DNA from: an uncultured Chitinophaga sp.
GTDB lineage: Bacteria; Bacteroidota; Bacteroidia; UKL13-3
Assembly (NCBI GenBank): GCA_964603255.1
Contig: CAZRVA010000001.1
Location: 1,177 to 65,176, forward strand
Length of the DNA: 64,000 nucleotides
Direction of reading: 5' to 3'
In this document: piece by piece, positions 1-64,000 of the stretch
Layout of the letters: the number at the start of each line of letters is the position of its first letter
How positions within the stretch are numbered: the stretch's first letter is position 1
Position numbers and translations under genes: made by a program
The notes under the pieces: model-generated
Told to the model about the DNA's origin: nothing
The model's input: only the letters and a program-made list of their open reading frames with translations
The model's database searches: none

Positions 1-713
1 AAAGTTCCCGGGATACGCACATCGTTTCCATCTGCATCTTTAACTACTTTACCGGTTACCGGGTTTCCTTCGCGTTTAACACGTCCGGCTTCACGCACAT
101 CAAACGCAACGCTATTAGCCAAACGAACAGATTTTGTATTTAGGTTTACGTTGTATGCAATTAAAAAATCGCGTGCACCAATTACGGTACCGCCCCATTT
201 TGCGTTAAACTCAGCCGGCCCAAAATCAGGTTTCCACTCCGGTAATTTTATTTTGTCAAAAAAGCCTTCATATTCACCGGCACGAATTACCGATAAGTTT
301 TTACGTGCTTCGTTTGGTTGAGCAGCTTCGTATAAGTACACCGGAATATTAAGTTCCTCGCCAACCCGCTTACCTAATTTTTGAGCATAAACCACAGTTT
401 CTTCCATGGTAATACCACTTACCGGAATTAAAGGACACACATCAGTTGCACCCATACGTGGATGTTCGCCTTTGTGTTTACTCATGTCAATTAATTCGGA
501 TGCTTTTTTAATAGCCAAGTAGGCTGCTTCAATTACCACATCAGGATGGCCAACAAAAGTTACAACCGTTCTGTTAGTGGCTTTTCCGGGATCAACGTCT
601 AACAACATTACGCCTTCTACCGATTCTATTTGGTCGGTTATTTGTTTGATGATTCCTAAATCAACCCCTTCGCTAAAATTAGGAACACACTCTATTAATG
701 CATTTTTATTCAT
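1..713 (-). CDS. Glutamate formimidoyltransferase (formiminotransferase domain); 5' part only, 3' end lies beyond the window start
   Basis: Reverse-strand translation from the ATG at 713 gives MNKNALIECVPNFSEGVDLGIIKQITDQIESVEGV..., the characteristic FTCD_N N-terminus. The ORF runs off the window edge. Confidence 0.75.
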   Translation of the reverse strand, partial: MNKNALIECVPNFSEGVDLGIIKQITDQIESVEGVMLLDVDPGKATNRTVVTFVGHPDVVIEAAYLAIKKASELIDMSKHKGEHPRMGATDVCPLIPVSGITMEETVVYAQKLGKRVGEELNIPVYLYEAAQPNEARKNLSVIRAGEYEGFFDKIKLPEWKPDFGPAEFNAKWGGTVIGARDFLIAYNVNLNTKSVRLANSVAFDVREAGRVKREGNPVTGKVVKDADGNDVRIPGT

Positions 714-760
714 GAGTAAAAAGTATGCTAAATGATTCGGCAAATAAACAACTAAAAACG

Positions 761-787
761 AAAAAAGCCCCGGGAAATTCCCGAGGC
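761..787 (-). terminator. Rho-independent terminator of the 822..8105 giant gene
   Basis: The hairpin gccccgggaaattcccgaggc has an 8-bp stem with one mismatch. On the plus strand it is preceded by A6, which is a U-run after the stem on the minus-strand transcript. It sits 35 nt after the stop codon. Confidence 0.7.
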
Positions 788-821
788 TCTCTCACAAACA
801 TCAAACTATCAAGAACACTAC

Positions 822-3800
822 TTAGTTCTTAATCATTTTTATTACAACTTCTTGTCCATCAACAGCTATTTTAACAAAATAAATACCGGTGTTTAGGTTG
901 CTCATTTCGTTGATAGAAATGGTGTTGCTACCTTCTGCAACCTGGTAATTGTTAGATAATATGCTGCGACCACTGAAGTCGAATACAGTTACGTTAGCAG
1001 TAGATGCTTTAGTTGCATTTACACTAACAGTAACATCAGCGTTAAAAGGATTTGGATAAGCGCTGATTGAATTGGTATTGTTCATTTCGTTTAACAATAC
1101 AACCACATTGCTTAAGCTTGATTTACCATCAAAGTCTACTTGTTTTAAACGGTAGTATACTTTGCTAACGGCATTATTAAATACGCCATTATCAATAAAG
1201 GTATAAGTTGATTTTATATTTGTATTTCCTGCACCTTTAACAAAACCAATTGTTTCGAAAGTACGTCCGTCAAAACTACGTTGCACATCAAAGCCTTTGT
1301 TGTTAGATTCTGATGCAGTAACCCAGGTTAAACGAGCATCGTTAACTTTTTTAGCAGCTGTAAAACTTGCCCATTTAACCGGAACCGGAGTATTTAATAC
1401 CTCATCAGCACCCATATAAGTAAATGCTAAACGGGTATTTCCGTCAATATCAACCGGAACTTCAATTCTTACCAAGCAAGAATATGTTGGATTGCCAACA
1501 GAAGCACCTGTTAAATGTAAATCAGACAACGAAACAAACGATGTTGAATCTGACACTGAATTTACATCTTGAACAAGGGCTGCTTTCCATGCGGTTAATG
1601 AAGTAACATCAGCACCCAAGAACCCAAATACAGCTTGCGTGCCAAATGCAAAATAATTGTTGTAATTGATATCAACTGTGGCTGGATTCGTTAATGCTGA
1701 AGCAATAGCGTATGCTTTAGCCGAGGCACTTAGGTTATTTTCAATACCATTAATAAAAATGTTGTTACGTGCTAATAGATTGGTTACACCTGATGCTACG
1801 TAAACAGCAGCCGACTGGGTAGCTGAAGATCTATTCGCATTTCCTCTTAAAGAAACTGTATTGTGTAACAATGAGATGTTTCCAGTGCTACCCAAAATAC
1901 GAAGCCCAACTATTCCATCACCGGCTAAACTTGTCCATCCATCACCCAAAATATTAGAAATCATGTTATTTGAAACTATGATATTGCTTATGGCTAATCC
2001 AGTATTAATATCAATTCCTTTACCCCCATATCCGCCAGTTCCGGCATAAATAATACTATCAACAACATTTCTGGTAATTGTTGCATTTTCAACGCCTGTT
2101 TGCACAAGAATACCAGTTGTTCCATCGCCCATTGCAGTGTTTGTTGAGTTGATATTTTTAATGTAGTTATTGCTGATCATTAAGCCATTGGTTTGCATTA
2201 CATAAATACCCGCATTTGTTACTGTATTTAGATTAACCACATTACCAATAGTGTTATTACTAATAACCATCCCTTTGTTTTTATTTAGAGATGTTCCTGA
2301 TGCATAAATTGCATAACCAACTTTTGTGAACTCATTATTCTCTATCACTAAACTATCGTTATCAGCACCTGTACCCGAACTTGATATGGTAGCTCCTGCA
2401 GCATAAATACCAAATGAAGTTGCTACTGCTGATGTATCACCTTGTATTTTTGTGTTTTTAACTTTGATACCTATTGCACCAGCAGTATTGCCCATACTTT
2501 GTACCCAAATAACTGCGGTGTTACCAATACGTGATGTATTGGTGATAGTCAAATCACGTGTATTTCCGGTTGTGGCTGCTCCATCAATAGTAATGTAATC
2601 TGCACCATTAAATTTAAAGATAGACTGATTGCTTGCACCAGAAATAGAAACTGTGTTGTTTAAAGTTGGCTTAATGGTAACCGGATTGTTAATACCCATA
2701 CCACCAAATACATCAAATGCAATTGGGAATGTTTCCGTTGCTGCTGTGTATGAGGCATCAGTTAACTCAAAAGTAACAGGAGCACTTACACCACGTAAAT
2801 TAAGTTGAGAAACCGCTTGGGTTAATGATGTAAAGTTTGGCGAAGTTTGCGATGCTCCAACCAAGTAAGTTCCTGCAAGTGGCGCTCCAATAATTGTAAA
2901 TGAGTTTCTTGAGGTAGGAACAGAAGTAATGTTAGCAACACTACTTGCCACAAATCCTATTGATGGGTTGGCAGAAACATTAGCTGTTGTAATCAAATCC
3001 TGCGCTGTTACAAAATATTCAATAACATCACCTGTTGCAACTGTACCTGTTAAGTATAATAACGAATAATCAATTGTAAAACTAAAAGGTGATGAAGTGT
3101 TGGTTGCCTCCACATATTTCCAACCATTAAAACTTGATGAGTTATCTGTTGGATAGTTACCCAATGCATTTGCATCAGTAGTACGTTTGAAATAAATACG
3201 AGGTTTGTTTGTTGTAACGTTTACACCACTTACGTCTGTAATAGCTGCAAACGCAGATAGCACAGGATTACTGGTTGAACTTGTATTTGCAATTTGCGTG
3301 TAAGTAATAGTAGGACCCGCAAGGTCTACTGTATTTTCGTAAGCACCAATAGTAGGTGCGGTTGCCGAACGAATTGCATTGTTAAAGTCTCTATCAATTG
3401 TGCTTATTATCGCGGCAAACCCACCAACAGTTCCTAACCCTGCAATTAAAGTTGTATCATTAACAAAAGTAGGATTTACAGCAATAGAATTTGCATTGGC
3501 ACCTGTACTTGTTTGAAGTCCGGTTAATGTATTTACATCAGTTCCGTTTGCATTCATTAAAATACCAAATGTACCACCACCAAAAAAATTGTTATTATTA
3601 AAAGTTAACCCAGGAATTGTTCCACTTACGGTAGTCCAATAGGCATAGTGTTTTGATCCGGCTAAACCTGTTGTATTGTTACTAAAAATATTATTTCTAA
3701 TATCAGATCCTGTGTAGGTTCCTGGTAAAATAAGTAATGGTGCTGAAGAGCTTGCTGAAGAACCATTTTGAGGAGCACCAAATAAATGAATGGTGTTGTA

Positions 3801-6800
3801 ATAAACTTTTAAGTTAGTTGCACCTGAAGCTAAACGAATTCCAAATGCGTTCCAAGTTGTGGATGTAGTACTATAGTTCGCTGTTTTAATATCATAAATA
3901 AGGTTATTATAAATCGAATCGTTATCTACACCAGTTCCTGATGCAATGTTTATTCCATAGGCTCCATAACCACTAGCGCTTGTAGAGTATATACCTTTAA
4001 TGACATTTCTCTTAATGGTACTATTGGTTAACCCTGATGCAATCCAAATACCAGCATTATTAATAGCACCACTTTGCTTTATGTTAAATATAATATTGTT
4101 TTCAATCAAAACTGAATCGGCATTTAACAAATACACGCCATTATTACGTGTAAAAAATGCGTTACTATCTGTTCCTATTCTGTTGTTTCTTAATGATACT
4201 TGTTTAACCTTATTAGCAACAGAACTACCACTAATAACAACACCATAGTCTGTGTTGTAAACATCATTGTTTTCAATTAGTAAGTTGCCATGACCAATAC
4301 CTCCTGAAGATAAACCTACGGTTGTACCACCCACAAGTATACCGTATGATGCCGCAGTATTGCTACCAGCCTTTACAATTGTATTTTTGAAAATAGTATT
4401 TCGTACACCTTGGTTTAATGCTGTACCTTGAAACATAACCACCGCACCTGTTGTGTTGGTGTTTTGTATTACTAAGTTTTGGCTTGTTGTATTATTGTTA
4501 GAACCATCAAAAATATAGTTTGATGCCCCATTAGCAAAACGTAAAATGGTAGTAGCATTTGAACCAGAAATTGTAGTGGAGACACCCGTATTTGGTTTTA
4601 TTGTTATAGTAAAGTTTGGATTTGTAGTTGGGAAAGCCACGAAGTTAATCGGGAAAGTTTCTGCTGTTGAAACATAGTCAGCATCCAGCAATAGCGTGAT
4701 ATTACCCTGAACTTGCTTACCCGATATATCTGCTAAAGCCGCGGTAATATTTGTGTAGTTTGGTGCTGTTTTAGTTGCACCAACTAAAAAGTTACCTGAT
4801 ATTGGTGTGATAACCTCACCTAATGCATAAAATCCTTCCAACAAGGTTGAAGAGGTAATTTTGTTGGTAAGCAATGTATTACCAATTGGTCCTGCACTTA
4901 CCGGTGCATAAACACCTGTCAAAGTTGAAGAGTAAGCAATACGATTTACACCAACCAAGTTAGCCGAAGTGAATCTTGCATAAGTACTATCCAAGTTGGC
5001 TTGTCCATTAGGAACTGTAATATTCCAATAACCATTTGTATATAGCGAATTTAACTGGCCTGCAGCAGGTGTACCTCCTGTGCTTGTGTTAAATCTTTCC
5101 ACTAAAACATCAACAGTACCATTTGCATTTGTACCAGTATTTACCAACTCTATTAGTCCATATGTACTTCCTTTACCTACGGGAAATGCTATTGTTCCGG
5201 CAGTTGTTAAAGAGGCTGGTATGGTACGTTGCATTGGGCCATCTACAAAGCTTGTTGTGCCACCTATAGTTGCGGTTCCAGTTGCTGCTATACGTAGAAG
5301 ATTTGTTGATGTAGTAATTAATTTACCGGCTGTCATTGTTAAAGTACCAGTAACATCTAGAGCACCACCAGCCAGTGTAACATGATTGGTATCAGCAATG
5401 GTTAAATTGGTAATCGTTCTTGAAGCTGGAATTTCTATACCAGTTGTGCGCATTGCACCTTCTTGTTGATAAATTAGTGAGTATGCTCCAGTTCCTAAAT
5501 TAAACGTAGGTGCAACATCAAAGATGCCTACGTTACCGTTTGTGTACCCAGCAACACCCACCTGTACTATTACAGCTTGTGTTGAGCCATTACCTAATGA
5601 AATATTATTGCTGTTTATAAGCTGAGTTGGGCTGAAAAAATTAACGCGATAAGTAGTAACAGATTTGTTAAACGTCACACCACCAACTGTATTTTGGTTA
5701 CTGATAGACTGATGTGTATCAGTTCCTGTGCCGCTATATGTTTGTGCTGAATTGCGGGCAAAAACCAAATTACTTCCAGCAACTGTTCCATCAACAGTTC
5801 CATTATTTGTAACAGTTGTGCCAGAGTTAAACAACACAAATCCATTTAAACTAAGTGTGCTTCCATTAGATACAGTTAAGCTGTTCCATACATTAAGCTG
5901 TGCACCCAATACTGCAGTTTTAGCATTGGTTGTATTATCAACCAATAAACTAGGCACATTACCTCTGATATTAAAATTGAAGTTTGTTGCAGTTGATGCG
6001 TTACCTATTTGTAAAGTACCTCCTGTTAAACCGTTAACTGGAGCTACGTTATAATCTTGTTGTGTTGTGCCTGTGCTTCGCTGCACCAATGTTAAGGTAC
6101 CTCCCGTCCAATTTATAATTGATGCAGCACTTGTAATACCAAATGATGGTGATGCAGATGTTGAATTACCAACAGTCGCCACATTAATATTACCACTACT
6201 AAAGTTAAAGTTAACTACGTTTCCTGTATTAATTCTTGCAGCAGCATTAACTGTTCCACCATCAACTGTAAATGTAGCGCCTGTACCAAAACCTAATACT
6301 TGTGCTGCTGTTTGAGAAACATTAAAAATACCTGCAGTAACTTGCAACAAACCATTAACTGTAGGACTGCCATTTGTTGATGTTACAATAAAATTAGGAT
6401 TATTAAGATGTAAACCGCCCGTCAAAGGAATGGTGTATGCGGCAGTTGTATATATTGGGTTTGATTGATTAAAAGAACCATTTATTTTTAACACACCAGC
6501 GGTGTGTGTTGAAATCAAACCAACTGTATTGGCACCTTGAACTGTAAATGGAGCTTCAATTTCTATCAATGGTCTGTTAACAGATACGGCACCTTTATTT
6601 AAAACAACAGTTCTAAAATCTAATAAAGTTGGCGTACCCGAAATTTTTGCGTTTAAAGTTCCAAAGAAATTTACCGTTACTCCTGCACTGGTATTAAAAT
6701 CTGCAGTACCATCAACAACTAGAGACCCCTCTCCCAAACCAGTAGCAGCTGATCCTCCTAACCTTAAATTATGCGTAGTTAATGTTCCTGTTCCTGCATC

Positions 6801-8105
6801 AAAAACGCCACCTGTAGCAACATAAACATTTCCATTAACAGTTAGTGTAGCGGCAGTTGTTGCATCAAAATTCAATACACCTGATGTTCCTGTTCCTACC
6901 CTAACGGCATGACATAACGGAGTTAAGCCATCAATGGTAACCGTAGCACCATCAACAATTACAACCGAATCAGATGCAGTTGGTACAATACCATTTGCCC
7001 AAGTCGATGTGCTTGTCCAATTACCACCGGTTGAAGTTGAGAGCAAGGCTGAAGCGTTGGTAGTAGAAACGGTTGTAGTTGCAAACTTAGAAATATCAGA
7101 CTCTGATGCAGCTGTTACCCTGAAGGTATAAGCTTTGCTTGGAAACAATCCTGTTACATTATATGTAGTTGCGTTTGATGGTAATGTTCCAATTGTTGAG
7201 TAAGTTAAACCACCATCATTAGATTGTTCTACAGTATAATAAGTTTCATTGCTTGCAGCATCAGTCCAATTTAAAGTTAGTGTTGATGCGGTAATTGCTG
7301 TAGCAGTTAAACCAGTTGGTGCAGCTGTTACAGCCGGAGATGGTGTAAAAGTAAGTACCCTTCTACTGCCTTGGGCAGTAGAATGTAATCCATTTATAAC
7401 TCCAGCTGCGAAAGTATTGGTAACAAGCGTTGCTGAAGCAGCTGAAGTTGGCGGTACGGCCACTGTTACTGTTTGTGCAGTTGAAACTGTGTTACTAGAT
7501 GCCAGGAATATTGCTCTGGTAACTGATGAACCCGCCTGCATTGGACCATACAAATATTGTATCGTACCATTTTCATACAACCAAACCTGCATATCTGCAG
7601 CTGGGTTTGAAACACCCCATGGCACAGCAAAACCAGGAAACTCTAATTTAAAAATTCGATTTGGTGCTGTACCTGTTACTACAAATCGAACTGCATCATT
7701 TGTTGCGTTATCACCTGACATTGGTGCTAAAGTAACCGTATTGGCTGCTAATGCTGAAACATTGCCTGTTGCAATTGCAGTTTCTGAAGAATTACGGTGC
7801 AAACGCATTTGGCCATTAGAGTTAGCACTAAAATGCGTGTAATTGACACCCATGAACGTGAATGGAAAACCTATAGGAAATAGGCCTGTGTTACGATCAT
7901 CGTTGTAACCTACAACCATATTACCCGTACCAGCAGTTGTTGTGGCACCAGTCATCGGATCAAGTGAACCTGTTGTGCTCGTTGAAAACACATAGTTACT
8001 GATGTTTTGAGCTTGTACGAGACTGAGTCCCGCAAACAAAGCTGTTAATACAATTTTCCGGCCATAGGAAAAAAGATTACTCATTTTTAGTAATGGATTC
8101 TTCAT
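822..8105 (-). CDS. Giant secreted cell-surface protein (~2427 aa) with parallel beta-helix-like repeats, FN3-like segments and a type-A T9SS C-terminal sorting domain; putative adhesin
   Basis: The ORF-track frame 822..8177 begins at a TTG; the first ATG with a signal peptide (MKNPLLKMSNLFSYGRKIVLTALFAGLSLVQA|QNISNY) is at 8105. The protein has many NNxIxxN/GxxxxN beta-helix-type repeats and is Thr/Asn/Gly-rich. The C-terminus ...YPNPFNADVTVSV...GIYFVKIAVDGQEVVIKMIKN is typical of a Por secretion (T9SS) CTD. The N- and C-terminal ~150-200 aa are paralogous to those of the 8542..15159 protein. Confidence 0.85.
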   Translation of the reverse strand: MKNPLLKMSNLFSYGRKIVLTALFAGLSLVQAQNISNYVFSTSTTGSLDPMTGATTTAGTGNMVVGYNDDRNTGLFPIGFPFTFMGVNYTHFSANSNGQMRLHRNSSETAIATGNVSALAANTVTLAPMSGDNATNDAVRFVVTGTAPNRIFKLEFPGFAVPWGVSNPAADMQVWLYENGTIQYLYGPMQAGSSVTRAIFLASSNTVSTAQTVTVAVPPTSAASATLVTNTFAAGVINGLHSTAQGSRRVLTFTPSPAVTAAPTGLTATAITASTLTLNWTDAASNETYYTVEQSNDGGLTYSTIGTLPSNATTYNVTGLFPSKAYTFRVTAASESDISKFATTTVSTTNASALLSTSTGGNWTSTSTWANGIVPTASDSVVIVDGATVTIDGLTPLCHAVRVGTGTSGVLNFDATTAATLTVNGNVYVATGGVFDAGTGTLTTHNLRLGGSAATGLGEGSLVVDGTADFNTSAGVTVNFFGTLNAKISGTPTLLDFRTVVLNKGAVSVNRPLIEIEAPFTVQGANTVGLISTHTAGVLKINGSFNQSNPIYTTAAYTIPLTGGLHLNNPNFIVTSTNGSPTVNGLLQVTAGIFNVSQTAAQVLGFGTGATFTVDGGTVNAAARINTGNVVNFNFSSGNINVATVGNSTSASPSFGITSAASIINWTGGTLTLVQRSTGTTQQDYNVAPVNGLTGGTLQIGNASTATNFNFNIRGNVPSLLVDNTTNAKTAVLGAQLNVWNSLTVSNGSTLSLNGFVLFNSGTTVTNNGTVDGTVAGSNLVFARNSAQTYSGTGTDTHQSISNQNTVGGVTFNKSVTTYRVNFFSPTQLINSNNISLGNGSTQAVIVQVGVAGYTNGNVGIFDVAPTFNLGTGAYSLIYQQEGAMRTTGIEIPASRTITNLTIADTNHVTLAGGALDVTGTLTMTAGKLITTSTNLLRIAATGTATIGGTTSFVDGPMQRTIPASLTTAGTIAFPVGKGSTYGLIELVNTGTNANGTVDVLVERFNTSTGGTPAAGQLNSLYTNGYWNITVPNGQANLDSTYARFTSANLVGVNRIAYSSTLTGVYAPVSAGPIGNTLLTNKITSSTLLEGFYALGEVITPISGNFLVGATKTAPNYTNITAALADISGKQVQGNITLLLDADYVSTAETFPINFVAFPTTNPNFTITIKPNTGVSTTISGSNATTILRFANGASNYIFDGSNNNTTSQNLVIQNTNTTGAVVMFQGTALNQGVRNTIFKNTIVKAGSNTAASYGILVGGTTVGLSSGGIGHGNLLIENNDVYNTDYGVVISGSSVANKVKQVSLRNNRIGTDSNAFFTRNNGVYLLNADSVLIENNIIFNIKQSGAINNAGIWIASGLTNSTIKRNVIKGIYSTSASGYGAYGINIASGTGVDNDSIYNNLIYDIKTANYSTTSTTWNAFGIRLASGATNLKVYYNTIHLFGAPQNGSSASSSAPLLILPGTYTGSDIRNNIFSNNTTGLAGSKHYAYWTTVSGTIPGLTFNNNNFFGGGTFGILMNANGTDVNTLTGLQTSTGANANSIAVNPTFVNDTTLIAGLGTVGGFAAIISTIDRDFNNAIRSATAPTIGAYENTVDLAGPTITYTQIANTSSTSNPVLSAFAAITDVSGVNVTTNKPRIYFKRTTDANALGNYPTDNSSSFNGWKYVEATNTSSPFSFTIDYSLLYLTGTVATGDVIEYFVTAQDLITTANVSANPSIGFVASSVANITSVPTSRNSFTIIGAPLAGTYLVGASQTSPNFTSLTQAVSQLNLRGVSAPVTFELTDASYTAATETFPIAFDVFGGMGINNPVTIKPTLNNTVSISGASNQSIFKFNGADYITIDGAATTGNTRDLTITNTSRIGNTAVIWVQSMGNTAGAIGIKVKNTKIQGDTSAVATSFGIYAAGATISSSGTGADNDSLVIENNEFTKVGYAIYASGTSLNKNKGMVISNNTIGNVVNLNTVTNAGIYVMQTNGLMISNNYIKNINSTNTAMGDGTTGILVQTGVENATITRNVVDSIIYAGTGGYGGKGIDINTGLAISNIIVSNNMISNILGDGWTSLAGDGIVGLRILGSTGNISLLHNTVSLRGNANRSSATQSAAVYVASGVTNLLARNNIFINGIENNLSASAKAYAIASALTNPATVDINYNNYFAFGTQAVFGFLGADVTSLTAWKAALVQDVNSVSDSTSFVSLSDLHLTGASVGNPTYSCLVRIEVPVDIDGNTRLAFTYMGADEVLNTPVPVKWASFTAAKKVNDARLTWVTASESNNKGFDVQRSFDGRTFETIGFVKGAGNTNIKSTYTFIDNGVFNNAVSKVYYRLKQVDFDGKSSLSNVVVLLNEMNNTNSISAYPNPFNADVTVSVNATKASTANVTVFDFSGRSILSNNYQVAEGSNTISINEMSNLNTGIYFVKIAVDGQEVVIKMIKN

Positions 8106-8187
8106 AATTATAAAATTTAAAATGCAAAAGCCATTTACGGATAGGTAAATGACATCAAACTGATTGTAATAAATCAACGGATAACTG

Positions 8188-8292
8188 CTATTCGTTCCAG
8201 CAGGTAGTATTATGAGCCTTTCGAACTCCTCTGTAAACAGAAGGAGCTATACTTAATACCGCACCGGCAGCAAGTAAATCACTATCCGACAT
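8188..8292 (-). CDS. Small conserved upstream ORF (34 aa, MSDSDLLAAGAVLSIAPSVYRGVRKAHNTTCWNE) 82 nt upstream of the giant T9SS gene
   Basis: Hand translation of the reverse strand gives an ATG..TAG ORF. Its C-terminal 18 aa match the ORF at 15265..15402 (14 of 18 identical), and several of the nucleotide differences are synonymous (tct/tcc, gct/gcc). It is below the 60-aa cutoff of the ORF track. Confidence 0.4.
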   Translation of the reverse strand: MSDSDLLAAGAVLSIAPSVYRGVRKAHNTTCWNE

Positions 8293-8487
8293 GGTTGTCA
8301 AGATATGGATGCTGCCATCAGAATTGTGCAAATATTTTTTAAGTAGGCTATTCATTTGGTTTTAACGCGTTCGAAATTACATTTCATAAACGTAAATACA
8401 AGACGCCTTATTACATAATTCTGGTTGCACCTTTTTCAAAAATTATGTAAAAAATAAATATTGTATTGCTAATCAATTTTTTAAAAA

Positions 8488-8519
8488 CAAAAAAGCCTCG
8501 GGAATCACCCGAGGCTTTT
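8488..8519 (-). terminator. Rho-independent terminator of the 8542..15159 giant gene
   Basis: The A-run at 8488-8494 is followed by the perfect 8-bp stem gcctcggg-aatca-cccgaggc at 8495-8515 and then ttttat. The sequence is almost identical to the terminator at 761-787. Confidence 0.8.
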
Positions 8520-8541
8520 ATCAATAATTAAGAATAATTAA

Positions 8542-11500
8542 CTATTGTTTGATAAGTTTACTTATTTGTGTTGCACCAGAAGCATTTACTTTAATAAAGT
8601 ATACCCCTTGTGATAAATTTGATAAACCATCAACAATTAATGTTTGATTATTTTGATTTACCATTTGCTCTTTGGTTGTTATCAATCTTCCACTAATATC
8701 CAACACTTCAATTTTAACCATTCCAGCTTTTACATTTTGAAGTTCAATAGTCACCTTATCAGTAAATGGATTAGGATAAGTTACAACCGTTACATTTTCA
8801 ATTTCATTGTTATCAACTACAACAATTTGGCTGTAAGTATACTTACCATCATTATCCATTTGTTTTAAGCGGTAGTATAATTTACTTACTCCTGTTGTTA
8901 CAAATGCATTTGCATCTTCAAATCTGTAGTTGTTGGTTACGCTTGAATTACCCATTCCTTTCACAAAACCTACATATTCAAATGCGTTTCCGTCAATACT
9001 ACGCTCTACATTGAAACCACGGTTGTTTACTTCGCTTGCTGTTGTCCAGCTCACTAATACATCATCGTTTACTTTGGTTGCTTTCAAGCTAACTAATTTA
9101 ACCGGTGTAGTGGTGGTGTTGCTGCTGATAGCACCTGCAAAGCTAATGTGCATGTACTTACCGTTGTATTCGTATACATCAAATGTATAACCTGTTAATT
9201 GTGTTAAACCTGTTACGTTTACACTTGTACCATTACCCATGTAAACAATAAAGTTACCGGTACCTGTTGTATTAGCAGAACCGAATACTGCACTTGCACC
9301 ATATAATGCATTATTGGTTGGCGCAACAGCTAAGGTTGATGATAAACGGGCTACAACCATGCGGCCTTGACCATTACCTGCGGTAAAGTTTACTGTTGCA
9401 CTGGTTGCACTTGGTGTAACTGTTACATTGCTGGCTGCTGTGGTTGGCGTTGTTACATTTACTACCTCAATATCATCTATTGCCCATCCTTCATCTGTAA
9501 CATAGGTATCAGAAATAAATCTGAATCTAAAACGAACATTAGCCTGTCCTGCTGCGCCCACTAATCTGAACGCACTTTGAATCCATCCGTTGGTTTGACT
9601 TGCATAAACGCTGCCAGAACCAACATCATTTGAGAAGTAAGGAGGGATTAATATACCGCCATTAGGAACGTTGTTCGTATTATCGTTGTACCATGCATAG
9701 CTATTTGTAGTATTGAAGTTACCACCCGTACCCACTAGACTATCAACACGAGTCCAGAAACCGCCATTGATCGATCGTTCAACAATTAAACCGTCCCACT
9801 CTGCTTCACTCTTGAACTTATGATAGAAACGAACAATTGGATCTGTTGTACTTGACGTAAAATCAAATTGAGGAGAAACCAATGATGCATCATGATCAAT
9901 GTCATAGCTACCTATTAGCTTCGTAGCCCATGCTTTGGTTCCACTTCTTGCTCCATTTAGATAAGTCTTGTTTGGTGTTCCCAACGTCCAATTGTTATTG
10001 GTAACTATACCAATAACCCAATTTATACTAGTATTAGTTGATGTTAATGCTGACGACCAGCCTGTATTTACGTTACCCTCAAAATCCTGAGTATAAGGTA
10101 ACGTGCTTATTATAGGAGAGGTTGTAAAACTATCTTCCACACTATATCCAGTACCTATGCTATTACTTGCATAAGCTCTGAAATAATATTTTGTTGAATG
10201 TGTAAGTGATGAAGCGTTTATATTGTAGATGCCTGATAGAACTGCAGGAGAAGTTGGCACATCTACTACACCTGTTCCAAACAAGGTTGGATTCGGTGTC
10301 GTTGAGTACACCACACCACTTGCTATTACTGTAGAACCTCCATCAGAAGTAATATTACCACCTAGGGTTGCTGTTGTGGTGCTGATTGCTAGAGGAGTTA
10401 ATTTTAGTACAGATGGAACAACCGCTTGGGCATTAGTTGTAAAAGTACTGTCTGCACCATAAGATGTTCCTAATGCGTTAACTGCATAAGCTCTGTAATA
10501 ATAAGTCGTTGCTAAGGTCAATCCAGTTATGTTACGCAAGAAACTACCAGATGTTACCAATGGATTGGTTGCTGAATCAATTACACCGGCTGTACCTCTT
10601 GTTGGATTTGGAGAAGTTGACAATACGATACCGCTTGCAGTTACAGCGTTTCCACCGTTATTTAAAATCGTACCTGATAATGTAACTGTGCTAGTGGTAA
10701 TACCAGTCTTAGTTCCAGTTGATACAATAGGTGCAGAAGGCGCAAACAACTCAATATCATCTATTGCCCAACCATCATTCTCTACGCTACCATCTGTTAC
10801 AAAACGGAATCGTATTCTAACGTTGTTCTGTCCGGCTGTTCCCGGCAACACAATACTTGATGTAATCCATCCACTTGCTGCGGTTGAATATGCGTTACTA
10901 CTATTACCCCAAGTATTACCCTGAGCGGTAACATTGTACCATGCAGTTCCGTTAGTGGTATTGAAATTTGTTCCCGTACCAACAAAATTCTCAACTTTTG
11001 TCCATGCTCCACCATTAATTGATAACTCAAGCATACCGCCATCGCAGCATGATTCTGTAATAAACTTATGCTTAAATCTAAGTATTGGATTACTTGTCAT
11101 TGCGCTTAAATCTAACTGAGGTGATGTGATAGCTGCATTATGACTAGTTGAGTAATTACCAGATAACTTAGTTACCATCGCATTTGGTGCTGAAAACGCT
11201 GATGACAAGAATGTTTTTGTCGGTGCTCCAATAACCCAATCATTAAGGGTTCCTGTAACAGGGGCTGATGTCCATCCGCTATTCATTGTGGTATCAAAGT
11301 TTTGGAAGTATGGCAAAGCACTAACTACAGGTGCTGTTGTAAAGCTATCCTGAGCGCTATAAGCGGTTCCGATACTATTGGTTGCGTAAGCTCGGTAGTA
11401 ATACTTGGTTGAATGAACTAAACCAGCCGTTGTTATTGAGAATGTTCCTAAAGTTACAACAGGGGTTGTTGTTGAATCTACAACTCCGGTTCCAAACAGC

Positions 11501-14500
11501 GTTGGGTTAGGAGTAGTTGAGTAAACGATTCCACTTGCTGTTACAGCAGAACCACCATCACTGGTAATGTTTCCGCCAACAGTTGCACCGTAAGCCTGAA
11601 CGTTTGTAGCTGATGTTCTTAGTACTGTAGGTGCAACCGCAGAAGCATTGGTTGTGAATGTACTATCTGCTCCATAACTAGTTCCCATGCCATTTACAGC
11701 ATATGCACGATAATAGTAGGTTGTTGCAACTGATAAATTAGCCACGTTTAAGGTAAACTGACCACCGCTTACCAATGGATTAGTTGCTGAATCAATAACA
11801 CCAAAACCACCGCGAACAGGTGAAGGTGAAGTACTTATAACAATACCACTTGCTGTAATAGTAGCGTTACCATTTCCGGTGATATTACCAGCTAAAGTAG
11901 CCGCACTTGTTGTAACATTGGCAAAAGTACCTGTAACAACTGTTGGGGTAGTTGGTGGAAACACCTCGATATTATCAACTGCCCAACCCTCTTGTGTACC
12001 AAAGAAAGTGTATGTAGTTGATGCAAAACGCAATCTAAAGCGTACGTTTGACTGACCAGCAGCACCTGTTAACCTTGTGGTGGTTTGCACCCATCCGTTT
12101 ACTTGTGATGAATATCCATTTGATGAGCCTGAGAAATTAGCACCGATAGTTGGTGTCCAGAATCCATTTGATGCGTTATTGTACCATGTTGTACTGGTAG
12201 CTGTATTGAAATTTGTCCCTGTGCCCACTAGGTTGTCCAATTGAGTCCAAGAGTTACCACCATTTGTTGAAATCTCAACAATAGCGCCATCTACACCTGA
12301 AACAGCAGAAATTTTATGACGGAATCTTAAGATTGGATCTGCAGTTTGGTTGGTAAAATCGAACTGAGGAGACAGAATATAAGCATCAACAGCATTACTG
12401 TAATTACCTGTTAATTTTGTAACCCATGCCTTTGGTGCCGAGTATGCACCATTAATAAACGTTTTTGCTGGTGTACCTAACTGCCAATCGTTAACACCCA
12501 AACCTAACGAAGAAGAAGTCCAAGGAGTGTAAGAAGAATCGAAATTCTCGTTGTATGGTAAAGTTGTAACAATAGGTTGTGTAAGGAAACTATCTAATAC
12601 ACTGTATCCGGTACCCACACTATTGGTTGCATATGCGCGATAATAGTATTTTGTTGCAGGTGTCAAGCCAGCTGGTGTAATAGTATATTGACCAATGGTA
12701 ACCACTGGTGTTGTTGTAGAATCCACAACCCCAACACCAGATAACAATGGATTGTTGGTTGTTGAATATACAAAACCACTTGCAGTTACAGTAGATCCAC
12801 CATCAGAGGTGATGTTAGCTCTTAAACCGGCTGTTGTTGTATTTACATTTATTGCGTCAAGACGGACAACCGTAGGAACTACACTTACAGCATTTGTCGT
12901 GAAAATACTGTCTACACCGTAACTTGTACCAACTGCATTTACAGCATATGCACGATAATAATATGTAGTTGCCAAAGTAAGGTTAGCAGCATTTAGATTA
13001 AATGCACCGTTAATCACAACCGGGCTTGTTGCCGTGTCTATTACGCCAATACCACCTCTTACAGGTGATGGAGAAGTAGAAAGTACAAAACCACTTGCTG
13101 TTATTGTACTACCTCCATTATCAGTAATTGTTCCTGAGAGATTAGCTAGATTGGTTGTAATATTTGAACTTGTGCCGGTAACAACTGTTGGTGCACTAGG
13201 GGCAAATACTTCGATGTTATCAATTGCCCATCCCTCTTCAACTGCGCTACCATCAGTAACAAAGCGGAAGCGAATTTTTACATTTGATTGACCGGCAGCT
13301 CCAGGTAGAGCAATGCTACTGGTAATCCAACCATTTACTGCACTCGAATAAGCAGTGCTTTGATTACCCCATGAGTTACCTTGAGCTCCTACGTTATACC
13401 ATGCAGTTCCGTTTACCGTGTTGAAGTTTCCTCCAGCTCCTAAAGTGTTTTCTACTTTTGTCCAGGCACCACCATTTATTGAGATTTCTAAGATACCACC
13501 ATCACAGCAAGATTCTGTTCTAAATTTATGTTTAAATCTCAAAATCGGATTTGCTGTCATTCCCGTAAAGTCAAATTGTGGCGATACAAGAGCAGCATTG
13601 TGGTTATCGTTGTAATTTGTTGTTAATCCGGTAATCCAAGCATTTGGAGCAGAGAAAGCAGCAGATATGTTTGCCTTAGCTGGAGTTCCTAATACCCAAT
13701 TATTAAATGTACCACCAACTACATTTGATGTCCAACCAGTATTTACAGCGGTATCAAAATTTTGTTGATATGGTAATGCATTTACAACCGGAGCAGTTGT
13801 AAAGGTTCCTTGTGTACCATAAGCAGTACCAACACTGTTGGTGGCGTATGCACGGAAATAATAAGTTGTTGATGGTGTGAGACCAAGCAGGTTAAAATTA
13901 TAGATGCCACTGGTAAGCAATGGAGTTGTTGTTGAATCGATAACGCCTAAACCGCCAACTGCAGGATTGGCACTTGTACTAAATACCACACCACTTGCAG
14001 TTATTGCAGCACCACCATCTAATGTGATGTTTAGACCAACGTTGGCATTATAAGCTCCTACTGCAGTTGCATTTATTGTGGCAACAGTAGGTACAGATGC
14101 TGATAAATTGGTTGTGAAAGTACTGTCGGCACCGTAAGTAGTGCCTAGTGAATTTATTGCATAGGCACGATAATGGTAGGTAGTACCAACATTTAACCCT
14201 GTAAATAATCTTGTGAAATTACCAGATCCAACTGTTGGACTTGTGACAGAATCAATAACACCAGTTCCACCAATTGTTGGATTGGCTGATGTACCAACCA
14301 CTATACCGCTTGTTGTTACAGCAGGAAATGCGCCAGGAGCAATAAATCCTGCTAAACTGGCTTGATTTGTAGTAATACCAGAGGCTGATCCAGTTGCAAC
14401 AACCGGAGCACCTGGTACTGGAGGATTGAACTGATAAATTTGACCATTAGCCGGTTTAACACCAATTGATGTTGTTTCAGTTGTTGAACTGGCCGTAGGT

Positions 14501-15159
14501 GCATTGGTAGTATTATTTAAAGATAAAAAGTTACCCGAACCAGTAGCAACACCAGAGATACCTATTGATGCTGATCCAAATCCTAATGGAGTAGACTCTT
14601 GTCTGTAAATAAACTGAATTGCTCCAGAGTTTTTAAATAATTTTACCTGAAAGGAAATTACCGGACCACCTGTCCAATTCCAATCAACATTAAGCCATTC
14701 TGCAGTAAAAACACTGTCAGTTCCACTGCTAATGGCTTCACTTTTGTAGGTAAAAGTAGTTCCTGTACCGTTGTGGTCATCCCAAAGAGGCGACAAAACC
14801 GGACGAGCACCCACAAGTCCATTGCTTACATTGTTGGTCCAGGTTGTTTGGGTCATTGATCCTACCAAACTTAACCAACCATTTGTACATGCTGCAGCTG
14901 ATGTGTAGGTTCCACCAGCATAATTGAATGCAAATCCTATTGGAATATTATTCCAATAGCCATCATCGGTGTTACCACCACTTAGTGTGGCTGGCGTGGT
15001 TCCTCCAGTAATTGGCGTGAATGTTCCTGAGGTTGCAGAGAACACGTAATTAGAAACTTGTTGGGCATGCGTAATAAATACGCTTGCACCAAACAAAACT
15101 GCCAGGAAAGCCAATTTTAGGCTTCCCCACCTTCGTTTTAGTGTAGTGTTTGTTTTCAT
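8542..15159 (-). CDS. Giant secreted cell-surface protein (2205 aa) with four tandem modules of FN3-like pairs plus MAM/galactose-binding-like domains and a type-A T9SS C-terminal sorting domain; putative adhesin
   Basis: ATG at 15159 with signal peptide MKTNTTLKRRWGSLKLAFLAVLFGASVFITHA|QQVSNY. There are four repeats of ...PILRFKHKF.[TS]ESCCDGG.LE.SINGG.WTKVEN...GWAIDNIEVF... separated by FN3-like YYYRAYA.N..GTSYG units. The C-terminus TYPNPFTDKVTIEL...GVYFIKVNASGATQISKLIKQ is a T9SS CTD. The termini are paralogous to the 822..8105 protein. Confidence 0.88.
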   Translation of the reverse strand: MKTNTTLKRRWGSLKLAFLAVLFGASVFITHAQQVSNYVFSATSGTFTPITGGTTPATLSGGNTDDGYWNNIPIGFAFNYAGGTYTSAAACTNGWLSLVGSMTQTTWTNNVSNGLVGARPVLSPLWDDHNGTGTTFTYKSEAISSGTDSVFTAEWLNVDWNWTGGPVISFQVKLFKNSGAIQFIYRQESTPLGFGSASIGISGVATGSGNFLSLNNTTNAPTASSTTETTSIGVKPANGQIYQFNPPVPGAPVVATGSASGITTNQASLAGFIAPGAFPAVTTSGIVVGTSANPTIGGTGVIDSVTSPTVGSGNFTRLFTGLNVGTTYHYRAYAINSLGTTYGADSTFTTNLSASVPTVATINATAVGAYNANVGLNITLDGGAAITASGVVFSTSANPAVGGLGVIDSTTTPLLTSGIYNFNLLGLTPSTTYYFRAYATNSVGTAYGTQGTFTTAPVVNALPYQQNFDTAVNTGWTSNVVGGTFNNWVLGTPAKANISAAFSAPNAWITGLTTNYNDNHNAALVSPQFDFTGMTANPILRFKHKFRTESCCDGGILEISINGGAWTKVENTLGAGGNFNTVNGTAWYNVGAQGNSWGNQSTAYSSAVNGWITSSIALPGAAGQSNVKIRFRFVTDGSAVEEGWAIDNIEVFAPSAPTVVTGTSSNITTNLANLSGTITDNGGSTITASGFVLSTSPSPVRGGIGVIDTATSPVVINGAFNLNAANLTLATTYYYRAYAVNAVGTSYGVDSIFTTNAVSVVPTVVRLDAINVNTTTAGLRANITSDGGSTVTASGFVYSTTNNPLLSGVGVVDSTTTPVVTIGQYTITPAGLTPATKYYYRAYATNSVGTGYSVLDSFLTQPIVTTLPYNENFDSSYTPWTSSSLGLGVNDWQLGTPAKTFINGAYSAPKAWVTKLTGNYSNAVDAYILSPQFDFTNQTADPILRFRHKISAVSGVDGAIVEISTNGGNSWTQLDNLVGTGTNFNTATSTTWYNNASNGFWTPTIGANFSGSSNGYSSQVNGWVQTTTRLTGAAGQSNVRFRLRFASTTYTFFGTQEGWAVDNIEVFPPTTPTVVTGTFANVTTSAATLAGNITGNGNATITASGIVISTSPSPVRGGFGVIDSATNPLVSGGQFTLNVANLSVATTYYYRAYAVNGMGTSYGADSTFTTNASAVAPTVLRTSATNVQAYGATVGGNITSDGGSAVTASGIVYSTTPNPTLFGTGVVDSTTTPVVTLGTFSITTAGLVHSTKYYYRAYATNSIGTAYSAQDSFTTAPVVSALPYFQNFDTTMNSGWTSAPVTGTLNDWVIGAPTKTFLSSAFSAPNAMVTKLSGNYSTSHNAAITSPQLDLSAMTSNPILRFKHKFITESCCDGGMLELSINGGAWTKVENFVGTGTNFNTTNGTAWYNVTAQGNTWGNSSNAYSTAASGWITSSIVLPGTAGQNNVRIRFRFVTDGSVENDGWAIDDIELFAPSAPIVSTGTKTGITTSTVTLSGTILNNGGNAVTASGIVLSTSPNPTRGTAGVIDSATNPLVTSGSFLRNITGLTLATTYYYRAYAVNALGTSYGADSTFTTNAQAVVPSVLKLTPLAISTTTATLGGNITSDGGSTVIASGVVYSTTPNPTLFGTGVVDVPTSPAVLSGIYNINASSLTHSTKYYFRAYASNSIGTGYSVEDSFTTSPIISTLPYTQDFEGNVNTGWSSALTSTNTSINWVIGIVTNNNWTLGTPNKTYLNGARSGTKAWATKLIGSYDIDHDASLVSPQFDFTSSTTDPIVRFYHKFKSEAEWDGLIVERSINGGFWTRVDSLVGTGGNFNTTNSYAWYNDNTNNVPNGGILIPPYFSNDVGSGSVYASQTNGWIQSAFRLVGAAGQANVRFRFRFISDTYVTDEGWAIDDIEVVNVTTPTTAASNVTVTPSATSATVNFTAGNGQGRMVVARLSSTLAVAPTNNALYGASAVFGSANTTGTGNFIVYMGNGTSVNVTGLTQLTGYTFDVYEYNGKYMHISFAGAISSNTTTTPVKLVSLKATKVNDDVLVSWTTASEVNNRGFNVERSIDGNAFEYVGFVKGMGNSSVTNNYRFEDANAFVTTGVSKLYYRLKQMDNDGKYTYSQIVVVDNNEIENVTVVTYPNPFTDKVTIELQNVKAGMVKIEVLDISGRLITTKEQMVNQNNQTLIVDGLSNLSQGVYFIKVNASGATQISKLIKQ
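9400..14350 (-). repeat. Intragenic tandem coding repeats (higher-order repeat: two ~2.46-kb units, each containing two diverged ~1.3-kb sub-repeats)
   Basis: The protein-level repeats listed above are mirrored by homologous antisense ORF-track fragments offset by ~2.46 kb (10229..10462 vs 12695..12922; 10934..11119 vs 13418..13615). Boundaries are approximate. Confidence 0.6.
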
Positions 15160-15264
15160 ATGTTTTTAATTTTTGTTGTTTTTAAAATAAACAGGCAATA
15201 GAATCACCAAGGGCTTTAGTAATCTGAAATTGGTGTTTTAAAAATTTTGATTAGCTACCAGATG

Positions 15265-15402
15265 CTATTCGTTCCAAAGGGTAGTATTACAGGCAGGTTT
15301 TATTCCTCTGTATAAGGAAGGTTTGGCACCAAAGCATACCTTTGATGCCGCAATCGATGTTGAGTAAAGATTATTCCGTGGAGTAGTTTTTTTGTTAGGC
15401 AT
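15265..15402 (-). CDS. Small conserved upstream ORF (45 aa, MPNKKTTPRNNLYSTSIAASKVCFGAKPSLYRGIKPACNTTLWNE) 105 nt upstream of the second giant T9SS gene
   Basis: Hand translation of the reverse strand gives an ATG..TAG ORF. Its C-terminus PSLYRGIKPACNTTLWNE* is paralogous to PSVYRGVRKAHNTTCWNE* at 8188..8292. Confidence 0.4.
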   Translation of the reverse strand: MPNKKTTPRNNLYSTSIAASKVCFGAKPSLYRGIKPACNTTLWNE

Positions 15403-15510
15403 ATCAACCAAATAATGGAATAACGAATATGCGGAACCTATTCGAAAGAAAACACTTAATTAATCTTAAATCTTAGTGCCCAAATACAAACTAATCCAAA
15501 TAAAATCGAA

Positions 15511-16395
15511 TTAAAGTTGATTTGTGTTGAATGATTTACCAAGTATGATTGGGAGGTTTAAATCTTGATGCCCTGCAGGGAAATTAAATATTACAGGATA
15601 ATTATATTCTTTTATTGTCTCTGATATTATCTGCTCAGCATTTAATCCAAAAGGAACTAAATTATCCTTCATATCACTCATTCCACCTACAATCAGGCCT
15701 GCAAGATTGCTTAACTTACCTGCACGTTTTAATGCTTGCATCATCCGATCAACATGATAGAGGTATTCGTCTAAATCTTCTAGAAATAATATCTTACCAT
15801 TGGTATCAATATCACTTGCAGAGCCAAGTAAACTGTAAATAACAGATAAGTTCCCTCCTACAATTTCTGCTGTTACTTCTCCTGGTTTATTAAGATCGTT
15901 TTGTGTAATTGGGTATGTTATTTCATCATCACCCATTAAAACAGATTTAAGCGCCAATACACTCTGCATATTTATGTTGTGCGCTTGCATATTGATGGGC
16001 ATTGTAGCGTGCAGCGTGCACCAATTGCTGTTAGCATGAACATGATTGTGTAACACCGTAATATCACTGTAACCAATCAGCCATTTAGGATATTTATCTA
16101 AATAAGAGAAATCAATTTTATCAATAATACGCACTGTTCCATAACCACCGCGTGCAAAAATTATAGCCTTAATATCTGGGGTTTGTAAATAGCTGTTTAA
16201 AACAAATGCCCTTGTATCATCATCTCCTGCAAATTGATTTTTAACTGAAAATAAATCAGGATGTAAAATCACCTTCAAACCCCAGCTTTCAAATATATCT
16301 ATGGCATGTTGCAGCTCCTCTAAACTTATTTTTCTGGCAGATGCAGCTATGGCAATTTGATCACCCGGTTTTAATTTTGGTGGTATGTTACGCAT
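15511..16395 (-). CDS. ldcA: LD-carboxypeptidase (peptidase S66, muramoyltetrapeptide carboxypeptidase-like)
   Basis: 294 aa. Family-typical N-terminal region GDQIAIAASARKIS..., a central Ser-containing GYSDITVLH motif, and the expected overall length and architecture. Confidence 0.75.
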   Translation of the reverse strand: MRNIPPKLKPGDQIAIAASARKISLEELQHAIDIFESWGLKVILHPDLFSVKNQFAGDDDTRAFVLNSYLQTPDIKAIIFARGGYGTVRIIDKIDFSYLDKYPKWLIGYSDITVLHNHVHANSNWCTLHATMPINMQAHNINMQSVLALKSVLMGDDEITYPITQNDLNKPGEVTAEIVGGNLSVIYSLLGSASDIDTNGKILFLEDLDEYLYHVDRMMQALKRAGKLSNLAGLIVGGMSDMKDNLVPFGLNAEQIISETIKEYNYPVIFNFPAGHQDLNLPIILGKSFNTNQL

Positions 16396-16400
16396 GTTTG

Positions 16401-17519
16401 TTAGGTGTACTTTTCATCGTACTTAATTTTCATGTCAGCTACCATTTGTTTTACCTCTTGCTCTTTGTTTTTATCACAAATCATTAATACATCTTCTGTA
16501 TCAACTACAATAAGGTTTTGCACACTGTTTAGTACAACAACTTTACCTTTTGCGGCATGCGAACTTACCATACAATCGCTGCTGTTGTATACGTGAATTT
16601 GTTTACCATCAATCGCGTTTCTATTATCATCTTTGGTAGCAAAATTTTCGTACAATGAGGTCCATGTTCCCAAATCACTCCATCCAAAATCGCTTGGTAT
16701 TACAAACACGTTATCTGCCTTTTCTAAAATTCCGTAATCAATAGAAATTGATCTGCATTGCTCGTATATACCTTGTATGGCAGCGGCCTCTGCAGGTGTG
16801 CCAAAACTTTTTGATGCTAAATTAAACAACTCATAATGTTCAGGCATCAGCGCTTTAAAAGCAGATCTAATAGCAGAACCACTCCAAATAAAAATGCCGG
16901 CATTCCACAAAAAGTCGCCACTATCAATAAAAGTTTGTGCAAGCTCTAAAGTTGGTTTTTCGGTAAAAGTTTTCACTTTAAAAATACCCTCATTTACCAT
17001 GTTATCGTCATGATATTGTATGTAACCATAACCAGTATCAGGCCTACTTGGTCTTATGCCTAAGGTTACCAATACCGGATTTTTTTGAGCATATTCCAAT
17101 CCAAATGCTAGATTTTTCACGAAACTTACTTCATCCATAATTAAATGATCGCTTGGTGCAACTACGCAAAGCGCATGGGTGTTTATTTCATGAATTTTAG
17201 CACTTGCGTAAGCAATACAAGCAGCTGTGTTTTTTGCTGATGGTTCACCTAAAACACAATTGATATCAATATCAGGAATTTGCTCTAACACCAATGGAAT
17301 GTAACTTTGGTTGGTTACAATGTAAATATTCTCCTTGTTGAAGTGCTTTAAAAACCTTTCGTATGTTGATTGTAAAAGGGTTTTTCCTACACCCAAAATA
17401 TCTAAAAACTGTTTAGGTCTCTGAGTTCTGCTGTAAGGCCAAAATCTACTTCCAATGCCACCCGCCATAATAATGGCGTAGTGATTTTTGTTCTTCTCCA
17501 TGCTGTTGATAAAAATCAT
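16401..17519 (-). CDS. manC: Mannose-1-phosphate guanylyltransferase (GDP-mannose pyrophosphorylase)
   Basis: Nucleotidyltransferase N-terminus HYAIIMAGGIGSRFWPYSRTQRPKQFL is typical of ManC/CpsB. An alternative start at MEKNK (17501) is possible. Confidence 0.8.
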   Translation of the reverse strand: MIFINSMEKNKNHYAIIMAGGIGSRFWPYSRTQRPKQFLDILGVGKTLLQSTYERFLKHFNKENIYIVTNQSYIPLVLEQIPDIDINCVLGEPSAKNTAACIAYASAKIHEINTHALCVVAPSDHLIMDEVSFVKNLAFGLEYAQKNPVLVTLGIRPSRPDTGYGYIQYHDDNMVNEGIFKVKTFTEKPTLELAQTFIDSGDFLWNAGIFIWSGSAIRSAFKALMPEHYELFNLASKSFGTPAEAAAIQGIYEQCRSISIDYGILEKADNVFVIPSDFGWSDLGTWTSLYENFATKDDNRNAIDGKQIHVYNSSDCMVSSHAAKGKVVVLNSVQNLIVVDTEDVLMICDKNKEQEVKQMVADMKIKYDEKYT

Positions 17520-17683
17520 GTTTTATACCAATGTAGGAATGATGCTGATTTCATCATTAAAACACTATATTAGTTCATGCAAATAAAGATTTTAAAAAGC
17601 AAATTTTCAAAAAAGGATTTAAGGTGGTAATTTAGCGCCCCTTTTAACAAAAAATCAATTACTTAACTTAATAAATTGTGGAT

Positions 17684-19873
17684 ATGAAAGTAGCCAAGAA
17701 GAGTGCAAAGGATAGCCTAAAGGAATTTTTTGGTTTCGATAGCTTCAAGGGTGATCAGGAAAAAATAGTGAATAGCGTAATTAAAGGCGATGACACCTTT
17801 GTAATTATGCCAACTGGTGGCGGAAAGAGCTTGTGTTACCAATTACCTGCACTTATGTTGCCGGGTGTAACAATCATTATTTCACCACTTATTGCATTAA
17901 TGAAAAACCAAGTTGATCAACTTAGATCCTTTGGTACAGAGAATATTGCACATTTCTTGAATTCATCGTTAAGTAAGGGCGACATAACCCGCGTTAAAAA
18001 AGATGTGAGTGACGGGGCTACCAAGTTACTTTATATAGCCCCGGAAACATTAAAGAAAGACGAAACCATCGATTTCTTAAAATCAATAAACATATCATTT
18101 GTTGCGGTTGATGAAGCACATTGTATTAGTGAATGGGGACATGATTTCCGCCCAGAATACCGCAGAATCAAACAAATGATTAAAGAAATAAAGGATGTGC
18201 CAATGATGGCTTTAACAGCTACGGCCACTCCTAAAGTTCAGCAGGATATTCAGAAGAACTTACAAATGGGTGATGCTTTGGTATACAAATCATCGTTTAA
18301 CAGAACCAACTTATATTACGAGGTAAGACCTAAAGGTAAGAAAAACGATGTACTGAAAGACTTGGTCTCATACATCAAAACCCGTAAAGGCAAGAGTGGT
18401 ATTATTTACTGTTTAAGCCGCAAAAAAGTTGAAGAAATTGCAGGTGTACTTAAAGCAAATGGTGTTAAAGCTCTTCCATATCATGCTGGTTTAGATGCTA
18501 AAACACGCGCTGCTCACCAGGATGCATTTTTGATGGAAGATTGTGATGTGATTGTTGCAACCATTGCTTTTGGTATGGGTATTGACAAGCCGGATGTGCG
18601 TTTTGTAATACATTACGATGTACCAAAAAGTATTGAGGGTTATTACCAAGAAACCGGTCGTGCAGGCCGCGATGGTATTGATAGTGATTGTTTATTGTAC
18701 TACAACCCAGCTGACATTGATAAGCTTGAGAAGTTTATGAAAGACAAGCCGGTTGCCGAGCGTGAAATTGGTGAGTTACTTATTTTTGAAACTCAAGCTT
18801 TTGCTGAATCTTCAGCTTGTAGAAGAAAATTCTTATTGCACTATTTTGGTGAAGAATTTAACGATAAAGGTTGCAACAATATGTGCGATAATTGCCGTCA
18901 TCCTAAAACTAAAGTTGATGCAAAAGAAGAATCTGTGCTGGTGCTAAACACAATTAATGCTGTTAAAGGCAAATTTGTATTAAGCCACATAGTTGACATT
19001 TTAATTGGCAAAAAAACACACGAAGTTACTTTAAGCGGTCACGAAAAATTAGCGTCTTTTGGTAAAGGAAAATCACAAGACGAAAACTTCTGGAAATCGC
19101 TTATACGCGTATTGCTATTAAATGGTTTCATCACCAAAAATATTGAAAACTACGGCTTGCTGAGTGTAAACGAGCGTGGTGAAGCATTTTTAAAGAAACC
19201 TACTAAAATTGAAGTTGCCTTGGACCAAAAGTTTGAGAAGGTAACGGACGAAGACGAAAAAGATGTTGAAGTTGAGAATGTATACGATGAGGAGTTATTT
19301 GCTTTATTAAAAGACTTAACCAAAAAAGTAGGTAAACAACATAATTTACCTCCTTATGTAATTTTCCAGGAGCCATCGCTAGAAGAAATGGCAAGTAAGT
19401 ATCCAACAAGCATGGATGAACTTGCTAAAATAACTGGTGTAAATAAAGGTAAAGCAACCAAGTTTGGTAAACCATATATTGAGTTAATCGATAAGTACGT
19501 TAAAGATAACGATATCGAAAAACTAGATGAAATGGTAATGAAATCAGTAGTTAACAAATCTGCTAAAAAAATTGCCATCATCACTAACATCGATAAAAAA
19601 GTAAACTTACCAGACATTGCCCGCTCGCAAGGTTTAAAAATGGAAGAACTGCTAACTGAAATGGAAAACATTATATTGAGTGGTACCAAGTTAAACCTAA
19701 GAAGTTACATCAACGATATCGCTGATGAGGATTTACAAGATGAAGTGATGGACTACTTCAGGGGAGCACAAAATGATGATCTGGATGCTGCTGTAAATGA
19801 GTTTAGCTCTGATTTTAGTAAAGAGGAAGTACAGCTATTCCGATTACATTTTATCTCTGAGTTTGCATTCTAA
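17684..19873 (+). CDS. recQ: ATP-dependent DNA helicase RecQ
   Basis: Helicase motifs are present (PTGGGKSLCYQLPA, VDEAHCISEWGHDFR, the Zn-binding CRRKFLLHYFGE...CDNC) along with a C-terminal HRDC-like region. The ATG at 17684 was preferred over the ORF-track GTG at 17678. Confidence 0.9.
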   Translation: MKVAKKSAKDSLKEFFGFDSFKGDQEKIVNSVIKGDDTFVIMPTGGGKSLCYQLPALMLPGVTIIISPLIALMKNQVDQLRSFGTENIAHFLNSSLSKGDITRVKKDVSDGATKLLYIAPETLKKDETIDFLKSINISFVAVDEAHCISEWGHDFRPEYRRIKQMIKEIKDVPMMALTATATPKVQQDIQKNLQMGDALVYKSSFNRTNLYYEVRPKGKKNDVLKDLVSYIKTRKGKSGIIYCLSRKKVEEIAGVLKANGVKALPYHAGLDAKTRAAHQDAFLMEDCDVIVATIAFGMGIDKPDVRFVIHYDVPKSIEGYYQETGRAGRDGIDSDCLLYYNPADIDKLEKFMKDKPVAEREIGELLIFETQAFAESSACRRKFLLHYFGEEFNDKGCNNMCDNCRHPKTKVDAKEESVLVLNTINAVKGKFVLSHIVDILIGKKTHEVTLSGHEKLASFGKGKSQDENFWKSLIRVLLLNGFITKNIENYGLLSVNERGEAFLKKPTKIEVALDQKFEKVTDEDEKDVEVENVYDEELFALLKDLTKKVGKQHNLPPYVIFQEPSLEEMASKYPTSMDELAKITGVNKGKATKFGKPYIELIDKYVKDNDIEKLDEMVMKSVVNKSAKKIAIITNIDKKVNLPDIARSQGLKMEELLTEMENIILSGTKLNLRSYINDIADEDLQDEVMDYFRGAQNDDLDAAVNEFSSDFSKEEVQLFRLHFISEFAF

Positions 19874-19930
19874 TTTTGTTTTAAAGTACTTACTTATACA
19901 TTTGTTCATACATTTTATTTAACCAAGCTA

Positions 19931-21871
19931 GTGAACGATCATAACAAGTTATCAAAAGTATCTTTAGCAGGCCTTTTGGTAACCATGGGTATTATTTTTG
20001 GTGATATCGGAACGTCACCTCTATATGTTTTTAAGGCAATTGTTGCTGATAAGGTTATTACCCCAGATTTAATTCTAGGTGGATTATCAGCTGTTTTTTG
20101 GACCATCACCCTTCAAACTACAGTAAAGTATGTAATCATTGTTTTACGTGCTGATAACCATGGTGAAGGTGGAATATTTTCTCTTTATGCGCTTATTCGA
20201 AGAAGAAGGCCATACCTTATTTTACCGGCAATTATTGGTGGTTGTGCCTTACTTGCCGATGGTATGATTACACCTCCAATTTCAGTATCATCTGCGGTTG
20301 AAGGTTTACTTATTTTAAATCCCAATATTCCTACTATACCAATTGTAATTACCATCATAACTACCCTATTCCTAATTCAGCGTGTTGGTACCAGTATTGT
20401 AGGTAAGGTTTTCGGACCGGTAATGCTTGTTTGGTTTTTGATGCTAGGTGTTTTAGGTCTAATTAGCTTGAGTTCGCACCCAGAAGTTTTAAAAGCACTA
20501 AACCCCTATTATGCTTATAACTTGCTAGTTAATTATCCAAACGGATTTTGGCTTTTAGGCGCAGTGTTTTTATGTACTACCGGTGCGGAAGCGTTGTACT
20601 CAGACATGGGACATTGTGGTAAGAAAAATATCCGCATTAGCTGGATCTTTGTAAAGACCACACTCATATTAAACTATTTTGGGCAAGGAGCTTGGGTAAT
20701 AAATAGCATTGGTAAAGAAGTAGACAACATCAATCCATTTTATGCCATTATGCCTCAATGGTTTTTGATTCCTGGAATTGTGGTAGCAACTCTTGCTACA
20801 ATTATCGCAAGTCAGGCCATGATTAGTGGTTCGTTTACGTTAATAAGTGAAGCATTACGTTTAAATGTTTGGCCTAAAGTTAGAATCAAGTACCCATCAG
20901 ACGCTAAAGGACAACTTTACGTGCCAAGCGTTAACTGGATTTTATGGGCAGGCTGTATTGCCATCGTTTTATACTTTAAGGAATCATCGCGTATGGAAGC
21001 TGCATATGGTTTAGCCATTGTAACTACCATGATGATGACCACTATTTTATTATCAAGCTACTTGCGTAAAATAAGAACCCCAAAAGCAATAGTATTGGTG
21101 ATAACCATAGTTTATTTATCAATAGAATCGTGTTTCCTTATAGCCAACATTGTTAAAATTCCACATGGTGGTTGGATGACATTATTGGTGAGTTTAATAT
21201 TTATTACGGTAATGTGGGTTTGGTTTAAAGGTCGTAAAATTAAAAACCGACTAACAGAGTTTGTGAAGCTACGTGACTACATTCCCATTTTACAACAATT
21301 AAGTAACGATACTTCTATACCAAAATATGCCACGCATTTAGTTTACCTAACAAGTGCCGATAACACCATGGAGGTTGAAAACAAAGTGGTGTATAGCATC
21401 TTACAAAAACAACCTAAACGTGCCGATATTTATTGGTTCGTGCATATACATGTTGATGATCAACCATACACCATGGAGTACAAAGTTGACCATATAGCGA
21501 GCCATGATGTAATTAAAATTGATTTTAGATTAGGTTTTAGGGTTGAACAAAAAATTAATTTCTACTTCCGTAAAGTGGTTGAAGAATTAATGAAAAATCA
21601 TGAAGTGGATGTTACCAGCCGCTATGCATCATTAAGTAAACTGAATATTACAGGCGATTTTAGATTTGTAGTATTAAAACGCCACTTAAGTTACGAGAAC
21701 GAATTAAGCGTATACGAAAGTTTAATTATGGATGCCTACAGCGTATTAGATACGTTGAGTTTAAGTGAAGAAAAAGCCTTTGGGTTGGATACAAGTTCTG
21801 TTACCGTTGAGAAAGTACCGATGATTGTTGCACCTGTGAAAGAGTTTAAACTAAAGCGCGTTTATAAGTAA
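19931..21871 (+). CDS. kup: KUP/HAK/KT family potassium uptake transporter
   Basis: The hallmark GDIGTSPLY motif lies near the N-terminus, the protein is polytopic, and the ~640 aa length fits. The start is probably the GTG at 19931, since there is no in-frame ATG upstream of the motif. Confidence 0.85.
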   Translation: MNDHNKLSKVSLAGLLVTMGIIFGDIGTSPLYVFKAIVADKVITPDLILGGLSAVFWTITLQTTVKYVIIVLRADNHGEGGIFSLYALIRRRRPYLILPAIIGGCALLADGMITPPISVSSAVEGLLILNPNIPTIPIVITIITTLFLIQRVGTSIVGKVFGPVMLVWFLMLGVLGLISLSSHPEVLKALNPYYAYNLLVNYPNGFWLLGAVFLCTTGAEALYSDMGHCGKKNIRISWIFVKTTLILNYFGQGAWVINSIGKEVDNINPFYAIMPQWFLIPGIVVATLATIIASQAMISGSFTLISEALRLNVWPKVRIKYPSDAKGQLYVPSVNWILWAGCIAIVLYFKESSRMEAAYGLAIVTTMMMTTILLSSYLRKIRTPKAIVLVITIVYLSIESCFLIANIVKIPHGGWMTLLVSLIFITVMWVWFKGRKIKNRLTEFVKLRDYIPILQQLSNDTSIPKYATHLVYLTSADNTMEVENKVVYSILQKQPKRADIYWFVHIHVDDQPYTMEYKVDHIASHDVIKIDFRLGFRVEQKINFYFRKVVEELMKNHEVDVTSRYASLSKLNITGDFRFVVLKRHLSYENELSVYESLIMDAYSVLDTLSLSEEKAFGLDTSSVTVEKVPMIVAPVKEFKLKRVYK

Positions 21872-22074
21872 TGGACGGCACAATAAGAGCAAACATAAAA
21901 CGAGGCGATTTGGTAAACATTATTTTAAAAAAAGACCAACGCACAGGTGTTTTAACCGAAGGTATAGTTAAAGATATTTTAACCAGCGCACCTAAGCATC
22001 ACAGAGGAATTAAGGTGAGGCTTGAAGATGGGCAAATAGGACGTGTACAAGAAATTATTGAAGACGATTTTTAA
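21871..22074 (+). CDS. YwbE-like small conserved protein (DUF2196 family)
   Basis: The 67-aa protein MDGTIRANIKRGDLVNIILKKDQRTGVLTEGIVKDILTSAPKHHRGIKVRLEDGQIGRVQEI matches the YwbE pattern. Its start overlaps the kup stop (TAATG). Confidence 0.65.
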   Translation: MDGTIRANIKRGDLVNIILKKDQRTGVLTEGIVKDILTSAPKHHRGIKVRLEDGQIGRVQEIIEDDF

Positions 22075-22078
22075 TAAA

Positions 22079-22118
22079 AACAGGCTGTTATCAACTAAGA
22101 TTAACAGCCTGTTTTGTT
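22079..22118. terminator. Bidirectional rho-independent terminator between ywbE-like (+) and the acyl-CoA ligase (-)
   Basis: 12-bp perfect stem aacaggctgtta ... taacagcctgtt, flanked by an A-run upstream and a T-run downstream. Confidence 0.8.
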
Positions 22119-22134
22119 ATGAATATTTTGGTAG

Positions 22135-24012
22135 TTACTCCACAATTTTTATGTACATATTTTTAATTGCTTCCTCGTATTTTTTCTCTACAATTTTGCG
22201 CTTAATTTTTTGAGTTGGAGTCATCTCTTCTGCCTCTAAACTAAATGGTTTACGCTTAACTATGAAATGACGTACACGCTCAAACTTACCTAAATCTTTT
22301 TCGTATTTACGCATGTCTTCTTCAATCCATTTGTACATTTTTTCATCGTCAATAAAATCAGAACCTTCGTTTAAATATTTATCATCCACACCAAAAGTTT
22401 CTTTCATCTCTTCCCTACTCGGAACAATAATAGCCGTTAAGTATTCTTGCTTATCACCAATTAAAAATATTTGCTCAATGCGCGATGATTTCATGTATGC
22501 ATTTTCAATTGGTGTTGGGTAAACATTTTTACCAAACGAGTTCACCAAAATATTTTTAATCCTATCGGTAATTTTTAAATAGCCTTTGTAAAACTTGCCA
22601 ACATCACCCGTATGCAACCAACCATCTGCATCAATAGCAGCGGCCGTTTGCTCAGGCAAATTCCAGTAGCCCTTCATTACGTTCGGACCTTTCACCAAAA
22701 TTTCACCTTCTGCACTTTCAAAGTTAGGGTCAAAACTATCGTAAGTTTGTGTGGTATAAATTTCTTTAGTATCCGGATTTTGAATAGCAACCGTACAGCC
22801 TCTACCAATGCGCCCTACCGAGCCAAAAACTTGTCTGTTTGGTTCATTAACCGAAACCAAAGGAGATGTTTCTGTTAAACCATAACCTTCGCAAACCAGC
22901 ACACCAATGTTTCCAAAAAACTCACCAACATGCTGCGGCAATGCACCACCACCCGAAATCATAATTTCCATTTTACCACCCAAGCGTTGTTTTACTTTGC
23001 TAAACACTAACTTTTCGGCTATGGCCAATTGCAAGTTTAATAAAGGCCCGTTGCTTTGGTTTGATTCTTTATTTAGTCTGCGTTGCTCACCAACACTTAA
23101 TGCCCAATTAAATATTTTAAGTTTTAATCCGCCTGCACTTGCTGTTGTTTTGCGCACGCGTTCTTCTATACGCTCAAGTAAACGTGGTACCGTTAAAATA
23201 GCGGTTGGCGTTACCTCACTAATGTTACTGCTTAACGCCTCTAAACTTTGGGCAAAGGCAATTTCGCTTCCTATATACGTACTTAAATAATAGGTTGCCG
23301 TACGCTCGTATACGTGGCTTAAAGGTAAAAATGATAAAAAGCGATAATCTTTATTTACAATAGGCATTAAATCAATGGCCATAATTACGTTACTCATAAA
23401 ATTGTTATGAGTTAACATAGCACCTTTTGGTAATGCTGTTGTACCGGATGTGTATAACAAACAAGATAAATCATCAGGAGTAACTGATTTTAGTTGCTCT
23501 TCTATTTTGTCTTGTAGTGATGGATACAATTTTTTGCCTTCATCAATCATTTCAGCATATGAAATGGCATCATCACTTTTCTTATCATTAAACGCGGTAA
23601 TGATGTATTTTAAGTGAGGACAATTGGCTTTTATCTTGTTTATTTTTTTGAGTAAAAATGGTGTTCCCACCAAAATCACAGCCGACTGTGAATCATTTAA
23701 TATATGTTGAATTTCACTTTCGCTCAAAGTTGGATAGATAGAAACATTTACCATACCCAATTGCATTAAACCTTGATCAAAGGCAATATACTCCGGGCAG
23801 TTTTCTATTATCAGCGCAGCCTTATCACCCTTTTTATAGCCTTTGTTTATTAAAAATGCTGATACAGCATTCAATTCATCAAAAACCTGAGCATAGGTTA
23901 TGGGTTGATAAGCGGCATCATTTTTTGCAAGCAAAAAAGTGCTTTGAGGTGTTTTAATATTGTTTGCCGCGTTGCGTAAAAAGTAATGTAACGATGTAAA
24001 TTTTTGTTGCAT
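22135..24012 (-). CDS. Long-chain fatty acid--CoA ligase (AMP-dependent synthetase/ligase)
   Basis: AMP-binding signature LLYTSGTTALPKGAMLTHNNF and the ~625 aa length are typical of FadD-like ligases. Confidence 0.85.
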   Translation of the reverse strand: MQQKFTSLHYFLRNAANNIKTPQSTFLLAKNDAAYQPITYAQVFDELNAVSAFLINKGYKKGDKAALIIENCPEYIAFDQGLMQLGMVNVSIYPTLSESEIQHILNDSQSAVILVGTPFLLKKINKIKANCPHLKYIITAFNDKKSDDAISYAEMIDEGKKLYPSLQDKIEEQLKSVTPDDLSCLLYTSGTTALPKGAMLTHNNFMSNVIMAIDLMPIVNKDYRFLSFLPLSHVYERTATYYLSTYIGSEIAFAQSLEALSSNISEVTPTAILTVPRLLERIEERVRKTTASAGGLKLKIFNWALSVGEQRRLNKESNQSNGPLLNLQLAIAEKLVFSKVKQRLGGKMEIMISGGGALPQHVGEFFGNIGVLVCEGYGLTETSPLVSVNEPNRQVFGSVGRIGRGCTVAIQNPDTKEIYTTQTYDSFDPNFESAEGEILVKGPNVMKGYWNLPEQTAAAIDADGWLHTGDVGKFYKGYLKITDRIKNILVNSFGKNVYPTPIENAYMKSSRIEQIFLIGDKQEYLTAIIVPSREEMKETFGVDDKYLNEGSDFIDDEKMYKWIEEDMRKYEKDLGKFERVRHFIVKRKPFSLEAEEMTPTQKIKRKIVEKKYEEAIKNMYIKIVE

Positions 24013-24136
24013 ATTTTATCTCTTTAGTTTGAGGGTGATACAACTGTGAACGCACAATTCTACCATCGGTTTTAGTTCCCTAAAAAACTAACCGAAATAC
24101 ATAAATACAAAAAAAAACTAAAGTTGTTTAAAGAAG

Positions 24137-24691
24137 TTATCGAGAGGCAGGGAATCTCATCTTATAATCTACACGAACGCCACCTTTTGAGATATTAATC
24201 AACTTATTTTTAAGTAAGCGTTTTTTCAATTCACTTAATCTATCAACAAACATAATTCCTTTCACATGGTCGTACTCGTGCTGTATTACACGCGCTACAA
24301 TTCCATCGTATGTTTCTTCGTGTGTTTCAAAATTTTCGTCTTGGTAACGTATACGCAAAGTTTCGTGGCGTTTTACATTTTCACGAATGTGCGGAATACT
24401 CAGGCAGCCTTCTTCAAAATCCCACTTATCTCCGGTTTCCTCTAATATTTCAGCATTAATAAATACCTTTTTTACATCAGGGTATTTCTCGTCTTCAAAC
24501 CTGCTGCTATCAATAATAAATAAATTAATGGCTTTGCCTATTTGTGGGGCAGCCAATCCTACACCATGCGATTCGTACATGGTTTCGAACATATTCTCTA
24601 TTAATTCTTTTAACTGAGGATAGTCTTTGTCAATTGTTGCGCCTACTTTTCTTAATACCGGATCACCGTATGCTACTATTGGGTATATCAT
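24137..24691 (-). CDS. def: Peptide deformylase
   Basis: Motifs GVGLAAPQIG, EGCLSIP and HEYDHVKG are present. Confidence 0.9.
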   Translation of the reverse strand: MIYPIVAYGDPVLRKVGATIDKDYPQLKELIENMFETMYESHGVGLAAPQIGKAINLFIIDSSRFEDEKYPDVKKVFINAEILEETGDKWDFEEGCLSIPHIRENVKRHETLRIRYQDENFETHEETYDGIVARVIQHEYDHVKGIMFVDRLSELKKRLLKNKLINISKGGVRVDYKMRFPASR

Positions 24692-24713
24692 TAAAATACT
24701 TCTAAAATATTGT

Positions 24714-25124
24714 TTAAATCATTTGCATATAGGTTTGCAAAATCAATACGGCACTTACTTGGTCAACGTTACCTTTATTTGCCCTATCTTTCTTTTTCAA
24801 ACCCATTTCCAATAAACTTCTTGTTGCAATGGTTGATGTAAAACGCTCATCAACACGCTGAATAGGAATATTTGGAAAATTTTTGCGCAGCAAATTTACG
24901 AAATTTTCTACATGAACAGCCGATTGAGAATCAGAACCATCCAAACGCTTAGGTAAACCTACCACAAAACATTCTACTTCTTCTTTAGCTGTGTAGTTTG
25001 TTAAGTAGGTAATTACATCTTTTGCATGCACGGTATCAAGCGAACTTGCAATAATTTTTAAAGGGTCGGTTACAGCTAATCCTACACGTTTTGTACCGTA
25101 ATCTATTGCAAGTATGCGTGCCAT
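24714..25124 (-). CDS. ruvX: Holliday junction resolvase-like RNase RuvX/YqgF
   Basis: MARILAIDYGTKRVGLAVTD... is typical of YqgF; 136 aa. Confidence 0.85.
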   Translation of the reverse strand: MARILAIDYGTKRVGLAVTDPLKIIASSLDTVHAKDVITYLTNYTAKEEVECFVVGLPKRLDGSDSQSAVHVENFVNLLRKNFPNIPIQRVDERFTSTIATRSLLEMGLKKKDRANKGNVDQVSAVLILQTYMQMI

Positions 25125-25145
25125 TTTTGTTAGGATGATGTTGAG

Positions 25146-26180
25146 TTAAAATGCTTTCCAACCTTGCGCCTTTAGCGGATGTTTATTTCCACCTTTGCTG
25201 GTCATGTAAATTCCCTCAGCAGCCTCGGTTACATAACCAATAATGCTGATATCAGGTTGGTTCTTCACCTTTTCAAAATCTGTTTGGTTAACAGTAAAAA
25301 GTAATTCATAATCTTCACCGCCACTTAAAGCTGTCATAGTTGGATCAAGGTCTAATTCCCTGGCCATATCATATGTTAGTGGATCTAACGGAATTTTATC
25401 TTCAAACAAATTCATACCTACATTAGAGTGGCGGCATAAATGCATAATCTCTGAAGATAATCCATCACTCACATCAATCATACTGGTTGGTTTTACTCCA
25501 ATATCTTTCAGTAATTTTATTACGTCCTTGCGAGCTTCGGGTTTTAACTGCCTTTCTACAATGTAATCTTTACCTTCTAAATCGGGCTGAATTTCAGGAT
25601 TAGCTAAAAACACACGTTTTTCGCGTTCAAGTAATTGGAATCCCATATATGCTCCACCCAAATCACCACTCACACAAAGTAAATCGTTAACTTTTGCTCC
25701 GCTGCGGTATACCAATTCATCTTCGGCAGCCTCACCCAAAGCAGTTACGCTAATTACCAAACCTTGTTTTGACGAACTTGTATCTCCACCAACCAAATCA
25801 ACCTCATAACGTTCGCAAGCCAACAACATTCCCGAGTAAAGTTCTTCCACAGCCTCTAAACTAAACTTACTGCTCAAGCCTAACGAGACAGTAACTTGAG
25901 TGGGCTTTGCATTCATGGCATAAATATCACTCAGGTTAACCACAATGGCTTTGTAACCCAAATGTTTTAACGGGAAATAACTCAAATCAAAATGAACACC
26001 TTCAAGCAATAAATCTGTACTTACTACAGTGCGTTGATTTAAGTGGTTAATTACTGCTGCATCATCTCCAACACCTTTTAAGGTTGATGGTTGATGCAAC
26101 TTGATATGAGCCGTTAATAAGTCTATTAAACCAAACTCTCCTAAACTTTCTAATTCGGTGCGTGTGCTGTTTTCTAACAT
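25146..26180 (-). CDS. thiL: Thiamine-monophosphate kinase
   Basis: PurM-like fold with GDDAAV...VVSTDLLLEGVHF...; ~344 aa. Confidence 0.75.
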   Translation of the reverse strand: MLENSTRTELESLGEFGLIDLLTAHIKLHQPSTLKGVGDDAAVINHLNQRTVVSTDLLLEGVHFDLSYFPLKHLGYKAIVVNLSDIYAMNAKPTQVTVSLGLSSKFSLEAVEELYSGMLLACERYEVDLVGGDTSSSKQGLVISVTALGEAAEDELVYRSGAKVNDLLCVSGDLGGAYMGFQLLEREKRVFLANPEIQPDLEGKDYIVERQLKPEARKDVIKLLKDIGVKPTSMIDVSDGLSSEIMHLCRHSNVGMNLFEDKIPLDPLTYDMARELDLDPTMTALSGGEDYELLFTVNQTDFEKVKNQPDISIIGYVTEAAEGIYMTSKGGNKHPLKAQGWKAF

Positions 26181-26199
26181 ACTTTTTTGTTAATGTTGT

Positions 26200-26727
26200 T
26201 TATCTTAATCTGTCTGCGCTTTTTACCAACTCTTCATCTTTACGAACCAACAATAAAGCACGTAAGTTTAAGTACAACATAAATATAATTAAAGCCAAAC
26301 CTACGCTTGCTTTTAATGTCATGTTAGCAAAAGTAAAATTAGGAATTTGTGTAAATGCTTTTGCCAAAACTGCAGTTAAATACATACCAATAAAAACAAA
26401 GTTTATTTTGGCATGCAGCATTTGGCGCTTGCGGTTTTTAAATCCGAAAATTACGTTTAACGTCCAACCAATTACAACAGAAACCAAAATGATTAAACCA
26501 TATTGAATTTCGCTGCTTTGCAAAGTTCCGTTAACGTATTGGTTAAAATAAATGGCGTTTAGGGTGTAAGCAACTGCCTGTCCGGTAACCGCAGTACCAT
26601 TAGCAGCATCAACACCGGCCTCGTTTGTAGGGTAACTGGCCTGAAAATCTATAATTTGTCCGGTGCAAGTAATTAAAGCTAAAACAACAATAGCAAATAA
26701 ATAAACGGTTTGAATACGTTGAATCAT
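26200..26727 (-). CDS. Hypothetical integral membrane protein (4 predicted TM segments)
   Basis: 175-aa ORF with hydrophobic helices. It is co-directional with thiL and only 19 nt upstream of it. No recognisable motif. Confidence 0.55.
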   Translation of the reverse strand: MIQRIQTVYLFAIVVLALITCTGQIIDFQASYPTNEAGVDAANGTAVTGQAVAYTLNAIYFNQYVNGTLQSSEIQYGLIILVSVVIGWTLNVIFGFKNRKRQMLHAKINFVFIGMYLTAVLAKAFTQIPNFTFANMTLKASVGLALIIFMLYLNLRALLLVRKDEELVKSADRLR

Positions 26728-26851
26728 GTGATTAAAATTTAAGTGCGAATGTACCGCAAAATTTCAATTATCTAAAAAGATGATACATTTGCGGCTGTTA
26801 TAAATACGGCAATAATCCATAGCCGCTACCAAACTTTAAAATAAATTGAAC

Positions 26852-28051
26852 ATGAAAACTGTATATGTTGTTGATGCAATGCGCACGCCTATTGGCAAAT
26901 ATGCCGGCACCTTAAGCTCGGTTCGTCCTGATGATTTGGCTGCACACATTATTAAAGCAATTATTGCACGCAACCCACAAATTGATGTAAACGAGATTGA
27001 AGATGTAATATTTGGCGCTGCAAACCAAGCCGGAGAAGACAACCGTAACGTGGCACGTATGGGAGCATTGATGGCAGGACTACCTACGACTGTTGGTGGT
27101 AATACCGTAAACCGACTTTGTGCATCTGGACTGCAAGCGATTGTAGATGCTAGTAGAAGCATAATGGTGGGTGATGGAGAAATATATATAGCCGGTGGTG
27201 TAGAAAGCATGACTCGCGCTCCGTTTGTAATGTTAAAATCAGACAGTGCATTTGGTCGTACCCCCGATATTGCAGATACGACCATTGGATGGCGTTTTAC
27301 CAATAAAAAATTGGCTTCCATGTATCATCCATACACCATGGGCGAAACTGCAGAAAATGTTGCTGAAAGATGGAAAATTACACGCGAAGAGCAAGATGCA
27401 TTTGCGGTTTCATCTCAACAAAAATATGCTGCTGCGCATGCAGCTAACCGTTTTGCAGAAGAGATTGCACCGGTTGCCATACCTCAAAAAAAAGGTGATG
27501 ATTTGCTTTTTGCAAAAGATGAGCACCCACGTTTAAGCACCATGGAAGATTTGGCAAAACTTAAACCTGCATTTAAAAAGGATGGAGGAACAGTTACAGC
27601 AGGAAACTCAAGTGGTGTTAATGATGGTTCGGCTGCATTAATTCTTGCAAGCGAAGAAGCTGTAAAAAAATATAATTTAAAACCTATGGCTCGTGTAGTT
27701 GCTCGTGGTGTGGCTGGCGTTGATCCTGCCATTATGGGCATAGGACCGGTGCCTGCAACACAAAAAGCAGTGCAACGTGCCGGTTTAAAAATGAGCGATA
27801 TAGGTTTGTTTGAGTTAAATGAAGCATTTGCTTCGCAGAGTTTAGCTTGCGTTAGAGACTTAGGAATCGACCCAAATATTGTTAATGTAAACGGAGGCGC
27901 AATTGCATTAGGACATCCATTAGGCGCAAGTGGTGCCCGTATATCAACCACCTTATTACATGAAATGCAAAAACGAAACATACGTTATGGTGTTGCAACC
28001 ATGTGTATTGGCGTTGGTCAAGGTGTAGCTGTGGTTTACGAAAAAATGTAA
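26852..28051 (+). CDS. Acetyl-CoA C-acyltransferase (thiolase)
   Basis: Thiolase N-terminus VVDAMRTPIGKYAGTLSSVRPDDL and active-site Cys contexts (NRLCASGLQA; GHPLGASGARI; C-terminal CIGVGQG). Confidence 0.88.
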   Translation: MKTVYVVDAMRTPIGKYAGTLSSVRPDDLAAHIIKAIIARNPQIDVNEIEDVIFGAANQAGEDNRNVARMGALMAGLPTTVGGNTVNRLCASGLQAIVDASRSIMVGDGEIYIAGGVESMTRAPFVMLKSDSAFGRTPDIADTTIGWRFTNKKLASMYHPYTMGETAENVAERWKITREEQDAFAVSSQQKYAAAHAANRFAEEIAPVAIPQKKGDDLLFAKDEHPRLSTMEDLAKLKPAFKKDGGTVTAGNSSGVNDGSAALILASEEAVKKYNLKPMARVVARGVAGVDPAIMGIGPVPATQKAVQRAGLKMSDIGLFELNEAFASQSLACVRDLGIDPNIVNVNGGAIALGHPLGASGARISTTLLHEMQKRNIRYGVATMCIGVGQGVAVVYEKM

Positions 28052-28059
28052 AACCTACC

Positions 28060-28800
28060 ATGCGTTACCTCATTCAACTTGCATACAAAGGCACCAATTA
28101 CCACGGTTGGCAAAAACAGCTTAACGCGCACAGTGTGCAAGGTGAGTTAGATAATAGGCTCAGTATTTTATTGGGCGAAACCATTGAAACGCTAGGCTGC
28201 GGCCGCACAGATACCGGTGTACACGCAAAAGATTTTTATGCGCATTTCGATACCACCAAAAATATTGATGTGCCATTTTTAATCCATAAACTCAACAACT
28301 TTTTACCAAAGGATATTGTCATTTTCAACATTCAGCAAGTAGCTGATGAGTTTAATGCACGCTTTGATGCAGAATGGCGCGAATATGAATATTGGATTTC
28401 GCGTAAACCCGACCCTTTTTTATTAGACCAAAGTTGGTTTTTACACGGCAACTTAAATGTTGATGCCATGAATGAAGCCGCACAATTATTGATTGGTAAA
28501 AAAGACTTTGAGTGTTTTAGCAAAGTGCACACGCAGGTAAACAACTTTATTTGTGATGTGATGTATGCCAAATGGGAACTACAAAACGATAAACTGGTTT
28601 TTACCATAAGGGCTAACAGGTTTTTACGTAACATGGTACGCGCCATTGTAGGTACTTTGGTTGATGTTGGTCAGGGTAAAATTACCATTGATGATGTAAA
28701 CAAAATTTTAGCGAGTAAAAACCGCAGCGAGGCCGGTAGAAGCGTTCCTGCTCATGGACTTTTTTTAACACGCATTTATTATCCCAACATCAACCAATAA
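28060..28800 (+). CDS. truA: tRNA pseudouridine(38-40) synthase
   Basis: MRYLIQLAYKGTNYHGWQKQ...GCGRTDTGVHA (catalytic Asp motif). The start was trimmed from the ORF-track 28003 to the ATG at 28060, one nt after the thiolase stop. Confidence 0.88.
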   Translation: MRYLIQLAYKGTNYHGWQKQLNAHSVQGELDNRLSILLGETIETLGCGRTDTGVHAKDFYAHFDTTKNIDVPFLIHKLNNFLPKDIVIFNIQQVADEFNARFDAEWREYEYWISRKPDPFLLDQSWFLHGNLNVDAMNEAAQLLIGKKDFECFSKVHTQVNNFICDVMYAKWELQNDKLVFTIRANRFLRNMVRAIVGTLVDVGQGKITIDDVNKILASKNRSEAGRSVPAHGLFLTRIYYPNINQ

Positions 28801-28847
28801 TAAACTAATTACGGCCTTTTTTGCTATTTTGCGGGCTGATTAAACAC

Positions 28848-30635
28848 ATGCAAACGGCCAATTCATCAAACCAAAACACAAGCGCAACTCCCGATGGAAA
28901 CTTACACTTGTTGGGCCGTGTGTATTCATTAGCTAAGCCATACAAATCAAAATTATATACGGCAATTGTGCTAACTGTTTGTATGGCTTTTTTAGGACCA
29001 TTCAGGCCATTTGTAATACAATACACCATTGACAATTTTATTGCCAACAACAACCAAATAGGTTTAATAAACATGAGTTTGTTGTTGTTGCTTATGTTGG
29101 TTTTACAAGCCGGAATGCAAGTATGGAGCACTATTTTAACAAACTATTTGGGCCAAAATGTAATTAAAGATTTGCGCATGCAAGTATTTGATTATTTAAC
29201 CGGATTACGTTTGCTTTTTTACGACAAAACTCCGGTTGGTACTCTGGTAACACGCACCATCAACGATATTGAAACCATTGCGGATGTATTTAGCGAAGGA
29301 CTCATCAACATATCAGGAGATATCCTACAAATTGTGTTTATTCTCATTTTTATGTTTGGTACCAATTGGGAACTTTCATTGGTTAGTTTATCAGTTTTAC
29401 CATTTTTACTCTATGCGGGATATGTGTTTAAAGAAAAAGTACGCATCAGTTTTGAAGAAGTGAGAACACAAGTTGCCAAGCTAAATACGTTTGTACAAGA
29501 GCATATTCAAGGTATGCAAATTGTACAAATTTTTAATCGCGAAAACACAGAGTACAATAAGTTTAAAGAGATAAATGCCGAACACCGCGATGCGAACATT
29601 CGCTCTGTAATGTATTACTCGGTTTTTTTTCCGGTAGTTGAAATCATTGCCGCTTTATCTACTGCGCTTATTGTTTGGTATGGTGCAAAAGGTGTAATTC
29701 AAGATGAAGCTTCTATTGGTAGCATTACTGCCTTTATCATGTACATCAATTTATTTTTCAGGCCTATCAGGCAATTGGCAGATAGGTTTAATACCATGCA
29801 AATGGGTATGGTAGCAGCCGGAAGAATTTTTAAATTGATTGACGATAAAGACAACATAGAACCAAGTGGAACCATTAAGTTAGATGAGCTAAGTGGCAAT
29901 ATCGAGTTTAAAAATGTTTACTTCGGTTATCAACCCGGTCAATACATTTTAAAAGACATTAACATCAACCTAAACAAAGGAAAAACAGTAGCATTAATTG
30001 GTGCTACCGGTGCAGGCAAATCATCCATTATTAATTTATTAAGCAGGTTTTACGAGATAGAAAAAGGCGAGATTTTAATTGATGGAAACAATCTTAAACA
30101 AATATATATTAAACACCTGCGTAAACAAATTGCGGTAGTGTTGCAAGATGTATTTTTGTTTAGTGGCAGTGTAATGGATAACATTAAACTGAACAACAAA
30201 TACCTTACAGAAGAGCAAGTAATTGAAACTGCAAAACTTTTAGGTGCACATGATTTTATTTCACGCTTACCAAATGGTTACCATCAAAACGTACAAGAGC
30301 GTGGAGCAAGTTTATCTGTAGGCCAACGACAACTTATTTCATTTGTACGTGCAATGGTAACAAATCCTTCTGTACTTGTTTTGGATGAAGCCACTTCATC
30401 TGTAGATAATGAAACTGAAGAAATTATTCAACAAGCCATAGAAACCATGATGAGAGGCCGAACCTCTATTGTGATTGCACACCGTTTATCAACCATACAG
30501 CATGCCGATGAAATTATTGTATTAGATAAAGGCACGATTGTTGAAAGAGGCTCGCACAAAGAATTATTAACCCTGAATGGCTTTTACAAAAAACTGTATG
30601 AACTTCAATTTGCCCCAAACCACCAACAAAGTTAA
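28848..30635 (+). CDS. ABC transporter, fused permease/ATP-binding (MsbA-like lipid/multidrug exporter)
   Basis: Six N-terminal TM helices plus Walker A GATGAGKSS, signature LSVGQRQ and Walker B VLVLDEATS. The ORF-track start at 28821 is a TTG; the first ATG is at 28848. Confidence 0.85.
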   Translation: MQTANSSNQNTSATPDGNLHLLGRVYSLAKPYKSKLYTAIVLTVCMAFLGPFRPFVIQYTIDNFIANNNQIGLINMSLLLLLMLVLQAGMQVWSTILTNYLGQNVIKDLRMQVFDYLTGLRLLFYDKTPVGTLVTRTINDIETIADVFSEGLINISGDILQIVFILIFMFGTNWELSLVSLSVLPFLLYAGYVFKEKVRISFEEVRTQVAKLNTFVQEHIQGMQIVQIFNRENTEYNKFKEINAEHRDANIRSVMYYSVFFPVVEIIAALSTALIVWYGAKGVIQDEASIGSITAFIMYINLFFRPIRQLADRFNTMQMGMVAAGRIFKLIDDKDNIEPSGTIKLDELSGNIEFKNVYFGYQPGQYILKDININLNKGKTVALIGATGAGKSSIINLLSRFYEIEKGEILIDGNNLKQIYIKHLRKQIAVVLQDVFLFSGSVMDNIKLNNKYLTEEQVIETAKLLGAHDFISRLPNGYHQNVQERGASLSVGQRQLISFVRAMVTNPSVLVLDEATSSVDNETEEIIQQAIETMMRGRTSIVIAHRLSTIQHADEIIVLDKGTIVERGSHKELLTLNGFYKKLYELQFAPNHQQS

Positions 30636-31911
30636 AGCGCTTATTTTTTGCTGCTTTGGGCTATTGACAAACATCGTTTTGGCCCAAAAACAAAAAAACA
30701 TTGATAGCTTGATGATGGCCTTAAAGTCATCAAGAGATACTGCTGTGGTTGATGTTTACAATGAGCTTTCTAACGAATACAGAAACGTAGATATAGAAAA
30801 AGCACTGCTTTATGCTGATACAGCCATTACTAAATCTAAAAAGCTAAACTACACCCGAGGTTTAGGTTATGCTTATGCCAACCGTGGTAATTATTTTAAA
30901 AATATTGGCGACAATGCGCAAGCAAGGGCCTGTTATGTTTGGGCATATGTACAGCATCAAAAAGTTGGGAATAAAAAAGGAGTAGCTGCTGCTTTAAACA
31001 GCATGGCAAGTCTGCATTTTTTACAAGGTAAATTAACCAAAGCCTTATCTAATTTTATTCAATCGCTAACCATTTCGCGCGAGGCAAACGATAGAAGAGG
31101 CGAGGCAATCACCCTGAATAATATTGGTGTAATTAACCAAGAGCAAAAAAACTACAGTAAAGCACTCGAGTATTTCGAACAATCTTACCACACGTTTAAA
31201 GATATTGACGATAAAAAAAGTATGGCCGATGCCTTAAATAACATTGGTAACATTTACCACATTTTAGGAATTAATGATGATGCACTTAAACATTACAACG
31301 AGGCTATGGAAACGTATATTAGCCTTGGTGATATTAAGGGTGAAGCCTCAGCCATTAACAACATAGGGTTGGTACATTTTGAAGAGAAGGATTATAAAAC
31401 AGCTTTAAAATACTACCACAAATCGCTTTCTGTAGATGAACAATTAAATGACAAACAATCGCAAACCATTACTTGCAACAACATTGCTTATTGTTACCTC
31501 AATCTTGATATGTTTTTTGCGGCCAAAAAATATGCAACACGAGCTTTAAAATCGGCTCAAGAACAAGACGATGTGATTGATATGGTAAACTCTTACGATT
31601 TACTGGCCAAACTAGAAGATAAACTGGGCAACTATAAAGAAGCTTTGGTGTATTATAAATTACATGCAGCCTACAACGATAGTTTGTATAGTGAAGAAAC
31701 CAGACAAAAGCTTGAAAACATAGAAGCGCAATACGAGGCCGAAAAAGCAGAAAACGAACGCCTATTAAAAGCTTTAGGTAAAGAGAAAGAAATAGAAACC
31801 ACCGAAACCCAAGGTTTTAATATAAGCGAAAATGTAGGACTGTTGAGCATTATTGGTACAACAGTACTTTTGGTAATATCAGGCTTGATATACTGGCAAA
31901 GGAGAAGTTAA
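30598..31911 (+). CDS. TPR-repeat protein with N-terminal signal peptide and C-terminal TM anchor
   Basis: Signal-like KVKALIFCCFGLLTNIVLA|QKQ, then repeated 34-aa TPR-like units (ALNNIG..Y...A...Y..). A coiled-coil and a hydrophobic C-terminus follow. The ORF overlaps the ABC gene end by ~38 nt. Confidence 0.65.
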   Translation: MNFNLPQTTNKVKALIFCCFGLLTNIVLAQKQKNIDSLMMALKSSRDTAVVDVYNELSNEYRNVDIEKALLYADTAITKSKKLNYTRGLGYAYANRGNYFKNIGDNAQARACYVWAYVQHQKVGNKKGVAAALNSMASLHFLQGKLTKALSNFIQSLTISREANDRRGEAITLNNIGVINQEQKNYSKALEYFEQSYHTFKDIDDKKSMADALNNIGNIYHILGINDDALKHYNEAMETYISLGDIKGEASAINNIGLVHFEEKDYKTALKYYHKSLSVDEQLNDKQSQTITCNNIAYCYLNLDMFFAAKKYATRALKSAQEQDDVIDMVNSYDLLAKLEDKLGNYKEALVYYKLHAAYNDSLYSEETRQKLENIEAQYEAEKAENERLLKALGKEKEIETTETQGFNISENVGLLSIIGTTVLLVISGLIYWQRRS

Positions 31912-32012
31912 GTAACTAAATTCCAAAACCTTAAATAATACAGTGGTTTTTGCTGAAAATTGCGCATATTTGCGCCTCGTTAAGTATTAATAAAATATAT
32001 TTTAAATATACC

Positions 32013-32897
32013 ATGGCAGTTTTAGTCGACAAAAATTCAAGGGTTATTGTGCAAGGCTTTACAGGTAGCGAAGGCACATTTCATGCTCAACAAATGATTG
32101 AGTATGGTACAAACGTAGTTGGTGGTGTTACACCGGGTAAAGGCGGACAAACACACTTAGATCGTCCTGTATTTAACACCGTTAAAGATGCGGTTGATCA
32201 AGCACAAGCCAATACATCAATTATTTTCGTTCCACCGGCATTTGCAGCAGACGCAATTATGGAAGCAGCTGATGCAGGAATTAAAGTTATTATTTGCATT
32301 ACAGAAGGTATTCCGGTAAAAGACATGATTCCGGTAAAAGAATACATTAAAGGAAAAGATTGCCGTTTAATTGGCCCTAACTGCCCTGGTGTTATTACTC
32401 CTGGTCAAGCTAAGGTTGGTATTATGCCGGGCTTCGTGTTTAAATCAGGCCGTATCGGTATTGTATCAAAATCAGGAACTTTAACTTACGAAGCTGCAGA
32501 TCAAGTAGTAAAAGCAGGTTTAGGTATTTCTACAGCAATTGGTATTGGTGGTGACCCAATTATTGGAACACCTACTAAAGATGCAGTAGAAATGTTAATG
32601 AACGACCCAGAAACTGATGCCATTATTATGATTGGTGAAATTGGTGGTAGCTACGAAGCAGATGCCGCTCGTTGGATTAAAGCTAACGGAAATCAAAAAC
32701 CGGTTGTAGGCTTTATTGCTGGCCAAACAGCGCCTCCGGGCCGCAGAATGGGTCATGCCGGTGCAATTGTTGGCGGACATGATGATACCGCTGCAGCTAA
32801 AATGGCTATCATGCGCGAGTGTGGTTTACACGTAGTAGAATCACCTGCTGAAATTGGTGCTAAAATGGTTGAAGCATTAGGTTTAAAAGCTAACTAA
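32013..32897 (+). CDS. sucD: Succinate--CoA ligase (ADP-forming) alpha subunit
   Basis: [45 protein letters not shown]... plus the His-phosphorylation region MGHAGAIV. The start was trimmed to the ATG at 32013. Confidence 0.9.
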
Positions 32898-32920
32898 GAT
32901 TTTAAAAATCTATAAAAAGA

Positions 32921-32955
32921 AAATCCCCGTTTCGAAAGAGACGGGGATTTTTTTG
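32921..32955. terminator. Bidirectional rho-independent terminator after sucD
   Basis: Stem tccccgt ... acgggga followed by T7. Confidence 0.8.
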
Positions 32956-32967
32956 TATGAATTGGCT

Positions 32968-33819
32968 TTATATATTGGCCATTCGCTCAGTAAACTTTTC
33001 GTACTTTAATATGATTGCTTCTGACTCAACTAAACCGTCAATGTCTTTAACAATAAACGGAATAATTGGATTACGTTTAATGCTGTCGACTAGTTTTTTG
33101 TGATCTTTGTCTTCAGGATAATTTATGTATAACTCATACGTACCCTCTCCATCAAGTTTTTTGTTTTTGGCTAAATTTTTTAGCCCCTCCGTTGTTATCC
33201 AAAAACTATTGATGTGACTTTGTATAGTTGGCAATTCAGCCTGAAAATCAACTGCTTTACCTGCAAATATGCTGCCATTACAAGCAATAAAATCAACTTT
33301 TGATGGTGCAAAAATATCCGGAACAAGCTTAGTTGTTAGCTCAAAATTAATATCAGCGTGCTTTTTAAAACTTTCCTTAGAAAGCACCTTTTTTACTTGT
33401 TTCCTGAAATCAGTTGGTTTGTTTTTTAGCGGCTTTTCTTCCAAGGCACCAACATATTTCAAATAGAATGATTCAAATATCCCTACATTGATTTCATTAG
33501 TAATTGGTTCTGGGGTAGTAAATTGTAGTAAGCCCGAACTGTACTTTGATAAGTAGGTAAAATAAGCAGATGAGTAGGTATTTTCTTTATTAGAGAACGC
33601 AGTTGTATTCACCTCTTTTATCTCAACTGCAATTCTTTTTAAATCATCATTAAGTGACTTAACTACATCTTTAGGTAAAATAGAAGAAGCTAACTTCAAT
33701 TTTTCATCAGAGTAATTAAAGTACATACCATTCTCACTACCGCAAAAAAGGCCAACACAAAGCCTTTCGTCAGAAACAAAATTGGTTTTTATATAAACTG
33801 CCGATAGGAAGTTTTTCAT
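32968..33819 (-). CDS. Hypothetical protein (283 aa), second gene of the kinase-like cassette
   Basis: Long ORF separated by 3 nt from the upstream kinase-like gene. No recognisable motif; Lys-rich. Confidence 0.6.
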   Translation of the reverse strand: MKNFLSAVYIKTNFVSDERLCVGLFCGSENGMYFNYSDEKLKLASSILPKDVVKSLNDDLKRIAVEIKEVNTTAFSNKENTYSSAYFTYLSKYSSGLLQFTTPEPITNEINVGIFESFYLKYVGALEEKPLKNKPTDFRKQVKKVLSKESFKKHADINFELTTKLVPDIFAPSKVDFIACNGSIFAGKAVDFQAELPTIQSHINSFWITTEGLKNLAKNKKLDGEGTYELYINYPEDKDHKKLVDSIKRNPIIPFIVKDIDGLVESEAIILKYEKFTERMANI

Positions 33820-33821
33820 AA

Positions 33822-34661
33822 CTAATAGGTCTTTTTTATGAGTTGAATAAATTCTTTAACACTTTTTTGTATGCCACTTATTCTTTCTGTATTTGTTACC
33901 AGAGCAAGCATATCATCTTTTAACGTTGCAGATAATTTCCAGGTTTTTGGAATTTGATTAAATAACTCATCTAATAAAGCATTAATTTGTTTTGGGTTGC
34001 AAAGGTATGCATATTTTTCAACTAAATCTACAACCGTTTGTATATCATAGTATTTGAGTATGAGTTCTTGAACAAACTGAGCCCTTAGAATAGTGTTATC
34101 TACGTGAAAATAGTGGTTAGGATTTATTTTGCCCAAATAGTTTAAACCACCAAAAGTATCGTAATGGTCAATAGCGTAAATTGTTCTGGTTTTCCCTTTT
34201 GAAAGTAAAAGATTGAAGTTTTCCGGATGCCTATCTTTATTCGCTATATGCATATCAAAAAGTGCTATTAAAATAAGGTCATATGGATTATTCATCTTTT
34301 TAAAATCTGATTTTTTATTTATCAGAGGTAAATTAGTTACCATATCAACATACTGAATTTCTTTAACGCCAAATGCCGTAATACCTTCTTTAAAAAATCT
34401 TAGGTTTCCGTAGTTTTTAATTCTACTATGTGCCAAAGAGTTTTTACATACGTTTACAAAAGCAGTTTCAGAAACCTCTAACCCAATTAATTCGGCTATC
34501 TTATTACAAGCAAGTTCATAAACCAAACAATCAAACTCTTTTGGATCTTGAATATACTTTGCGTAGTATGTCTCTTGGTCTTCACACAAAAAAGAAATCG
34601 GAGCATTTTTAGTTTCCGAGTATTCCGTTATCATTTTTTGTGTATTTACTGTTTTTATCAT
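33822..34661 (-). CDS. Atypical kinase-like protein with PI3K/PI4K-like (HipA-like) catalytic motifs
   Basis: A catalytic-loop-like DRHPENFN is followed ~20 aa later by AIDHYDTFG. That is the DRHxxN ... [HI]D[FH]G spacing seen in the PI3/PI4-kinase catalytic and activation loops, and it is related to the HipA D.H.KN motif. Confidence 0.5.
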   Translation of the reverse strand: MIKTVNTQKMITEYSETKNAPISFLCEDQETYYAKYIQDPKEFDCLVYELACNKIAELIGLEVSETAFVNVCKNSLAHSRIKNYGNLRFFKEGITAFGVKEIQYVDMVTNLPLINKKSDFKKMNNPYDLILIALFDMHIANKDRHPENFNLLLSKGKTRTIYAIDHYDTFGGLNYLGKINPNHYFHVDNTILRAQFVQELILKYYDIQTVVDLVEKYAYLCNPKQINALLDELFNQIPKTWKLSATLKDDMLALVTNTERISGIQKSVKEFIQLIKKTY

Positions 34662-34760
34662 AGGTGTTAGCTTCTACACGAAATTTACTATTAGTCTATG
34701 TAAAAGCGCTAATCATTTAGTGGTTATAATTTTTTAATTAACCGAATATATTAAAATAAT

Positions 34761-34800
34761 TAAAAATCCCCCACCGATTTTACTCGATGGGGGATTTTGT
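34761..34800. terminator. Rho-independent terminator downstream of nrdJ (bidirectional hairpin)
   Basis: 8-bp stem atccccca ... tgggggat, flanked by A5 on one side and T4 on the other. Confidence 0.75.
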
Positions 34801-34827
34801 ATAAAGTATAATTGTTAAATCTATTGA

Positions 34828-37800
34828 TTAACTGCAACCAGTTTGTGTACCGCAGTTCATGCATTTGTAACAAGCACCACTACGTATGGTTAAACTACCG
34901 CAGCTTGGGCAAGCAGGGCTATCGCCAAAGCTCTTTAAGTAAGCTTGTGTTTGATCTACCGTTGTTGCACTTGCTTCAGGAGCACTACTTGTTGGCTCTG
35001 CTACCGGAGTTGGTTTCATAAAACCAATTGGTGCAGGAGTTGCAGCAGGAGCACTCACCGGATTAATTACTACATTTTGTATGGTAGCAGTTGGCAAATT
35101 ATGTTTTTGGTTAACTGCTAAATGTGCGCGTTGCTCATCTGTTGCAGGTACCTGAATAAAATCTTCTCTACCCAAGTATTCAAATCCTAACATACGGAAC
35201 ATGTAATCGATAATTGAAGTAGCATTTTTAATGTTACTATGACCGGTTACCATACCTGCAGGTTCAAAACGGGTAAAGGTAAATTTATCTACGTACTCTT
35301 CTAAAGGCACACCGTATTGTAAACCTAATGATACTGCAATAGAGAAACAGTTCATTAACGAACGAAGTGTTGCACCTTCTTTGTGTAAGTCAACAAAAAT
35401 TTCACCTAACGTTCCATCTTCGTATTCACCTGTGCGCACAAATATGGTTTGTCCGCCAACACTTGCTTTTTGCGTAAAGCCTGTACGTTTACCAGGTAAT
35501 TGCTTACGCTCCACAATACGTGCTAACTTACGTTTAAATTCCGTATCATGACTACGATTTAAGATTGCTGTAGCTGCATCTAAAACTTGCTCAGGAGTTA
35601 ACTCACCAACCGGTTTGTTTGCATCAGCACCTAAAACAGATTCAACTGCTTCTTGTACTTCTTCCTCATCCTTAACATCAGATTTGTTGCTAAGTGGTTG
35701 AGACAATTTGCAACCATCACGATACAATGCATTTGCTTTTAAGCCCATGCTCCAACTTAAGTGGTAGCACTCTTTAATATCATCAACAGAGGCCTCATTT
35801 GGCAAGTTGATGGTTTTAGAAATAGCACCTGATAAGAAAGGTTGAGCAGCAGCCATCATACGGATATGACCTGTAGCAGCGATATAACGCTCTCCAATGT
35901 TTCCGCATTTATTTGCGCAATCAAATACAGCTAAGTGTTCTTCTTTTAATGCAGGAGCACCTTCTACTGTCATTGTTCCACATACATAGTTGTTTGCTTC
36001 TTCAATTTCGGCACGTGTAAATCCTAATTTGCGTAATAAGTTAAATTTAGGATGATTGTATTCGTCAGCAGTAAAGCCTAAACGTTGCATGCACTCTTCA
36101 CCTAAAGTCCAGTGGTTAAATGCGAAGCTAATTTCAAATGCACCCGAAGCTGCTTTATCTAACTTAGCAATTTCCTCTGCTGTAAATCCACGGAAAGCAA
36201 GGCTCTCTGGATTGATGTGAGGTGCACCGGTTAAGGTTGCATGACCAATTGCATATTTAATAATGGCATCACTTTCTTCTGTAGTGTAACCTAAATTCTT
36301 TAATGCAGCAGGAACTGATTGGTTGATGATTTTGAAATATCCACCACCTGATAATTTTTTAAATTTAACCAAAGCAAAGTCAGGTTCAATACCGGTAGTA
36401 TCGCAATCCATTACTAAACCAATTGTTCCGGTTGGAGCAATTACAGTGGTTTGAGCGTTGCGGTAACCATGTTTTTCACCTAATTGTACTGCATTATCCC
36501 ATGATGTGCAAGCAGCACTTAATAAGTAATCAGGGCAGTATTTAGGATCAATTCCAACAGGTTTAATTGTTAAACCTTCATAAGCATCAGTTGCGTTGTA
36601 TGCAGCATAGCGGTGGTTACGCATAACACGTAACATGTGATTTTTATTCTCTTCGTATTTAGGGAATGGACCTAAATGCGCAGCCATCTCGGCTGAAGTG
36701 CTGTATGCTGTACCGGTTAATATTGCAGTAATTGCACCACAAATAGCAAATGCTTTTGGTGAATCGTAAGGAATACCTGCAACCATTAAAGCAGAGCCTA
36801 AGTTAGCATAACCTAAACCTAAAGTGCGGTATTCGTAAGATAATTGTGCTACTTCTTGCGATGGGAACTGAGCCATCAGTACAGAAACTTCCAATACGAT
36901 AGTCCAGATACGCGAAGCATGCTCAATACCTTTTACATCAAACTCGCAAGTTTCAGGGTTGAAGAAACGCATTAAGTTTAATGATGCTAAGTTACATGCA
37001 GTATTATCTAAGAACATGTACTCTGAGCAAGGATTTGACGCATTGATTCTTCCACCCTCAGGGCAGGTATGCCATTCGTTAATGGTTGAATCGTATTGTA
37101 CACCTGGATCAGCACAAGCCCATGCAGCATCGCCAATCATATCCCATAATTCTTTTGCAGGGATTGATTTCATCACGTTGCCTTTAGCACGACCAATTAA
37201 ATCCCAGTTTTTACCTTCTTCTAATGCTTTAAAAAATGCATGAGGGATACGAACTGAGTTGTTTGAGTTTTGACCCGATACGGTTGCATAAGCTTCACCT
37301 TCGTAGTCGCTAGGATATCCTGCAGCAATTAAAGCTGCAACTTTTTTCTCTTCGTCTTTTTTCCAATTGAGGAATTCAACACTTGCCGGGTGATCCAAAT
37401 CAAGGCACACCATCTTAGCAGCACGGCTGGTTGTTCCTCCAGATTTAATTGCACCTGCAGCACGGTCACCGATTTTTAAGAAACTCATTAAACCAGATGA
37501 GGTTCCTCCACCAGATAGTTTTTCGCCTGCACCACGTACACGGCTAAAGTTTGTTCCTACACCCGAACCATACTTGAAAATACGTGCTTCACGTACCCAA
37601 AGATCCATGATACCACCTTCGTTTACCAAATCATCATCAACAGACAATATGAAACATGCGTGGGGCTGTGGACGTTCATATGCCGAAGTTGATTTTTCTA
37701 ATTTACCTGTTGTAGGATTTACGAAATAATGTCCTTGAGGTTTACCGGTAATACCGTATGAGCTGTGTAAGCCGGTGTTAAACCATTGTGGTGAGTTTGG

Positions 37801-38205
37801 TGCAGCATACTGACCAATAATCATAAATACCAACTCATCATAAAACTTGTTTGCATCTTCTGCAGAAGCAAAGTAACCGTATTGCTCACCCCACGATTTC
37901 CAGCAATGTGCCATACGATGTGCAACTTGCTTAATGGAGTTTTCGCTACCGGTTGTGCCATCAGGCATTGGAACACCCGCTTTGCGGAAATATTTTTGTG
38001 CTAATACATCCGTAGCAACTTGGCTCCAGAATTTCGGAACTTCAACGTTGTTTAACTCAAATACTTTTTCGCCATTTGGGTTTTTGATTACAGATGTACG
38101 TGTGTCGTATTCAAACAAGTCGAATGCGCTTACACCATCCTTGGTAAAGAAGCGATCCACGCGAAGGCCTCTTTGCTCGGTTTTTTTTGATGATTTGGTG
38201 CTCAT
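34828..38205 (-). CDS. nrdJ: Ribonucleoside-diphosphate/triphosphate reductase, class II (adenosylcobalamin-dependent) with C-terminal Zn-ribbon
   Basis: 1125 aa. The N-terminus and core ([14 protein letters not shown]...; active-site region NPCSEY; GxGxNFS) match class II RNR, and the tail CPSCGSLT...CYKCMNCG is a Zn-ribbon. Confidence 0.88.
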
Positions 38206-38646
38206 ATTATTGGAACAATTTTTTAGGTTTATAAGTCTTAAAAAAAGTAACTCCGTTTTTTTACGGGGTTTTTCATCAAAAATGGATTAGAATAAGTTTG
38301 GAATCAAACTGCATTTTCCACACGCAAAATTTTGCCAACATTCCACAGTCGCATTGCATAAGGGTTAAGCTATGTGCATAACCAAATTATTAACACACAA
38401 AAGCCCGATTTTACTGATTTAGCTTGCGCTTTTAATTCACTCTAAATGAGGTATTTTGTTGTTTAAAATAGACAGTGAGGCACTTACAAAATTAACATAA
38501 ACGTAATACCCTTATGCAATAAGCCTTTGCAGTTATTTGAGGAAATTTATCACACTAAAATCAAGAATTAAACACCACATTTTGCCAAAAAGTGCTTTAT
38601 TTGTAAGGATGAGCAAATACGATAAGCTGTTTGCCAATAACAAAGA
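38206..38646 (-). promoter_or_regulatory. Long (~440 nt) nrdJ 5' leader/promoter region with a 13-bp long-range inverted repeat, a 12-bp palindrome and a hairpin+T-run immediately upstream of the start codon
   Basis: The IR arms attgcataagggt (38353-38365) and acccttatgcaat (38508-38520) are separated by 142 nt. The palindrome gcaaaattttgc is at 38324-38335. A terminator-like hairpin plus T7 on the minus strand lies at 38241-38275. TTGGCAAA occurs three times. Confidence 0.4.
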
Positions 38647-39408
38647 TTGAAAAACCTAGTACTACATACACTTAAAAACAACATTGCCAGCAAGCAAAAA
38701 CATTTGGCAGTATTAATTGATCCGGATAGCATCGAAAACGAATCGCAGTTGGTTGATATTTGCCAACGCAGCAACGATGCATCGGTTGATTTTATATTGG
38801 TTGGTGGAAGCCTTATTACCAATGGTTTTTTTGATAAGTGTATTCAAATTATAAAGCTGCACACCCAAATACCGGTTGTTTTATTTCCAGGTAATATTAT
38901 GCAGGTTAGCAAAGATGCCGATGCCATTTTATTGTTATCATTAATTAGCGGACGTAATCCTGATTTGTTGATAGGTAAACACGTATTGGCTGCACCTATG
39001 CTTAAACAAAGCGGTTTAGAAATTATTCCTACCGGGTACATGCTAATTGATGGTGGTAATATTACCTCTGTAAGTTACATGAGTAATACTACACCCATAC
39101 CTGCAGAAAAACATAGTATTGCTGCGTGTACAGCCATGGCAGGAGAAATGCTGGGCTTACAAGTTACATACATGGATGCCGGTAGCGGTGCACAACATCC
39201 TATATCAACCAAAATAATTAGTGCTGTGCGCGAAAGTGTAAACGGACCAATATTTATTGGTGGTGGAATTAAAACTGCTGAAGGAGCTGTGGCTGCTTGC
39301 AATGCAGGAGCGGATGTGGTAGTGGTAGGGAATGCCTTCGAAAAAGAACCTGAACTGATTAACCAAATTGCAAAAGCGGTGCATGGGCTGAATAAGGTTC
39401 AGGCCTAA
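38647..39408 (+). CDS. Geranylgeranylglyceryl phosphate synthase family protein (PcrB/GGGPS-like TIM barrel)
   Basis: LAVLIDPD...DFILVGGS...VVLFPGN...GGGIKTAEGA...GADVVVVGNAF matches the PcrB/GGGPS pattern. The start is a TTG at 38647 and there is no in-frame ATG nearby. Confidence 0.65.
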   Translation: MKNLVLHTLKNNIASKQKHLAVLIDPDSIENESQLVDICQRSNDASVDFILVGGSLITNGFFDKCIQIIKLHTQIPVVLFPGNIMQVSKDADAILLLSLISGRNPDLLIGKHVLAAPMLKQSGLEIIPTGYMLIDGGNITSVSYMSNTTPIPAEKHSIAACTAMAGEMLGLQVTYMDAGSGAQHPISTKIISAVRESVNGPIFIGGGIKTAEGAVAACNAGADVVVVGNAFEKEPELINQIAKAVHGLNKVQA

Positions 39409-39579
39409 AACTCTTGATACATATTTCACAATTTAAATCAATGCATCAAGTAATTGATGTAGAATACACTCTTATCCTAATTAATTTAAATCATCAAACC
39501 ACAATGGTGTATTGTGATTTAACCGATAAGGATAATTCTATTTGATAAACATTAAGTTTAGTTGTGTAATTTAAATACC

Positions 39580-40035
39580 ATGAAACACAACATAAAAAAA
39601 ACTACAGACACCAACTTTATACAGGCACCTGAAAATGATTATTTATACAAGGCAGCCTCGCAAATTAAAAATGCAGGCGATGGATTGTATACTGCTATTA
39701 AGATTTATAAGGATGAAGTTATTGCCATCTTTGCAGGCGAACGACTTAGTGATGCTGTAGCTCTTAAACGCGCTGAGCAAGGAAAAGATCAATATTTTAT
39801 TGCCATGCTTGACGGCAGTATAATGGACTCCATACATAGTAACTGCTTTGCTAAGTATGCAAACGATGCAATAGGATTGGGCGATTCTGGATTTAATAAC
39901 AACAGTAGAATAGCATTAGATGAAAACGATAATGTTTGCATTATTGCCAATAAAACAATCAAAGTAAATGATGAAATTTTTTGTGCTTATGGAAAGCGGT
40001 ATTGGAAAAAATATTTAACTACTCAGGAAGTTTAA
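39580..40035 (+). CDS. SET-domain protein (putative protein-lysine methyltransferase)
   Basis: GDGLYTAIKIYKDEVIAIFAGE...NCFAKYANDA...NSRIAL...IIANKTIKVNDEIFCAYGKRYW has the SET N-, I- and C-region pattern. The ATG at 39580 was preferred over the ORF-track TTG at 39562. Confidence 0.6.
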   Translation: MKHNIKKTTDTNFIQAPENDYLYKAASQIKNAGDGLYTAIKIYKDEVIAIFAGERLSDAVALKRAEQGKDQYFIAMLDGSIMDSIHSNCFAKYANDAIGLGDSGFNNNSRIALDENDNVCIIANKTIKVNDEIFCAYGKRYWKKYLTTQEV

Positions 40036-40143
40036 TCGCAGGTCATCATAAATTTAACAAACAAGAAAGTAAAACATCACATTGAGTAATTATTGAATGA
40101 AACAAATGGAACTAACTTTTTGGTAGTCCCATTTGTTACGCTT

Positions 40144-41085
40144 TTATTTTAGACTTGCTGTTTTTAATTTAGGTATGGTTTTTAAATATGCATAAATTCC
40201 TTTCACCTCGGTATCGGTAAGTTGTGTATGAGGTACCATTGGGTAGCGCAACATTTCACCATTTTTCTTTTTACCATACTTAACGGCTTGTAAAAATTCA
40301 TCTTCAGTATAGTTTGCAATACCAGTTTCATCAAAAGTAATGTTGGTTGAATATACAACCTCACCTTTCATATTTAACATGGGATTTCCACCACCACAAT
40401 ACCCCTCAGATTTGGTTGGTTCTAACTCATTCATGGTTTTAAAATCTTTGCTGTGGCAGGCAAAACAAGCAATTTGTTTATTCACTACGTACTCACCTAA
40501 GGCAACCAAATTATTGGTATCAGGTCGATAAATTGGTGCGCTTGGCATTGGCGTAGGTTTAAACACAAAGTCGCGCAAAAACTTTCCTAATAATGACGCT
40601 TGTGTGGCAGGAGCTTCATCTGCAACCGGTGCTAATGAAGAATCCTCTGAGCGTAACCAAGCAATAATATCTTTTACGTCTTCATCAGCCATTAAAGGAA
40701 ACTTAGGCATAAACAAACCTGTGGTTCCATCAGGTTTAATACCTGTACGTAACATTACATAAATTTCTCCATCGGTCCATTTTCCAATACCCAAATCAGG
40801 ATGTGTTGTAATGTTCTTTGAGTAGACCTGTCCAAACTCTGCAGGTACATCTTTCATTAATTTACCGGTAAGCTGGTTTTGATCGTTGGCATGACATTGA
40901 ATACACAACATTGATGCCATACGCTGACCATTAGCCACACGCTCAGGTGTAATTTCTACCGTTAAATCTGAAATAGGAACGGTATAACTTTTAGGTGATT
41001 TGAAATTGACATAGGTTAAAAAACCTACTACAAATAGAATAACCAGGGCCAATAACGCCCCGAATACTTTGAGTGCTGTTTTCAT
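40144..41085 (-). CDS. Membrane-anchored di-heme c-type cytochrome
   Basis: N-terminal TM helix and two CxxCH motifs (CIQCH, CFACH). Confidence 0.75.
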   Translation of the reverse strand: MKTALKVFGALLALVILFVVGFLTYVNFKSPKSYTVPISDLTVEITPERVANGQRMASMLCIQCHANDQNQLTGKLMKDVPAEFGQVYSKNITTHPDLGIGKWTDGEIYVMLRTGIKPDGTTGLFMPKFPLMADEDVKDIIAWLRSEDSSLAPVADEAPATQASLLGKFLRDFVFKPTPMPSAPIYRPDTNNLVALGEYVVNKQIACFACHSKDFKTMNELEPTKSEGYCGGGNPMLNMKGEVVYSTNITFDETGIANYTEDEFLQAVKYGKKKNGEMLRYPMVPHTQLTDTEVKGIYAYLKTIPKLKTASLK

Positions 41086-41209
41086 AAATTAGGTTTATAC
41101 TTAAAAATTGGGCGTACGATAATAATGCTAAAACACTAATAATCAATGTAAATAACATACATATAAATGTACTCCAAAAAAATCAAGACACCCTAAAATA
41201 AAACAACCC

Positions 41210-42205
41210 CTATTTGGTGGTGTATATAACTTCTAATAAAGTTTGTCCTACTGCTTTTAATGTATTTCTGTCGATAGCACTCATGTTATCATTATGTGTA
41301 TGCCAGTGGCCAGGGAAACCAGTTCGAGAGGCTGCATCGTAATGAATAATATCTATGGTAGGGATTTTAGCAATTTTATTTACATAGTAATGATCATCAA
41401 TTATACCAGACTTTTGATAGTACATAAAGTAATTGGCAAAACCTAAGTTATGACCCGTTTGCCACACACTTTGTAACACAGGCTGAGCGGCCTCTATAGA
41501 AACTTGTTCCCATGCAAATTTTGCATCAGGTGCGCCAACCATATCTAACAATATTCCAAAATTTGCTTTGTAACCCGGCTTGTGCAAGTTTGCGCTCCAA
41601 TACTGAGAGCCTAAACAATAGCTGTTATCATACTCGGGTTTACCTAAATCTTCGGCATCAAACAAAACAATATCAACCCCAACAGATGGCGGAATTTGTT
41701 TTAACGTTTTGGCAATTTGCATCAACACCCCTACTCCACTTGCACCATCGTTTGCACCTAAAATTGGCTTGTCGGTATCTTTGGTATCTTGGTCTGCGTA
41801 AGGGCGGCTATCCCAATGTGCGCATAATAAAATTCTTGTTTGTGCTTGCGGGTTGATTTCGGCAATAATATTTCTAACATTTAATTTCTTGTTATCAAAA
41901 TTGGTAATTGAAGCCTTCTGTTCAATTACATTATCTGCATATTTTTTCAACTCATTTACCATCCAATCGCCACACTTTTTATGCGGCTCACTATTGGTTA
42001 CTCGTGGCCCAAATGAAACTTGTTTCTCAACAAAATAATAAGCACTATCTGCATTAAATACAGGCGATACTTGTTGGTATGGTGCAACTGTTTCAGTGTT
42101 AGTAGTTTCCTGTTTGGATTGAGTTTTAGGCTCGTTAGTACAAGCCACAAAACCGATTAACAACAGAGCAGCAGCACTTATTTTTAATTGAATATTTTTT
42201 TTCAT
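41210..42205 (-). CDS. Lipoprotein M28-family zinc enzyme, glutaminyl-peptide cyclotransferase-like
   Basis: Lipobox LLLIGFVAC, then ...LLCAHWDSRPYADQD...GANDGASGVGVLMQIA...IVLFDAEDLG..., the M28/QC metal-ligand motifs. ATG at 42205. Confidence 0.65.
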   Translation of the reverse strand: MKKNIQLKISAAALLLIGFVACTNEPKTQSKQETTNTETVAPYQQVSPVFNADSAYYFVEKQVSFGPRVTNSEPHKKCGDWMVNELKKYADNVIEQKASITNFDNKKLNVRNIIAEINPQAQTRILLCAHWDSRPYADQDTKDTDKPILGANDGASGVGVLMQIAKTLKQIPPSVGVDIVLFDAEDLGKPEYDNSYCLGSQYWSANLHKPGYKANFGILLDMVGAPDAKFAWEQVSIEAAQPVLQSVWQTGHNLGFANYFMYYQKSGIIDDHYYVNKIAKIPTIDIIHYDAASRTGFPGHWHTHNDNMSAIDRNTLKAVGQTLLEVIYTTK

Positions 42206-42244
42206 TTTGTTATCTGTGTAACGCAAGTTAATAAACGACAAGCA

Positions 42245-43714
42245 TTAAAGAATGGTATAACTGGTTCCTTCTTTACCATCCTTAATTTCGAAACCAATTT
42301 CTTTCAATTTGTCTCTAATCAAATCTGAAGTTGAAAAATCTTTACGCGATTTTGCATCAGAACGAACATCTAAAATCATGTTCATCAACCCATCTATTTT
42401 ATCGGTATTAACAACGTTTTCTTCTTTTAATCCTAACACATCAAACACCATGATTTTCATTAACTGCACCAATGTATTTTTATCGCTTTCGGTAATGGTT
42501 TCTTTACCATCGTTTACGCTGTTAATTATTCTTACGCCATCAAACAAATGCGCCAACGCAATAGGTGTGTTAAAATCATCATCCATTGCAGCGTAAATAT
42601 TTGTTTTTAAATCGTTGATGTTTGATGTAGATGTTACTCCGGTTTTTAAACCATCCAACAACTTCATGGCATTCATCAATCGTGCAAAACCTTTTTCGGC
42701 AGCTTGTAAAGCCTCGTTACTAAAATCAAGTGTACTGCGGTAATGTGCTTGTAACATAAAAAAGCGCACTGTCATTGGGCTGTAGCCTTTGTCTAACAAT
42801 TTATGTGTGCCTGCAAACAACTCAAACGGCAAGAAAGAATTACCTAAACTCTTACTCATTTTTTGTCCGTTTACGGTTAGCATATTGGTATGCATCCAAT
42901 AATTAACAGGAGTTTTATGGTGATTACAAGCTACGTTTTGCGCAATTTCATTGGTGTGATGTGTAGGAGCTAAATCCATACCGCCACCATGAATATCAAA
43001 CCTATCGCCTAAATATTTTTTACTCATGGCTGAGCACTCTAGGTGCCAACCCGGAAAACCCTCGCCCCACGGACTGGGCCAACGCATAATATGTTCGGGT
43101 TTCGCTTTAATCCAAAGTGCAAAATCAAGTCTACCACGTTTATCGTCTTGTCCACCAAGTTCGCGTGTACCATTCAACAAGTCATCTAAATTACGCCCTG
43201 TTAATGCAGTATAGTTATTGTCTTTAGCAAACTTCTCTACATCAAAATAAATGGTGCCGTTACTCTCGTAAGCAAAACCATTGGCCATAATTTGTTTGGT
43301 CATTTCTATTTGCTCTATGATATGACCTGTTGCAGTTGGTTCTATACTTGGAGGTAAAGCATTAAAAGCAGCCATTACATTATGAAAATCTATCGTGTAA
43401 CGTTGCACAATTTCCATGGGCTCTAATTGCTCCAACTTAGCTTTTTTGCTAATTTTATCTTCACCTTCATCGGCATCACTCTCTAAGTGGCCGGCATCAG
43501 TAATATTACGCACATAACGCACTTTATAACCCAAATGCTGCAGGTATCTAAACACTACATCAAAGGATATAAAAGTACGCGCATTACCTAAATGGGCATT
43601 GTTATATACAGTTGGTCCGCACACATACATACCAACGTGTCCGGCATGAATAGGTTCAAACTTTTCTGTGTTACGCGTAAGCGTGTTATATATTTTAAGG
43701 TTGTGGTCAATCAT
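42245..43714 (-). CDS. cysS: Cysteine--tRNA ligase
   Basis: HIGH (HLGNARTF) and KMSKS (KMSKSLGN) motifs; 489 aa. Confidence 0.92.
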
Positions 43715-43804
43715 AAACGCACAAATCTATTAAAAAAGGACAATGGTATATAAATAAAAAGCGTCCCGATGTTACATTCGGGACGCTTTTCTGAAATGTT
43801 TTAA

Positions 43805-44173
43805 TTAAAACGGTAAATCATCTGATGCTGAATCTGCTGTGAAAGTAGGTTCGTTATCAGGATGAAAAGGATCTTCGGCCGCAGCAGCCATACCACTGTT
43901 TTGACCTTGAAGTTTCCAAGCGCGTACGTCTGTGTACCAACGGCCATTGTATTCGCGGCTTTCGATATTTAATGAAGCAGTAATGGTATCGCCTACATTA
44001 AAACGCTCAAGTTCGTTTACTTTCTCGTTCATGGTGCTAATCATTACTTTACGCGGATATGTTTCTTGTGTTTCAATTACAAATTCTTGCTTGCTCCAAG
44101 GTTTACCTGCTTTACTAATTCCTTCAGTTTTGTTCAATTTCAGAACAATTTTTCCTGTTATGTCCAAAGCCAT
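43805..44173 (-). CDS. Conserved hypothetical protein (122 aa; Bacteroidetes DUF-type)
   Basis: Clean ORF with its own upstream region. No catalytic motif recognised. Confidence 0.55.
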   Translation of the reverse strand: MALDITGKIVLKLNKTEGISKAGKPWSKQEFVIETQETYPRKVMISTMNEKVNELERFNVGDTITASLNIESREYNGRWYTDVRAWKLQGQNSGMAAAAEDPFHPDNEPTFTADSASDDLPF

Positions 44174-44447
44174 ACGTGTATATAATTTATTGTTTTATGC
44201 TTGCTTACAACACCATAAGTCCATTTTTCGGGCCAATGATGAAATGCGAAAATATCAGAAAAAAGTATGTTTTGTATACGCGTTGATAATTTTTATGTAA
44301 TTGAGTCTTCCCCCGAGGTTAAGCTGCGCTCCACTCTGGTTAGGGTTGAAAATTCCGAACTCGCTTAGGGACTATTATCGCTTTAATCTTTTGTTCGTTT
44401 ATCACAAAAGTAATTTCGTTTTAACCTTGACGCGAATTACTCATATC

Positions 44448-45881
44448 CTAAAAATAAATCTTCACCACAAAAATGGCGGTAAGTATACAAACCAAATCAA
44501 CCAAGAGCATTACGCTTAATGCGTAACGGCTATCTTTAATATTTACTGAACCAAAATATAAAGCTACTACATAAAACGTGGTTTCGGCTGCACCTTGAAA
44601 CAAACATGAGAGTTGTCCGGCTAAACTATCCGCACCATACGTTTTCATGGCATCTAACATAAATCCGCGCGAACCACCTGCACTAAACGGACGCATTAAG
44701 GCAACAGGTATGGCTTGTATAATTTGCGGATCAACACCAAATGCAGCAAGTACAGAGGTTACTCCACTCATTACAATATTCATTAAACCAGAGTTGCGGA
44801 AAATACTTAAGGCAACCAACATGGCAATCATATAAGGCAACACGCGCACTCCGGTTGTAAAGCCATCTTTAGCACCATGTACAAACGAGTCGAATATATT
44901 GGTGTTATTGGTCTTAAAAATTTTTTCTTGAAAAATACTGTAAGCAACAATGGCCAAAATAATAAACAGCAATACGCCATTACTTAGGTTACCCGTAAAG
45001 TGAAACTTTTGTATACCGGTTAATTGATTTACATAAAACAGTAAGAAACCAATTACAGCACTAATTACCGTAACAAAACCAATTACTATAGGATTCAATA
45101 AATTAATGCGTTGTTTAATGCTTACAAAAATGAGTGCAGCAATGGTTCCAACAAATGAAGTAATGATGGTTGGCAACATAATGTCTGCTGGATTTGCAGC
45201 ATGCTGTGCAGCACGATAGCCAATAATAGAGGTTGGAATTAAAGTTAAACCGGCAGCATGCAAACACAAAAACATGATTTGGCTATTACTCGCTTTCTCT
45301 TTGTTGGCATTTACTTCTTGCATGCTTTCCATGGCTTTTAATCCAAATGGTGTAGCGGCATTATCTAACCCTAAAAAGTTTGCGGCAAAATTCATGGTCA
45401 TAAATCCATACGCAGGATGGCCTTTAGGTAGCTCAGGAAAAATTTTTGCAAAAAATGGAGAAAGCACATTGGCCAATTTAGTAATGGCATTGCTATCGTT
45501 TAACAGGTTTAATAAACCGCAGAAAAACGTTAGGTAACCAATTAAGGGAAGCCAAATATCCATGATGGTATTTTTACAGGTAGGAAAAATACCATCCGCA
45601 GCTTGTTTGCCGGCAGCAATTTGCACAATACCATTATCCATTAAATGGTAAGTGGTATCTGCTGTTGCATTGGCATATACCTTATTGGCTTGCAGCGCTG
45701 TAAATAAAGCCGTATCGGTTTGTTGCAGTTGTTTGGCTTCAACCTCAGATACAATGGTTGGATCGTTTTGTTTGCCATTAACCAAACTACCCAGGGTGTA
45801 CATTTGGCCTGTGCCCAACATGTAAAAAATATAAATCGCGCTCAGTACAATAATGTACGACCAAAATCTGCTTAATGCCAT
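44448..45881 (-). CDS. Fused nucleoside-recognition (Gate) domain membrane protein, SpmA/SpmB-like
   Basis: 477 aa, polytopic, with two Gate-like halves resembling spore-maturation SpmA/SpmB nucleoside transporter domains. Confidence 0.6.
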   Translation of the reverse strand: MALSRFWSYIIVLSAIYIFYMLGTGQMYTLGSLVNGKQNDPTIVSEVEAKQLQQTDTALFTALQANKVYANATADTTYHLMDNGIVQIAAGKQAADGIFPTCKNTIMDIWLPLIGYLTFFCGLLNLLNDSNAITKLANVLSPFFAKIFPELPKGHPAYGFMTMNFAANFLGLDNAATPFGLKAMESMQEVNANKEKASNSQIMFLCLHAAGLTLIPTSIIGYRAAQHAANPADIMLPTIITSFVGTIAALIFVSIKQRINLLNPIVIGFVTVISAVIGFLLFYVNQLTGIQKFHFTGNLSNGVLLFIILAIVAYSIFQEKIFKTNNTNIFDSFVHGAKDGFTTGVRVLPYMIAMLVALSIFRNSGLMNIVMSGVTSVLAAFGVDPQIIQAIPVALMRPFSAGGSRGFMLDAMKTYGADSLAGQLSCLFQGAAETTFYVVALYFGSVNIKDSRYALSVMLLVDLVCILTAIFVVKIYF

Positions 45882-45991
45882 AAACGTATTACTTGATTTT
45901 CAATTTTACGTTTTAAGCCATTAGCATGAGCTATACTTTTTTTAAAATAAGTGTGGATAGGGTAGGCTATTTTACCAATAAGTGTTCACTT

Positions 45992-47995
45992 TTATTGATG
46001 TATAACCAGTATTCGCTTAATGGTAGTGCCTTGTTTAGTGGCAATTTTTACCATGTACAAGCCATTGGGTAAGTCTTTTATACTGTAGCTTTGCATGCTT
46101 TTATCTGTAATCTGTTTTATTAAATTACCCGATGTGTTGTAAAAGCTCACCTCGTTAACCGAATAATTACCCTCAAAATAAATTACCTCATGAGCAGGAT
46201 TAGGATAAATATTTAAGTCGATAGTATTTGCTTCGGCCAAGCCAACTACCTGCATATTTAATGTATCCGTATAATTAGTACATCCATTGCTATCTGTCAT
46301 TACCGCATGGTAATTTCCACTTGAAGTAACCAATAAATTTTGTGATGTTTTGCCACTTAACAAGGCCCCATTTTTATACCACTTGTATTGTTTTCCCTTA
46401 TTTGAGTTAACCATTAACGTATCTCCATTTTTTAGTAAACTAACCGGAGTTAAGTCAAACAAAAAGGCGGATACTTTTTTGGCTGCACTCCTAGCGCCAC
46501 CTTGGGTTTGAATTACATAATACGTAACGGCAGAATCGAATTGTACCGTAAAGTTAGTGCCTGCAAAAACCTGCTGAGTTAACAATGAATCCGCATACCA
46601 TTTTACACCATTTCCTGAAGCCGTTAACTGAGTTGGTTTTCCATCTTTACAAAAATTAAACAAGGAAGCTCCACCGGTTACTGGTAAATAAAAATTCTTG
46701 ATAAAATATGCATCAGCTTCACCAACCACACGTAAAGCATTTCCATCAATAGTATTGGTTGTGGTTGATTGAAATTGCCCACCCATATACCAATTACCTT
46801 GTTTATCTACTGCAATAGCATTGGCATAAGTCCAATCGCTTTGCCCTAATGTTTTAATCCAGCTCGCATTTCCATTTTCGTCTACACTCATCATTAATGC
46901 ATACCTTTTATTCGATACACCATCACCACCTGCTTGTCCGCCAAACGCAAATCCAAAACTATAATCTACTGCTACCGCAATTTTATCATCCGGGGTTAAT
47001 GCCAACGCATTACATGATGAATAAATACTATTGGATTGCTTGGCCCATTTTAAATTACCATTTGGAAGATATGATGCCATAAAAAAGTTTTCTCTATTGT
47101 TGGCATTACTTAAAACTGTTCCTGAAACATTAATTGGATTATAAAACAACCCACCAATAACCACTTGGTGTTGCGAAGTAACTACAATATCAGAAATATG
47201 CTCTAAGCTGGTTGAGGTGTTGGGGAAGATTTTACGTGCCCATTTGTAATCGCCTTTTTGATTGAAACATGCGGTAATAATATTGGCATTGGTAAACGTA
47301 TCATTTTTGATATATACATCAAAATGTCCATTTGCAGTTACGTATACCAAACTATCTCGTAATGCAATTTTACCCATTCGAGCACTTATGCTATTACATC
47401 CAATGGGAATAACCAAACGAGCCGTACCCGCGGTATCCATTTTAGCAATGTATAAAGAAGTTCCACCATTATGGGGCATGGTAGGTAGTCCGTCTAAACT
47501 AAAATTATACTGACTAAACGAGCCACAAATCCAAACGTTATTGCTGTCATCGACCAAAACATTACCTAGGCGCGGTTTCCACGATTGAATGGTTTTTTTA
47601 TACAATTGTGTTCCATCTTTATCAAATTTAAACAATGTTCCGGGATCACTAATACTCATGTAAACATTGTATTGTTTATCTACTGTAAGTCCACCAACTA
47701 GTTCAATATTGGGTGCAACATTTACTCCTCTTACCCAAACAAAATTTCCGTTGGTGGTAAATTTAGCTAAAAAATAACTGTACGAATTCCCACCAACTTT
47801 TGGTATAGTGGTGTCACCAATTGTCATGCTGGCAGCCATTCTTCCCGCTACATATACATTACCAGAATCATCCGTGGTAATGGCATCAAAATATTCAAAC
47901 TGTGTTGAACCAAAGTTTTTAATCCAAGTGTTTTGTGCAAAGCATGAAATTGATACAACAAAACATATAACCAGCAATAGCAATTGTTTACTCAT
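45992..47995 (-). CDS. Secreted beta-propeller (SBBP-repeat-like) protein with PKD-like region and type-A T9SS C-terminal sorting domain
   Basis: Signal peptide MSKQLLLLVICFVVSISCFA|QNTW. Repeated D.SGN.Y..G motifs. The C-terminus NIYPNPAHEVIYFEG...GLYMVKIATKQGTTIKRILVIHQ is a T9SS CTD. Confidence 0.8.
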   Translation of the reverse strand: MSKQLLLLVICFVVSISCFAQNTWIKNFGSTQFEYFDAITTDDSGNVYVAGRMAASMTIGDTTIPKVGGNSYSYFLAKFTTNGNFVWVRGVNVAPNIELVGGLTVDKQYNVYMSISDPGTLFKFDKDGTQLYKKTIQSWKPRLGNVLVDDSNNVWICGSFSQYNFSLDGLPTMPHNGGTSLYIAKMDTAGTARLVIPIGCNSISARMGKIALRDSLVYVTANGHFDVYIKNDTFTNANIITACFNQKGDYKWARKIFPNTSTSLEHISDIVVTSQHQVVIGGLFYNPINVSGTVLSNANNRENFFMASYLPNGNLKWAKQSNSIYSSCNALALTPDDKIAVAVDYSFGFAFGGQAGGDGVSNKRYALMMSVDENGNASWIKTLGQSDWTYANAIAVDKQGNWYMGGQFQSTTTNTIDGNALRVVGEADAYFIKNFYLPVTGGASLFNFCKDGKPTQLTASGNGVKWYADSLLTQQVFAGTNFTVQFDSAVTYYVIQTQGGARSAAKKVSAFLFDLTPVSLLKNGDTLMVNSNKGKQYKWYKNGALLSGKTSQNLLVTSSGNYHAVMTDSNGCTNYTDTLNMQVVGLAEANTIDLNIYPNPAHEVIYFEGNYSVNEVSFYNTSGNLIKQITDKSMQSYSIKDLPNGLYMVKIATKQGTTIKRILVIHQ

Positions 47996-48060
47996 AACTT
48001 TTTATCGTGTACTACAAATATGGGTATAAAAGATTAGCTTGCTCATAAATTGATATTAAA

Positions 48061-48300
48061 ATGAGTAACAACTGGATTGAAAAAGACAATAAACTAAGTA
48101 AAACCTACAAGTTTGACACGTTTATGGATGCTATTAATTGGATGGGTAAAGCCGCTGTTGTTATTGAAGCGTTTAATCATCACCCGGAATGGAGTAACGT
48201 GTATAATAAGGTGCATGTGGTTTTACGAACACACGATGCCGGATACATTGTTACCAATAAAGACAGAAAGTTAGCACAACTACTTGATGAAGTAGAATAA
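48061..48300 (+). CDS. Pterin-4a-carbinolamine dehydratase
   Basis: The 79-aa protein with W...HHPEW..V...V....TH motif is PCD/DCoH-like. Confidence 0.75.
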   Translation: MSNNWIEKDNKLSKTYKFDTFMDAINWMGKAAVVIEAFNHHPEWSNVYNKVHVVLRTHDAGYIVTNKDRKLAQLLDEVE

Positions 48301-48429
48301 CCCACATAACAAAAAAATTACATCACTCAAGCCCCTATATTTTACAAGGCATACAGCCAATATATTCTTGTTACTAAAAATTTTTGTTGCATTTTATTTT
48401 AGAAATGAATTTGTTTGCACCATCAAAAA

Positions 48430-48519
48430 ATGACAGCAACCAAGACACATATTACTACTAACATGATGCACGCCATGCGAATGCACATGCCTATGTGTTG
48501 CACTGTTCATATGATGTAA
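48430..48519 (+). CDS. Candidate Met/His/Cys-rich leader peptide 1 (29 aa: MTATKTHITTNMMHAMRMHMPMCCTVHMM)
   Basis: ATG..TAA ORF in the 567-nt leader of the metB/C-hom operon. 10 of its 29 codons are Met. The stop codon lies inside the hairpin atgatgt-aatc-acatcat (48511-48528). It is paralogous to the ORF at 48691..48759. Confidence 0.5.
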   Translation: MTATKTHITTNMMHAMRMHMPMCCTVHMM

Positions 48520-48690
48520 TCACATCATCACACACCAAAACTACAAGCGTTTCGAGGTTCGCTTCATTAACTTTGAAAAATCAACACACATTAAAATTAA
48601 ATTGTAAAAGTAGTAGTGAATTTTAGTTTCACCATATCACAGACACGTAAACAAACAAACGAAAATACGTTTGCTGTGGCTGCTTTTGCT

Positions 48691-48759
48691 ATGCACACCA
48701 TGATGTGCATGATGCGTATGCATTGCGTTGCAATGCATCACCAACACTGTTGTTGCTAG
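48691..48759 (+). CDS. Candidate Met/His/Cys-rich leader peptide 2 (22 aa: MHTMMCMMRMHCVAMHHQHCCC)
   Basis: ATG..TAG ORF. 8 of 22 codons are Met and 5 are Cys. It shares the frame and the motif MM.[AM]MRMH with peptide 1, with synonymous differences (CGA/CGT, CAC/CAT). The internal palindrome atgcattgc-gtt-gcaatgcat lies at 48718-48738. Confidence 0.5.
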   Translation: MHTMMCMMRMHCVAMHHQHCCC

Positions 48760-48776
48760 AATACAGGACGTATTCT
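48758..48776 (+). promoter_or_regulatory. Hairpin overlapping the stop codon of leader peptide 2 (candidate attenuator element)
   Basis: Perfect 7-bp stem agaatac-aggac-gtattct. It is not followed by a clear U-tract. Confidence 0.4.
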
Positions 48777-48867
48777 CCAACCCATACAAAAATCTTTAGC
48801 TGGTTTCCGGCACACAATCAATTCAATTAAAATTTAAAGCAGTTGGTGCATACCAACACAACTCGTT

Positions 48868-50055
48868 ATGTCAACATACAAATTAGATACACAAATTATA
48901 CATGATATTCCTGTAGACCAATTAACCGGAGCCATTAGTGTTCCAATCTATCAAACGTCTACTTTTGTGCAAGAAGCACCTGGAGTAAACAAAGGTTTTG
49001 ATTACTCACGCACTAACAACCCAACGCGTGCAACACTAGAACAGCTATTGGCTAAATTGGAGGAAGGTGATGCCGGATTTGCTTTTGCCAGTGGTTTAGC
49101 AGCCATTGATGCGGTGCTTAAACTCTTAAAGTCGGGTGATGAGATTATTGCCTGTGACGATATTTATGGAGGTACATTCCGTATCTTCACGCATATCTAT
49201 GAAAAATTTGGAATAAAAGTAACCTACGTTGATACCACCAATATTGAGAATGTATTAAATGCCATCACAGAAAAAACAAAATTTGTTTGGATTGAAACAC
49301 CAACAAATCCAACGTTAAAAATAAGTGATATACGAGCAATTGCTGCAATCGCTAAAACCGTGGATGCATTGCTTGTTGTTGACAATACTTTCGCTTCACC
49401 TATACTACAACAGCCTATTACTTTAGGTGCGGATGTTGTAATACACAGTGCTACCAAATACCTTGGAGGGCACTCAGATATTATTGCCGGTGCAGTAATT
49501 ACGCGAACAAAAGCATTAAGTGAGCAACTTAAGTTTATTCAAAATTCATCAGGTGGCGTTTTGGGTCCGTTTGATTCATGGTTATTAATTCGTGGTATAG
49601 AAACACTGCCTTTACGCATAAAGAAGCATAGTGAAAACGCTAAAATTATCGCAGATTTTTTGGTAAATCACCCTGCTATTAAAAACCTGTATTACCCCGG
49701 GTTAGCAACACATCCTAACCATGAGGTTGCTGCTAAACAGCAATCTGCATTTGGTAGTGTAATTTCATTTTCACTCAAAACAGATAACATAGCTGCTGCC
49801 GAAAAAGTAGTTACACAAACTAAGTTATTTAAACTGGCCGAAAGTTTAGGTGGTGTTAAAAGTTTAATCTGCCATCCGGCTCAAATGACACATAAATCTA
49901 TACCTTCAATTACAAGGCAAGTAGCGGGTATCAGCGATTCACTCATTCGATTATCAGTTGGGCTGGAGGATGCTGAAGATTTAATCGCGGATTTAAAATT
50001 CGCGTTATCCCAAGTTGTAAATGAGGAGCAACCAGGACAGACATCAGTCAGTTAA
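48868..50055 (+). CDS. PLP-dependent trans-sulfuration enzyme (cystathionine gamma-synthase/beta-lyase family)
   Basis: Cys/Met-metabolism PLP enzyme pattern including the Lys motif SATKYLGGHSD; 395 aa. Confidence 0.85.
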   Translation: MSTYKLDTQIIHDIPVDQLTGAISVPIYQTSTFVQEAPGVNKGFDYSRTNNPTRATLEQLLAKLEEGDAGFAFASGLAAIDAVLKLLKSGDEIIACDDIYGGTFRIFTHIYEKFGIKVTYVDTTNIENVLNAITEKTKFVWIETPTNPTLKISDIRAIAAIAKTVDALLVVDNTFASPILQQPITLGADVVIHSATKYLGGHSDIIAGAVITRTKALSEQLKFIQNSSGGVLGPFDSWLLIRGIETLPLRIKKHSENAKIIADFLVNHPAIKNLYYPGLATHPNHEVAAKQQSAFGSVISFSLKTDNIAAAEKVVTQTKLFKLAESLGGVKSLICHPAQMTHKSIPSITRQVAGISDSLIRLSVGLEDAEDLIADLKFALSQVVNEEQPGQTSVS

Positions 50056-50104
50056 ATAAAAATTTAATAAATAAAATCAGGATAGGAACTATCCAACAAC
50101 AACT

Positions 50105-50539
50105 ATGTACAGCGATAATAACTTAAAAGTAATAACAGAACAAACAACAACACACTCCTTCATTGTATTTCCGGAGGATTTGAATTACGCAGGAACTTTA
50201 TTTGGCGGTAAGGTATTGGCCGAAATGGACTTGACAGCCGCTAAAGCAGCAAGACGTATTTTGTACAATACTTCGTGTAATGGTGCAGTAACTGCAAGCT
50301 TAAATAAAGTTGATTTTAAACGCCCGGCTTTGTTAGGAGATATTATTGAACTTACGGCAACCATTACTCGTTTAGGACGCACATCAATAGATATCTATGT
50401 TCATGTCTCAAAAGAGAATCAATTGGGAGAAATAGAAACCATTTGTGAGGCCTCTTTTGTGTTTGTATCTGTGAAAGACGGTAAGCCTTATCCACACCAA
50501 TGTTTGTTGTTAACAGATAAACCTGAATCCTTAAACTAA
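50105..50539 (+). CDS. Hotdog-fold acyl-CoA thioesterase (YciA-like)
   Basis: FIVFPEDLNYAGTLFGGKVLAEMD... is typical of YciA/4HBT thioesterases. Confidence 0.7.
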   Translation: MYSDNNLKVITEQTTTHSFIVFPEDLNYAGTLFGGKVLAEMDLTAAKAARRILYNTSCNGAVTASLNKVDFKRPALLGDIIELTATITRLGRTSIDIYVHVSKENQLGEIETICEASFVFVSVKDGKPYPHQCLLLTDKPESLN

Positions 50540-50548
50540 CTTAAAATT

Positions 50549-51796
50549 ATGACGACAAATAATACAGCAATAGGACTTTTCGGATTTGGCTGTGTAGGAT
50601 CGGGTTTGTATGAAGTACTTCAACAAAACCCAGCGCTACAGGCACAAATAAAAAAAATAGCAGTAAAGCATCATGATAAAAAACGGAGTTTACCTGCCTC
50701 CTGCTTTACTTTTAACAAAAATGAAATATTGGATGATGAGAGCATCAATGTAATTGTAGAACTTATTGATGATGCGGATGAGGCATTTATTATTGTGAGC
50801 GAGGCCCTGAAAAGAGGTAAACATGTAGTAACTGCCAATAAAAAAATGTTGGCTAATCATTTTCAAACACTAATAGATTTGGCAAAAGAAAATAACGTTT
50901 CTTTATTGTATGAAGCTGCTGTAGGCGGTTCGATACCTATTATTAGGACGTTAGAAGAGTATTATAACAATGATACTTTAACGCAGCTTGATGGGATATT
51001 AAATGGCACAACCAATTACATTTTAACCAAAACACTAAACGAGCAAAAATCTTATGAAGAGGTTTTGAAGGAAGCACAAGCATTGGGTTTTGCCGAAAGC
51101 AATCCAACCATGGACGTACAAGCTTTCGATCCAAAGTTTAAGATTGTGATTTTATTAGCACATGCTTTTGGTGTTATTGTAAAGCCTGAACAACTTTTTA
51201 ATTATGGTATTGAACAGCTAAGTCAGCATGATATTCGTTTTGCCAAACAACGTGATTACGCCATTAAACTGGTAGCATCAGCGGCAATTGTTCATCATAA
51301 AATACAGGCATTTGTATTGCCCAAATTTGTTCCTCAAAACGATTCCTTTTATGGCGTAAACAATGAGTTTAATGCCGTACAAGTTTCTGCAGCTTTTAGT
51401 GATAAACAATTACTAACGGGAAAAGGGGCGGGTAGTTTTCCAACGGCCGCTGCCGTATTATCTGATATTTCGGCATTACGTTACAATTATGCGTATGAGT
51501 ATCATAAGTTGAATAAACACCTGAAACCGGAAATAGACAACAGTGCATTTATACATGTTTATTTGCGCTACGCTAGTAATGATGTATTTGAGGAATTACA
51601 ATTTGAAACTGTAAACGAGGAGTATAGAAGTAAAGGATATAATTACATTATTGGTTCTATTTCGTTACAACAACTTATTGATGCAGATCTACTGAATAGA
51701 CAAGGTGTTTTTGTTGCTGCGATAGAGGAAGTACCACATCAATCTAAAAAGCCTTCAATTGACTCCACTATAAAATTAGCCGAAAGTATCCATTAA
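50549..51796 (+). CDS. hom: Homoserine dehydrogenase
   Basis: NAD-binding IGLFGFGCVGSG, then VTANKKMLANHF, EAAVGGSIPII and LNGTTNYIL, which are homoserine-DH signatures. Confidence 0.8.
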   Translation: MTTNNTAIGLFGFGCVGSGLYEVLQQNPALQAQIKKIAVKHHDKKRSLPASCFTFNKNEILDDESINVIVELIDDADEAFIIVSEALKRGKHVVTANKKMLANHFQTLIDLAKENNVSLLYEAAVGGSIPIIRTLEEYYNNDTLTQLDGILNGTTNYILTKTLNEQKSYEEVLKEAQALGFAESNPTMDVQAFDPKFKIVILLAHAFGVIVKPEQLFNYGIEQLSQHDIRFAKQRDYAIKLVASAAIVHHKIQAFVLPKFVPQNDSFYGVNNEFNAVQVSAAFSDKQLLTGKGAGSFPTAAAVLSDISALRYNYAYEYHKLNKHLKPEIDNSAFIHVYLRYASNDVFEELQFETVNEEYRSKGYNYIIGSISLQQLIDADLLNRQGVFVAAIEEVPHQSKKPSIDSTIKLAESIH

Positions 51797-51842
51797 TCAG
51801 AGGGTGGGAATGGGTTTGCATCTATGCAAGCCCATCACCACA

Positions 51843-52589
51843 TTAAAGTGTATTATTAATAAGTGGCAACGAACAAATGCGTTGGTAGTTATAACTTTTT
51901 AATGCATCATTAAGTACAGGCAAATGTCTGTGGCCATGACAATCACTTCCAATTAAATGCACCATCTTATTTTCAATAAGATACTCCACCGTTTTTTTAA
52001 CTTGAGGCGAGTAATAGCCAATTAATGAGAATAGGTTGATTTGAAACAATATTCCTTGTTCAAATAATTCGGTGTATTTATCTCTTCGCATAGCCATAAA
52101 TGCATAGCGCTCGGGATGCGCTAAAACTGGCTTGTATCCGGCTATGCGCAATTCAAACAATGCGCTTTTAAAGTTAGCAGGCTCCTCTGTAAATGGCAAT
52201 TCTACCAATACATGATTTTGCCCAAACGTGAGTAAATTACCTGATGCAATTTTTTTCAAAAACGCATCATCAATCATATACTCAGCTGCAGCTTGTATTT
52301 CTATATTGATGTTTTGTTTTACTAACTCTTCTCTAATTAAATCAAGAGCCGGTAAAATATTATCAGGACCATTTTTGTAAAAATCACCCATAATGTGTGG
52401 GGTGGTTATTACCTTTTTGTAGCCACGTTCAGCAAAATGTTTAATTACTGTTATACTCTCTTCCAAACTTTGCACCCCATCATCAATATTTGGTATAAGA
52501 TGGCTGTGCACTTCTGTTGTAATCGGATTGACAAAAGAGGCATCTGCAACTTTGGGCTTGATGTTAAACAGTTTATTAAATATACTCAT
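51843..52589 (-). CDS. PHP-domain protein-tyrosine phosphatase (CpsB/YwqE-like)
   Basis: HSHLIPNIDDG N-terminal motif and conserved His/Asp residues of the PHP family; 248 aa. Confidence 0.7.
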   Translation of the reverse strand: MSIFNKLFNIKPKVADASFVNPITTEVHSHLIPNIDDGVQSLEESITVIKHFAERGYKKVITTPHIMGDFYKNGPDNILPALDLIREELVKQNINIEIQAAAEYMIDDAFLKKIASGNLLTFGQNHVLVELPFTEEPANFKSALFELRIAGYKPVLAHPERYAFMAMRRDKYTELFEQGILFQINLFSLIGYYSPQVKKTVEYLIENKMVHLIGSDCHGHRHLPVLNDALKSYNYQRICSLPLINNTL

Positions 52590-52629
52590 TGGGATTGGTT
52601 AAAAACAAAAGGTTGTTTAATAAACAACC

Positions 52630-53601
52630 TTATGCCAAATATTCTTTAAGCGACATGATGTTTGGAACATTTAATGAATCTACCCTGCGCTCGTCAGCTA
52701 CCATTAACGATACCCAATCCAAACGATGAATAAGTTCATATATACTTATTAAATTATATTGTTCCAGCTGCATGGTAAGTACTTTATGATTCTCTACCTC
52801 AAGTAAACCCACTAAGAAATCAAAACGTAAATTAACGCGTTCATTTTGACTTGAATTCATCACAAAAAACACAGAATCCAAAGTATCATAATAGCTCTCA
52901 ATTACATTGTGGTTCATTTCTGGCAGTGTATGAACAAAACATTCATGCTTTGAATTCTCTTGAATTTGCTGTGCAAACCTAATTGCTATAGGCTCCAGCG
53001 GACCATCAGCCAACACCACAAACTTGCTTTTAATCCTTGAGCGTATTTCTTGAAACATCGCATCAGCCTCTTCATGGTAAGGCTCTGTTTCGGCAAGTGT
53101 GGTTGCAATGTTACTTAGCTCTTCTTTGTACTCTTTACCAATTAACTCACCCATTAACATAACTAAGTAGGTTAACGAAAAGCCTAGAGCCATACGTGGT
53201 TGAAAACCACCTTCAATTTTTAACGTGTGAACTTGATTTGATGAAGCAAGTTCATCTAACTTACCACCTGTGGTTAAAGCTAGAATTTTGCAACCACGTG
53301 CTTTGGCATCATTAAAAATGGATATAGTTTCTTCGGTATTACCACTGTATGAAGCAGCAATTACCAGCGTTTTTCCGTTAGCGTAAGCAGGTAAATTATA
53401 ATCGGCAACACAATTAACAGGCACGGGCATATCGTTTAAAAAATATGCTTTTACAATTTGGCCACCAATACCACTTCCACCTAAACCAGCAATAATAATA
53501 TTGCTAAAATCAGTTGCTTTTAGTCCGTGCGGTTTATAGTTATTTACTGCGTAGTTAATCTGATAACTAAATTTTTTTAGTGCTTCGTGTTGCTCGTTCA
53601 T
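52630..53601 (-). CDS. SIS-domain sugar-phosphate isomerase (bifunctional PGI/PMI family-like)
   Basis: SIS motif IIAGLGGSGIGG; 323 aa; lies within a sugar-nucleotide gene cluster. Confidence 0.6.
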   Translation of the reverse strand: MNEQHEALKKFSYQINYAVNNYKPHGLKATDFSNIIIAGLGGSGIGGQIVKAYFLNDMPVPVNCVADYNLPAYANGKTLVIAASYSGNTEETISIFNDAKARGCKILALTTGGKLDELASSNQVHTLKIEGGFQPRMALGFSLTYLVMLMGELIGKEYKEELSNIATTLAETEPYHEEADAMFQEIRSRIKSKFVVLADGPLEPIAIRFAQQIQENSKHECFVHTLPEMNHNVIESYYDTLDSVFFVMNSSQNERVNLRFDFLVGLLEVENHKVLTMQLEQYNLISIYELIHRLDWVSLMVADERRVDSLNVPNIMSLKEYLA

Positions 53602-53611
53602 ATATATTCTT

Positions 53612-54478
53612 TTACTTCTTCTTAATTAAATTCATCAAGTACTGACCGTAACCGCTCTTCAATAGTTTCTGGGCTTCGGTTTGCAATTGTTCCGTTGTTA
53701 TCCAACCATTTTTGTAAGCGATTTCTTCAATACAACCTACTTTCAATCCTTGACGTTCTTCCAATACTTGAACAAATTGTCCGGCTTGCATTAACGATGC
53801 AAATGTACCGGTATCTAACCAAGCAGTACCACGTTTTAATACGCCTACTTTTAGTTTTTTACGTTCAAGATAAACACGGTTTACATCCGTTATTTCTAAC
53901 TCACCGCGTGGTGATGGCTTAATATTTTTGGCAATCTCTACAACATCATTATCGTAAAAGTATAAACCAGGAACCGCGTAATTTGATTTAGGCTCAACAG
54001 GTTTTTCTTCAATACTTAACGCATTCATGTTTTCGTCAAACTCAACCACACCATAACGCTCAGGGTCGTTTACATGATATGCAAATACAACACCGCCATC
54101 TGGGTCGTTGTTTTCTTTTAACAGCTGACTTAGTCCTGCGCTAAAGAAAATATTATCACCCAAAACAAGGGCTACTTTATCTTTACCAATAAACTTCTCA
54201 CCAATAATAAAGGCTTGTGCTAATCCATCGGGGCTAGGTTGTTCTGCATATTCAAACCTACAACCAATTTGGCTACCATCTCCTAATAATTTTTTAAATC
54301 CTGGCAAATCATGTGGGGTTGATATAATTAATACCTCACGAATACCCGCCAACATTAACACCGATAACGGATAATATATCATTGGTTTATCGTAAACAGG
54401 CATTAACTGTTTACTTACTGCTAGTGTAAGTGGATGTAAACGTGTTCCACTTCCGCCTGCTAAAATTATTCCCTTCAT
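53612..54478 (-). CDS. rfbA: Glucose-1-phosphate thymidylyltransferase
   Basis: [39 protein letters not shown] is the typical RmlA N-terminus. Confidence 0.9.
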
Positions 54479-54561
54479 TTATATTATTGTTTTGGTTTAG
54501 ATTGCTGTGAAGCGCACTAAACTAATTTTATTATTTTAATTAAGCAATTTAAAGCCAACAA

Positions 54562-55620
54562 CTAGCGCTCAGCGTACATTTTACTGTAATAGTTTTGATA
54601 ATCTCCACTAGTAACTTCATCCATCCACTGCTGGTTATTCATGTACCAATCAATGGTTTTCTCTATACCTTCCTCAAACTGTAAAGATGGTTTCCAACCC
54701 AATTCGTTCATTATTTTATTGGCATCAATGGCATAACGCAAATCGTGTCCTGCACGGTCAGTAACATAAGTAATCAACTTCTCAGATTCACCTTCAGGCC
54801 TGCCTAAACGTTTATCCATGGCTTTACAAATCACTTTAATCAAATCTATATTAGTCCACTCGTTAAAACCACCAATATTGTATGTCTCGCCTACTTTTCC
54901 TTTATGAAACACATCGTCAATTGCCCTTGCATGATCTACCACATACAACCAATCGCGTACATTCTCGCCTTTACCATAAACCGGTAATGGCTTGTTGTTT
55001 CTGATGTTATTAATGAAAAGTGGAACTAACTTCTCAGGGAATTGATTTGGCCCGTAATTATTAGAGCAATTACTTAATACCACACGAATTTTATAGGTGT
55101 TATGATAAGCACGCACAAAGTGATCGCTTGCTGCTTTACTTGCACTGTATGGACTCTGAGGATCGTATGGCGTAGTTTCTAAAAAGAAGCCACCATCATG
55201 TAAACTACCATAAACTTCATCAGTAGATACATGGTAAAATAACTTATCGTCCATGTTGTCTTTCCATGCTGTTTTAGCTGCATTTAATAAATTAACTGTT
55301 CCAACCACATTGGTCATCACAAAATCCATCGGGTTTGTTATGCTTCTATCTACGTGACTCTCTGCCGCTAAATGAATCACATCAGTAAAACCATATTTAT
55401 CAAATAAGCTGTTTATTTCAGCTGCATCAACCAAATCAGCTTTAATAAAAGTATAATTTGGTGCATTTTCAATATCAGTAATATTTTTAAGGTTACCCGC
55501 GTAGGTTAACTTATCCAAATTATAAATGTGGTAATCAGGATATTTGTTTACAAACAAACGTACAACGTGTGAACCAATAAAACCGGCACCTCCGGTAATT
55601 AATACTTTTTTCTTCGTCAT
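54562..55620 (-). CDS. rfbB: dTDP-glucose 4,6-dehydratase
   Basis: VLITGGAGFIGSH and the YSASKAASD catalytic motif (Tyr-x-x-x-Lys in the SDR fold). Confidence 0.9.
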   Translation of the reverse strand: MTKKKVLITGGAGFIGSHVVRLFVNKYPDYHIYNLDKLTYAGNLKNITDIENAPNYTFIKADLVDAAEINSLFDKYGFTDVIHLAAESHVDRSITNPMDFVMTNVVGTVNLLNAAKTAWKDNMDDKLFYHVSTDEVYGSLHDGGFFLETTPYDPQSPYSASKAASDHFVRAYHNTYKIRVVLSNCSNNYGPNQFPEKLVPLFINNIRNNKPLPVYGKGENVRDWLYVVDHARAIDDVFHKGKVGETYNIGGFNEWTNIDLIKVICKAMDKRLGRPEGESEKLITYVTDRAGHDLRYAIDANKIMNELGWKPSLQFEEGIEKTIDWYMNNQQWMDEVTSGDYQNYYSKMYAER

Positions 55621-55741
55621 GTTATTTTACTCTTGCGTGCATTTATGTTAAACGCACAAATTTTTAAAATGGTTATGTTGATTTGACAATTTAATAGTTA
55701 CACACCCTAAACAGTCAAGCAATATATAAATTGTATTTAAA

Positions 55742-56773
55742 TTAATTGTTTGCACCTTTTAAAGCCTGTAAGTGTAATTCCCACTTCCAAGCAGTTTCTA
55801 ATGCGTTTTCCAAACTTCTTTCTGCTTTCCAGCCCAATACATTGGTTGCCTTATCGCACGATGCAAATATTTGAACCACATCTCCTTCCCTACGCGGACC
55901 AACAACATAATTTAACTTTTTACCACTTACTTTTTCAAAAGCGGCCACAACCTCTAATACGGTATTGCCGTTACCTGTACCGATGTTAAAAACGGAGTAT
56001 TGATCTGCATTTTTATCCAAAAACGCTATCGCTTTAACGTGTGCTTTGGCTAAATCAACCACATGAATGTAATCGCGAATACAGCTGCCATCTCGTGTAG
56101 GGTAATCGTTGCCAAAAACGGTTAGTTTCTCACGCATTCCAATTGCTGTTTGTGTAACAAAAGGTATTAAGTTATTTGGTACACCATTTGGCAATTCACC
56201 AATCAAAGCGCTATCGTGCGCACCAATTGGATTAAAATAACGTAAAGCAACAATTTTTGTTGTTGATGATTTAGCCACATCAAACAACAACTCTTCGCAT
56301 ATTTTTTTGGTATTTCCGTATGGCGAATTTGCTTTTACTACCGGAGAGTTTTCTGTAATTGGAAGTGCATCTGCAGTTACATCACCATAAACCGTACAAC
56401 TTGATGAAAATACCAAATGGTGAACACCATTTTTTTGCATGGCTTCTACCAAATTCACAGTTCCACCCACATTGTTTTCATAGTAAGACAAAGGTTTTTC
56501 AACCGACTCACCAACAGCTTTGTAGGCCGCAAAGTGAATGACAGCCTTAATATCAGGATGTTTTACAAACACGCTGTTTAACGCTTGTTTGTCTCTAATG
56601 TCAGCTTTTATGAAATCAAATGGTTTACCCGTAATTTTCTGGATATTCTCTATTACTTCAGGACTGGAGTTTTCGAAATTATCGATAGCCACCACATCAT
56701 ATCCGGCTTGCTGCAATTCAACTACTGTATGTGAGCCAATAAAACCCGACCCGCCTGTTACTAATACTTTCAT
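55742..56773 (-). CDS. galE: UDP-glucose 4-epimerase
   Basis: MKVLVTGGSGFIGSH...YGNTK (YxxxK). The start was trimmed to the ATG at 56773. Confidence 0.85.
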   Translation of the reverse strand: MKVLVTGGSGFIGSHTVVELQQAGYDVVAIDNFENSSPEVIENIQKITGKPFDFIKADIRDKQALNSVFVKHPDIKAVIHFAAYKAVGESVEKPLSYYENNVGGTVNLVEAMQKNGVHHLVFSSSCTVYGDVTADALPITENSPVVKANSPYGNTKKICEELLFDVAKSSTTKIVALRYFNPIGAHDSALIGELPNGVPNNLIPFVTQTAIGMREKLTVFGNDYPTRDGSCIRDYIHVVDLAKAHVKAIAFLDKNADQYSVFNIGTGNGNTVLEVVAAFEKVSGKKLNYVVGPRREGDVVQIFASCDKATNVLGWKAERSLENALETAWKWELHLQALKGANN

Positions 56774-56866
56774 GTTTAGAAGGTTAAAAACAGGCCGCAA
56801 GATATAAATTTAGTGCAAAGAAAACAGTTGTTTATGTTAAGTTTTGTCGAGGTTACTTAGGGTTGA

Positions 56867-58030
56867 TTAGTATTGAAAAGTACCGTGTGCCGATTTTACC
56901 ACTACTTCTTTCTTATCGGCAGCCTCCACATAACCAATAACCTGAGCATCAATACTAAACGATTTAGCCAATTGAATTAAACCTTCGGCCGTTTTTTCGT
57001 TAACATAAAACTCAAGCAAACTTCCCATATTAAACACTTTGTACATTTCGTGCCAAGTGCTTCCGCTTTGAGCCTGAATCATTTCAAACAAAGGCGGTGT
57101 GGCAAACAAATTATCTTTAACAAAACGTAACCCGTTGGTATAATGTAAAACCTTGGTATGAGCGCCACCGGTGCAATGAATCATACCATGTATATCGCTA
57201 AAATAGTTATCAAATACTTGCTTAATAATTGGCGAAAAAGTGCGTGTTGGCGATAAAATCATTTTACCAACATTTAACGGATGACCATCAACTTTATCGG
57301 TTAATTTTAAACCACCGGTATAAACTAACTCATCGGGCACAAGCTGATCGTAGCTTTCTTTTACATTTTTGTAATTTGAAGAAAGCACATCGTGGCGTGC
57401 CATGGTTAATCCATTGCTTCCCATACCGGCATTGTATTCTTTTTCGTAGGTGGTTTGTCCATAACTTGCAAATCCTACTATTACATCTCCCGGCTTAATG
57501 TTTTTATTGTCAATAATGCTGCTGCGTTTTGCACGTGCAGTAACCGTACTATCCACAATAATGGTACGCACCAAATCTCCTACATCCGCGGTTTCACCAC
57601 CTGTTGAGTGAATATTTACACCATAACTGCGCAACATTTCAATAAACTCTTCTGTACCTTCAATAATGGTTTGAATAACCTCACCCGGAATTAAATTTTT
57701 ATTTCTTCCTATTGTACTTGATATTAAAATATCTTGATAAACACCAGCAGCCAATAAGTCGTTTGTATTCATCACAATAGCATCTTGTGCAATACCTTTC
57801 CAAACGCTTAAATCACCCGTTTCTTTCCAATATAAATACGCTAAACTGCTTTTTGTACCTGCACCATCAGCATGCATTAAATTGCAATAAGCATCATCAC
57901 CGCCTAAAAAATCTGGAACTATTTTGCAAAAAGCCTGAGGAAATAAACCTTTATCAATGTTTTTAATAGCTGCGTGTACATCTTCTTTTTGTGACGACAC
58001 ACCGCGTTTCATGTATTTATCGGAAGTCAT
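56867..58030 (-). CDS. purM: Phosphoribosylformylglycinamidine cyclo-ligase (AIR synthetase, PurM family)
   Basis: DGAGTKSSLAY and HCTGGAH regions correspond to PurM DGVGTKL / HLTGGG. The start was trimmed to the ATG at 58030 (MTSDKYMKRG...). Confidence 0.65.
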   Translation of the reverse strand: MTSDKYMKRGVSSQKEDVHAAIKNIDKGLFPQAFCKIVPDFLGGDDAYCNLMHADGAGTKSSLAYLYWKETGDLSVWKGIAQDAIVMNTNDLLAAGVYQDILISSTIGRNKNLIPGEVIQTIIEGTEEFIEMLRSYGVNIHSTGGETADVGDLVRTIIVDSTVTARAKRSSIIDNKNIKPGDVIVGFASYGQTTYEKEYNAGMGSNGLTMARHDVLSSNYKNVKESYDQLVPDELVYTGGLKLTDKVDGHPLNVGKMILSPTRTFSPIIKQVFDNYFSDIHGMIHCTGGAHTKVLHYTNGLRFVKDNLFATPPLFEMIQAQSGSTWHEMYKVFNMGSLLEFYVNEKTAEGLIQLAKSFSIDAQVIGYVEAADKKEVVVKSAHGTFQY

Positions 58031-58149
58031 TGTGCGGTAAACTAATTTGATGCGAAGATAATACTTCAAACCCGAAACAATTAGCACGAATTAATTAACA
58101 ACACATTTTTATTATTTGAGTATTGCAGCGGTATTCCTACTTTTGGGGC

Positions 58150-60975
58150 ATGCAGCAACGCAAAAAATTATTTTTATTAGATGGCATGGCCTTGGTTTAC
58201 CGTGCTTATTTTGCTTTTAGCAAAAACCCAAGAATTACCTCTTACGGATTTAATACCTCGGCTATTTTTGGTTATGTAAATACCTTGTTAGATGTGCTAA
58301 AAAAAGAAAAGCCAACCCATATTGGGGTAAGTTTTGATACCGCAGCACCTACAGCCCGTCATGATGAATACGAGCACTACAAAGCCCATCGTGATGAACA
58401 ACCTGAGGATATTACCAAAGCACTTCCATACATTCTAAAAATAACGGAAGCTATGCGTATTCCACTACTAATAAGAGATGGTTTTGAAGCGGATGATATA
58501 ATTGGAACACTGGCTAAAAAGGCTGAACAGCAAGGGTTTGATGTATATATGATGACTCCCGACAAGGATTTTGGGCAGTTGGTAAGCGAGCATATTTTTA
58601 TTTACAAACCTGCACGAATGGGTAACGATTTTGAAATTTTGGGCGTACCAGAAGTATTGAAGCGTTGGGAGATTACCGATATTAAACAGGTAATTGATAT
58701 TTTAGGAATGTGGGGTGATGCGGTAGATAATATTCCGGGTATTCCGGGTATTGGCGAAAAAACGGCCAAACTCCTGGTTCAAAAATATGGCAGCATGGAA
58801 GGTTTGTACGAACATGTGGATGAACTAAAAGGCAAACAAAAAGAGAATGTAATTAACTTTAAAGAACAAGCCTTTTTAAGCAAACGATTAGCCACTATTG
58901 ACATCAATGTGCCTATTGATTTAGTAGAGGAAGAGTTAATTTTAGAAGAACCTAACAAAGAAGAAGTAGAAAAATTATTTACTGAATTAGAATTTAAAAC
59001 TTTGGCTAAACGTGTTTTGGGCACTGAAATAGAAATGCCCGCAACGTCAGTAAAATCAACGCCTAAAGCTTCTTCAGGTTTTGATTTGTTTAACCAAGGT
59101 GCATCAACCACTACAACAAAAACAGAAGTTATTACCGAAGAAGAAGTAACTGTATCAAATCTTAATAATATTAGCAATACACCACACGAGTACATTTTAT
59201 TAGAAACCGATGAGCAACTAAATAATGTTTTAAACGAATTGTTGCAACAACCTGAGGTTTGTTTTGATACAGAAACGTCAAGCTTGGATAAAATTGATAA
59301 TGATATTGTAGGTTTTAGTTTCAGCTACAAAGCCCACCATGGTTATTATGTGGCTTGCCCCGATCATTTTGATGAAGCCAAACGTTTACTCGAAATTTTT
59401 AAACCGGTTTTTGAAAGTGAAACCATCACCAAAATATTGCAAAATGTAAAGTTTGATTTGAGCATTTTACAGCGTTATGGTTTAACCTTGAAAGGACCGA
59501 TTTTTGATACCATGTTGGCGCATTATTTAATTGAACCTGATTTGCGTCATGGTATGGATTTTTTATCGGGTGTATACCTAAATTATGAACCAATTAATAT
59601 TGAAACATTAATCGGTAAAAAAGGCAAAAATCAACTAAGCATGCGTGATGTTGAGGTTGAAAAAATAAAAGAGTATGCCGTTGAGGATACCGATATTACT
59701 TACCAGCTTAAGCATAAATTAGCACCACAACTTAAAGCCTGTGAAGCTGAAAAATTATTGTTTGAATTAGAACAACCTTTAGTTCCGGTTTTGGCCGATA
59801 TGGAGCAAGAAGGGGTTAAAATTAACAAACAGTTTTTAAATGATTATTCTGTTGAATTAGCTGCAGAAATTACACAATTAGAAAAGCGAATTATTGAACT
59901 GGCAGGTGTTGATTTTAACATTGCATCTCCTAAACAATTAGGTGAAGTATTGTTTGATCATTTAAAATTAGACCCTAAGGCAAAGAAAACAAAAACGGGT
60001 CAGTATCAAACCGGTGAAGATGTTTTGCAAACCTTAAACGAACATGAGATTGTTCGTTGTATTTTAGAGGTTCGTCAGTTGCAAAAATTAAAATCAACTT
60101 ATGTTGATGCATTGCCTGAATTGATTAATGAAACTACAGGACGCTTACATACTTCATTTAACCAAGCGGTAGCAGCAACAGGTAGGTTAAGCTCAAACAA
60201 CCCTAACTTACAAAACATTCCTATCAGAACAGATAAGGGGCGTGAAGTGCGCAAGGCCTTTATTGCACGCAATGAAGAATACGTTTTATTGAGTGCAGAT
60301 TACTCGCAAATTGAGTTGCGTATTATCGCATCAATGGCCAATGAAGAAGCCATGATTGATGCATTTAGACAAGGAATAGATATTCATACTGCAACGGCAG
60401 CACGTGTTTATGGTATAGATGTAAAAGAGGTTACTCCTGAGCAACGCAGAAATGCCAAAGCAGTAAACTTCGGAATTATTTACGGACAATCAGCTTTTGG
60501 TTTATCACAAAGTTTGGGCATACCACGTAAAGAAGCTGCAACTATTATTGATGAATATTGGAAGCAATATCCAAACATCAAAAACTATATGAACATTACC
60601 ATAAATGCCGCGAAAGAACATGGTTATGTGCAAACGTTAATGGGGCGCAGAAGATACCTACGTGATATTAACTCGGCTAATTTTACTGTGCGTGGCTTTG
60701 CCGAACGAAATGCCATTAACGCGCCTATACAAGGTAGTGCAGCAGATATGATTAAGTTGGCCATGATTAACATCCACAACCGCATGCAAAGAGAAAGCAA
60801 CTTAAAATCAAAAATGATTTTACAGGTTCATGATGAGTTATTGTTTGATGTATATAAACCTGAAGTTGAATACATGAAACAATTGGTGAAAGAAGAAATG
60901 GAAAAAGCCATGCCATTGCAGGTGCCTGTAATAGTAGAAACCGGCATTGGTGATAATTGGCTAGAGGCTCATTAA
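58150..60975 (+). CDS. polA: DNA polymerase I
   Basis: 5'-3' exonuclease N-terminus (KLFLLDGMALVYRAYFA), a 3'-5' exo region, and polymerase motifs RRxAKAVNFGIIYG and VHDELLFD. The start was trimmed to the ATG at 58150. Confidence 0.92.
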   Translation: MQQRKKLFLLDGMALVYRAYFAFSKNPRITSYGFNTSAIFGYVNTLLDVLKKEKPTHIGVSFDTAAPTARHDEYEHYKAHRDEQPEDITKALPYILKITEAMRIPLLIRDGFEADDIIGTLAKKAEQQGFDVYMMTPDKDFGQLVSEHIFIYKPARMGNDFEILGVPEVLKRWEITDIKQVIDILGMWGDAVDNIPGIPGIGEKTAKLLVQKYGSMEGLYEHVDELKGKQKENVINFKEQAFLSKRLATIDINVPIDLVEEELILEEPNKEEVEKLFTELEFKTLAKRVLGTEIEMPATSVKSTPKASSGFDLFNQGASTTTTKTEVITEEEVTVSNLNNISNTPHEYILLETDEQLNNVLNELLQQPEVCFDTETSSLDKIDNDIVGFSFSYKAHHGYYVACPDHFDEAKRLLEIFKPVFESETITKILQNVKFDLSILQRYGLTLKGPIFDTMLAHYLIEPDLRHGMDFLSGVYLNYEPINIETLIGKKGKNQLSMRDVEVEKIKEYAVEDTDITYQLKHKLAPQLKACEAEKLLFELEQPLVPVLADMEQEGVKINKQFLNDYSVELAAEITQLEKRIIELAGVDFNIASPKQLGEVLFDHLKLDPKAKKTKTGQYQTGEDVLQTLNEHEIVRCILEVRQLQKLKSTYVDALPELINETTGRLHTSFNQAVAATGRLSSNNPNLQNIPIRTDKGREVRKAFIARNEEYVLLSADYSQIELRIIASMANEEAMIDAFRQGIDIHTATAARVYGIDVKEVTPEQRRNAKAVNFGIIYGQSAFGLSQSLGIPRKEAATIIDEYWKQYPNIKNYMNITINAAKEHGYVQTLMGRRRYLRDINSANFTVRGFAERNAINAPIQGSAADMIKLAMINIHNRMQRESNLKSKMILQVHDELLFDVYKPEVEYMKQLVKEEMEKAMPLQVPVIVETGIGDNWLEAH

Positions 60976-61013
60976 TTAATTAATAGTATAACGTTAGCTT
61001 AAGTATTTAAAAC

Positions 61014-62099
61014 ATGAATTGGCTTATTCCTGATATTACTTTTTTAGATAATAGACTATATGACATTCTACTGTTTTCAGTAATACTTTTATTGGGTTTG
61101 TTGCTGAAAAGATTTGGTGCGAAATTCTTAAGTAAGCAATCGTTTCGTATTTTTAAATCGTTTTCGAGCAACCAATTTAGCGAGGTATTTATTGAGTTAT
61201 TACGCAAGCCTGTTGAACAACTCATAACTGTTTTGGTTATTTATTTTGCATTCGAGCGATTAAATTTTCCTCAGGATTGGAACTTAGCTCCGGTAGACAA
61301 AATTGGTGTACGTATGCTTTTGTTGGTGATTTGGCAAATTGCATTTTTTGTTGCTTTTTGTCGAATACTACTCAAAGCAACTGATTTCTTTACCCATGTT
61401 TTAATCAATCGCGAGAGTTTTCCAATATCGCCCGAGTTGGGGAATTTTTTAAAAGAACTCATTAAAGTAATCATTGTAATACTATGTGTATTTGCAGCAC
61501 TTAGGGTAATATTTCATGTTAACATTACTGCACTAGTAACCTCATTGGGTATTGGTGGTTTAGCGGTAGCACTTGCCGCACAAGATACATTAGCCAATTT
61601 GTTGGGCTCATTTATCATATACTTAGATAAACCATTTAAAGCTGGAGATTTAATAGAAGCCGGTGAAATTAAAGGAAGAGTTGAGCATGTAGGTTTCAGA
61701 ACCACGCGCATCAGAACATTAGAAAAAAGCTTACTAACTGTGCCCAACAAAAAATTAATTGATGTGGCATTAAACAACATTACGTTGAGTGATTCGCGCA
61801 GGGTTAAGTTTGAATTAGGCCTAACCTACTCTAGTAAATCGGCACAAATACTAAGTATTATTGACGACATTAAAGAGGTGTTGCACAAACACCCCAAAAT
61901 TGCTGAGGATATGTCGGTTCATTTCACCGATTTTAGTGCAAGTTCACTTAATATAATGGTATTATATTTTGTGATGAGCAACGATTACGAATTAATGGTG
62001 GAAGTGAAGGAAGAAGTGAACATTCAAATCATGGCCATAATTGAAAAACAGGGATGTGAATTTGCTTTTCCAACACAAACAGTCATCATTAACAAATAA
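61014..62099 (+). CDS. Mechanosensitive ion channel (MscS family)
   Basis: Three N-terminal TM helices followed by the MscS beta-domain (AGDLIEAGEIKGRVEHVGFRTTRIRT). Confidence 0.8.
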   Translation: MNWLIPDITFLDNRLYDILLFSVILLLGLLLKRFGAKFLSKQSFRIFKSFSSNQFSEVFIELLRKPVEQLITVLVIYFAFERLNFPQDWNLAPVDKIGVRMLLLVIWQIAFFVAFCRILLKATDFFTHVLINRESFPISPELGNFLKELIKVIIVILCVFAALRVIFHVNITALVTSLGIGGLAVALAAQDTLANLLGSFIIYLDKPFKAGDLIEAGEIKGRVEHVGFRTTRIRTLEKSLLTVPNKKLIDVALNNITLSDSRRVKFELGLTYSSKSAQILSIIDDIKEVLHKHPKIAEDMSVHFTDFSASSLNIMVLYFVMSNDYELMVEVKEEVNIQIMAIIEKQGCEFAFPTQTVIINK

Positions 62100-62395
62100 G
62101 TTCAAGTTATCAAAAGATAATTTAAGCTGTCGCTAAATGACACTTTACGTATGTTTACATCATTTTTTTGAAGATAAAATGCCACTAAATCGTCATTTAC
62201 TCTTATTGCAATATCTTTTCTTAAAAAGTCTAAATTTAATTTGTGATTAATAAAAAAAGTATCATCTTTGTATCGCGTTAGACAACAAAACAACTAAACA
62301 GTTCTTTCAATTATGTTTTCTAACCGACTGCGGGCGTTAAGCGCAGTCCACTAAAATTGCCCTCGTGGGGTTTAATGGTTATACAGGCTAATTCA

Positions 62396-62413
62396 GGGGC
62401 TCTTCGGAGCCCC
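62396..62413 (+). other. Stable UUCG-tetraloop hairpin (ggggctc-ttcg-gagcccc) in a 420-nt intergenic region
   Basis: Perfect 7-bp GC-rich stem with a UUCG loop. A T-run begins 11 nt downstream (62425-62429). Confidence 0.5.
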
Positions 62414-62519
62414 GAGATTAGCTGTTTTTGTTTAAAGACTTTCCAATTTTCATTTTATTTCTTGGTAATGTCAACCTTCATGCTGAAATTTGGTGTCTAT
62501 ACGTTATTAACGTAACAGC

Positions 62520-64000
62520 GTGAAGAAACTCATTAAACTCAATCATATACTTTTGTTGGTGCTACTTTTAGCGCAAGTTCCCACCGAACTATTCGCACAA
62601 GGTATGTATACCCAGTTCGGTCAAAACCGTGTGCAATACACCAAGTTCATCTGGAGTTTTGTTAGATCAGAAAATTTTGATGCATACTTTTATTCTGGAG
62701 GTAGAGAGTTAGCAACCTTTGCTGCACGCACAGCAGAGGAACAACTCAACAACTTAGAAAAAATAATTGACCACCGCTTAAGCAGCAGGGTTGAAATTGT
62801 TTGTTACAATACACAACAAGAATATAAACAAGCAAACTTTGGCTTATCAGATCAACCGGCAAACCTGGGTGGTGTAACCCAAGTAAGCAATAACCGTTTT
62901 TTTGTATACTTTAATGGTAACCGTGGCGATTTTGAAAAACGTATAAAAGAAGGCCTTGCATTGGTGTTGATTAATGAACTATTATTTGGTGGCAATATTC
63001 AAGATCGCATACAAAATGCAGCCATGCTTAATCTACCCGAATGGTATTTTAATGGCTTAACTTCATACATTGGCGAAGAGTGGAATACTGCAAACGATAA
63101 CAAATTAAAAGATTTAGTAAACAGCGGAAAGCTTAAAAAATTTAACCGTTTAGTTTACAAAGACCCCAAATTAGCAGGACACTCTTGGTGGCGCTTTTTG
63201 GTTGAAAAATATGGCGTTGAGGTAATATCCAACATGCTCTACATTTCAAAACTTAGCCGTAATTACGAAACAGCTTTAATATATGTTACCGGTGTTGATT
63301 TAAAACAAGCTGGTAAAGATTGGCTTGAGTTTTACAAAGAACAATATGCAAAAGAAGACAATCTGCGAACGCTTCCTTTACAAGAAATTAAAGTAAGAAA
63401 ACGTTTAACACCCTTTATTGAACCCAAACTAAAAGTTGCACCTAAAGGCGATTTTATTTCGTTTACCACCAACAAAGGTGGGAAGTACAAGGTGTGGACC
63501 GTGAACTTAAAAACAGGAAAACACAAACGTTTACACAAAGGTGGTATCAAATATTACCAACGCGAGTTAGACCATTCTTTCCCAATGATAGCTTGGCATC
63601 CGGGTGGAGAAAAAATTTCGTATGTACATGAACGAAGAGGTAAAATTTACATTACCACAGTTGATTTACTCACCAAGAAAAAAAGTAAGATACTATTTTT
63701 AAAGTTTGATAAAATTACCGGATTCGCATATTCAGAAAACGGCAACACACTCATCATCTCAGCCATCAGAAAAGGTCAAAGTGATTTGTATTTGTATGAT
63801 ATGCAAACACGCAGAGAACGACAAATTACAAACGATCCGTTTGATGATTTAATGCCCGTATATGCTGATGGTGGTTCAAAAATATTGTTCGCATCAAATC
63901 GCAACAGCGACTCACTTGGCGCTGCCGCACCTATGACTTTATCGCCAAACAACAACCTTGATATTTATCTGTACGATTTAGAACGTGTTGGACAGGTAAA
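62520..64000 (+). CDS. Secreted TolB-like/PD40 beta-propeller domain protein (N-terminal part; continues beyond window end)
   Basis: Open frame from the GTG at 62520 (signal peptide KKLIKLNHILLLVLLLAQVPTELFA|QG) to the window end with no stop. It contains repeated D.....SPDG/YxxD-like propeller motifs. It is absent from the ORF track because it is unterminated. Confidence 0.6.
   Translation, partial: MKKLIKLNHILLLVLLLAQVPTELFAQGMYTQFGQNRVQYTKFIWSFVRSENFDAYFYSGGRELATFAARTAEEQLNNLEKIIDHRLSSRVEIVCYNTQQEYKQANFGLSDQPANLGGVTQVSNNRFFVYFNGNRGDFEKRIKEGLALVLINELLFGGNIQDRIQNAAMLNLPEWYFNGLTSYIGEEWNTANDNKLKDLVNSGKLKKFNRLVYKDPKLAGHSWWRFLVEKYGVEVISNMLYISKLSRNYETALIYVTGVDLKQAGKDWLEFYKEQYAKEDNLRTLPLQEIKVRKRLTPFIEPKLKVAPKGDFISFTTNKGGKYKVWTVNLKTGKHKRLHKGGIKYYQRELDHSFPMIAWHPGGEKISYVHERRGKIYITTVDLLTKKKSKILFLKFDKITGFAYSENGNTLIISAIRKGQSDLYLYDMQTRRERQITNDPFDDLMPVYADGGSKILFASNRNSDSLGAAAPMTLSPNNNLDIYLYDLERVGQV

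Follow-up and report, generated by a model that had tools for sequence, protein, structure and literature searches.

The DNA analysed here, referred to below as the window, is a stretch of 64,000 nucleotides from an uncultured Chitinophaga sp. (GTDB lineage Bacteria; Bacteroidota; Bacteroidia; UKL13-3; contig CAZRVA010000001.1 of assembly GCA_964603255.1). It carries two giant genes on the reverse strand, each preceded on the same strand by a short open reading frame (sORF1 and sORF2). The features of the locus are as follows.

Giant gene 1, 822..8105, reverse strand: encodes a protein of 2427 aa with fn3, G8, beta-helix and T9SS C-terminal sorting domains; presumed target of the regulation.
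Spacer 1, 8106..8187, reverse strand: 82 nt, with hairpin A at 8177..8160 and hairpin B at 8153..8130; 3′ of hairpin B, a U-rich run, and after it an unstructured start region rich in A and U.
sORF1, 8188..8355, reverse strand: 55 aa from the ATG at 8355, MNSLLKKYLHNSDGSIHILTTMSDSDLLAAGAVLSIAPSVYRGVRKAHNTTCWNE; stop codon TAG at 8190..8188.
Short version of sORF1, 8292..8188, reverse strand: 34 aa, MSDSDLLAAGAVLSIAPSVYRGVRKAHNTTCWNE followed by TAG, beginning at the internal ATG at 8292.
Conserved C-terminal module of sORF1, 8188..8247, reverse strand: APSVYRGVRKAHNTTCWNE plus the stop codon, delimited from the family alignment and codon table.
Strong terminator-like hairpin, 8491..8519, reverse strand: 3′ of giant gene 2, dividing it from the unit of sORF1 and giant gene 1.
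Giant gene 2, 8542..15159, reverse strand: encodes a protein of 2205 aa with MAM/Reelin-like, fn3 and T9SS C-terminal sorting domains; presumed target of the regulation.
Spacer 2, 15160..15264, reverse strand: 105 nt, fast-evolving and G-poor, with a weak hairpin and then an A-rich start region.
sORF2, 15265..15402, reverse strand: 45 aa, MPNKKTTPRNNLYSTSIAASKVCFGAKPSLYRGIKPACNTTLWNE; stop codon TAG at 15267..15265.
Conserved box ATATTCGTTA, 15421..15430, reverse strand: 18 nt upstream of the sORF2 ATG; candidate promoter element or RNA partner.
Conserved box TTTAAGATTAATTAAGT, 15454..15470, reverse strand: 23–24 nt upstream of the ATATTCGTTA box in five lineages; candidate promoter or operator element.

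Both giant proteins bear the T9SS sorting signal Por_Secre_tail at the C-terminus. A preliminary description of the window, made from the letters alone, had taken the two genes for paralogues. This holds for their ends, where some 180 N-terminal residues are 32% identical and some 200 C-terminal residues 41% identical, but the proteins are only partial paralogues, and the block of about 60 nt common to the two sORFs is therefore far better conserved than the genes downstream of it. The block occurs exactly twice in the window and was never found in 100 shuffles. sORF1 lies between the giant genes, past the strong terminator-like hairpin, with its stop 82 nt from the ATG of giant gene 1 (8105); the stop of sORF2 is 105 nt from the ATG of giant gene 2 (15159).

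The layout first described for the reading frame at 8292..8188, ending 82 nt before the ATG of the gene for the 2427-aa T9SS protein, agrees with the DNA in coordinates and sequences. Its length of 34 aa needs revision, as the sORF1 start is most likely the ATG at 8355, giving 55 aa. This codon has an A-rich start context, and public gene calls carry the 55-aa form, with an identical product (P0011) in eight public contigs. The orthologue in a second lineage, L050, differs from sORF1 by three synonymous and two non-synonymous changes. sORF2, whose C-terminal tail reads PSLYRGIKPACNTTLWNE followed by TAG, is uncalled in the source contig; gene callers miss or mis-start such ORFs. The 18-residue tails of the two peptides, initially called nearly identical, share 12 of 18 residues, with conservative changes at three more.

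Profile searches recovered from metagenomes a family of 12 distinct peptides of 30–75 aa (P0009–P0016 and P0018–P0021). All 12 end in P-x4-G-x5-[NY]TT[LC]WNE-stop, with the motif at the very C-terminus, and the last ~19 residues follow the longer consensus [KR]P[AS]x[YL][RV]Gx[KR][PK]x[CHY]NTT[LC]WNE. Counting back from the stop codon, P(−18), G(−13), T(−6), T(−5), W(−3), N(−2) and E(−1) are invariant across the family. The last 19 codons are free of indels, and the remaining N-terminal parts, 11–56 aa long, are unalignable. The remark that conservation is concentrated at the extreme C-terminus beside the stop codon thus extends to the whole family, in which the position of the stop is identical in every member. 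One member, P0010, appears to read through its stop codon; this is a gene-caller artefact in which TAG was taken as Gln, and its DNA has TAG.

The family is confined to one narrow clade of uncultured Bacteroidota. An exhaustive HMM scan of 1.84 billion representative proteins matched only small family members, and in none of the proteins was the motif internal. There was no match to the family in Pfam or NCBIfam at E ≤ 10 and no homology to a described arrest or leader peptide family, so that if these are arrest peptides, they form a new family. The tail motif string did not occur in the collection of papers searched. A degenerate DNA pattern for YRG-x5-NTT-x-WNE had no match in 185,579 species representative genomes, and in JGI metagenomes it retrieved one true sORF2 orthologue (L041) and one chance match. 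Rfam scans at gathering thresholds of the window and 20 related loci gave nothing relevant, the one hit being an unrelated tRNA.

DNA was compared for nine lineages (window sORF1, L050, window sORF2, L049/L041, L043, L045, L048, L057 and L059). Over the last 21 codons in eight of them, summed Nei–Gojobori counts in the sORF frame gave pS 0.69, pN 0.26 and pN/pS 0.38 with no stop codons, as against pN/pS of 0.55–1.5 and 4–10 stops in the other five frames. Restricted to the last 11 codons, pN/pS fell to 0.25, and among sORF2 orthologues this segment varies at seven third, three first and one second codon positions. Upstream of the last four codons, synonymous sites have come close to saturation but the amino acids are retained: within the last 21 codons, Arg is written AGA, AGG, CGC or CGT, Leu CTT, CTG or TTG, Thr ACT, ACC or ACA, and Gly GGA, GGC or GGT. 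The sORF frame is free of stops for 49–67 codons in each lineage, and the other two sense frames for 0–40 codons (22 or fewer in all but one lineage). Length differences among the orthologues are in frame. Antisense coding was rejected owing to stops and high pN/pS. From this coding signature we conclude that the element is very probably translated and selected as a peptide. Comparison of the lineages places the tail, and the position of the stop right after WNE, under purifying selection that acts on amino acids, and shows the N-terminal 11–56 residues drifting freely.

These results bear out the core of what had been proposed for the element at the outset, namely a translated sORF retained with each giant gene. 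Orthologues keep the reading frame, change is biased towards synonymous sites (pN/pS is 0.25–0.42 in the sORF frame and 1.0 or more when the sense strand is read in another frame) and a very large gene follows each sORF. Frame-breaking indels, or conservation limited to nucleotides, had been named as outcomes that would speak against a peptide; the comparison revealed no such indels, and conservation goes beyond the nucleotide level.

The sORFs are tied to their giant genes in each genomic setting. A short ORF lies directly upstream of a large gene, on the same strand and at a distance of 82–197 nt, in nine of nine lineages with DNA, and the large gene downstream of every copy is of the fn3/MAM type. 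Syntenic orthologues of sORF2 occur in seven lineages, all with the gene order RecQ, NTP-transferase, LD-carboxypeptidase, sORF and large fn3/MAM-type gene; the LD-carboxypeptidase neighbours are 59–97% identical among lineages. Between the window and L049, identity is 97–100% through the upstream genes to position 15403, drops to 62–70% from the sORF2 ATG (15402) onwards, and is 70–85% in the giant gene. Because the drop falls exactly at the sORF2 ATG, the sORF belongs to the fast-evolving cassette of the giant gene and not to the housekeeping flank. As judged from genome comparison, which shows the association across lineages, the sORF is inherited together with the giant gene.

The reverse does not hold. 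Neither the motif nor a comparable conserved sORF was found upstream of 35 loci, from Flavobacterium, Ferruginibacter, UKL13-3, Chitinophaga and others, that encode homologues of the giant N-terminal domain, and L049 has a second giant gene that lacks the motif upstream. Genes of this kind therefore have no general need of it. A look-alike in L001, TGTAATTACTAACATCAACGAATA, is weak, lies in a frameshift-ridden assembly and does not have a fitting spacing, and was left as ambiguous. Read-through fusion of the sORF to the giant gene was rejected, since the spacers contain in-frame stops and four of the nine are out of frame.

The 3′ end of the sORF carries a further signature. The stop codon is TAG in eight of nine lineages, TAA in one and TGA in none; the 35 long ORFs of the window end in TAA (30) or TAG (5, or 14%) and never in TGA. 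Leu at −4 is encoded by CTT in five of the seven lineages with Leu and never by the preferred TTA, the shares of the two codons among Leu codons of the window being 12% and 48%, respectively. Asn at −2 is AAC in eight of nine lineages, and Glu at −1 is GAA in all nine. The last five codons (CTT, TGG, AAC, GAA, TAG), described as non-preferred, are thus near-fixed at the nucleotide level. Set against codon usage in the window, this shows that selection at the codon or nucleotide level comes on top of selection on the peptide. The additional constraint might stem from RNA pairing, or from effects at a site of stalling that are specific to a tRNA or to RF1. In eight of nine lineages the stop codon is spanned by a small hairpin (combined p = 0.006); these hairpins are individually weak and use a different downstream sequence in each lineage.

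The spacers of 82–197 nt evolve faster than all their surroundings, and in most of them, including the sORF2 group, C exceeds G. Between the window and L050, spacer 1 differs at about 14 positions, mostly in loops, and all 23 of the 23 predicted pairs in the two hairpins and their enclosing helix are kept, four of them by one-sided compatible changes. Hairpin B with its U-run made spacer 1 of the window the sole pass in a terminator scan; none of six other lineages scanned passed, and an intrinsic terminator in every spacer was rejected. Folding energies of the spacers are mostly no better than those of shuffled sequences (z from +1.3 to −2.1), and the sORF2 spacers form hairpins in minimum-energy folds with weak z-scores. 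Single-sequence folds of the two window copies showed no shared fold (z of −1.6 to −1.95 and of +0.1 to +0.2). A regulatory read-out in the spacer could be an intrinsic terminator, Rho access or masking of the start site.

Upstream of the sORF2 start, the box ATATTCGTT is present in seven of seven sORF2 lineages, 12–19 nt from the start codon (46 nt in L048); it is absent upstream of sORF1. The end of the sORF, AACGAATA, is complementary to this box (TATTCGTT) in all sORF2 lineages. Long-range pairing of the two was rejected as a consistent feature, since its predicted probability ranges from 0.0 to 0.68. A sigma-70-like hexamer match begins within the TTTAAGATTAATTAAGT box in L048 and L057, and the box may be a promoter or operator element. 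On our own inspection, a sigma-54 or ECF promoter reading of TGGAAC...GC / ...CGTT failed, with unfit spacings and an unconserved downstream half. An invertible promoter of the Bacteroidota phase-variation type, recognised by inverted repeats flanking a segment of about 150–250 bp with both orientations in populations, was also rejected: the sole inverted pair is 8 bp (TATTCGTT / AACGAATA) and absent at sORF1, all of about 20 independent contigs have the same orientation, and the coding signature opposes it too.

The conserved last ~19 residues, their fixed spacing to an invariant stop and the fixed non-preferred codons favour a cis-acting, arrest-type leader peptide over the small partner protein that was at first named beside it. 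We propose that the sORF peptide, while still a nascent chain, acts at the sORF stop codon in the manner of TnaC and SpeFL, and so controls the giant gene; we hold the chances of this to be about even, an estimate that spans the whole chain of reasoning including arrest and regulatory read-out. Each sORF would be a translated uORF in the 5′ leader of a giant T9SS-cargo gene, and its conserved tail would work in cis inside the ribosomal exit tunnel, where the stretch from the peptidyl-transferase centre to the tunnel constriction would house the invariant residues at −1 to −3, −5 to −7, −13 and −18. The tail may slow or block RF1-dependent peptide release at the UAG stop, much as TnaC, SpeFL and PepNL do at theirs. 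A ribosome paused there would cover the first ~15 nt of the spacer and could alter the folding of, or the access of Rho to, the G-poor, hairpin-containing spacer of 82–197 nt, the state of which would set the extent to which transcription or translation proceeds into the 7-kb giant gene.

The layout has close parallels in TnaC, SpeFL, CruR, PepNL and NanCL, uORF peptides whose stalling at the uORF stop codon gates termination by Rho (PMC11890864, PMC12360218). With TnaC, the tnaCAB leader peptide of Enterobacteria, function resides in conserved residues at set positions relative to the C-terminus, a key Trp among them, and the ribosome stalls at the stop of the uORF through a block of the release factor and masks the start of a long spacer (PMC12360218, PMC8450073). 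Like TnaC, the sORFs are short uORFs upstream of the presumed regulated gene and have conserved residues, including a Trp, at fixed distances from the C-terminus. The differences are that TnaC has 24 aa and a Pro-UGA end read by RF2, whereas the sORF family has 30–75 aa and a Glu-UAG end (RF1), and that the family shows no sequence similarity to TnaC, belongs to another phylum, precedes a giant secreted protein instead of a catabolic enzyme, and stalls only putatively. SpeFL, an ornithine sensor, and CruR, which responds to copper in Bordetella, are uORFs of about 30–40 aa whose arrest at or near termination controls access of Rho to a Rut site downstream (PMC12360218). The sORFs share their size range and the order of uORF, spacer and gene, with spacers that are G-poor and, in the sORF2 group, richer in C than in G, but have no homology to them. 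PepNL and NanCL of E. coli arrest at the stop without an inducer, by virtue of the peptide sequence, and the identity of the stop codon matters (PMC11890864). This dependence parallels the TAG preference of the sORF family, although both peptides are 14 aa long and end in UGA, and the sORFs are longer, with a conserved part of 19 residues.

SecM, MifM and VemP resemble the sORF family in that the C-terminal arrest module alone is conserved, behind a variable N-terminus and upstream of an export-linked gene; the selection on C-terminal amino acids at a fixed distance from the stop, together with the free N-terminus, is a trait of arrest peptides acting at termination, and the sORF family shows it. 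Unlike the sORFs, these three carry an N-terminal signal or transmembrane segment for pulling by the translocon. No conserved signal peptide or hydrophobic segment was found in the sORF family, where maximum KD(15) values range from −0.19 to 2.5, and the gene downstream of the sORF encodes secreted cargo, not secretion machinery.

Another add-on specific to very large secreted proteins is the ESPR, a conserved N-terminal extension of very large autotransporter and TPS proteins that is part of the secreted protein. The sORF differs in being a separate ORF that ends 82–197 nt upstream of the large gene. Flavobacterium homologues of giant gene 1 carry an in-frame extension of about 35 aa, which may be analogous to the ESPR.

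The main rival of the cis-acting leader, and a serious one, is a small peptide that acts in trans after release, whether it serves the giant protein or its secretion as partner, chaperone or regulator, or is a pro-peptide with an active C-terminal segment of ~19 residues of the Phr, PapR or ComS type. The coding signature and the C-terminal conservation fit a short linear peptide equally, such a peptide would also be co-inherited with the giant gene, and leader peptides with trans functions, such as peTrpL, are known. We nevertheless regard this explanation as rather unlikely: besides the missing hydrophobic segment, genes for processing, export or reception are not common to the two contexts in the window, whose sole common neighbour is the giant gene, and a peptide released from the ribosome leaves unexplained both why selection at the 3′ end acts on synonymous codons and on TAG and why the motif abuts the stop in 12 of 12 members. 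A RiPP or signalling pro-peptide in particular was rejected, as the neighbours, LD-carboxypeptidase (at sORF2 only) and the giant gene, include no adjacent gene for maturation, export or reception, and as it requires a conserved leader with a cleavage motif, where the N-terminal part of the sORF is variable. Another rival is a classical ribosome-mediated attenuator that, in place of a peptide-specific arrest, senses the supply of a charged tRNA, for instance that for Thr or Asn, both plentiful in the giant proteins. Hairpins behind a leader ORF, one of them terminator-like with a U-run in spacer 1, and the N, T, T and N codons of the motif would suit it. With no codon run and just two codons each for Thr and Asn, it is nonetheless very unlikely; tRNA sensing has no need of the P, G, W and E residues, which are invariant though non-regulatory in such a scheme, and neither a conserved terminator/antiterminator pair nor a match to an Rfam leader family was found.

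That the ORF is incidental to a nucleotide-level element, such as a promoter, operator, riboswitch-like RNA or sRNA target, is very unlikely indeed. The last 12 nt (TGGAACGAATAG) are almost invariant, the sORF end is complementary to the upstream box in the sORF2 lineages, and a sigma-70-like hexamer pair lies inside the sORF1 block. Yet the near-saturation of synonymous sites upstream of the last four codons, with amino acids kept, the restriction of indels to in-frame events and a frame open for 49–67 codons are signs of a peptide; added to this, the two window copies lack both an Rfam match and a common fold, and the box, inconsistent in its pairing, is missing at sORF1. It is conceivable in principle that the 3′ end of the sORF is a functionless relic, left when the 5′ end of giant gene 2 was partly duplicated. 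The tail of sORF2, NTTLW, is similar to the N-terminus of giant protein 2, MKTNTTLKRRW, and the DNA common to the tail and the start of the gene is AACACTACACT..AACGAA. A relic would hardly keep a pN/pS of 0.25–0.4, a fixed stop and an open frame across lineages whose LD-carboxypeptidases are 60–75% identical, and sORF1 has the motif although giant gene 1 has no NTTL start; we judge this origin exceedingly improbable.

By its layout, the sORF of the window would count among the regulatory leader or arrest peptides, of which no case is known to have been described in this phylum or beside giant T9SS cargo genes. We suggest, tentatively, that it may be the first regulator of the ribosome-arrest kind in Bacteroidota, and also the first for a giant surface protein that T9SS secretes, and that in it TT[LC]WNE, specific codons and the RF1-only UAG would hold the terminating ribosome and gate a 7-kb adhesin-like gene, perhaps with a three-way RNA interplay of the 5′ box UAUUCGUU, the sORF end AACGAAUA and AACGAA at codons 8–10 of the giant gene. 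Regulatory arrest peptides are few and come mostly from Proteobacteria and Firmicutes, and each new family has shown a new way of sensing in the tunnel. Bacteroidota initiate translation without Shine–Dalgarno pairing and have an unusual Rho (PMC12360218), and a leader-peptide switch in this phylum, if true, would be informative given its different translation system. The regulation of giant T9SS surface proteins, which are very costly to make, is essentially unknown, and the comparative data yield a defined 19-residue motif with clear mutational predictions.

None of the 35 stop codons among the long ORFs of the window is TGA (30 are TAA and five TAG), and the GC content of the window is 37%. 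In L050, the orthologue lineage of sORF1, the small ORF upstream of giant gene 1, the corresponding public protein call (P0010, 66 aa; L050 1683..1883) takes the TAG stop of sORF1 as Gln and thereby extends the peptide. As TAG is present in the DNA of this locus, we rejected the extended form as an annotation artefact. sORF2, the small ORF upstream of giant gene 2, is absent altogether from the gene calls of the source contig.

The region upstream of sORF2 contains two conserved boxes:
15421..15430, (-) strand, conserved box ATATTCGTTA
15454..15470, (-) strand, conserved box TTTAAGATTAATTAAGT

The spacing between ATATTCGTTA and TTTAAGATTAATTAAGT is fixed at 23-24 nt in five lineages, and the sORF end is complementary to ATATTCGTTA. 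In L059, a further sORF2 lineage, the ATATTCGTTA box and the sequence immediately before the ATG constitute a 10-bp inverted repeat, and the orthologue lineage L049 carries a copy of the box after the stop codon.

The tail of sORF2, ..NTTLWNE (15291..15265), is similar to the N-terminus of giant gene 2 and its orthologues, MKT[NK]TTLKRRW (window 15159..15115), and the end of sORF2 and the start of giant gene 2 have AACACTACACT and AACGAA in common at the DNA level. This likeness could reflect an origin by duplication, a shared RNA partner, or chance. No such resemblance between tail and N-terminus was found for sORF1 and giant gene 1.

Flavobacterium homologues of giant gene 1 (L006-L029, first ~40 codons) carry an in-frame N-terminal extension of ~35-40 aa, M-x-x-N-Y-[ND]-S ... 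G-S-P-P ... W, placed before the hydrophobic signal segment and reminiscent of the extended signal peptide regions seen in very large autotransporters. A tandem array with 5.6 copies of a ~101-nt repeat (85% matches) precedes the giant-gene homologue in a Ferruginibacter MAG (L024; 292..909, 1780..2010), with more copies nearer the gene; the repeat is unrelated to the sORF motif. In L001, a frameshift-prone long-read contig, TGTAATTACTAACATCAACGAATA (680..760) upstream of a giant-gene homologue is weakly similar to TGTAATACTACC...GGAACGAATAG, and could be a degenerate relative or a chance match.

The window and L049 are 97-100% identical across the NTP-transferase and LD-carboxypeptidase genes as well as the promoter region, whereas identity drops to 62-70% precisely from the sORF2 ATG onward (boundary 15403/15402) and stands at 70-85% in the giant gene. 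This sharp, recombination-like boundary suggests that the sORF and giant gene were swapped together, as a cassette, by allelic replacement.

Follow-up and report, generated by a model that had tools for sequence, protein, structure and literature searches.

A conserved small upstream ORF that may encode a leader peptide precedes giant T9SS cargo genes in a freshwater Bacteroidota clade

The window, by which we mean the entire 64-kb stretch of DNA analyzed here, carries on its minus strand two giant genes, each of which has a small ORF directly upstream of it (Table 1). Both giant proteins combine a T9SS C-terminal sorting domain with fn3, MAM/Reelin-like or beta-helix modules; the Por_Secre_tail model PF18962 matches their C termini at 57.7 and 47.9 bits, and signal-peptide-like N termini are visible. 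As judged from the C-terminal sorting domain and the signal-peptide-like N terminus, the downstream giant genes are T9SS cargo genes, and the N-terminal 185 aa of the two products are 34% identical. The small ORF in front of giant gene 2, hereafter copy 2 of the upstream ORF (uORF), reads ATG CCT AAC ... TGG AAC GAA TAG from 15402 to 15265 of the minus strand, so that the sequence bears out the first-pass annotation, which had described a 45-aa ORF whose stop lies 105 nt before the giant-gene ATG at 15159. The translations also confirm its statement that a C-terminal motif is common to this ORF and the one ahead of the other giant gene. The latter, copy 1, had been placed at 8188..8292; its existence and its motif stand, but its extent has to be revised, as the ATG at 8355 is the likeliest start. 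That start, which gives 55 rather than 34 aa, is preferred because the ORF is called so in public data and because a TAnnTTCG box lies 16 nt 5′ of it. The stop codon of copy 1 is separated by 82 nt from the ATG of giant gene 1.

Table 1. Features of the two uORF and giant-gene units, with positions in the window
Feature	Position	Strand	Description
Giant T9SS cargo gene 1	822..8105	minus	2427 aa; Por_Secre_tail; 7.3 kb
Terminator-like hairpin between uORF 1 and giant gene 1	8130..8153	minus	GTCATTTAC-N6-GTAAATGGC then TTTTGCATTTT; 9 pairs and T tract
uORF copy 1	8188..8355	minus	55 aa from ATG 8355, 34 aa from ATG 8292; ends in APSVYRGVRKAHNTTCWNE and stop
Box of copy 1	8372..8379	minus	TAATTTCG; putative -7-like element, 16 nt 5′ of ATG 8355
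Intrinsic terminator of giant gene 2	8491..8519	minus	Strong; 12 pairs, 7 G-C, T tract
Giant T9SS cargo gene 2	8542..15159	minus	2205 aa; MAM/Reelin-like and fn3 repeats, Por_Secre_tail; 6.6 kb
Spacer from uORF 2 to giant gene 2	15160..15264	minus	105 nt; unconserved; more C than G
Hairpin in copy-2 spacer	15202..15224	minus	Weak, G-U-rich, then T-rich tract
uORF copy 2	15265..15402	minus	45 codons and TAG; translation MPNKKTTPRNNLYSTSIAASKVCFGAKPSLYRGIKPACNTTLWNE and stop
Stop codon of copy 2	15267..15265	minus	TAG
Conserved C-terminal module of copy 2	15265..15324	minus	KPSLYRGIKPACNTTLWNE and stop; under strong purifying selection (codon table, dN/dS)
Variable N-terminal half of copy 2	15325..15402	minus	Unconserved sequence, frame open
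Invariant box of copy 2	15421..15430	minus	ATATTCGTTA; 16-19 nt 5′ of uORF ATG; candidate -7-like element (TAnnTTCG) or helix 5′ arm
AT-rich palindromic element	15455..15467	minus	AAGATTAATTAAG; 24 nt 5′ of box; 5 lineages (alignment)

Near-identical copies of the giant proteins and of the adjoining LD-carboxypeptidase exist in public assemblies, and on a 472-kb JGI contig (L001, L002) both small ORFs are present and annotated as 55- and 46-aa genes. Homologs were sought by a profile search of 5.8 billion proteins and then by an exhaustive HMMER search over 1.84 billion cluster representatives, among which there are only seven real family clusters, all of proteins of 37-61 aa. One further significant match (P0041, 218 aa) is a repetitive protein and was dismissed as spurious, and the motif was never found as the end of a larger protein in the exhaustive search. 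Orthologs of copy 2 were found at L002, L003, L004-6, L007, L008, L018/19 and L020/21 and those of copy 1 at L001, L022 and L014. The recovered loci represent eight copy-2-type lineages and three to four copy-1-type sequences, in each of which the ORF is intact and stop-terminated, and at 12 loci it precedes a giant T9SS gene in the same orientation, with a spacer of 82-197 nt. Every member with readable context has the same gene order (AMP-ligase, DUF2196, Kup, RecQ, nucleotidyl transferase, LD-carboxypeptidase, small ORF, giant gene), and the contigs of the relatives mostly end inside the giant gene. Absence or interruption of the ORF in relatives that retain the giant gene, which the first-pass annotation had named as evidence against its functional importance, was looked for, and the syntenic loci all keep the ORF intact; one extra giant paralog in a relative has no such ORF.

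Scans of DNA for codon patterns added L008, from the GTDB representative "Bacteroidetes bacterium RE-16jun15-135", and the copy-1-type locus L014, which shares its assembly with L003. A degenerate codon pattern that required Y-R-G had no match in GTDB species genomes because Y-R-G is not universal in the family, and a relaxed pattern gave one true relative (L008) together with one chance match. The metagenome scan yielded two true loci, L010, on the same contig as L003, and L014; five of the six other matches were set aside as chance on their sequence context, and the match L013, which has NTTIWNE and a stop at the start of a contig with a GC of 0.44, is ambiguous. A 66-aa "readthrough" uORF (ENA protein P0035; L022 1683..1883) is an artifact in which TAG was translated as Gln; the contig DNA has TAG. 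The peptide has no match in Pfam or NCBIfam and none among PDB chains at E ≤ 10, and a literature search for motif strings found no paper. The uORF family is clearly unreported, and it is limited to one narrow, uncultured freshwater Bacteroidota clade.

The conservation of the uORF is concentrated at its end. Its 19 final residues follow the consensus [KRAM]-P-[SA]-x-[YLF]-[RV]-G-x-[KR]-[PKF]-[ATQ]-[CHY]-N-T-T-[LCM]-W-N-E-stop, the main form of which, in about nine lineages, is [KR]P[SA]x[YLF]RGx[KR]Px[CHY]NTT[LCM]WNE-stop. Seven residues are invariant despite many synonymous changes, and the conservation extends over two old paralogs. Arg is encoded by AGA, AGG, CGA or CGC, Gly by GGA, GGC, GGT or GGG, Glu by GAA or GAG and the stop by TAG or TAA, and the Asn-Thr-Thr codons occur as AAT ACT ACC, AAT ACC ACA, AAC ACT ACA and AAC ACA ACA. 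Over the last 19 codons, a comparison of all pairs of nine sequences gives counts of 195 synonymous against 213 non-synonymous differences in frame, as opposed to 48/384 and 36/375 in the shifted frames, and the variable columns are distributed 11/9/17 over the three codon positions. Between the window and L002, dN is 0.08 and dS is 1.28 in this segment (dN/dS 0.06), as compared with a dN of 0.28 and a dS of 0.65 (dN/dS about 0.43) in the preceding 25 aligned codons. Because the DNA of the motif varies at synonymous sites while the amino acids are kept, the constraint is of the protein-coding kind and does not reflect a DNA or RNA motif.

This conclusion bears on the nucleotide block that the first-pass annotation had noticed in both copies. 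The block is real: TACAGAGGA-N14-TAATACTACC-N3-TGGAACGAATAGCA has exactly two sites in the window, with 0 mismatches, and no match is expected from 100 shuffles. The idea that its part of ~30 nt at the stop codon is a protein-binding site or an RNA structure finds no support and is unlikely to be right, since orthologs alter the third codon positions and keep the amino acids, for example by changing AAT ACT ACC into AAC ACA ACA and TAG into TAA. Three promoter readings within the ORF were rejected on the same variation at synonymous sites, namely a sigma-54 reading of TGGAACGAATAGCA (TGG..GC with a spacing of 8, not 10), an ECF reading of TGGAACGAATAGCA (GGAAC ... CGT) and a sigma-70-like TTTACA-N17-CATAAT inside copy 1. 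The accompanying claim that the recurring small ORF is a functional unit rather than a product of chance fares better, as the ORF is intact in all recovered lineages and the synonymous signature appears in the ORF frame only. As this case illustrates, what looks like conserved DNA in two paralogs can reflect constraint on the protein alone.

From one lineage to another, the N-terminal halves are too divergent to align and differ in sequence, length and hydrophobicity, although MP.K recurs as a start among the homologs and several of them have a hydrophobic stretch just before the motif. No consistent signal peptide or transmembrane segment was seen across the homologs, the N termini of which were judged by eye. 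The frame nevertheless stays open there: in nine lineages, codons -45 to -20 contain 26 and 23 stops in the other two frames but 0 in this one, and open frames of 49-67 codons exist at all 12 loci. The openness of a frame that cannot be aligned points to selection for the length of the chain, not for the identity of its N terminus. We consider it highly probable, from these patterns of codon change, that the 45-codon ORF is a real, selected coding sequence, and selection keeps a chain of at least ~37-61 residues and fixes, besides where the stop lies, only the identity of the final 19. The stop itself is TAG (UAG) in seven of the eight lineages; in comparison, the ORFs of at least 150 codons in the window end in TAA 33 times, in TAG five times and in TGA twice. 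Since neighboring A/G third positions flip freely, this preference suggests selection on the weak, RF1-only UAG stop itself. Window ORFs of at least 250 codons have no TGA stop, but the apparent lack vanished at the lower length cut-off, and TGA reassignment left no sign in the window, the ORFs of which are contiguous under table 11.

Upstream of copy 2, an A[TA]ATTCGTT box is invariant in the alignment of all eight copy-2 lineages, at a distance from the ATG of 16-19 nt in seven of them and of 49 nt in L007. This putative promoter box, also written ATATTCGTT, resembles the Bacteroidota -7 promoter element with one change, the consensus of that element being TAnnTTTG. If the box is a -7 element, the uORF would be the first cistron behind a short leader. 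The box of copy 1 is taken as a putative promoter element by analogy, because it has the same geometry. The copy-2 box has a further property: TATTCGTT is the exact reverse complement of AACGAATA (15265..15275), which contains the Asn-Glu-stop codons and lies ~150 nt downstream, and the same complementarity exists in L002, L003, L004, L007, L008, L018 and L020. The duplex energies range from -8 to -13.5 kcal/mol, and in the minimum-free-energy folds of three of the six full leaders the box pairs with AACGAATA and encloses the whole uORF. Extensions of the helix differ by lineage (TTCCA:TGGAA in the window, CACA:TGTG in L008), and the box of L018 has a local perfect partner instead, ATATTCGTTT-AGCTG-AAACGAATAT. 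The pairing does not covary among the copy-2 lineages and is absent from the copy-1 type. It may represent an RNA helix, paired operator half-sites or a coincidence, and the choice hinges on the position of the transcription start. Still farther upstream, between the stop of the LD-carboxypeptidase gene and the promoter-like region of the uORF, lies a tandem 16-nt direct repeat (15480..15511; CCAAATACAAACTAAT / CCAAATAAAATCGAAT on the plus strand), which L002 and L003 keep in part and to which a regulator may bind.

The spacers that separate the uORFs from the giant genes show no conservation of sequence. In the copy-1 type, the terminator-like hairpin is 100% paired in four sequences, in which one AU-to-GC compensatory and three wobble-compatible changes have occurred. 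The spacers of the copy-2 type contain more C than G, and that of the window has an A-rich, G-free stretch before the giant ATG. A hairpin followed by a T tract was found by a relaxed scan in six of 11 spacers, as against 2-18% of shuffles, and a stricter scan flagged a terminator-like site only ahead of gene 1 and none in the L020 and L002 spacers. Folding z-scores range from -0.6 to -3.0 in six of seven spacers; the exception is window copy 2, the spacer of which has a z-score of +0.19 and no hairpin plus T tract site in the relaxed scan. Ahead of each giant ATG, the last ~25 nt are rich in A and C and contain no G, a composition to be expected in Bacteroidota where translation initiates independently. 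Because giant gene 2 ends in a strong intrinsic terminator, uORF 1 forms a transcription unit of its own with giant gene 1. In Rfam, no covariance model reached its gathering score anywhere in the window, and relaxing the cut-off to E ≤ 1 for 8000..15600 brought up no relevant family; a weak match to His_leader, far below threshold, sits on the gene 2 terminator and was discarded.

The uORF shares the evolutionary fate of the gene that it precedes. Nucleotide identity between the window and L002 is 97-100% from the LD-carboxypeptidase gene to the uORF ATG. Within the uORF it falls to 62-78% and within the spacer to about 50%, and the giant gene shows about 75%. The drop at the uORF ATG indicates that the uORF belongs evolutionarily to the fast-evolving giant-gene cassette, with uORF, spacer and giant gene diverging as a single block. 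The boundary at 15402, as seen against L002 10001..12000, is sharp and recombination-like and points to replacement of the whole uORF-adhesin cassette by another allele or to its diversifying evolution. In L018 the uORF is kept before a giant gene (8270..) with a different N terminus, which resembles that of a third giant gene (YSSDAE..MRSQN motif) and not that of window gene 2; leader and giant-gene body thus appear to be shuffled relative to each other. This third T9SS gene, which encodes 2273 aa, is inserted between the two in a close relative (L001 2771..9592 / L002 18012..), and its upstream region, of only 187 nt, contains no small ORF. The JGI start of giant gene 1 (L001 10001..10030) is an annotation artifact: the ATG chosen belongs to the spacer hairpin and lies 10 codons too far upstream. 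The N-terminal 250 aa of giant gene 2 (14410..15159, minus strand; SNYVFS...) match no Pfam model and are 38-53% identical to proteins of other lineages, namely Sphingobacteriales, Kapaibacteria and WOR-3 MAGs. These proteins are listed with lengths of ~190-430 aa, a few as partial sequences, and many of them carry CarboxypepD_reg or Por_Secre_tail. No related uORF was found before these distant homologs in other taxa at the two loci examined.

The locus is best read as one unit in which a conserved-peptide uORF, in other words a putative leader peptide, precedes a giant T9SS gene; the uORF opens this unit, and the conserved stretch ahead of it resembles a promoter. As is usual for leader peptides, the ORF is co-oriented with and directly upstream of a gene, and its conservation is concentrated in the C-terminal ~20 residues. 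The conservation over the length of the exit tunnel, the invariant segment at the stop, the N terminus that is kept in length only and the fixed place before one gene together form the signature by which regulatory nascent peptides are sought, and we think it quite possible, while stopping short of calling it probable, that the uORF encodes a regulatory nascent peptide that stalls the ribosome at its own stop codon in cis and gates the giant gene. The conserved C-terminal segment would act during its synthesis in the exit tunnel and the peptidyl-transferase center, where release at UAG would be slowed or blocked by the nascent peptide, as in TnaC, PepNL and the NSP-stop/NAP-stop peptides. The paused ribosome would then set whether transcription crosses the spacer of 82-197 nt into the giant gene, through intrinsic attenuation where a hairpin and T tract exist or through the access of Rho; both routes are conceivable because many spacers have a hairpin and T tract and those of the copy-2 type contain more C than G. 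Translation in vivo, stalling, the link to transcription and a sensed signal are all steps that we infer.

TnaC, the leader peptide of the Escherichia coli tna operon, is one precedent for such a mechanism. Arrest takes place at its stop codon, and in the spacer of a few hundred nucleotides before the regulated gene, Rho-dependent termination is averted by the stalled ribosome; its motif consists of W12, D16 and P24-stop, its effector is free tryptophan and its target is a catabolic operon. The uORF peptide is likewise a short, putative leader peptide with conserved, spaced residues, Trp among them, in the part that would be embedded in the tunnel. The two motifs are unrelated, however, and for the uORF stalling, an effector and a termination route are all presumed. 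In E. coli, the uORF peptide PepNL, by virtue of its own sequence, keeps the release factor from acting at its stop codon and controls the gene that follows (Ando et al. 2025; PMC11890864), but it is 14 residues long, its UGA stop is read by RF2 and readthrough with Trp-tRNA relieves the arrest, unlike the present family with its 37-61 residues and UAG or UAA stop.

Within the same phylum, uORF peptides with an NSP-stop or NAP-stop motif arrest at termination and require the stop codon (PMC10987492, 2024). These resemble the uORF in being encoded by small unannotated uORFs and in having a variable N terminus and a motif that ends at the stop. They differ in that they end in proline, carry an N-terminal signal or transmembrane segment, precede secA or secDF and report Sec activity (PMC10987492), whereas the present peptides end in W-N-E, have no consistent localization signal and precede T9SS cargo genes; no sequence similarity between the two groups was detected. 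Monitoring substrates of Sec or YidC in that study have their signal more than 30 residues from the motif and sec/yidC genes downstream (PMC10987492), and the uORF does not belong among them, since its N termini are heterogeneous, with hydrophobic stretches that by eye abut the motif, and its downstream gene encodes T9SS cargo. A leader peptide in front of an adhesin locus has a counterpart in Streptococcus gallolyticus, where a leader peptide and a terminator are reported to control adhesin expression from the Pil1 pilus locus by an attenuation-like mechanism (PMC3894217). That arrangement of leader peptide and downstream terminator before a large surface-adhesin locus is similar to ours, but control of Pil1 is reported to depend on the length of the leader, which slippage at repeats alters (phase variation), instead of on a conserved peptide sequence (PMC3894217). 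The organism is Gram-positive, and its adhesin is sortase-dependent.

No similarity or shared motif with TnaC, SecM, MifM, VemP, SpeFL, RAPP/RQH or NSP/NAP-stop peptides was found in Pfam, NCBIfam, PDB at E ≤ 10 or by comparison of motifs, and no homolog has codon runs like those of amino-acid attenuator leaders (trpL, hisL, pheL). A RiPP precursor was considered and rejected, because the neighbors are LD-carboxypeptidase, nucleotidyl transferase, RecQ and Kup, with copy 1 between two giant genes, and because the conservation is reversed, the N terminus being variable and the C terminus conserved in place of a conserved leader and a variable core. The uORF peptide belongs to no described arrest-peptide family, and a regulatory role is what we propose. 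A bolder version, in which NTTxWNE-UAG represents a new class of arrest peptide, free of proline and RAPP, that blocks release by RF1 and couples a cell signal, such as a metabolite or the state of the secretion/gliding apparatus, to transcription of the giant adhesin gene, seems to us rather unlikely.

Several observations sit uneasily with stalling in cis. WNE-stop is unlike known arrest motifs, lacking a C-terminal proline and a RAPP-like sequence; copy 2 of the window has the least convincing spacer structure, with its positive z-score and no site; the strict scan flags a terminator-like site upstream of gene 1 only; the A-rich, G-free initiation regions of the giant genes could be served by an unrecognized promoter in the spacer; the third giant paralog of the relative works without such an ORF; and no plausible sensed signal can be named. 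The N-terminal conservation, that is, the MP.K start and the dN/dS of 0.43, fits a stable protein as well, and the evidence of coding selection would be explained equally well by a small stand-alone protein or peptide that is co-transcribed with the giant gene and acts in trans, its C-terminal 19 residues serving as a short binding motif. Such a product might bind or regulate the giant adhesin, or the export of the adhesin, from within the cytoplasm, or it might be a signaling peptide; that the N-terminal part is not fully neutral, that a hydrophobic stretch lies ahead of the motif in several homologs and that each paralog is retained beside its own giant gene would all suit such a protein. 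We regard it as a serious rival, yet as rather unlikely, because the N-terminal half turns over completely in sequence, length and hydrophobicity, because conservation covers only ~19 residues and stops exactly at the stop codon, and because a consistent signal peptide or transmembrane segment is missing. Moreover, no modifying, export or partner genes are near, the upstream neighbors being housekeeping LD-carboxypeptidase and nucleotidyl transferase, and the kept UAG stop would have no obvious role.

Translation of the uORF might also matter per se, with the peptide conservation being secondary, if a ribosome loaded at the 5′ end couples with RNA polymerase, shields the very long transcript from Rho or opens the spacer structure. 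The frame that stays open across an unconserved N-terminal half, the great length of the downstream genes (6.6-7.3 kb) and the excess of C over G in copy-2 spacers are in line with this explanation, but it leaves unexplained the dN/dS of 0.06 over the last 19 codons, the seven residues that stay invariant through many synonymous changes and the conservation in two old paralogs, and we judge it improbable. Even less probable, to a degree that makes it a marginal option, is a DNA or RNA element, such as an operator, promoter or RNA structure, in which the ORF is incidental. An exact 27-nt stretch common to both window copies and the reverse complementarity of AACGAATA to the upstream box, paired in three of six leader folds, would be natural in such an element; orthologs, however, vary the third codon positions, and for Arg also the first, with the amino acids kept and with a TAA stop and GAG for Glu allowed, the shifted frames have no synonymous excess, Rfam gives no match at the gathering threshold and none of relevance at E ≤ 1, and the box complementarity lacks covariation and is missing from the copy-1 type. 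That the ORF arose by chance or is what remains of a larger, decaying gene deserves, finally, practically no credence: nothing except the small size and the lack of annotation would favor it, and it is contradicted by purifying selection in about nine lineages and two paralogs and by the exhaustive HMMER search, in which the motif occurs solely in 37-61-aa proteins and never ends a larger one.

Little is known about the regulation of giant T9SS adhesin genes, and Bacteroidota, a phylum without Shine-Dalgarno initiation, lack many classical cis-regulatory devices. Although the reach of the present finding is limited by the confinement of the family to one narrow, uncultured freshwater clade, a uORF with a conserved peptide before giant adhesin genes offers a concrete candidate for a regulatory element, with a testable motif of 19 residues. 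If stalling proves true, a proline-free termination-arrest motif would be added to the short list of such motifs, and nascent-chain sensing would be tied to surface adhesins. If the arrest-class reading should hold as well, the uORF peptide would be the first reported nascent-peptide sensor for T9SS cargo and one of the few in a phylum that initiates translation without Shine-Dalgarno sequences.

What the first reader, a model, noticed from the sequence alone, without database searches (positions are those of the whole stretch)
32968..34661. Two-gene cassette encoding an atypical PI3K/PI4K-like (HipA-like) kinase plus an uncharacterised 283-aa partner, inserted between sucD and nrdJ
Seen in sequence: the 279-aa protein has DRHPENFN followed ~20 aa later by AIDHYDTFG. 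This is the catalytic-loop / activation-loop spacing of PI3/PI4-kinase-like and HipA-like kinases, and nothing else in the protein resembles a classic Hanks kinase. It is followed, 3 nt later, by a Lys-rich 283-aa protein with no recognisable domains. The pair is bracketed by strong terminators and housekeeping genes.

Inference: this could be a toxin-antitoxin-like or phage-defence-like accessory module, or a novel signalling pair.
Basis: partly seen in the sequence, partly recalled or inferred. Interest (0 to 1): 0.55.

Follow-up and report, generated by a model that had tools for sequence, protein, structure and literature searches.

The report
HipA-like kinase anti-phage toxin–antitoxin pair
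The two genes are a divergent Bacteroidota copy of a recently validated two-gene anti-phage system (a small HipA-type toxin kinase plus a DUF3037-type neutralising partner), sitting in a genomic slot where related bacteria carry other defence genes; it is a real accessory module but of an already described kind.

Summary
Two tightly coupled minus-strand ORFs lie between sucD and nrdJ: a 279-aa kinase (33822-34661) and a 283-aa partner (32968-33819).

- **Kinase.** It belongs to Pfam HipA_2 (60 bits, cut-off 27) and matches PADLOC PDC-M66A. Its catalytic Asp143 aligns with the Asp139 that is essential for defence in E. coli DS-6A.
- **Partner.** No library hits it directly. An exhaustive profile search found about 520 cluster representatives of the same length. 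Of 141 scanned, 15 hit DUF3037 and 10 hit PDC-M66B. The family profile aligns end to end with validated DS-6B (hhalign E 9e-6; 27.7 bits against at most 9.2 for shuffles).
- **Partner structure.** AlphaFold2 with the deep alignment gives pLDDT 93. The model has a DUF3037-like N domain and a restriction-endonuclease-like C domain without a conserved catalytic motif.
- **Gene pairing.** The kinase sits directly upstream of the partner in every related locus that includes the upstream DNA.
- **Genomic slot.** Contigs with a 100% identical SucD lose homology at 32962 and carry other cargo, such as a Type IIG R-M enzyme. The cassette GC is 0.31 against 0.39-0.42 in the flanks.

Verdict: a new, divergent member of the HipA_2/DUF3037 system (PDC-M66 = DS-6 = HipAD). 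It most likely works as a toxin-antitoxin-like abortive-infection module. Interest is modest.

The parts
33822..34661 (-). Gene A: 279-aa HipA_2-family Ser/Thr-kinase-like protein, the predicted toxin/effector. It has the kinase core only, with no HipA N-terminal domain.
   Evidence: ORF. Pfam PF20613 HipA_2 at E 2e-16, 60.4 bits (cut-off 27), residues 16-250. HipA_C at 28.4 bits, below its cut-off. PADLOC PDC-M66A at E 7.4e-10. phrog_3162 at E 2.6e-25. hhalign to E. coli HipA at E 1.3e-4 and to DS-6A at E 1.1e-4.
34218..34235 (-). Catalytic loop D143-R-H-P-E-N148.
   Evidence: Read. It aligns with HipA D309-G-H-A-K-N314. D143 aligns with DS-6A D139, whose D139A mutant loses defence (PMC13092281 and its supplement). 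D143 and N148 are invariant in 6 relatives.
34158..34172 (-). I164-D-H-Y-D168, the predicted Mg2+-binding (DFG-equivalent) motif.
   Evidence: IDH aligns with the IDH of DS-6A. HYD aligns with the FYD (D332) of HipA. Which Asp binds metal is therefore unresolved. Both are invariant.
34557..34559 (-). Codon of Lys35 (YYAKY), the predicted ATP-binding lysine.
   Evidence: K35 aligns with K42 of DS-6A in an ungapped stretch that also conserves P-x-FLC. Invariant. The functional role is inferred from the kinase fold.
32968..33819 (-). Gene B: 283-aa two-domain partner, the predicted antitoxin/sensor and DS-6B-like.
   Evidence: ORF. No direct family hits. The family has 520 cluster representatives. 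The family profile against DS-6B gives hhalign probability 83%, E 8.8e-6, colinear over 235 columns. The HMM scores 27.7 bits against a maximum of 9.2 in 2000 shuffles. The AF2 model has pLDDT 93.
33445..33819 (-). Partner N domain (residues 1-125), a divergent DUF3037 domain.
   Evidence: 15 of 141 family members hit PF11236 DUF3037 (best E 2.4e-5). The hits cover member residues about 5-130 and the whole 118-position model. 10 of 141 hit PADLOC PDC-M66B (best E 7e-11). The N domain alone scores 22.1 bits against the DS-6B N half. It forms a compact domain in the AF2 model.
32971..33414 (-). Partner C domain (residues 136-283), with a restriction-endonuclease-like (PD-(D/E)xK-type) fold. It is probably non-catalytic and corresponds in position to the DUF1829-like region of DS-6B.
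   Evidence: AF2 blocks from residue 141 onward have pLDDT 92-98. The best PDB fold matches are all nucleases of this fold: Can2 at E 3.4e-3, then Shedu, Mus81-Eme1, N.BspD6I, BstEII and Bse634I. BFVD matches include DUF1828, DUF2726 and 'restriction enzyme' proteins. No D...(D/E)xK motif is conserved; only N181 and D191 exceed 90%.
34662..34762 (-). AT-rich 5' region of the operon, the presumed promoter. It contains palindrome 34731-34766.
   Evidence: It is conserved only among close relatives. One sigma-70-like match lies at 34805-34777. Bacteroidota promoters are not covered by that scan, so promoter function is inferred.
34763..34798 (-). Intrinsic-terminator hairpin downstream of nrdJ, at the upstream edge of the cassette.
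   Evidence: 15-bp stem with 7 G-C pairs and a T-run. Folds at -25.1 kcal/mol, z -5.9.
32917..32954 (.). Bidirectional terminator hairpin between convergent sucD and gene B. It belongs to the conserved sucD flank.
   Evidence: 17-nt arms with a 4-nt loop. Folds at -25.8 kcal/mol on + and -17.2 on -, with U-runs on both strands. Homology with cassette-less contigs runs through it to 32962.
32963..34808 (.). Variable (inserted) segment of about 1.85 kb whose only cargo is the two-gene cassette.
   Evidence: L010, L011 and L012 have a 100% identical SucD protein and 90-99% nucleotide identity up to 32962, then no homology. L003 nrdJ homology ends at 34809. GC is 0.31 against 0.39-0.42 in the flanks.

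Best explanation
The cassette is a two-gene toxin-antitoxin-like anti-phage module of the HipA_2/DUF3037 type (PADLOC PDC-M66, DefensePredictor DS-6, 'HipAD').

**Components.** Gene A encodes a minimal HipA-family Ser/Thr kinase. Gene B is translationally coupled, 2 nt downstream. It encodes a two-domain protein with a divergent DUF3037 N domain and a restriction-endonuclease-like, apparently non-catalytic C domain.

**Proposed mechanism.** The partner binds the kinase and keeps it inactive. During phage infection this inhibition is lost or overridden. The kinase then phosphorylates an essential host protein, or possibly a phage protein. By analogy with HipA, HipT and related kinases, the target would most plausibly be in the translation apparatus, such as an aminoacyl-tRNA synthetase. 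This arrests the infected cell and blocks phage production.

**What is shown here:**
- family membership of both proteins;
- intact catalytic residues in the kinase;
- strict gene pairing;
- accessory status in a variable slot that holds restriction-modification genes in sister genomes.

**What is shown only for homologues, in the literature:**
- the kinase active site is required for defence;
- deleting the kinase abolishes defence;
- deleting the DUF3037 gene is toxic.

**What is inferred:** the trigger, the kinase target, any DNA binding by the partner, and activity of this particular copy.
For: **Kinase.**
- Pfam HipA_2 at 60.4 bits against a cut-off of 27.
- PADLOC PDC-M66A at E 7.4e-10.
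- D143 aligns with DS-6A D139, IDH with IDH, and K35 with K42.
- The catalytic loop aligns with HipA D309/N314.
- DS-6A itself is HipA_2 at 258 bits, and DS-6B is DUF3037 at 85 bits.

**Partner.**
- The exhaustive profile search gives 520 representatives, nearly all 275-300 aa.
- DUF3037 is the only recurrent Pfam family (15 of 141). PDC-M66B is the only recurrent PADLOC family (10 of 141).
- hhalign to DS-6B gives probability 83%, E 8.8e-6, colinear across both domains.
- The family HMM scores DS-6B at 27.7 bits against at most 9.2 in 2000 shuffles.

**Gene pairing.** The kinase lies immediately 5' of the partner in every related locus that includes the upstream DNA: L001/L002, L003, L004 (only the kinase C-terminal end is on this 1.2-kb contig), L005, L006, L008, L009, L015-17 and L018. 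This holds down to 25-30% identity and in different neighbourhoods: recR, lepA/hrpB and nrdJ.

**Accessory status and hotspot.**
- Homology to contigs with identical SucD stops at 32962. Those contigs carry a Type IIG REase-MTase (PADLOC 1122 bits) or a DUF4325 cluster instead.
- In L003 the pair sits next to a Type IIG R-M enzyme and a weak ParE-like pair.
- There is a GC dip to 0.31.

**Decay pattern.** In the close relative L005 the kinase carries a premature stop while the partner stays intact. This is the asymmetry expected for a toxin and an antitoxin.

**Literature.**
- The DS-6 D139A mutant loses defence, and AF3 predicts an A-B complex (PMC13092281).
- In the Sphingobacterium daejeonense Retron-Sda1 operon, deleting HipA abolishes defence and deleting DUF3037 is toxic. 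The pair works without the retron RT or ncRNA (PMC12548924).
Against: - The window's partner gives no hit to DUF3037, PDC-M66B or NCBIfam models even at E<=10. Its membership therefore rests on profile-level and transitive evidence.
- The family members' own DUF3037 hits that I inspected were below the Pfam gathering score (at most 21 bits against 22.6).
- Homology of the C domain to the DUF1829-like region of DS-6B is not independently significant.
- The hhalign probabilities against single sequences are moderate: 83% for the partner, and 54-56% for the kinase.
- No structure of the kinase was predicted, and no PDB sequence relative was found.
- No kinase-partner complex could be modelled.
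- Nothing here shows toxicity, neutralisation or phage defence for this copy.
- The cassette stands alone among housekeeping genes in this genome rather than in a multi-system island.
- No conserved operator was found upstream.
Confidence: 0.7

Rival explanations
1. A plain type II toxin-antitoxin 'addiction' or persistence module. The kinase toxin and protein antitoxin stabilise the locus or promote dormancy, with no role in phage defence.
For: It has the same TA-like architecture and the same asymmetry in the decay of the kinase. HipA-family kinases are classical persistence toxins (PMC8262856). Small TA pairs are scattered in these genomes: ParE/YoeB in L010 and a weak ParE in L003.
Against: Homologous HipA_2/DUF3037 pairs were directly shown to protect against phage in two independent studies (PMC13092281, PMC12548924). 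The slot is occupied by R-M enzymes in sister genomes. The two roles are not mutually exclusive.
Confidence: 0.15
2. The partner is the effector. Its restriction-endonuclease-like C domain is an active nuclease that the kinase regulates, reversing the toxin/antitoxin roles.
For: All top PDB fold matches are PD-(D/E)xK nucleases, including the defence nucleases Can2 and Shedu. BFVD matches are annotated restriction enzyme or endonuclease-like. One family member weakly hits the AHJR-like REase family.
Against: No D...(D/E)xK motif is conserved. D176 is present in only 49% of members and K180 in 58%, and the window protein has Cys at 180. Only N181 and D191 are near-invariant. The fold E-values are weak, 3e-3 or worse against PDB. 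In the homologous system, deleting the DUF3037 gene is toxic and deleting the kinase abolishes defence (PMC12548924). That fits kinase as toxin.
Confidence: 0.07
3. A housekeeping signalling pair or small-molecule kinase, for example a metabolite or antibiotic kinase with an accessory protein, unrelated to conflict systems.
For: The cassette lies between metabolic genes sucD and nrdJ. NCBIfam has no name for either protein. The protein-kinase-like fold also includes small-molecule kinases (general knowledge).
Against: The cassette is absent from contigs with an identical SucD. Its neighbourhood differs in every lineage. GC is atypical. The kinase is pseudogenised in a close relative. The best family matches are defence candidates.
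Confidence: 0.04
4. An inactive remnant: intact ORFs that no longer function, carried passively in a recombination hotspot.
For: The L005 kinase has a nonsense codon. Among close relatives the kinase diverges faster (86-88% aa) than the partner (93-95%).
Against: In the window both ORFs are full length, all catalytic residues are invariant, and coupling is preserved. The pair is conserved down to 25% identity.
Confidence: 0.04

Closest known systems
DS-6 / 'HipAD' of E. coli: DS-6A WP_000389051.1 with DS-6B WP_000210934.1. Sources: DefensePredictor, PMC13092281; Brenes & Laub 2025, pmid 40409266, cited there but not held in the library.
   Same: - A two-gene operon with the kinase first and the partner immediately after (a 4-nt overlap there, a 2-nt spacer here).
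- A HipA_2 kinase of 249 aa there and 279 aa here, with the same catalytic Asp, the IDH motif and the P-x-FLC...K N-terminal motif.
- A partner of 275 aa there and 283 aa here, with a DUF3037 N domain and a second C-terminal domain, colinear over 235 columns.
   Different: - Sequence similarity is very low (about 19-26% in hhalign).
- The window's partner is missed by the Pfam DUF3037 and PADLOC PDC-M66B models.
- No family member hits DUF1829.
- The host is a Bacteroidota chromosome slot, not an E. coli prophage or unplaced scaffold.
- Activity is untested.
HipA-like/DUF3037 pair inside the Retron-Sda1 operon of Sphingobacterium daejeonense (PMC12548924); PADLOC candidate PDC-M66.
   Same: - The same phylum (Bacteroidota) and the same two-gene unit, recognised as PDC-M66.
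- Genetics there fit kinase as toxin and DUF3037 protein as neutraliser.
- The window kinase hits PDC-M66A, and 10 of 141 partner-family members hit PDC-M66B.
   Different: - That operon also has an upstream HTH gene and a retron RT/ncRNA. The window has neither: only 166 nt separate the kinase start from the nrdJ stop.
- The authors report that the C terminus of that DUF3037 protein resembles the DNA-binding protein of type III-A1 retrons. Here the C domain looks restriction-endonuclease-like.
- A direct comparison was not possible because the stored sequence is truncated.
Canonical HipBA type II toxin-antitoxin system (E. coli K-12 hipBA).
   Same: The kinase superfamily and catalytic-loop chemistry: D-x-H-x-x-N aligned with D309...N314, and the downstream Asp. 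The logic of a toxin kinase neutralised by a protein partner.
   Different: - There is no HipB-type HTH antitoxin.
- Gene order is reversed: the neutraliser is downstream here and upstream in hipBA.
- The kinase is 279 aa and lacks the HipA N-terminal domain (HipA is 440 aa).
- HipA_C scores below the Pfam cut-off.
DUF1828/DUF1829 and other PD-(D/E)xK-fold proteins (Can2 nuclease domain, Shedu SduA nuclease domain, Mus81).
   Same: The fold of the partner's C domain, by Foldseek.
   Different: E-values are weak, there is no sequence-level match, and no conserved catalytic triad.

Membership tests
HipA_2/DUF3037 two-gene defence system (PDC-M66 = DS-6 = HipAD) | Gene A is a short HipA_2 (PF20613) kinase. 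| tested here: met
   Pfam HipA_2 at 60.4 bits against a cut-off of 27, residues 16-250. PDC-M66A at E 7.4e-10 over residues 1-257. The reference DS-6A is HipA_2 at 258 bits.
HipA_2/DUF3037 two-gene defence system (PDC-M66 = DS-6 = HipAD) | The kinase catalytic residues are intact, including the equivalent of DS-6A D139, which is required for defence. | tested here: met
   D143 aligns with D139, N148 is present, IDH aligns with IDH, and K35 aligns with K42. All are invariant in six relatives.
HipA_2/DUF3037 two-gene defence system (PDC-M66 = DS-6 = HipAD) | Gene B carries an N-terminal DUF3037 domain. | tested here: met
   Met at profile level only. Direct Pfam and PADLOC scans give no hit at E<=10. 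Of the protein's HMMER family, 15 of 141 hit DUF3037 over the full model at member residues about 5-130, and 10 of 141 hit PDC-M66B. hhalign to DS-6B gives E 8.8e-6. The HMM scores 27.7 bits overall and 22.1 bits for the N half, against at most 9.2 for shuffles.
HipA_2/DUF3037 two-gene defence system (PDC-M66 = DS-6 = HipAD) | Gene B has a second, C-terminal domain (assigned DUF1829 in DS-6B, HHpred probability 0.78). | tested here: inconclusive
   A confident C domain exists. It aligns colinearly with DS-6B residues 150-246, and its fold resembles DUF1828/DUF1829-type and PD-(D/E)xK proteins. However, no family member hits Pfam DUF1829, and the C half alone is not detected by the HMM.
HipA_2/DUF3037 two-gene defence system (PDC-M66 = DS-6 = HipAD) | Operon order is kinase then partner, tightly coupled, and conserved as a pair. 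| tested here: met
   There is a 2-nt spacer here. The kinase is directly upstream of the partner in all related loci that include the upstream DNA. In DS-6 the genes overlap by 4 nt in the same order.
HipA_2/DUF3037 two-gene defence system (PDC-M66 = DS-6 = HipAD) | Accessory, patchily distributed, and associated with other defence genes. | tested here: met
   The cargo differs in contigs with an identical SucD, including a Type IIG R-M enzyme. It lies next to a Type IIG R-M enzyme in L003. There is a GC dip.
HipA_2/DUF3037 two-gene defence system (PDC-M66 = DS-6 = HipAD) | Protects against phage; the kinase is toxic without the partner. | not testable with these tools
   Shown only for homologues (PMC13092281, PMC12548924).
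Canonical HipBA toxin-antitoxin | An upstream HipB (XRE-type HTH) antitoxin gene. | tested here: not met
   There is no ORF between the nrdJ stop (34828) and the kinase start (34661). The partner has no HTH hit. Compare the E. coli hipBA layout.
Canonical HipBA toxin-antitoxin | A full-length HipA with an N-terminal domain, and HipA_C above threshold. | tested here: not met
   The protein is 279 aa. HipA_C scores 28.4 bits, below the 30.5 cut-off, and there is no HipA N-domain hit. hhalign covers only HipA residues 202-342.
PI3K/PI4K lipid/protein kinases | A match to the PI3_PI4_kinase catalytic domain. | tested here: not met
   No such Pfam hit at E<=10. Only HipA_2, HipA_C and a weak Fam20C hit were returned.
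PD-(D/E)xK nucleases (partner C domain) | A conserved catalytic D...(D/E)xK motif on the core beta-strands. | tested here: not met
   Column conservation in 141 sequences: D176 49%, K180 58% (Cys in the window protein), and no conserved acidic-x-Lys on strand 184-190. Only N181 and D191 exceed 90%. The fold resemblance itself is weak but consistent.

The most novel reading that the evidence does not exclude
The roughly 520-cluster partner family found here escapes the DUF3037 and PDC-M66B models. All four genome-collection loci recovered for it are Bacteroidota. It could be a mechanistically distinct branch of the HipA_2/DUF3037 system. In that reading, the restriction-endonuclease-like C domain acts as a nucleic-acid sensor that detects phage DNA, or a DNA modification or structure, and thereby releases the kinase. 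Less likely, it is an unconventional nuclease effector. Either way it would be a kinase-based defence with a new sensing principle, rather than a simple labile-antitoxin mechanism.
Probability: 0.15. Interest if true: 0.55.

Novelty: new member of a known kind. Interest (0 to 1): 0.3.

Why it matters
- **Annotation gap.** The HipA_2/DUF3037 ('HipAD', DS-6, PDC-M66) defence type extends to a large, divergent set of two-domain partners. Current Pfam, PADLOC and NCBIfam models do not recognise them directly, so such systems are likely under-counted in annotation, particularly in Bacteroidota.
- **Structural lead.** The confident model of the partner (pLDDT 93) gives a concrete hypothesis for the uncharacterised half of the system: a DUF3037 domain plus a degenerate restriction-endonuclease-like domain.
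- **Hotspot.** The sucD-nrdJ junction in this Chitinophaga-like lineage is identified as a defence-gene exchange hotspot, which could be mined for further cargo.

None of this overturns current understanding. It is an incremental extension.

Tried and rejected
- **Direct scans of the partner.** Pfam, NCBIfam, PADLOC and PHROGs gave nothing.
- **Word-indexed homology searches.** They found only 3-6 relatives, even when queried with the 141-sequence profile. Only the exhaustive search opened up the family.
- **First AF2 run.** With 4 sequences it failed (pLDDT 53).
- **PDB sequence searches.** The kinase returned nothing. The partner returned only chance-level SPT16 hits.
- **tblastn against PLSDB plasmids and INPHARED phages.** Nothing for the partner. 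The kinase gave a single weak Niallia hit among plasmids and nothing among phages. There is thus no evidence that this subfamily rides on sequenced plasmids or phages.
- **Genome-collection scan.** The 12-sequence alignment returned only 4 loci, so no quantitative phyletic census was possible.
- **Mobility signatures.** I looked for flanking direct repeats, att-like sites, tRNA genes or an integrase. None were found, only short chance-level repeats.
- **Conserved operator upstream of the kinase.** None was found beyond close relatives.
- **Structured RNAs.** Rfam found none in the window.
- **Primary HipAD paper.** I searched for it; it is not held in the library.
- **Retron-Sda1 protein sequences.** They are truncated in the stored supplement.
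- **Considered and rejected:** a PI3K/PI4K assignment (no hit), a canonical HipBA assignment (no HipB, no HipA N domain), and an active PD-(D/E)xK nuclease (motif not conserved).
Full report
**1. What is in the sequence**

Two minus-strand ORFs occupy the coordinates given. A 279-aa ORF runs 33822..34661 and a 283-aa ORF runs 32968..33819. The stop codon of the first and the ATG of the second are separated by two bases, so the pair is almost certainly one operon with coupled translation.

DRHPEN is residues 143-148 (window 34218-34235). IDHYD is residues 164-168 (34158-34172).

The neighbours are:
- sucD, on the + strand. The 294-aa form at 32013-32897 is identical to called SucD proteins elsewhere.
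- A 1125-aa class II ribonucleotide reductase at 34828-38205, on the - strand. Its orthologues carry Ribonuc_red_2_N, Ribonuc_red_lgC and TSCPD domains.

Two strong hairpins bracket the pair:
- 32917-32954 folds at -25.8 kcal/mol on + and -17.2 on -, with U-runs on both strands. It is a bidirectional terminator for the convergent sucD and gene B.
- 34763-34798 folds at -25.1 kcal/mol on the - strand, downstream of nrdJ.

No shuffle folded as well as either. 'Lys-rich' is a weak descriptor. The partner is 12% Lys with pI 7.6, and the kinase is 10% Lys, in DNA of about 31% GC.

**2. The kinase**

Pfam places it in HipA_2 (PF20613) at E 2e-16. The score is 60.4 bits against a curated cut-off of 27, over residues 16-250. 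HipA_C scores 28.4 bits, just under its cut-off, and no PI3_PI4_kinase hit appears even at E<=10.

PADLOC's best match is PDC-M66A (E 7.4e-10, residues 1-257). PHROGs gives phrog_3162, a family of unknown function (E 2.6e-25). NCBIfam has nothing, and there is no sequence relative in the PDB.

Profile-to-sequence alignment against E. coli K-12 HipA (fetched) aligns residues 48-178 with HipA 202-342. This puts DRHPEN on HipA's D309-G-H-A-K-N314 and HYD on F-Y-D332 (E 1.3e-4, probability 54%).

The protein is only the kinase core. It lacks HipA's N-terminal domain. The fold assignment therefore rests on the family match.

**3. The partner**

Direct scans find no domain. The word-indexed search found only three relatives. 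The exhaustive HMMER search with a 4-sequence profile found 520 cluster representatives at E<=1e-3, of which 344 were at E<=1e-10. Nearly all are 275-300 aa and matched end to end.

I aligned 141 of them (alignment A3) and scanned each one:
- The only recurrent Pfam family is DUF3037: 15 members, best E 2.4e-5.
- The only recurrent PADLOC family is PDC-M66B: 10 members, best E 7e-11.
- In the members I inspected, the DUF3037 hits cover member residues about 5-130 and the entire 118-position model. They score at or just under the gathering threshold.

AlphaFold2 with 4 sequences failed (pLDDT 53). With the 141-sequence alignment it gave pLDDT 93. That model has two domains joined by a low-confidence linker: an N domain (about residues 1-123) and a C domain (about 136-283).

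Foldseek against the PDB returns only weak matches, best E 3.4e-3. They are strikingly uniform, all nucleases of the restriction-endonuclease (PD-(D/E)xK) fold: the Can2 nuclease domain, the Shedu nuclease domain, Mus81-Eme1, XPF-ERCC1, N.BspD6I, BstEII and Bse634I. Each aligns over about 145 columns, the size of the C domain.

Foldseek against BFVD returns:
- two phage proteins of the same size and two-domain layout (E 6e-10 and 3e-9);
- a 125-aa single-domain phage protein (TM 0.77 on the target);
- DUF1828, DUF2726 and 'restriction enzyme' proteins.

Column conservation shows no D...(D/E)xK signature. D176 is present in 49% of members and K180 in 58%, and the window protein has Cys at 180. 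Only N181 and D191 are near-invariant in the C domain. I therefore read the C domain as a degenerate, probably non-catalytic nuclease-like fold.

**4. Link to a known, validated system**

The literature search showed that 'HipA-like kinase + DUF3037 protein' is a recognised two-gene unit. PADLOC lists it as candidate PDC-M66.

Two studies tested it:
- **Retron-Sda1 operon of Sphingobacterium daejeonense (Bacteroidota).** Deleting the kinase abolished defence against phage Bas51. Deleting the DUF3037 gene was toxic. The retron RT and ncRNA were dispensable (PMC12548924).
- **DefensePredictor.** An E. coli pair was validated as DS-6 and renamed HipAD, citing Brenes & Laub 2025. The D139A kinase mutant lost defence. 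AF3 predicted an A-B complex and weaker B-DNA contacts. DS-6B was described as DUF3037 (residues 7-125) plus DUF1829 (163-260, HHpred probability 0.78) (PMC13092281).

I took the DS-6 sequences from that paper's supplement. DS-6A is HipA_2 at 258 bits, and DS-6B is DUF3037 at 85 bits.

The partner-family profile aligns with DS-6B colinearly over 235 columns, partner 3-249 against DS-6B 5-246 (probability 83%, E 8.8e-6). An HMM of the family scores DS-6B at 27.7 bits end to end, against a maximum of 9.2 bits in 2000 shuffles. The N half alone scores 22.1 bits. The C half alone is not detected.

The kinase profile aligns with DS-6A (E 1.1e-4). D143 falls on D139, IDH on IDH, K35 on K42, and a shared P-x-FLC motif is conserved.

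Gene order (kinase first), tight coupling and protein sizes are the same: 249 and 275 aa there, 279 and 283 aa here.

**5. Pairing and genomic context**

The kinase lies immediately upstream of the partner in every related locus that includes the upstream DNA:
- L001/L002, next to recR (51% partner identity).
- L003, downstream of nrdJ.
- L004, a 1.2-kb contig that carries only the C-terminal end of the kinase upstream of the partner.
- L005 and L006, the same sucD/nrdJ site. L006 is an uncultured Chitinophaga MAG.
- L008 and L009, from Bacteroidota and Sphingobacteriaceae MAGs.
- L015-L017, between lepA and hrpB (29% identity, again a 2-nt spacer).
- L018, at 25% identity.

The cassette is accessory. 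Three contigs that encode a 100% identical SucD (L010, L011, L012) match the window at 90-99% nucleotide identity up to position 32962, just past the sucD terminator. Beyond that they share nothing with it.

Their cargo at that point differs:
- L010 has 53-aa and 183-aa ORFs plus a 1043-aa Type IIG restriction-modification enzyme (PADLOC 1122 bits).
- L012 has a DUF4325 STAS-like protein with 65-aa and 504-aa ORFs.

On the other side, nrdJ homology with L003 ends at 34809. There, nrdJ is followed by a Type IIG R-M enzyme, two small ORFs, the kinase/partner pair, and a 70-aa plus 82-aa pair with a weak ParE match.

The variable segment in the window is therefore about 32963-34808. Its GC is 0.31 against 0.39-0.42 in the flanking genes.

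I found no integrase, tRNA gene, att-like repeats or IS ends. How the cargo is exchanged is unknown; homologous recombination through the conserved flanks is my inference.

In the 87%-identical relative L005, the kinase has an in-frame stop at codon 183 while the partner is intact. This decay pattern fits a toxin and its antitoxin. A metagenome assembly error cannot be excluded.

**6. Mechanism**

The best-supported reading is a toxin-antitoxin-like abortive-infection or dormancy module. The DUF3037-type partner binds and restrains the HipA_2 kinase. Infection relieves the restraint. The kinase then phosphorylates an essential target and stops growth and phage production.

- **Shown here:** family membership, intact catalytic residues, strict pairing, and accessory status in a slot shared with R-M genes.
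- **Shown only in homologues:** the requirement for the kinase active site, toxicity on loss of the partner, and protection against phage.
- **Inferred:** the trigger; the target (by analogy with HipA acting on GltX and split HipA homologues acting on TrpS, PMC6581861); and whether the nuclease-like C domain binds DNA as an autoregulator or a sensor.

Rivals are scored in the rival section of this report. They are a pure addiction or persistence TA, the partner as a nuclease effector, a housekeeping kinase, and an inactive remnant.

**7. Comparison and novelty**

The cassette works like DS-6/HipAD/PDC-M66, and by profile-level tests it is a member of that kind. It differs in three ways:
- Divergence is extreme. 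The partner is invisible to the curated models.
- No DUF1829 sequence signal is detectable.
- There is no upstream HTH gene such as the one in the Sda1 operon.

It is not a canonical HipBA system, because it has no HipB, reversed gene order and no HipA N domain. It is not a PI3K/PI4K. I rate it a new member of a known kind.

It is worth recording for three reasons: the annotation gap, the confident partner model, and the sucD-nrdJ defence hotspot. A specialist would not be surprised by it.

**8. Limits**

- The kinase has no structural model, and no complex was modelled.
- The hhalign probabilities against single sequences are moderate.
- The taxonomic spread of the family was sampled through only four genome loci and a handful of metagenome contigs.
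- The primary HipAD paper could not be read.

Noticed in passing
L005:7159-7998 (orthologue of window 33822-34661): In a relative about 87% identical, the kinase carries an in-frame stop at codon 183 (NPN*YF; the window has NPNHYF). The partner is intact at 95% identity. Among close relatives the kinase is also less conserved (86-88% aa) than the partner (93-95%). This could be toxin-first decay or an assembly error.
   Followed up: partly
window 32963-34808; L010:5950-10700; L012:1049-4383; L003:2924-9417: The sucD-nrdJ junction is a cargo-exchange hotspot. Contigs with a 100% identical SucD carry a Type IIG REase-MTase plus 53-aa and 183-aa ORFs (L010), or a DUF4325 STAS-like protein with 65-aa and 504-aa ORFs of unknown function (L012). 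L003 combines a Type IIG R-M enzyme, the kinase pair and small ORFs. The 183-aa and 504-aa proteins have no Pfam or PADLOC match and could be uncharacterised defence genes.
   Followed up: partly
window 28052-28060 vs L010:510-1047: L010 carries a 75-aa plus 87-aa ParE/YoeB-type toxin-antitoxin pair between the thiolase and pseudouridine-synthase genes. It sits exactly where the window has only a 7-nt junction. This is a second small variable TA insertion in the lineage.
   Followed up: no
L003:8927-9417: Immediately downstream of the kinase/partner pair in L003 lie 70-aa and 82-aa ORFs. The second has a weak ParE_toxin match (E 0.003). This is possibly another TA pair in the same islet.
   Followed up: no
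window 33822-34661 and 32968-33819 (protein level): The kinase matches phage family phrog_3162 (E 2.6e-25). The partner model matches two two-domain phage proteins in BFVD (A0A516KZK0 and A0A516KTX2, E 6e-10 and 3e-9). Yet tblastn finds neither protein in 50,697 GenBank phage records or 72,556 plasmids, apart from one weak kinase hit among the plasmids. Phage-borne relatives exist but are distant.
   Followed up: partly
window 1-64000: No tRNA or tmRNA gene and no Rfam family reach threshold anywhere in the 64-kb window. In particular, nothing was detected in the roughly 440-nt gap upstream of nrdJ (38206-38646).
   Followed up: no
L009:5161-6853: In the Sphingobacteriaceae MAG (a long-read 'tig' contig), both the kinase and the partner are split into two frames. 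This most likely reflects indel errors in the assembly rather than real pseudogenes.
   Followed up: no
window 34731-34766: An AT-rich imperfect palindrome (22-nt arms, 82% complementary) lies in the presumed promoter region of the operon. It abuts the nrdJ terminator and is conserved only in close relatives. It could be an operator, or just low-complexity AT-rich DNA.
   Followed up: partly

Follow-up and report, generated by a model that had tools for sequence, protein, structure and literature searches.

Tandem methionine-codon-rich leader ORFs upstream of a methionine-pathway operon in an uncultured Chitinophaga sp.: a probable ribosome-sensed leader

The window analyzed here, a 64,000-nucleotide stretch of DNA from an uncultured Chitinophaga sp., harbors an operon which encodes a metB-like enzyme, a thioesterase and a homoserine dehydrogenase (hom), and which is preceded by a 567-nt intergenic region (48301 to 48867) and a leader of 440 nt (Table 1). 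The metB-like product belongs to the trans-sulfuration family of PLP enzymes and scored under every NCBIfam equivalog cut-off, so that CGS, CBL and CGL all remain candidate activities. A sequence-only reading of the same DNA had placed two short ORFs on the operon strand of this upstream region, the coordinates of which are confirmed here. The first of these, ORF1, terminates in Met-Met-stop and the second, ORF2, in Cys-Cys-Cys-stop; a possible alternative start for ORF2 is provided by an in-frame GTG at position 48676, the same codon being ATG in the related leader L162.

Table 1. Position and description of genes and leader elements at the analyzed locus
Feature	Position	Strand	Description or basis
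Putative Bacteroidota-type promoter	48381..48417	+	-33-like TTG in TTTTTGTTGCA (48381-48391); -7-like TTTGTTTG (48410-48417)
Leader ORF1	48430..48519	+	MTATKTHITTNMMHAMRMHMPMCCTVHMM; 29 codons: 9 Met, 4 His, 2 Cys
Stop hairpin 1	48511..48528	+	ATGATGT-aatc-ACATCAT; perfect 7-bp stem, dG -5.7
Pseudoknot-topology (or bistable) element, after ORF1	48545..48578	+	Unbiased pseudoknot search
Helix X of pseudoknot-type element	48545-49 / 48560-64	+	AAGCG / CGCTT
Helix Y of pseudoknot-type element	48550-59 / 48569-78	+	TTTCGAGGTT / AACTTTGAAA
Predicted structured domain abutting ORF2 start	48604..48690	+	In both MFE and centroid fold
Leader ORF2	48691..48759	+	MHTMMCMMRMHCVAMHHQHCCC; 22 codons: 7 Met, 5 His, 5 Cys
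ORF2 internal hairpin, includes ATG	48691-48710	+	
ORF2 internal hairpin, 9-bp stem	48718-48738	+	9-bp palindrome 48718-48726 / 48730-48738; loop differs among relatives
Extended stop hairpin 2	48752..48781	+	dG -8.8
Hairpin, no U-tract behind	48799..48811	+	GCTGG-ttt-CCGGC; covaries in L003 and L081 (GCTGA/TCAGC)
Hairpin ending 10 nt 5' of operon start codon	48842..48857	+	GTTGGT-gcat-ACCAAC; covaries in L003 (GTTGGC/GCCAAC)
Regulated operon	48868..51796	+	Pfam, NCBIfam
Trans-sulfuration-family PLP enzyme (Cys/Met metabolism)	48868-50055	+	Pfam, NCBIfam
4HBT thioesterase	50105-50539	+	Pfam, NCBIfam
Homoserine dehydrogenase	50549-51796	+	Pfam, NCBIfam

Among the 578 ORFs of the window (ATG start, at least 15 aa), ORF1 and ORF2 rank as the top two for Met content, which upholds the exceptional Met density ascribed to them by the sequence-only reading, although the 10 of 29 and 8 of 22 Met codons that it counted are in fact 9 of 29 and 7 of 22, and the GC content that it put at ~40% was measured at 37.2% for the window. 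The same reading regarded the two ORFs as lying in ~60-nt in-frame paralogous segments and drew from this an argument for selection on translation. That argument fails, because the alignment of ORF1 with ORF2 is no better than its codon-shuffled control (249 of 500 codon shuffles of ORF2 score as high), the similarity being that of shared ATG, CAY and TGY codon content. A further weak similarity, between positions 48400 to 48423 and 48611 to 48635, is marginal (8 of 300 shuffles).

Comparison of orthologous leaders revealed Met-rich uORFs, arranged in tandem on the strand of the operon, at 25 of the 25 SAM-I-less loci with enough upstream sequence, beside four loci which carry a poly-Cys variant; the search for such uORFs in related leaders, proposed earlier as a check, thus came out in favor of their conservation. 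The 25 uORF loci fall into three leader architectures (groups A, B and C), among which the peptide sequences diverge and Met-richness alone is common to all, Met codons representing the single feature shared by the 25 leaders. The group A peptides are almost without Cys or His and display plain MMMM runs. Groups B and C show enrichment of His and Cys codons in addition to Met, and contain frozen synonymous sites; their ORF1-type uORFs share the conserved peptide motifs ...THI.. and MRM..CC. An Arg residue is conserved within the Met clusters. The four poly-Cys loci constitute a sister variant (group D), the uORF of which ends in GCCCCCAS-stop and is without Met enrichment. In view of this sister variant and of the His and Cys enrichment seen in groups B and C, methionine may be only part of the sensed signal.

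In more distant relatives, the position of the uORFs is taken by a SAM-I riboswitch located approximately 200 to 350 nt 5' of the orthologue, as was the case for 133 of 172 sources (Rfam, nhmmer). No locus possesses both a SAM-I riboswitch and a uORF leader, and one of the two is present at every locus for which the upstream sequence reaches 250 nt or more. The genes behind the uORF leaders vary (hom, metY-like, metX-like and 4HBT), and are always genes of the methionine pathway that are positioned directly downstream on the same strand. When Rfam was searched over the whole window at the gathering threshold, no family matched, and at E<=10 over positions 48250 to 48920 the search returned chance-level snoRNA and sRNA matches only; nhmmer with the SAM-I profile returned nothing in the window and no SAM-I riboswitch at any uORF locus. 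The absence of a SAM-riboswitch core from the leader, asserted earlier together with the proviso that an Rfam match there could overturn the leader-peptide interpretation, is in line with these searches.

The relatives also permit an assessment of the uORFs as coding sequences. Met accounts for 24.9% of residues in the pooled uORFs compared with 0.6% in the neighboring proteins (pooled uORF composition: Met, 25%; Cys, 12%; His, 11%), and when 838 kb of related loci were screened for short ORFs containing five or more Met and 20% or more Met, 44 of the 53 obtained were leader uORFs. The internal ATGs of the uORFs are in frame in 257 instances, as against 5 and 4 in the two other frames, and when tandem ATGs were collapsed across 16 non-redundant leaders, 124 in-frame ATGs were counted versus 5 and 3 out of frame. 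Indels which are multiples of three make up 10 of 12 within the uORFs versus 19 of 73 outside them (P = 2.5e-4), a comparison to be read with the reservation that repeated ATGs, through their 3-nt period, could produce in-frame indels by themselves. There is less certainty about the translation of ORF2 than of ORF1, since the ORF2 start of groups B and C lies within predicted structure and without an A-rich context. The His-rich minus-strand ORFs which mirror the ATG runs were set aside as candidates: on reading of the sequences, neither a start nor a downstream gene proved to be conserved on the minus strand, a minus-strand stop in L012 breaks the frame, and both the promoter and the U-tract terminators point to the plus strand.

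Bacteroidetes promoters follow the consensus TTG / TAnnTTTG, and the segment at 48381 to 48417 is, by resemblance to it, read as a putative promoter, which would leave a 5' UTR of just ~5 to 12 nt before ORF1. In alignments A1 and A2, an invariant TTTG precedes the ORF1 ATG by 9 to 14 nt (by 13 nt in the window), and ORF1 starts directly behind the putative promoter in every leader. To our knowledge, Shine-Dalgarno (SD)-based initiation is not expected in Bacteroidota.

Folding of the leader gave a z of -2.72. The description of both stop codons as lying in perfect hairpins holds true: the 7-bp stem at 48511 to 48528 includes the TAA of ORF1, its 5' arm being composed of the final two Met codons and the T of TAA, and the 7-bp stem at 48758 to 48776 overlaps the TAG of ORF2 (48757 to 48759), which is situated within the 5' strand of the extended stop hairpin 2. 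The GATGT/ACATC core of stop hairpin 1 is invariant throughout group C, and equivalent small hairpins of other sequences were recognized by eye in groups B and B/C (for example TGTGC/GCACA and GTGTA/TACAC). Stop hairpin 2 consists of a lower stem (GTTG/CAAC), which was recovered by RNAalifold in group B, and an upper stem (AGAATAC/GTATTCT) closing a loop, AGGAC, that is conserved as C-AGGAN-G. In alignment A3, which comprises 18 leaders, 94% of the cells of this upper stem are paired and compensatory changes are found in five of its seven pairs; the covariation score of the hairpin in this alignment is 0.369 versus 0.158 for shuffles, none of 500 being as high.

Between the two ORFs, the element at 48545 to 48578 represents the best pseudoknot in an unbiased search, none of 200 shuffles being as good, and an automatic search recovered this topology at the corresponding location in 13 of the 18 group B/C leaders, where it covaries, being built from nine different X and nine different Y sequences. 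The connecting loops of the window's element are too short for full helices X and Y to form together. The structured domain that follows is predicted to comprise a closing helix (~48604 to 48615 with 48678 to 48690) and the hairpins GTGAA/TTCAC (48616 to 48632) and CAAACG/CGTTTG (48656 to 48673); CAAAC/GUUUG covaries in L003 as CAAGC/GCUUG, and the UAAAAGUA/UGCUUUUG pairing is kept, its changes being one-sided only. The 9-bp palindrome reported earlier within ORF2 was located and forms the stem of the second internal hairpin of that ORF. Long-range helices, for example 48499 to 48505 with 48844 to 48850, were discarded, as chance AUG/GU-rich pairings are too numerous for such helices to be trusted at this number of sequences.

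In four leaders of group A (L005, L011, L012 and L083), each of eight uORFs is followed by a GC stem and a U7-9 terminator, and the best partner of the terminator 5' arm, the antiterminator, is found in the last codons of the uORF, 4 to 10 codons past the Met run. The detailed terminator analysis concerns these eight uORFs; the fifth group A leader, L170, was judged from its sequence, in which the same terminator layout is visible. An intrinsic (Rho-independent) terminator was sought across positions 48000 to 49000 of the window and none was found in the leader, strong canonical terminators being present elsewhere in the same genome; a terminator/antiterminator pair was likewise not found in the window's own leader type. 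The earlier proposal of a methionine-responsive leader-peptide attenuator is accordingly sustained by the relatives with respect to its sensor, whereas the terminator/antiterminator pair that it envisaged was found in group A and not in the window's type, where control of read-through is therefore argued from homology of the sensor. The window leader does contain the stop-codon hairpins and the X/Y element, the helices of which cannot fully coexist; masked folding and duplex searches brought out no pair of structures tied to an output signal.

Several candidate output steps were considered for this leader type. Sequestration of the operon start received no consistent support: partition-function folding of 13 leaders, with a ribosome masking either the Met cluster or the stop codon of ORF2, showed no change in accessibility that was consistent among them, and the pairing partners of the operon start region differ from leader to leader; complementarities are present, for example of GCAUGAUG (48707 to 48714) with CGUUAUGU (48864 to 48871), without covariation. 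For the arms of stop hairpin 2, no alternative partner proved to be conserved, the best duplex partners lying in inconsistent places; pairing of the 3' arm with the Met run that opens ORF2 is feasible in group B and is not kept in group C. The C>G skew of the leader is moderate, and a Rho (rut) signature is indecisive on this basis; a 25-nt G-free, C-rich stretch is located 3' of ORF1, and the leader spacers are mostly structured in the predicted folds. The window's subgroup may employ Rho-dependent termination or polarity, or it may employ another form of ribosome-dependent remodeling via the post-ORF1 pseudoknot and the stop-codon hairpins.

The Met enrichment and conservation of the uORFs, their mutual exclusivity with SAM-I, the in-frame ATGs, the frame-keeping indels, the group A terminators, the constant association with methionine-pathway genes and the covarying structures of the window's type argue for a leader that is read by ribosomes through Met codons. 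We consider it likely, therefore, that the leader carries two tandem leader-peptide genes with methionine as the regulatory codon, by means of which the methionine supply is sensed by the ribosome. In the mechanism that we propose, ribosomes would begin translating ORF1 close behind the 5' end of the mRNA; where charged Met-tRNA is scarce they would stall at the AUG clusters, and where it is plentiful they would reach the stop codons inside the hairpins, the position of the ribosome determining which leader RNA structures form and, in turn, the level of operon expression. The device would thereby perform in this lineage what the SAM-I riboswitch performs in related lineages. We infer translation of the uORFs, stalling as the signal, the direction of the expression response and, for the window's subgroup, the output step.

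Of the competing explanations, the occurrence of a new SAM-, SAH- or Met-binding riboswitch, in which the AUG/CAU/UGC-rich stretches would be structural and the ORFs incidental, appears unlikely. AUG and CAU are reverse complements, for which reason such stretches could serve as structure, and several helices covary in groups B and C, where the pseudoknot topology resembles that of some small SAM riboswitch classes, the C-AGGAN-G loop is conserved, the ORF2 start is buried in predicted structure and nucleotide-invariant blocks with frozen synonymous sites occur (ATGCGAATG...ATGTGTTGC and ATGATGCGTATGC). The pseudoknot, however, has no nucleotides conserved between groups B and C, unlike a ligand pocket, and Rfam is without a match even at the relaxed threshold. 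An aptamer would also have to be reconciled with an ATG distribution of 257 in frame versus 9 out of frame, with ORF indels that keep the frame, with the immediate succession of putative promoter and ORF1 in every leader, and with group A, in which plain Met runs are accompanied by conserved structure that is limited to the terminator and antiterminator. Production of Met/His/Cys-rich micropeptides that act in trans as metal-binding molecules or redox buffers, next to the met operon incidentally or for co-expression, is more improbable still. The pooled composition resembles that of metal-binding motifs, and motifs such as MRMxxCC are kept within groups B and C, but it is Met-richness and not peptide sequence that is kept across groups A, B and C, the group A peptides being nearly devoid of Cys and His and tied to terminator/antiterminator pairs. 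Furthermore, the element is always found directly 5' of Met-pathway genes on the same strand, SAM-I taking its place in relatives, and no metal-related, peptide-modifying or transport genes were found among the neighbors; the metal-binding micropeptide alternative raised by the sequence-only reading is thus disfavored.

It is also conceivable, with a probability that we regard as low and similar to that of the riboswitch, that the uORFs are translated and regulatory and report a signal other than the charging of elongator Met-tRNA. Candidates include initiator fMet-tRNA or one-carbon status, with the AUGs acting as start sites, Cys-tRNA charging, and metabolite-triggered arrest by the nascent peptide as in Arabidopsis CGS1 and E. 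coli TnaC. Cys runs adjoin the stop codons of the window's ORF2 (CCC-stop) and of group D, the conservation of Arg inside the Met clusters and the frozen synonymous sites are compatible with such a signal, and groups B and C are without a terminator, like mycobacterial Cys leader ORFs (PMC1262725; bioRxiv 10.1101/834739). Against this, an arrest motif conserved across the groups was not found, the one feature of all 25 leaders is their Met codons, and the MMMM runs of group A are set in classical attenuator geometry. Sensing of Met-tRNA charging thus remains our preferred explanation.

In its general layout, the leader is comparable to trpL, hisL, leuL, thrL, pheL and the Bacteroid-trp leader (Rfam), which likewise possess a short 5' ORF full of codons for the end product. 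The group A relatives share with these classical attenuators the full terminator/antiterminator geometry, including an antiterminator arm covered by a ribosome at the stop codon. The present leaders differ in that Met is the regulatory codon and two leader peptides are arranged in series, and the window's type differs further in that the intrinsic terminator is absent and a pseudoknot-type element and stop-codon hairpins are present. No described case of a Met-codon leader peptide was encountered in Rfam 15 or in the literature searched; Met codons were reportedly predicted in the thrA leader of Pasteurellales by Vitreschak et al. in 2004.

The mycobacterial polycysteine leaderless short ORFs (Ms5788A type) and the Actinobacterial Cys leader peptides provide a second point of comparison, being nearly leaderless, amino-acid-specific uORFs ahead of sulfur amino-acid genes without a terminator hairpin. 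Rho-dependent termination has been proposed for the Actinobacterial Cys leaders (PMC1262725), and translational attenuation was demonstrated for Ms5788A (bioRxiv 10.1101/834739). The stop-near Cys runs of the mycobacterial ORFs recur in the window's ORF2 and in group D, but the codons at issue here are mainly Met, two uORFs are present, there is no SD sequence to sequester in Bacteroidota, and masked folding gave no consistent sign of a codon tract sequestering the downstream start. The LEU element located 5' of leuA in Actinobacteria lacks a terminator and consists of a uORF, in which cognate codons follow one another in a run, together with a pseudoknot or alternative structure that is conserved; the SD sequence is paired with this run of codons, and a protein-binding explanation was preferred by the authors (PMC1262725). 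This element shares with the window leader the cognate-codon uORF, the pseudoknot-type structure and the absence of a terminator, but is from another phylum, concerns another amino acid and has another sequence, and no such base stem is supported here. SAM-I (S-box) is a metabolite-binding aptamer that senses SAM directly, unlike the proposed tRNA-charging sensor of the window, which is without a match to it. In tnaC and Rho-dependent control, a leader peptide is likewise followed by untranslated RNA without an intrinsic terminator, where a ribosome at the stop site could gate access to the RNA; unlike in tnaC, the sensing proposed here is codon based and does not depend on a nascent peptide and free amino acid, and the spacers are largely structured.

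Known methionine regulons are governed by SAM riboswitches, Met T-boxes or proteins such as MetJ and MetR, and leader-peptide attenuation has been described for Trp, His, Leu, Thr, Phe, Ile/Val and, in Actinobacteria, Cys. The wider interpretation that this leader represents the first methionine-specific leader-peptide control and a natural replacement of SAM-I, built on a new terminator-less platform and perhaps receiving two inputs, is put forward tentatively, as a possibility to which we give less than even weight. In such a platform, the pseudoknot would lie just outside the stretch covered by a ribosome that has arrived at the stop codon of ORF1, and the AGGA-loop hairpin would contain the ORF2 stop; if two inputs are involved, the early Met codons could register the need for product and the stop-adjacent Cys codons the availability of the sulfur donor. 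A Met-codon sensor is of conceptual interest because Met-tRNA serves in both initiation and elongation. Gene callers and Rfam alike overlook the uORFs, which leaves the control of Met genes in these genomes without annotation at present. The terminator-less variant points to a possible coupling of ribosome position to expression in Bacteroidota, without SD-led initiation. The clade itself constitutes a natural experiment, in which the same gene is under SAM-I in 133 relatives and behind tandem uORFs in 25, such that SAM sensing can be compared with the sensing of tRNA charging.

The 567-nt gap between the pterin-4a-carbinolamine dehydratase gene and the three-gene operon encoding a metB-like PLP enzyme, a 4HBT thioesterase and homoserine dehydrogenase (hom) harbors two short upstream ORFs (uORFs), ORF1 and ORF2, which, of the 578 ORFs in the window that start with ATG and reach 15 aa or more, have the two highest Met contents. 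The strong Met-codon enrichment described in the sequence-only reading is upheld, although its counts of 10/29 and 8/22 were each one too high, the correct values being 9/29 (ORF1) and 7/22 (ORF2). Both stop codons lie, as had been described, within perfect hairpins with 7-bp stems (stop hairpin 1, 48511-48528; stop hairpin 2, 48758-48776), and the 9-bp palindrome reported in ORF2 was located at 48718-26/48730-38. The proposed paralogy of the ORF1 and ORF2 segments was not borne out, as their best alignment was no better than that obtained with codon-shuffled ORF2 (249 of 500 shuffles scored as high). Minus-strand His-rich ORFs (48394-48510 (-), e.g., MNSATHRHVHSHGVHH...), which mirror the uORFs by virtue of ATG/CAT complementarity, were discarded as candidates, not being kept as ORFs in relatives.

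Features of the operon and its leader (window positions)
Feature	Position	Strand	Sequence or remark
Pterin-4a-carbinolamine dehydratase gene	48061-48300		Other border of the 567-nt leader gap
ORF1	48430-48519	operon strand	MTATKTHITTNMMHAMRMHMPMCCTVHMM
Helix X	48545-49 / 48560-64		AAGCG / CGCTT
Helix Y	48550-59 / 48569-78		TTTCGAGGTT / AACTTTGAAA
ORF2	48691-48759	operon strand	MHTMMCMMRMHCVAMHHQHCCC
Stop hairpin 2, extended	48752-48781		Lower stem GTTG/CAAC, upper stem AGAATAC/GTATTCT; holds the ORF2 stop codon
Cys/Met-metabolism PLP enzyme (metB-like)	48868-50055		Operon gene 1
4HBT thioesterase	50105-50539		Operon gene 2; weak YciA-like match
Homoserine dehydrogenase (hom)	50549-51796		Operon gene 3

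Orthologous PLP-enzyme loci were compared across genomes, metagenomes and assemblies (172 sources including the window, 838 kb). Two tandem Met-rich uORFs were present on the operon strand in every close relative with upstream sequence (25 sources, all uncultured Bacteroidota, with PLP protein identity of roughly 74-100%), in all cases directly 5′ of Met-pathway genes: hom, accompanied in some loci by genes for a metY-like sulfhydrylase and a metX-like acetyltransferase and frequently by that for the 4HBT thioesterase. Of the 8194 ORFs with a length of 12-45 aa present on either strand across all sources, 53 contained at least five Met residues and at least 20% Met, and 44 of these were leader uORFs. 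More distant orthologues carry, according to Rfam, a SAM-I riboswitch 200-350 nt 5′ of the gene, and an nhmmer profile made from these matches detected SAM-I in 133 of the 172 sources, with no hit among the uORF loci. The window itself, in agreement with the earlier failure to discern a SAM riboswitch core, yielded no match to any family at the Rfam 15 gathering threshold, and only chance-level matches in 48250-48920 at E<=10. A census limited to sources whose upstream sequence spans 250 nt or more comprised 133 with SAM-I, 25 with tandem Met uORFs, four with a poly-Cys uORF variant and zero with neither; the uORF leader thus fills the regulatory slot of a SAM riboswitch. Some Chitinophagales-type loci contain a second SAM-I 3′ of the metB-like gene (L025:4250-4353 and L096:3252-3351), and thus possess one riboswitch per gene rather than per operon.

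Several statistics indicate that the ATG triplets are translated as codons. Across 46 uORFs from 23 leaders, 257 internal ATGs were in frame versus 5 and 4 in the other frames, and 124 versus 5 and 3 when tandem ATGATG runs were collapsed in 16 non-redundant leaders; Met accounted for 24.9% of uORF residues without the initiator, compared to 0.6% in neighboring proteins. Of the indels inside uORFs, 10 of 12 had lengths divisible by three, compared to 19 of 73 of those located elsewhere (Fisher p = 2.5e-4), a pattern which ATG-repeat slippage would also yield. All leaders keep a TTTG 9-14 nt 5′ of the ORF1 ATG, presumed to represent the -7 element of a putative Bacteroidota promoter, in which case ORF1 would come first among the reading frames on a nearly leaderless mRNA. 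The annotated ATG of ORF2 lies within the stem of a hairpin (48691-48710), and translation may instead start at an in-frame GTG (48676-48678), 15 nt further 5′, which is kept in group C, the architecture of the window leader, and is ATG in L162 (1325-1408; MAAFAMHTMMC...). ORF1 begins ATGACAGC (48430-48437) and the metB-like gene ATGTCAAC, while in group B leaders the two share the beginning ATGACAAC (L004:2501-2508 and other loci), which could stem from an initiation context favored in Bacteroidota or point to a leader born from a duplicated gene 5′ end.

That the sensor consists of two leader peptides gauging charged Met-tRNA through ribosome speed over AUG clusters is well supported. In group A (L005, L011, L012, L083 and L170), the uORFs contain plain Met runs (e.g., MNKQTMYMMMMCRLPEGN) with few Cys or His codons. 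Each of the eight uORFs of L005, L011, L012 and L083 is followed by a canonical terminator, AAAGCC...GGCUUUUUUU, the 5′ arm of which finds its best in-uORF partner in the last few codons, 4-10 codons past the Met run (dG -5.6 to -14.6); the shortened transcript folds into this antiterminator in six of the eight, and the L170 sequence has the same uORF-terminator layout. This is textbook attenuator geometry, present as two consecutive copies: with a ribosome stalled on the Met run the antiterminator would be free, while one at the stop codon would cover it, and two rounds of such classical transcription attenuation would be expected to sharpen the response.

Groups B and C (the latter comprising the window, L001, L003, L081, L161 and L162, with L165 and L167 intermediate) possess homologous uORFs which also contain His and Cys (..THIS..NRMxxCMRMCC.. 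and MMMMRMRCS.. / ..MMCMMRMHC..), some blocks being nucleotide invariant even at synonymous sites. These leaders lack an intrinsic terminator, although strong canonical terminators are used elsewhere in the window's genome. A pseudoknot-topology element begins 11-27 nt past the ORF1 stop codon, and an unbiased search recovered this topology at the matching position in 13 of 18 leaders, each helix occurring in nine different sequences (e.g., TGGTTG/CAACCA, TCGGAT/ATCCGA, TCGTC/GACGA and TTGCCG/CGGTAA), most matches outscoring shuffles. In the window, the linking loops are too short for helices X and Y to form fully together, and the element may therefore be bistable. The upper stem of stop hairpin 2 is paired in 94% of cells across 18 leaders, with compensatory changes in five of seven pairs and a covariation score of 0.369 versus 0.158 for shuffled alignments (0 of 500 as high); the lower stem was recovered by RNAalifold in group B. 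Its loop (48764-48768), C-AGGA-N-G, is invariant in all 20 group B/C leaders and is reminiscent of an SD core or of a protein-binding GGA loop; SD-led initiation is generally unused in Bacteroidota. Smaller hairpins with covariation occur at 48656-73, 48799-811 and 48842-57, and a structured domain predicted at 48604-48690 would bury the ORF2 start. RNAalifold paired the Met regions of ORF1 and ORF2 in group B (GCAUGCG with CGUAUGC); the window MFE structure likewise joins the two regions, and the whole leader folds at -106.3 kcal/mol (z = -2.72). The group B spacer between the uORFs contains a conserved AATCGCATCAC (L004:2230-2241; columns 229-237 of the group B alignment), complementary to UGAUGCG of the ORF2 Met run, whose natural variants (CGCGTCA, CGCATCG and CGTATCA) all hold the pairing via G-U; this motif may sequester the ORF2 start.

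A ribosome at either stop codon would have to melt a conserved hairpin, which would remain intact were the ribosome held at upstream Met codons, and the pseudoknot starts just past the footprint of a ribosome on the ORF1 stop in group B, the B/C intermediates and L081. Equilibrium folding under ribosome masks revealed no consistent shift in accessibility of the operon start region, and neither arm of stop hairpin 2 was found to have a conserved alternative partner. The output in window-type leaders might foremost be Rho-dependent termination or polarity, a mechanism put forward for the actinobacterial Cys leader peptides, which also lack a terminator (PMC1262725), followed in our ranking by a conceivable translational or mRNA-stability effect akin to that of the mycobacterial polycysteine leaderless sORFs (bioRxiv 10.1101/834739) and, lastly, by what could be weak non-canonical termination.

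AUG and CAU are reverse complements, and many of the His codons of groups B and C lie in hairpin arms facing Met codons (e.g., ATGCATTGC/GCAATGCAT); as His enrichment is absent from group A, these codons probably serve RNA structure. Cys codons may report a second input, namely Cys charging. ORF2 of the window terminates CCC-stop, and a sister variant without SAM-I (L013:1709-1789, L171:409-489, L014:1-30 and L084) carries a promoter-proximal uORF without Met enrichment, MIITINNTHFDNFVLSHHGCCCCCA(S/R), before the 4HBT, metB-like and hom genes. This uORF, MIITINN(I/T)HFDNFVLSHHGCCCCCA(R/S), places five Cys codons in a row two codons short of a hairpin-borne stop, and a second uORF reads MYNSSVISIILFPGN(N/K)HHCCLHL, which suggests Cys-codon sensing for the same operon. 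The true specificity of the PLP enzyme bears on the logic of any such input; labeled cystathionine beta-lyase in the sources, it scores under every NCBIfam equivalog cut-off (best, CGL/homocysteine desulfhydrase, 534 vs 594, and CGS, 502 vs 513). The 4HBT thioesterase gene is kept within these methionine operons (window, L161-L171), either between the PLP enzyme gene and hom or first after the leader, and its product might hydrolyze acyl-CoA or take part in homoserine acylation chemistry. In one operon under uORF control, a peroxiredoxin (AhpC-TSA/1-Cys Prx) gene (L169:2463-3098) separates the metB-like gene from those for 4HBT and hom.

A new riboswitch is disfavored by the frame statistics, by a pseudoknot devoid of conserved unpaired positions and by the group A leaders. 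The alternative raised in the sequence-only reading, a trans-acting metal-binding micropeptide, is likewise disfavored by a peptide sequence that varies across groups, a strict tie to Met genes and the replacement by SAM-I in relatives. That the uORFs respond instead to another signal, be it initiator tRNA, Cys or nascent-peptide arrest, is conceivable though considered improbable.

Leader-peptide attenuation as such is already known. Full-text literature searches returned no description of a Met-codon leader peptide, and Rfam holds no such family; attenuation for other amino acids has been hinted at in Flavobacteria (PMC9723704). Among published systems, the nearest are the Cys leader ORFs and the LEU element, a uORF plus pseudoknot, both from Actinobacteria (PMC1262725; bioRxiv 10.1101/834739). 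What is new here is the regulatory amino acid, Met, the tandem design and, in the window, a terminator-less structured platform.
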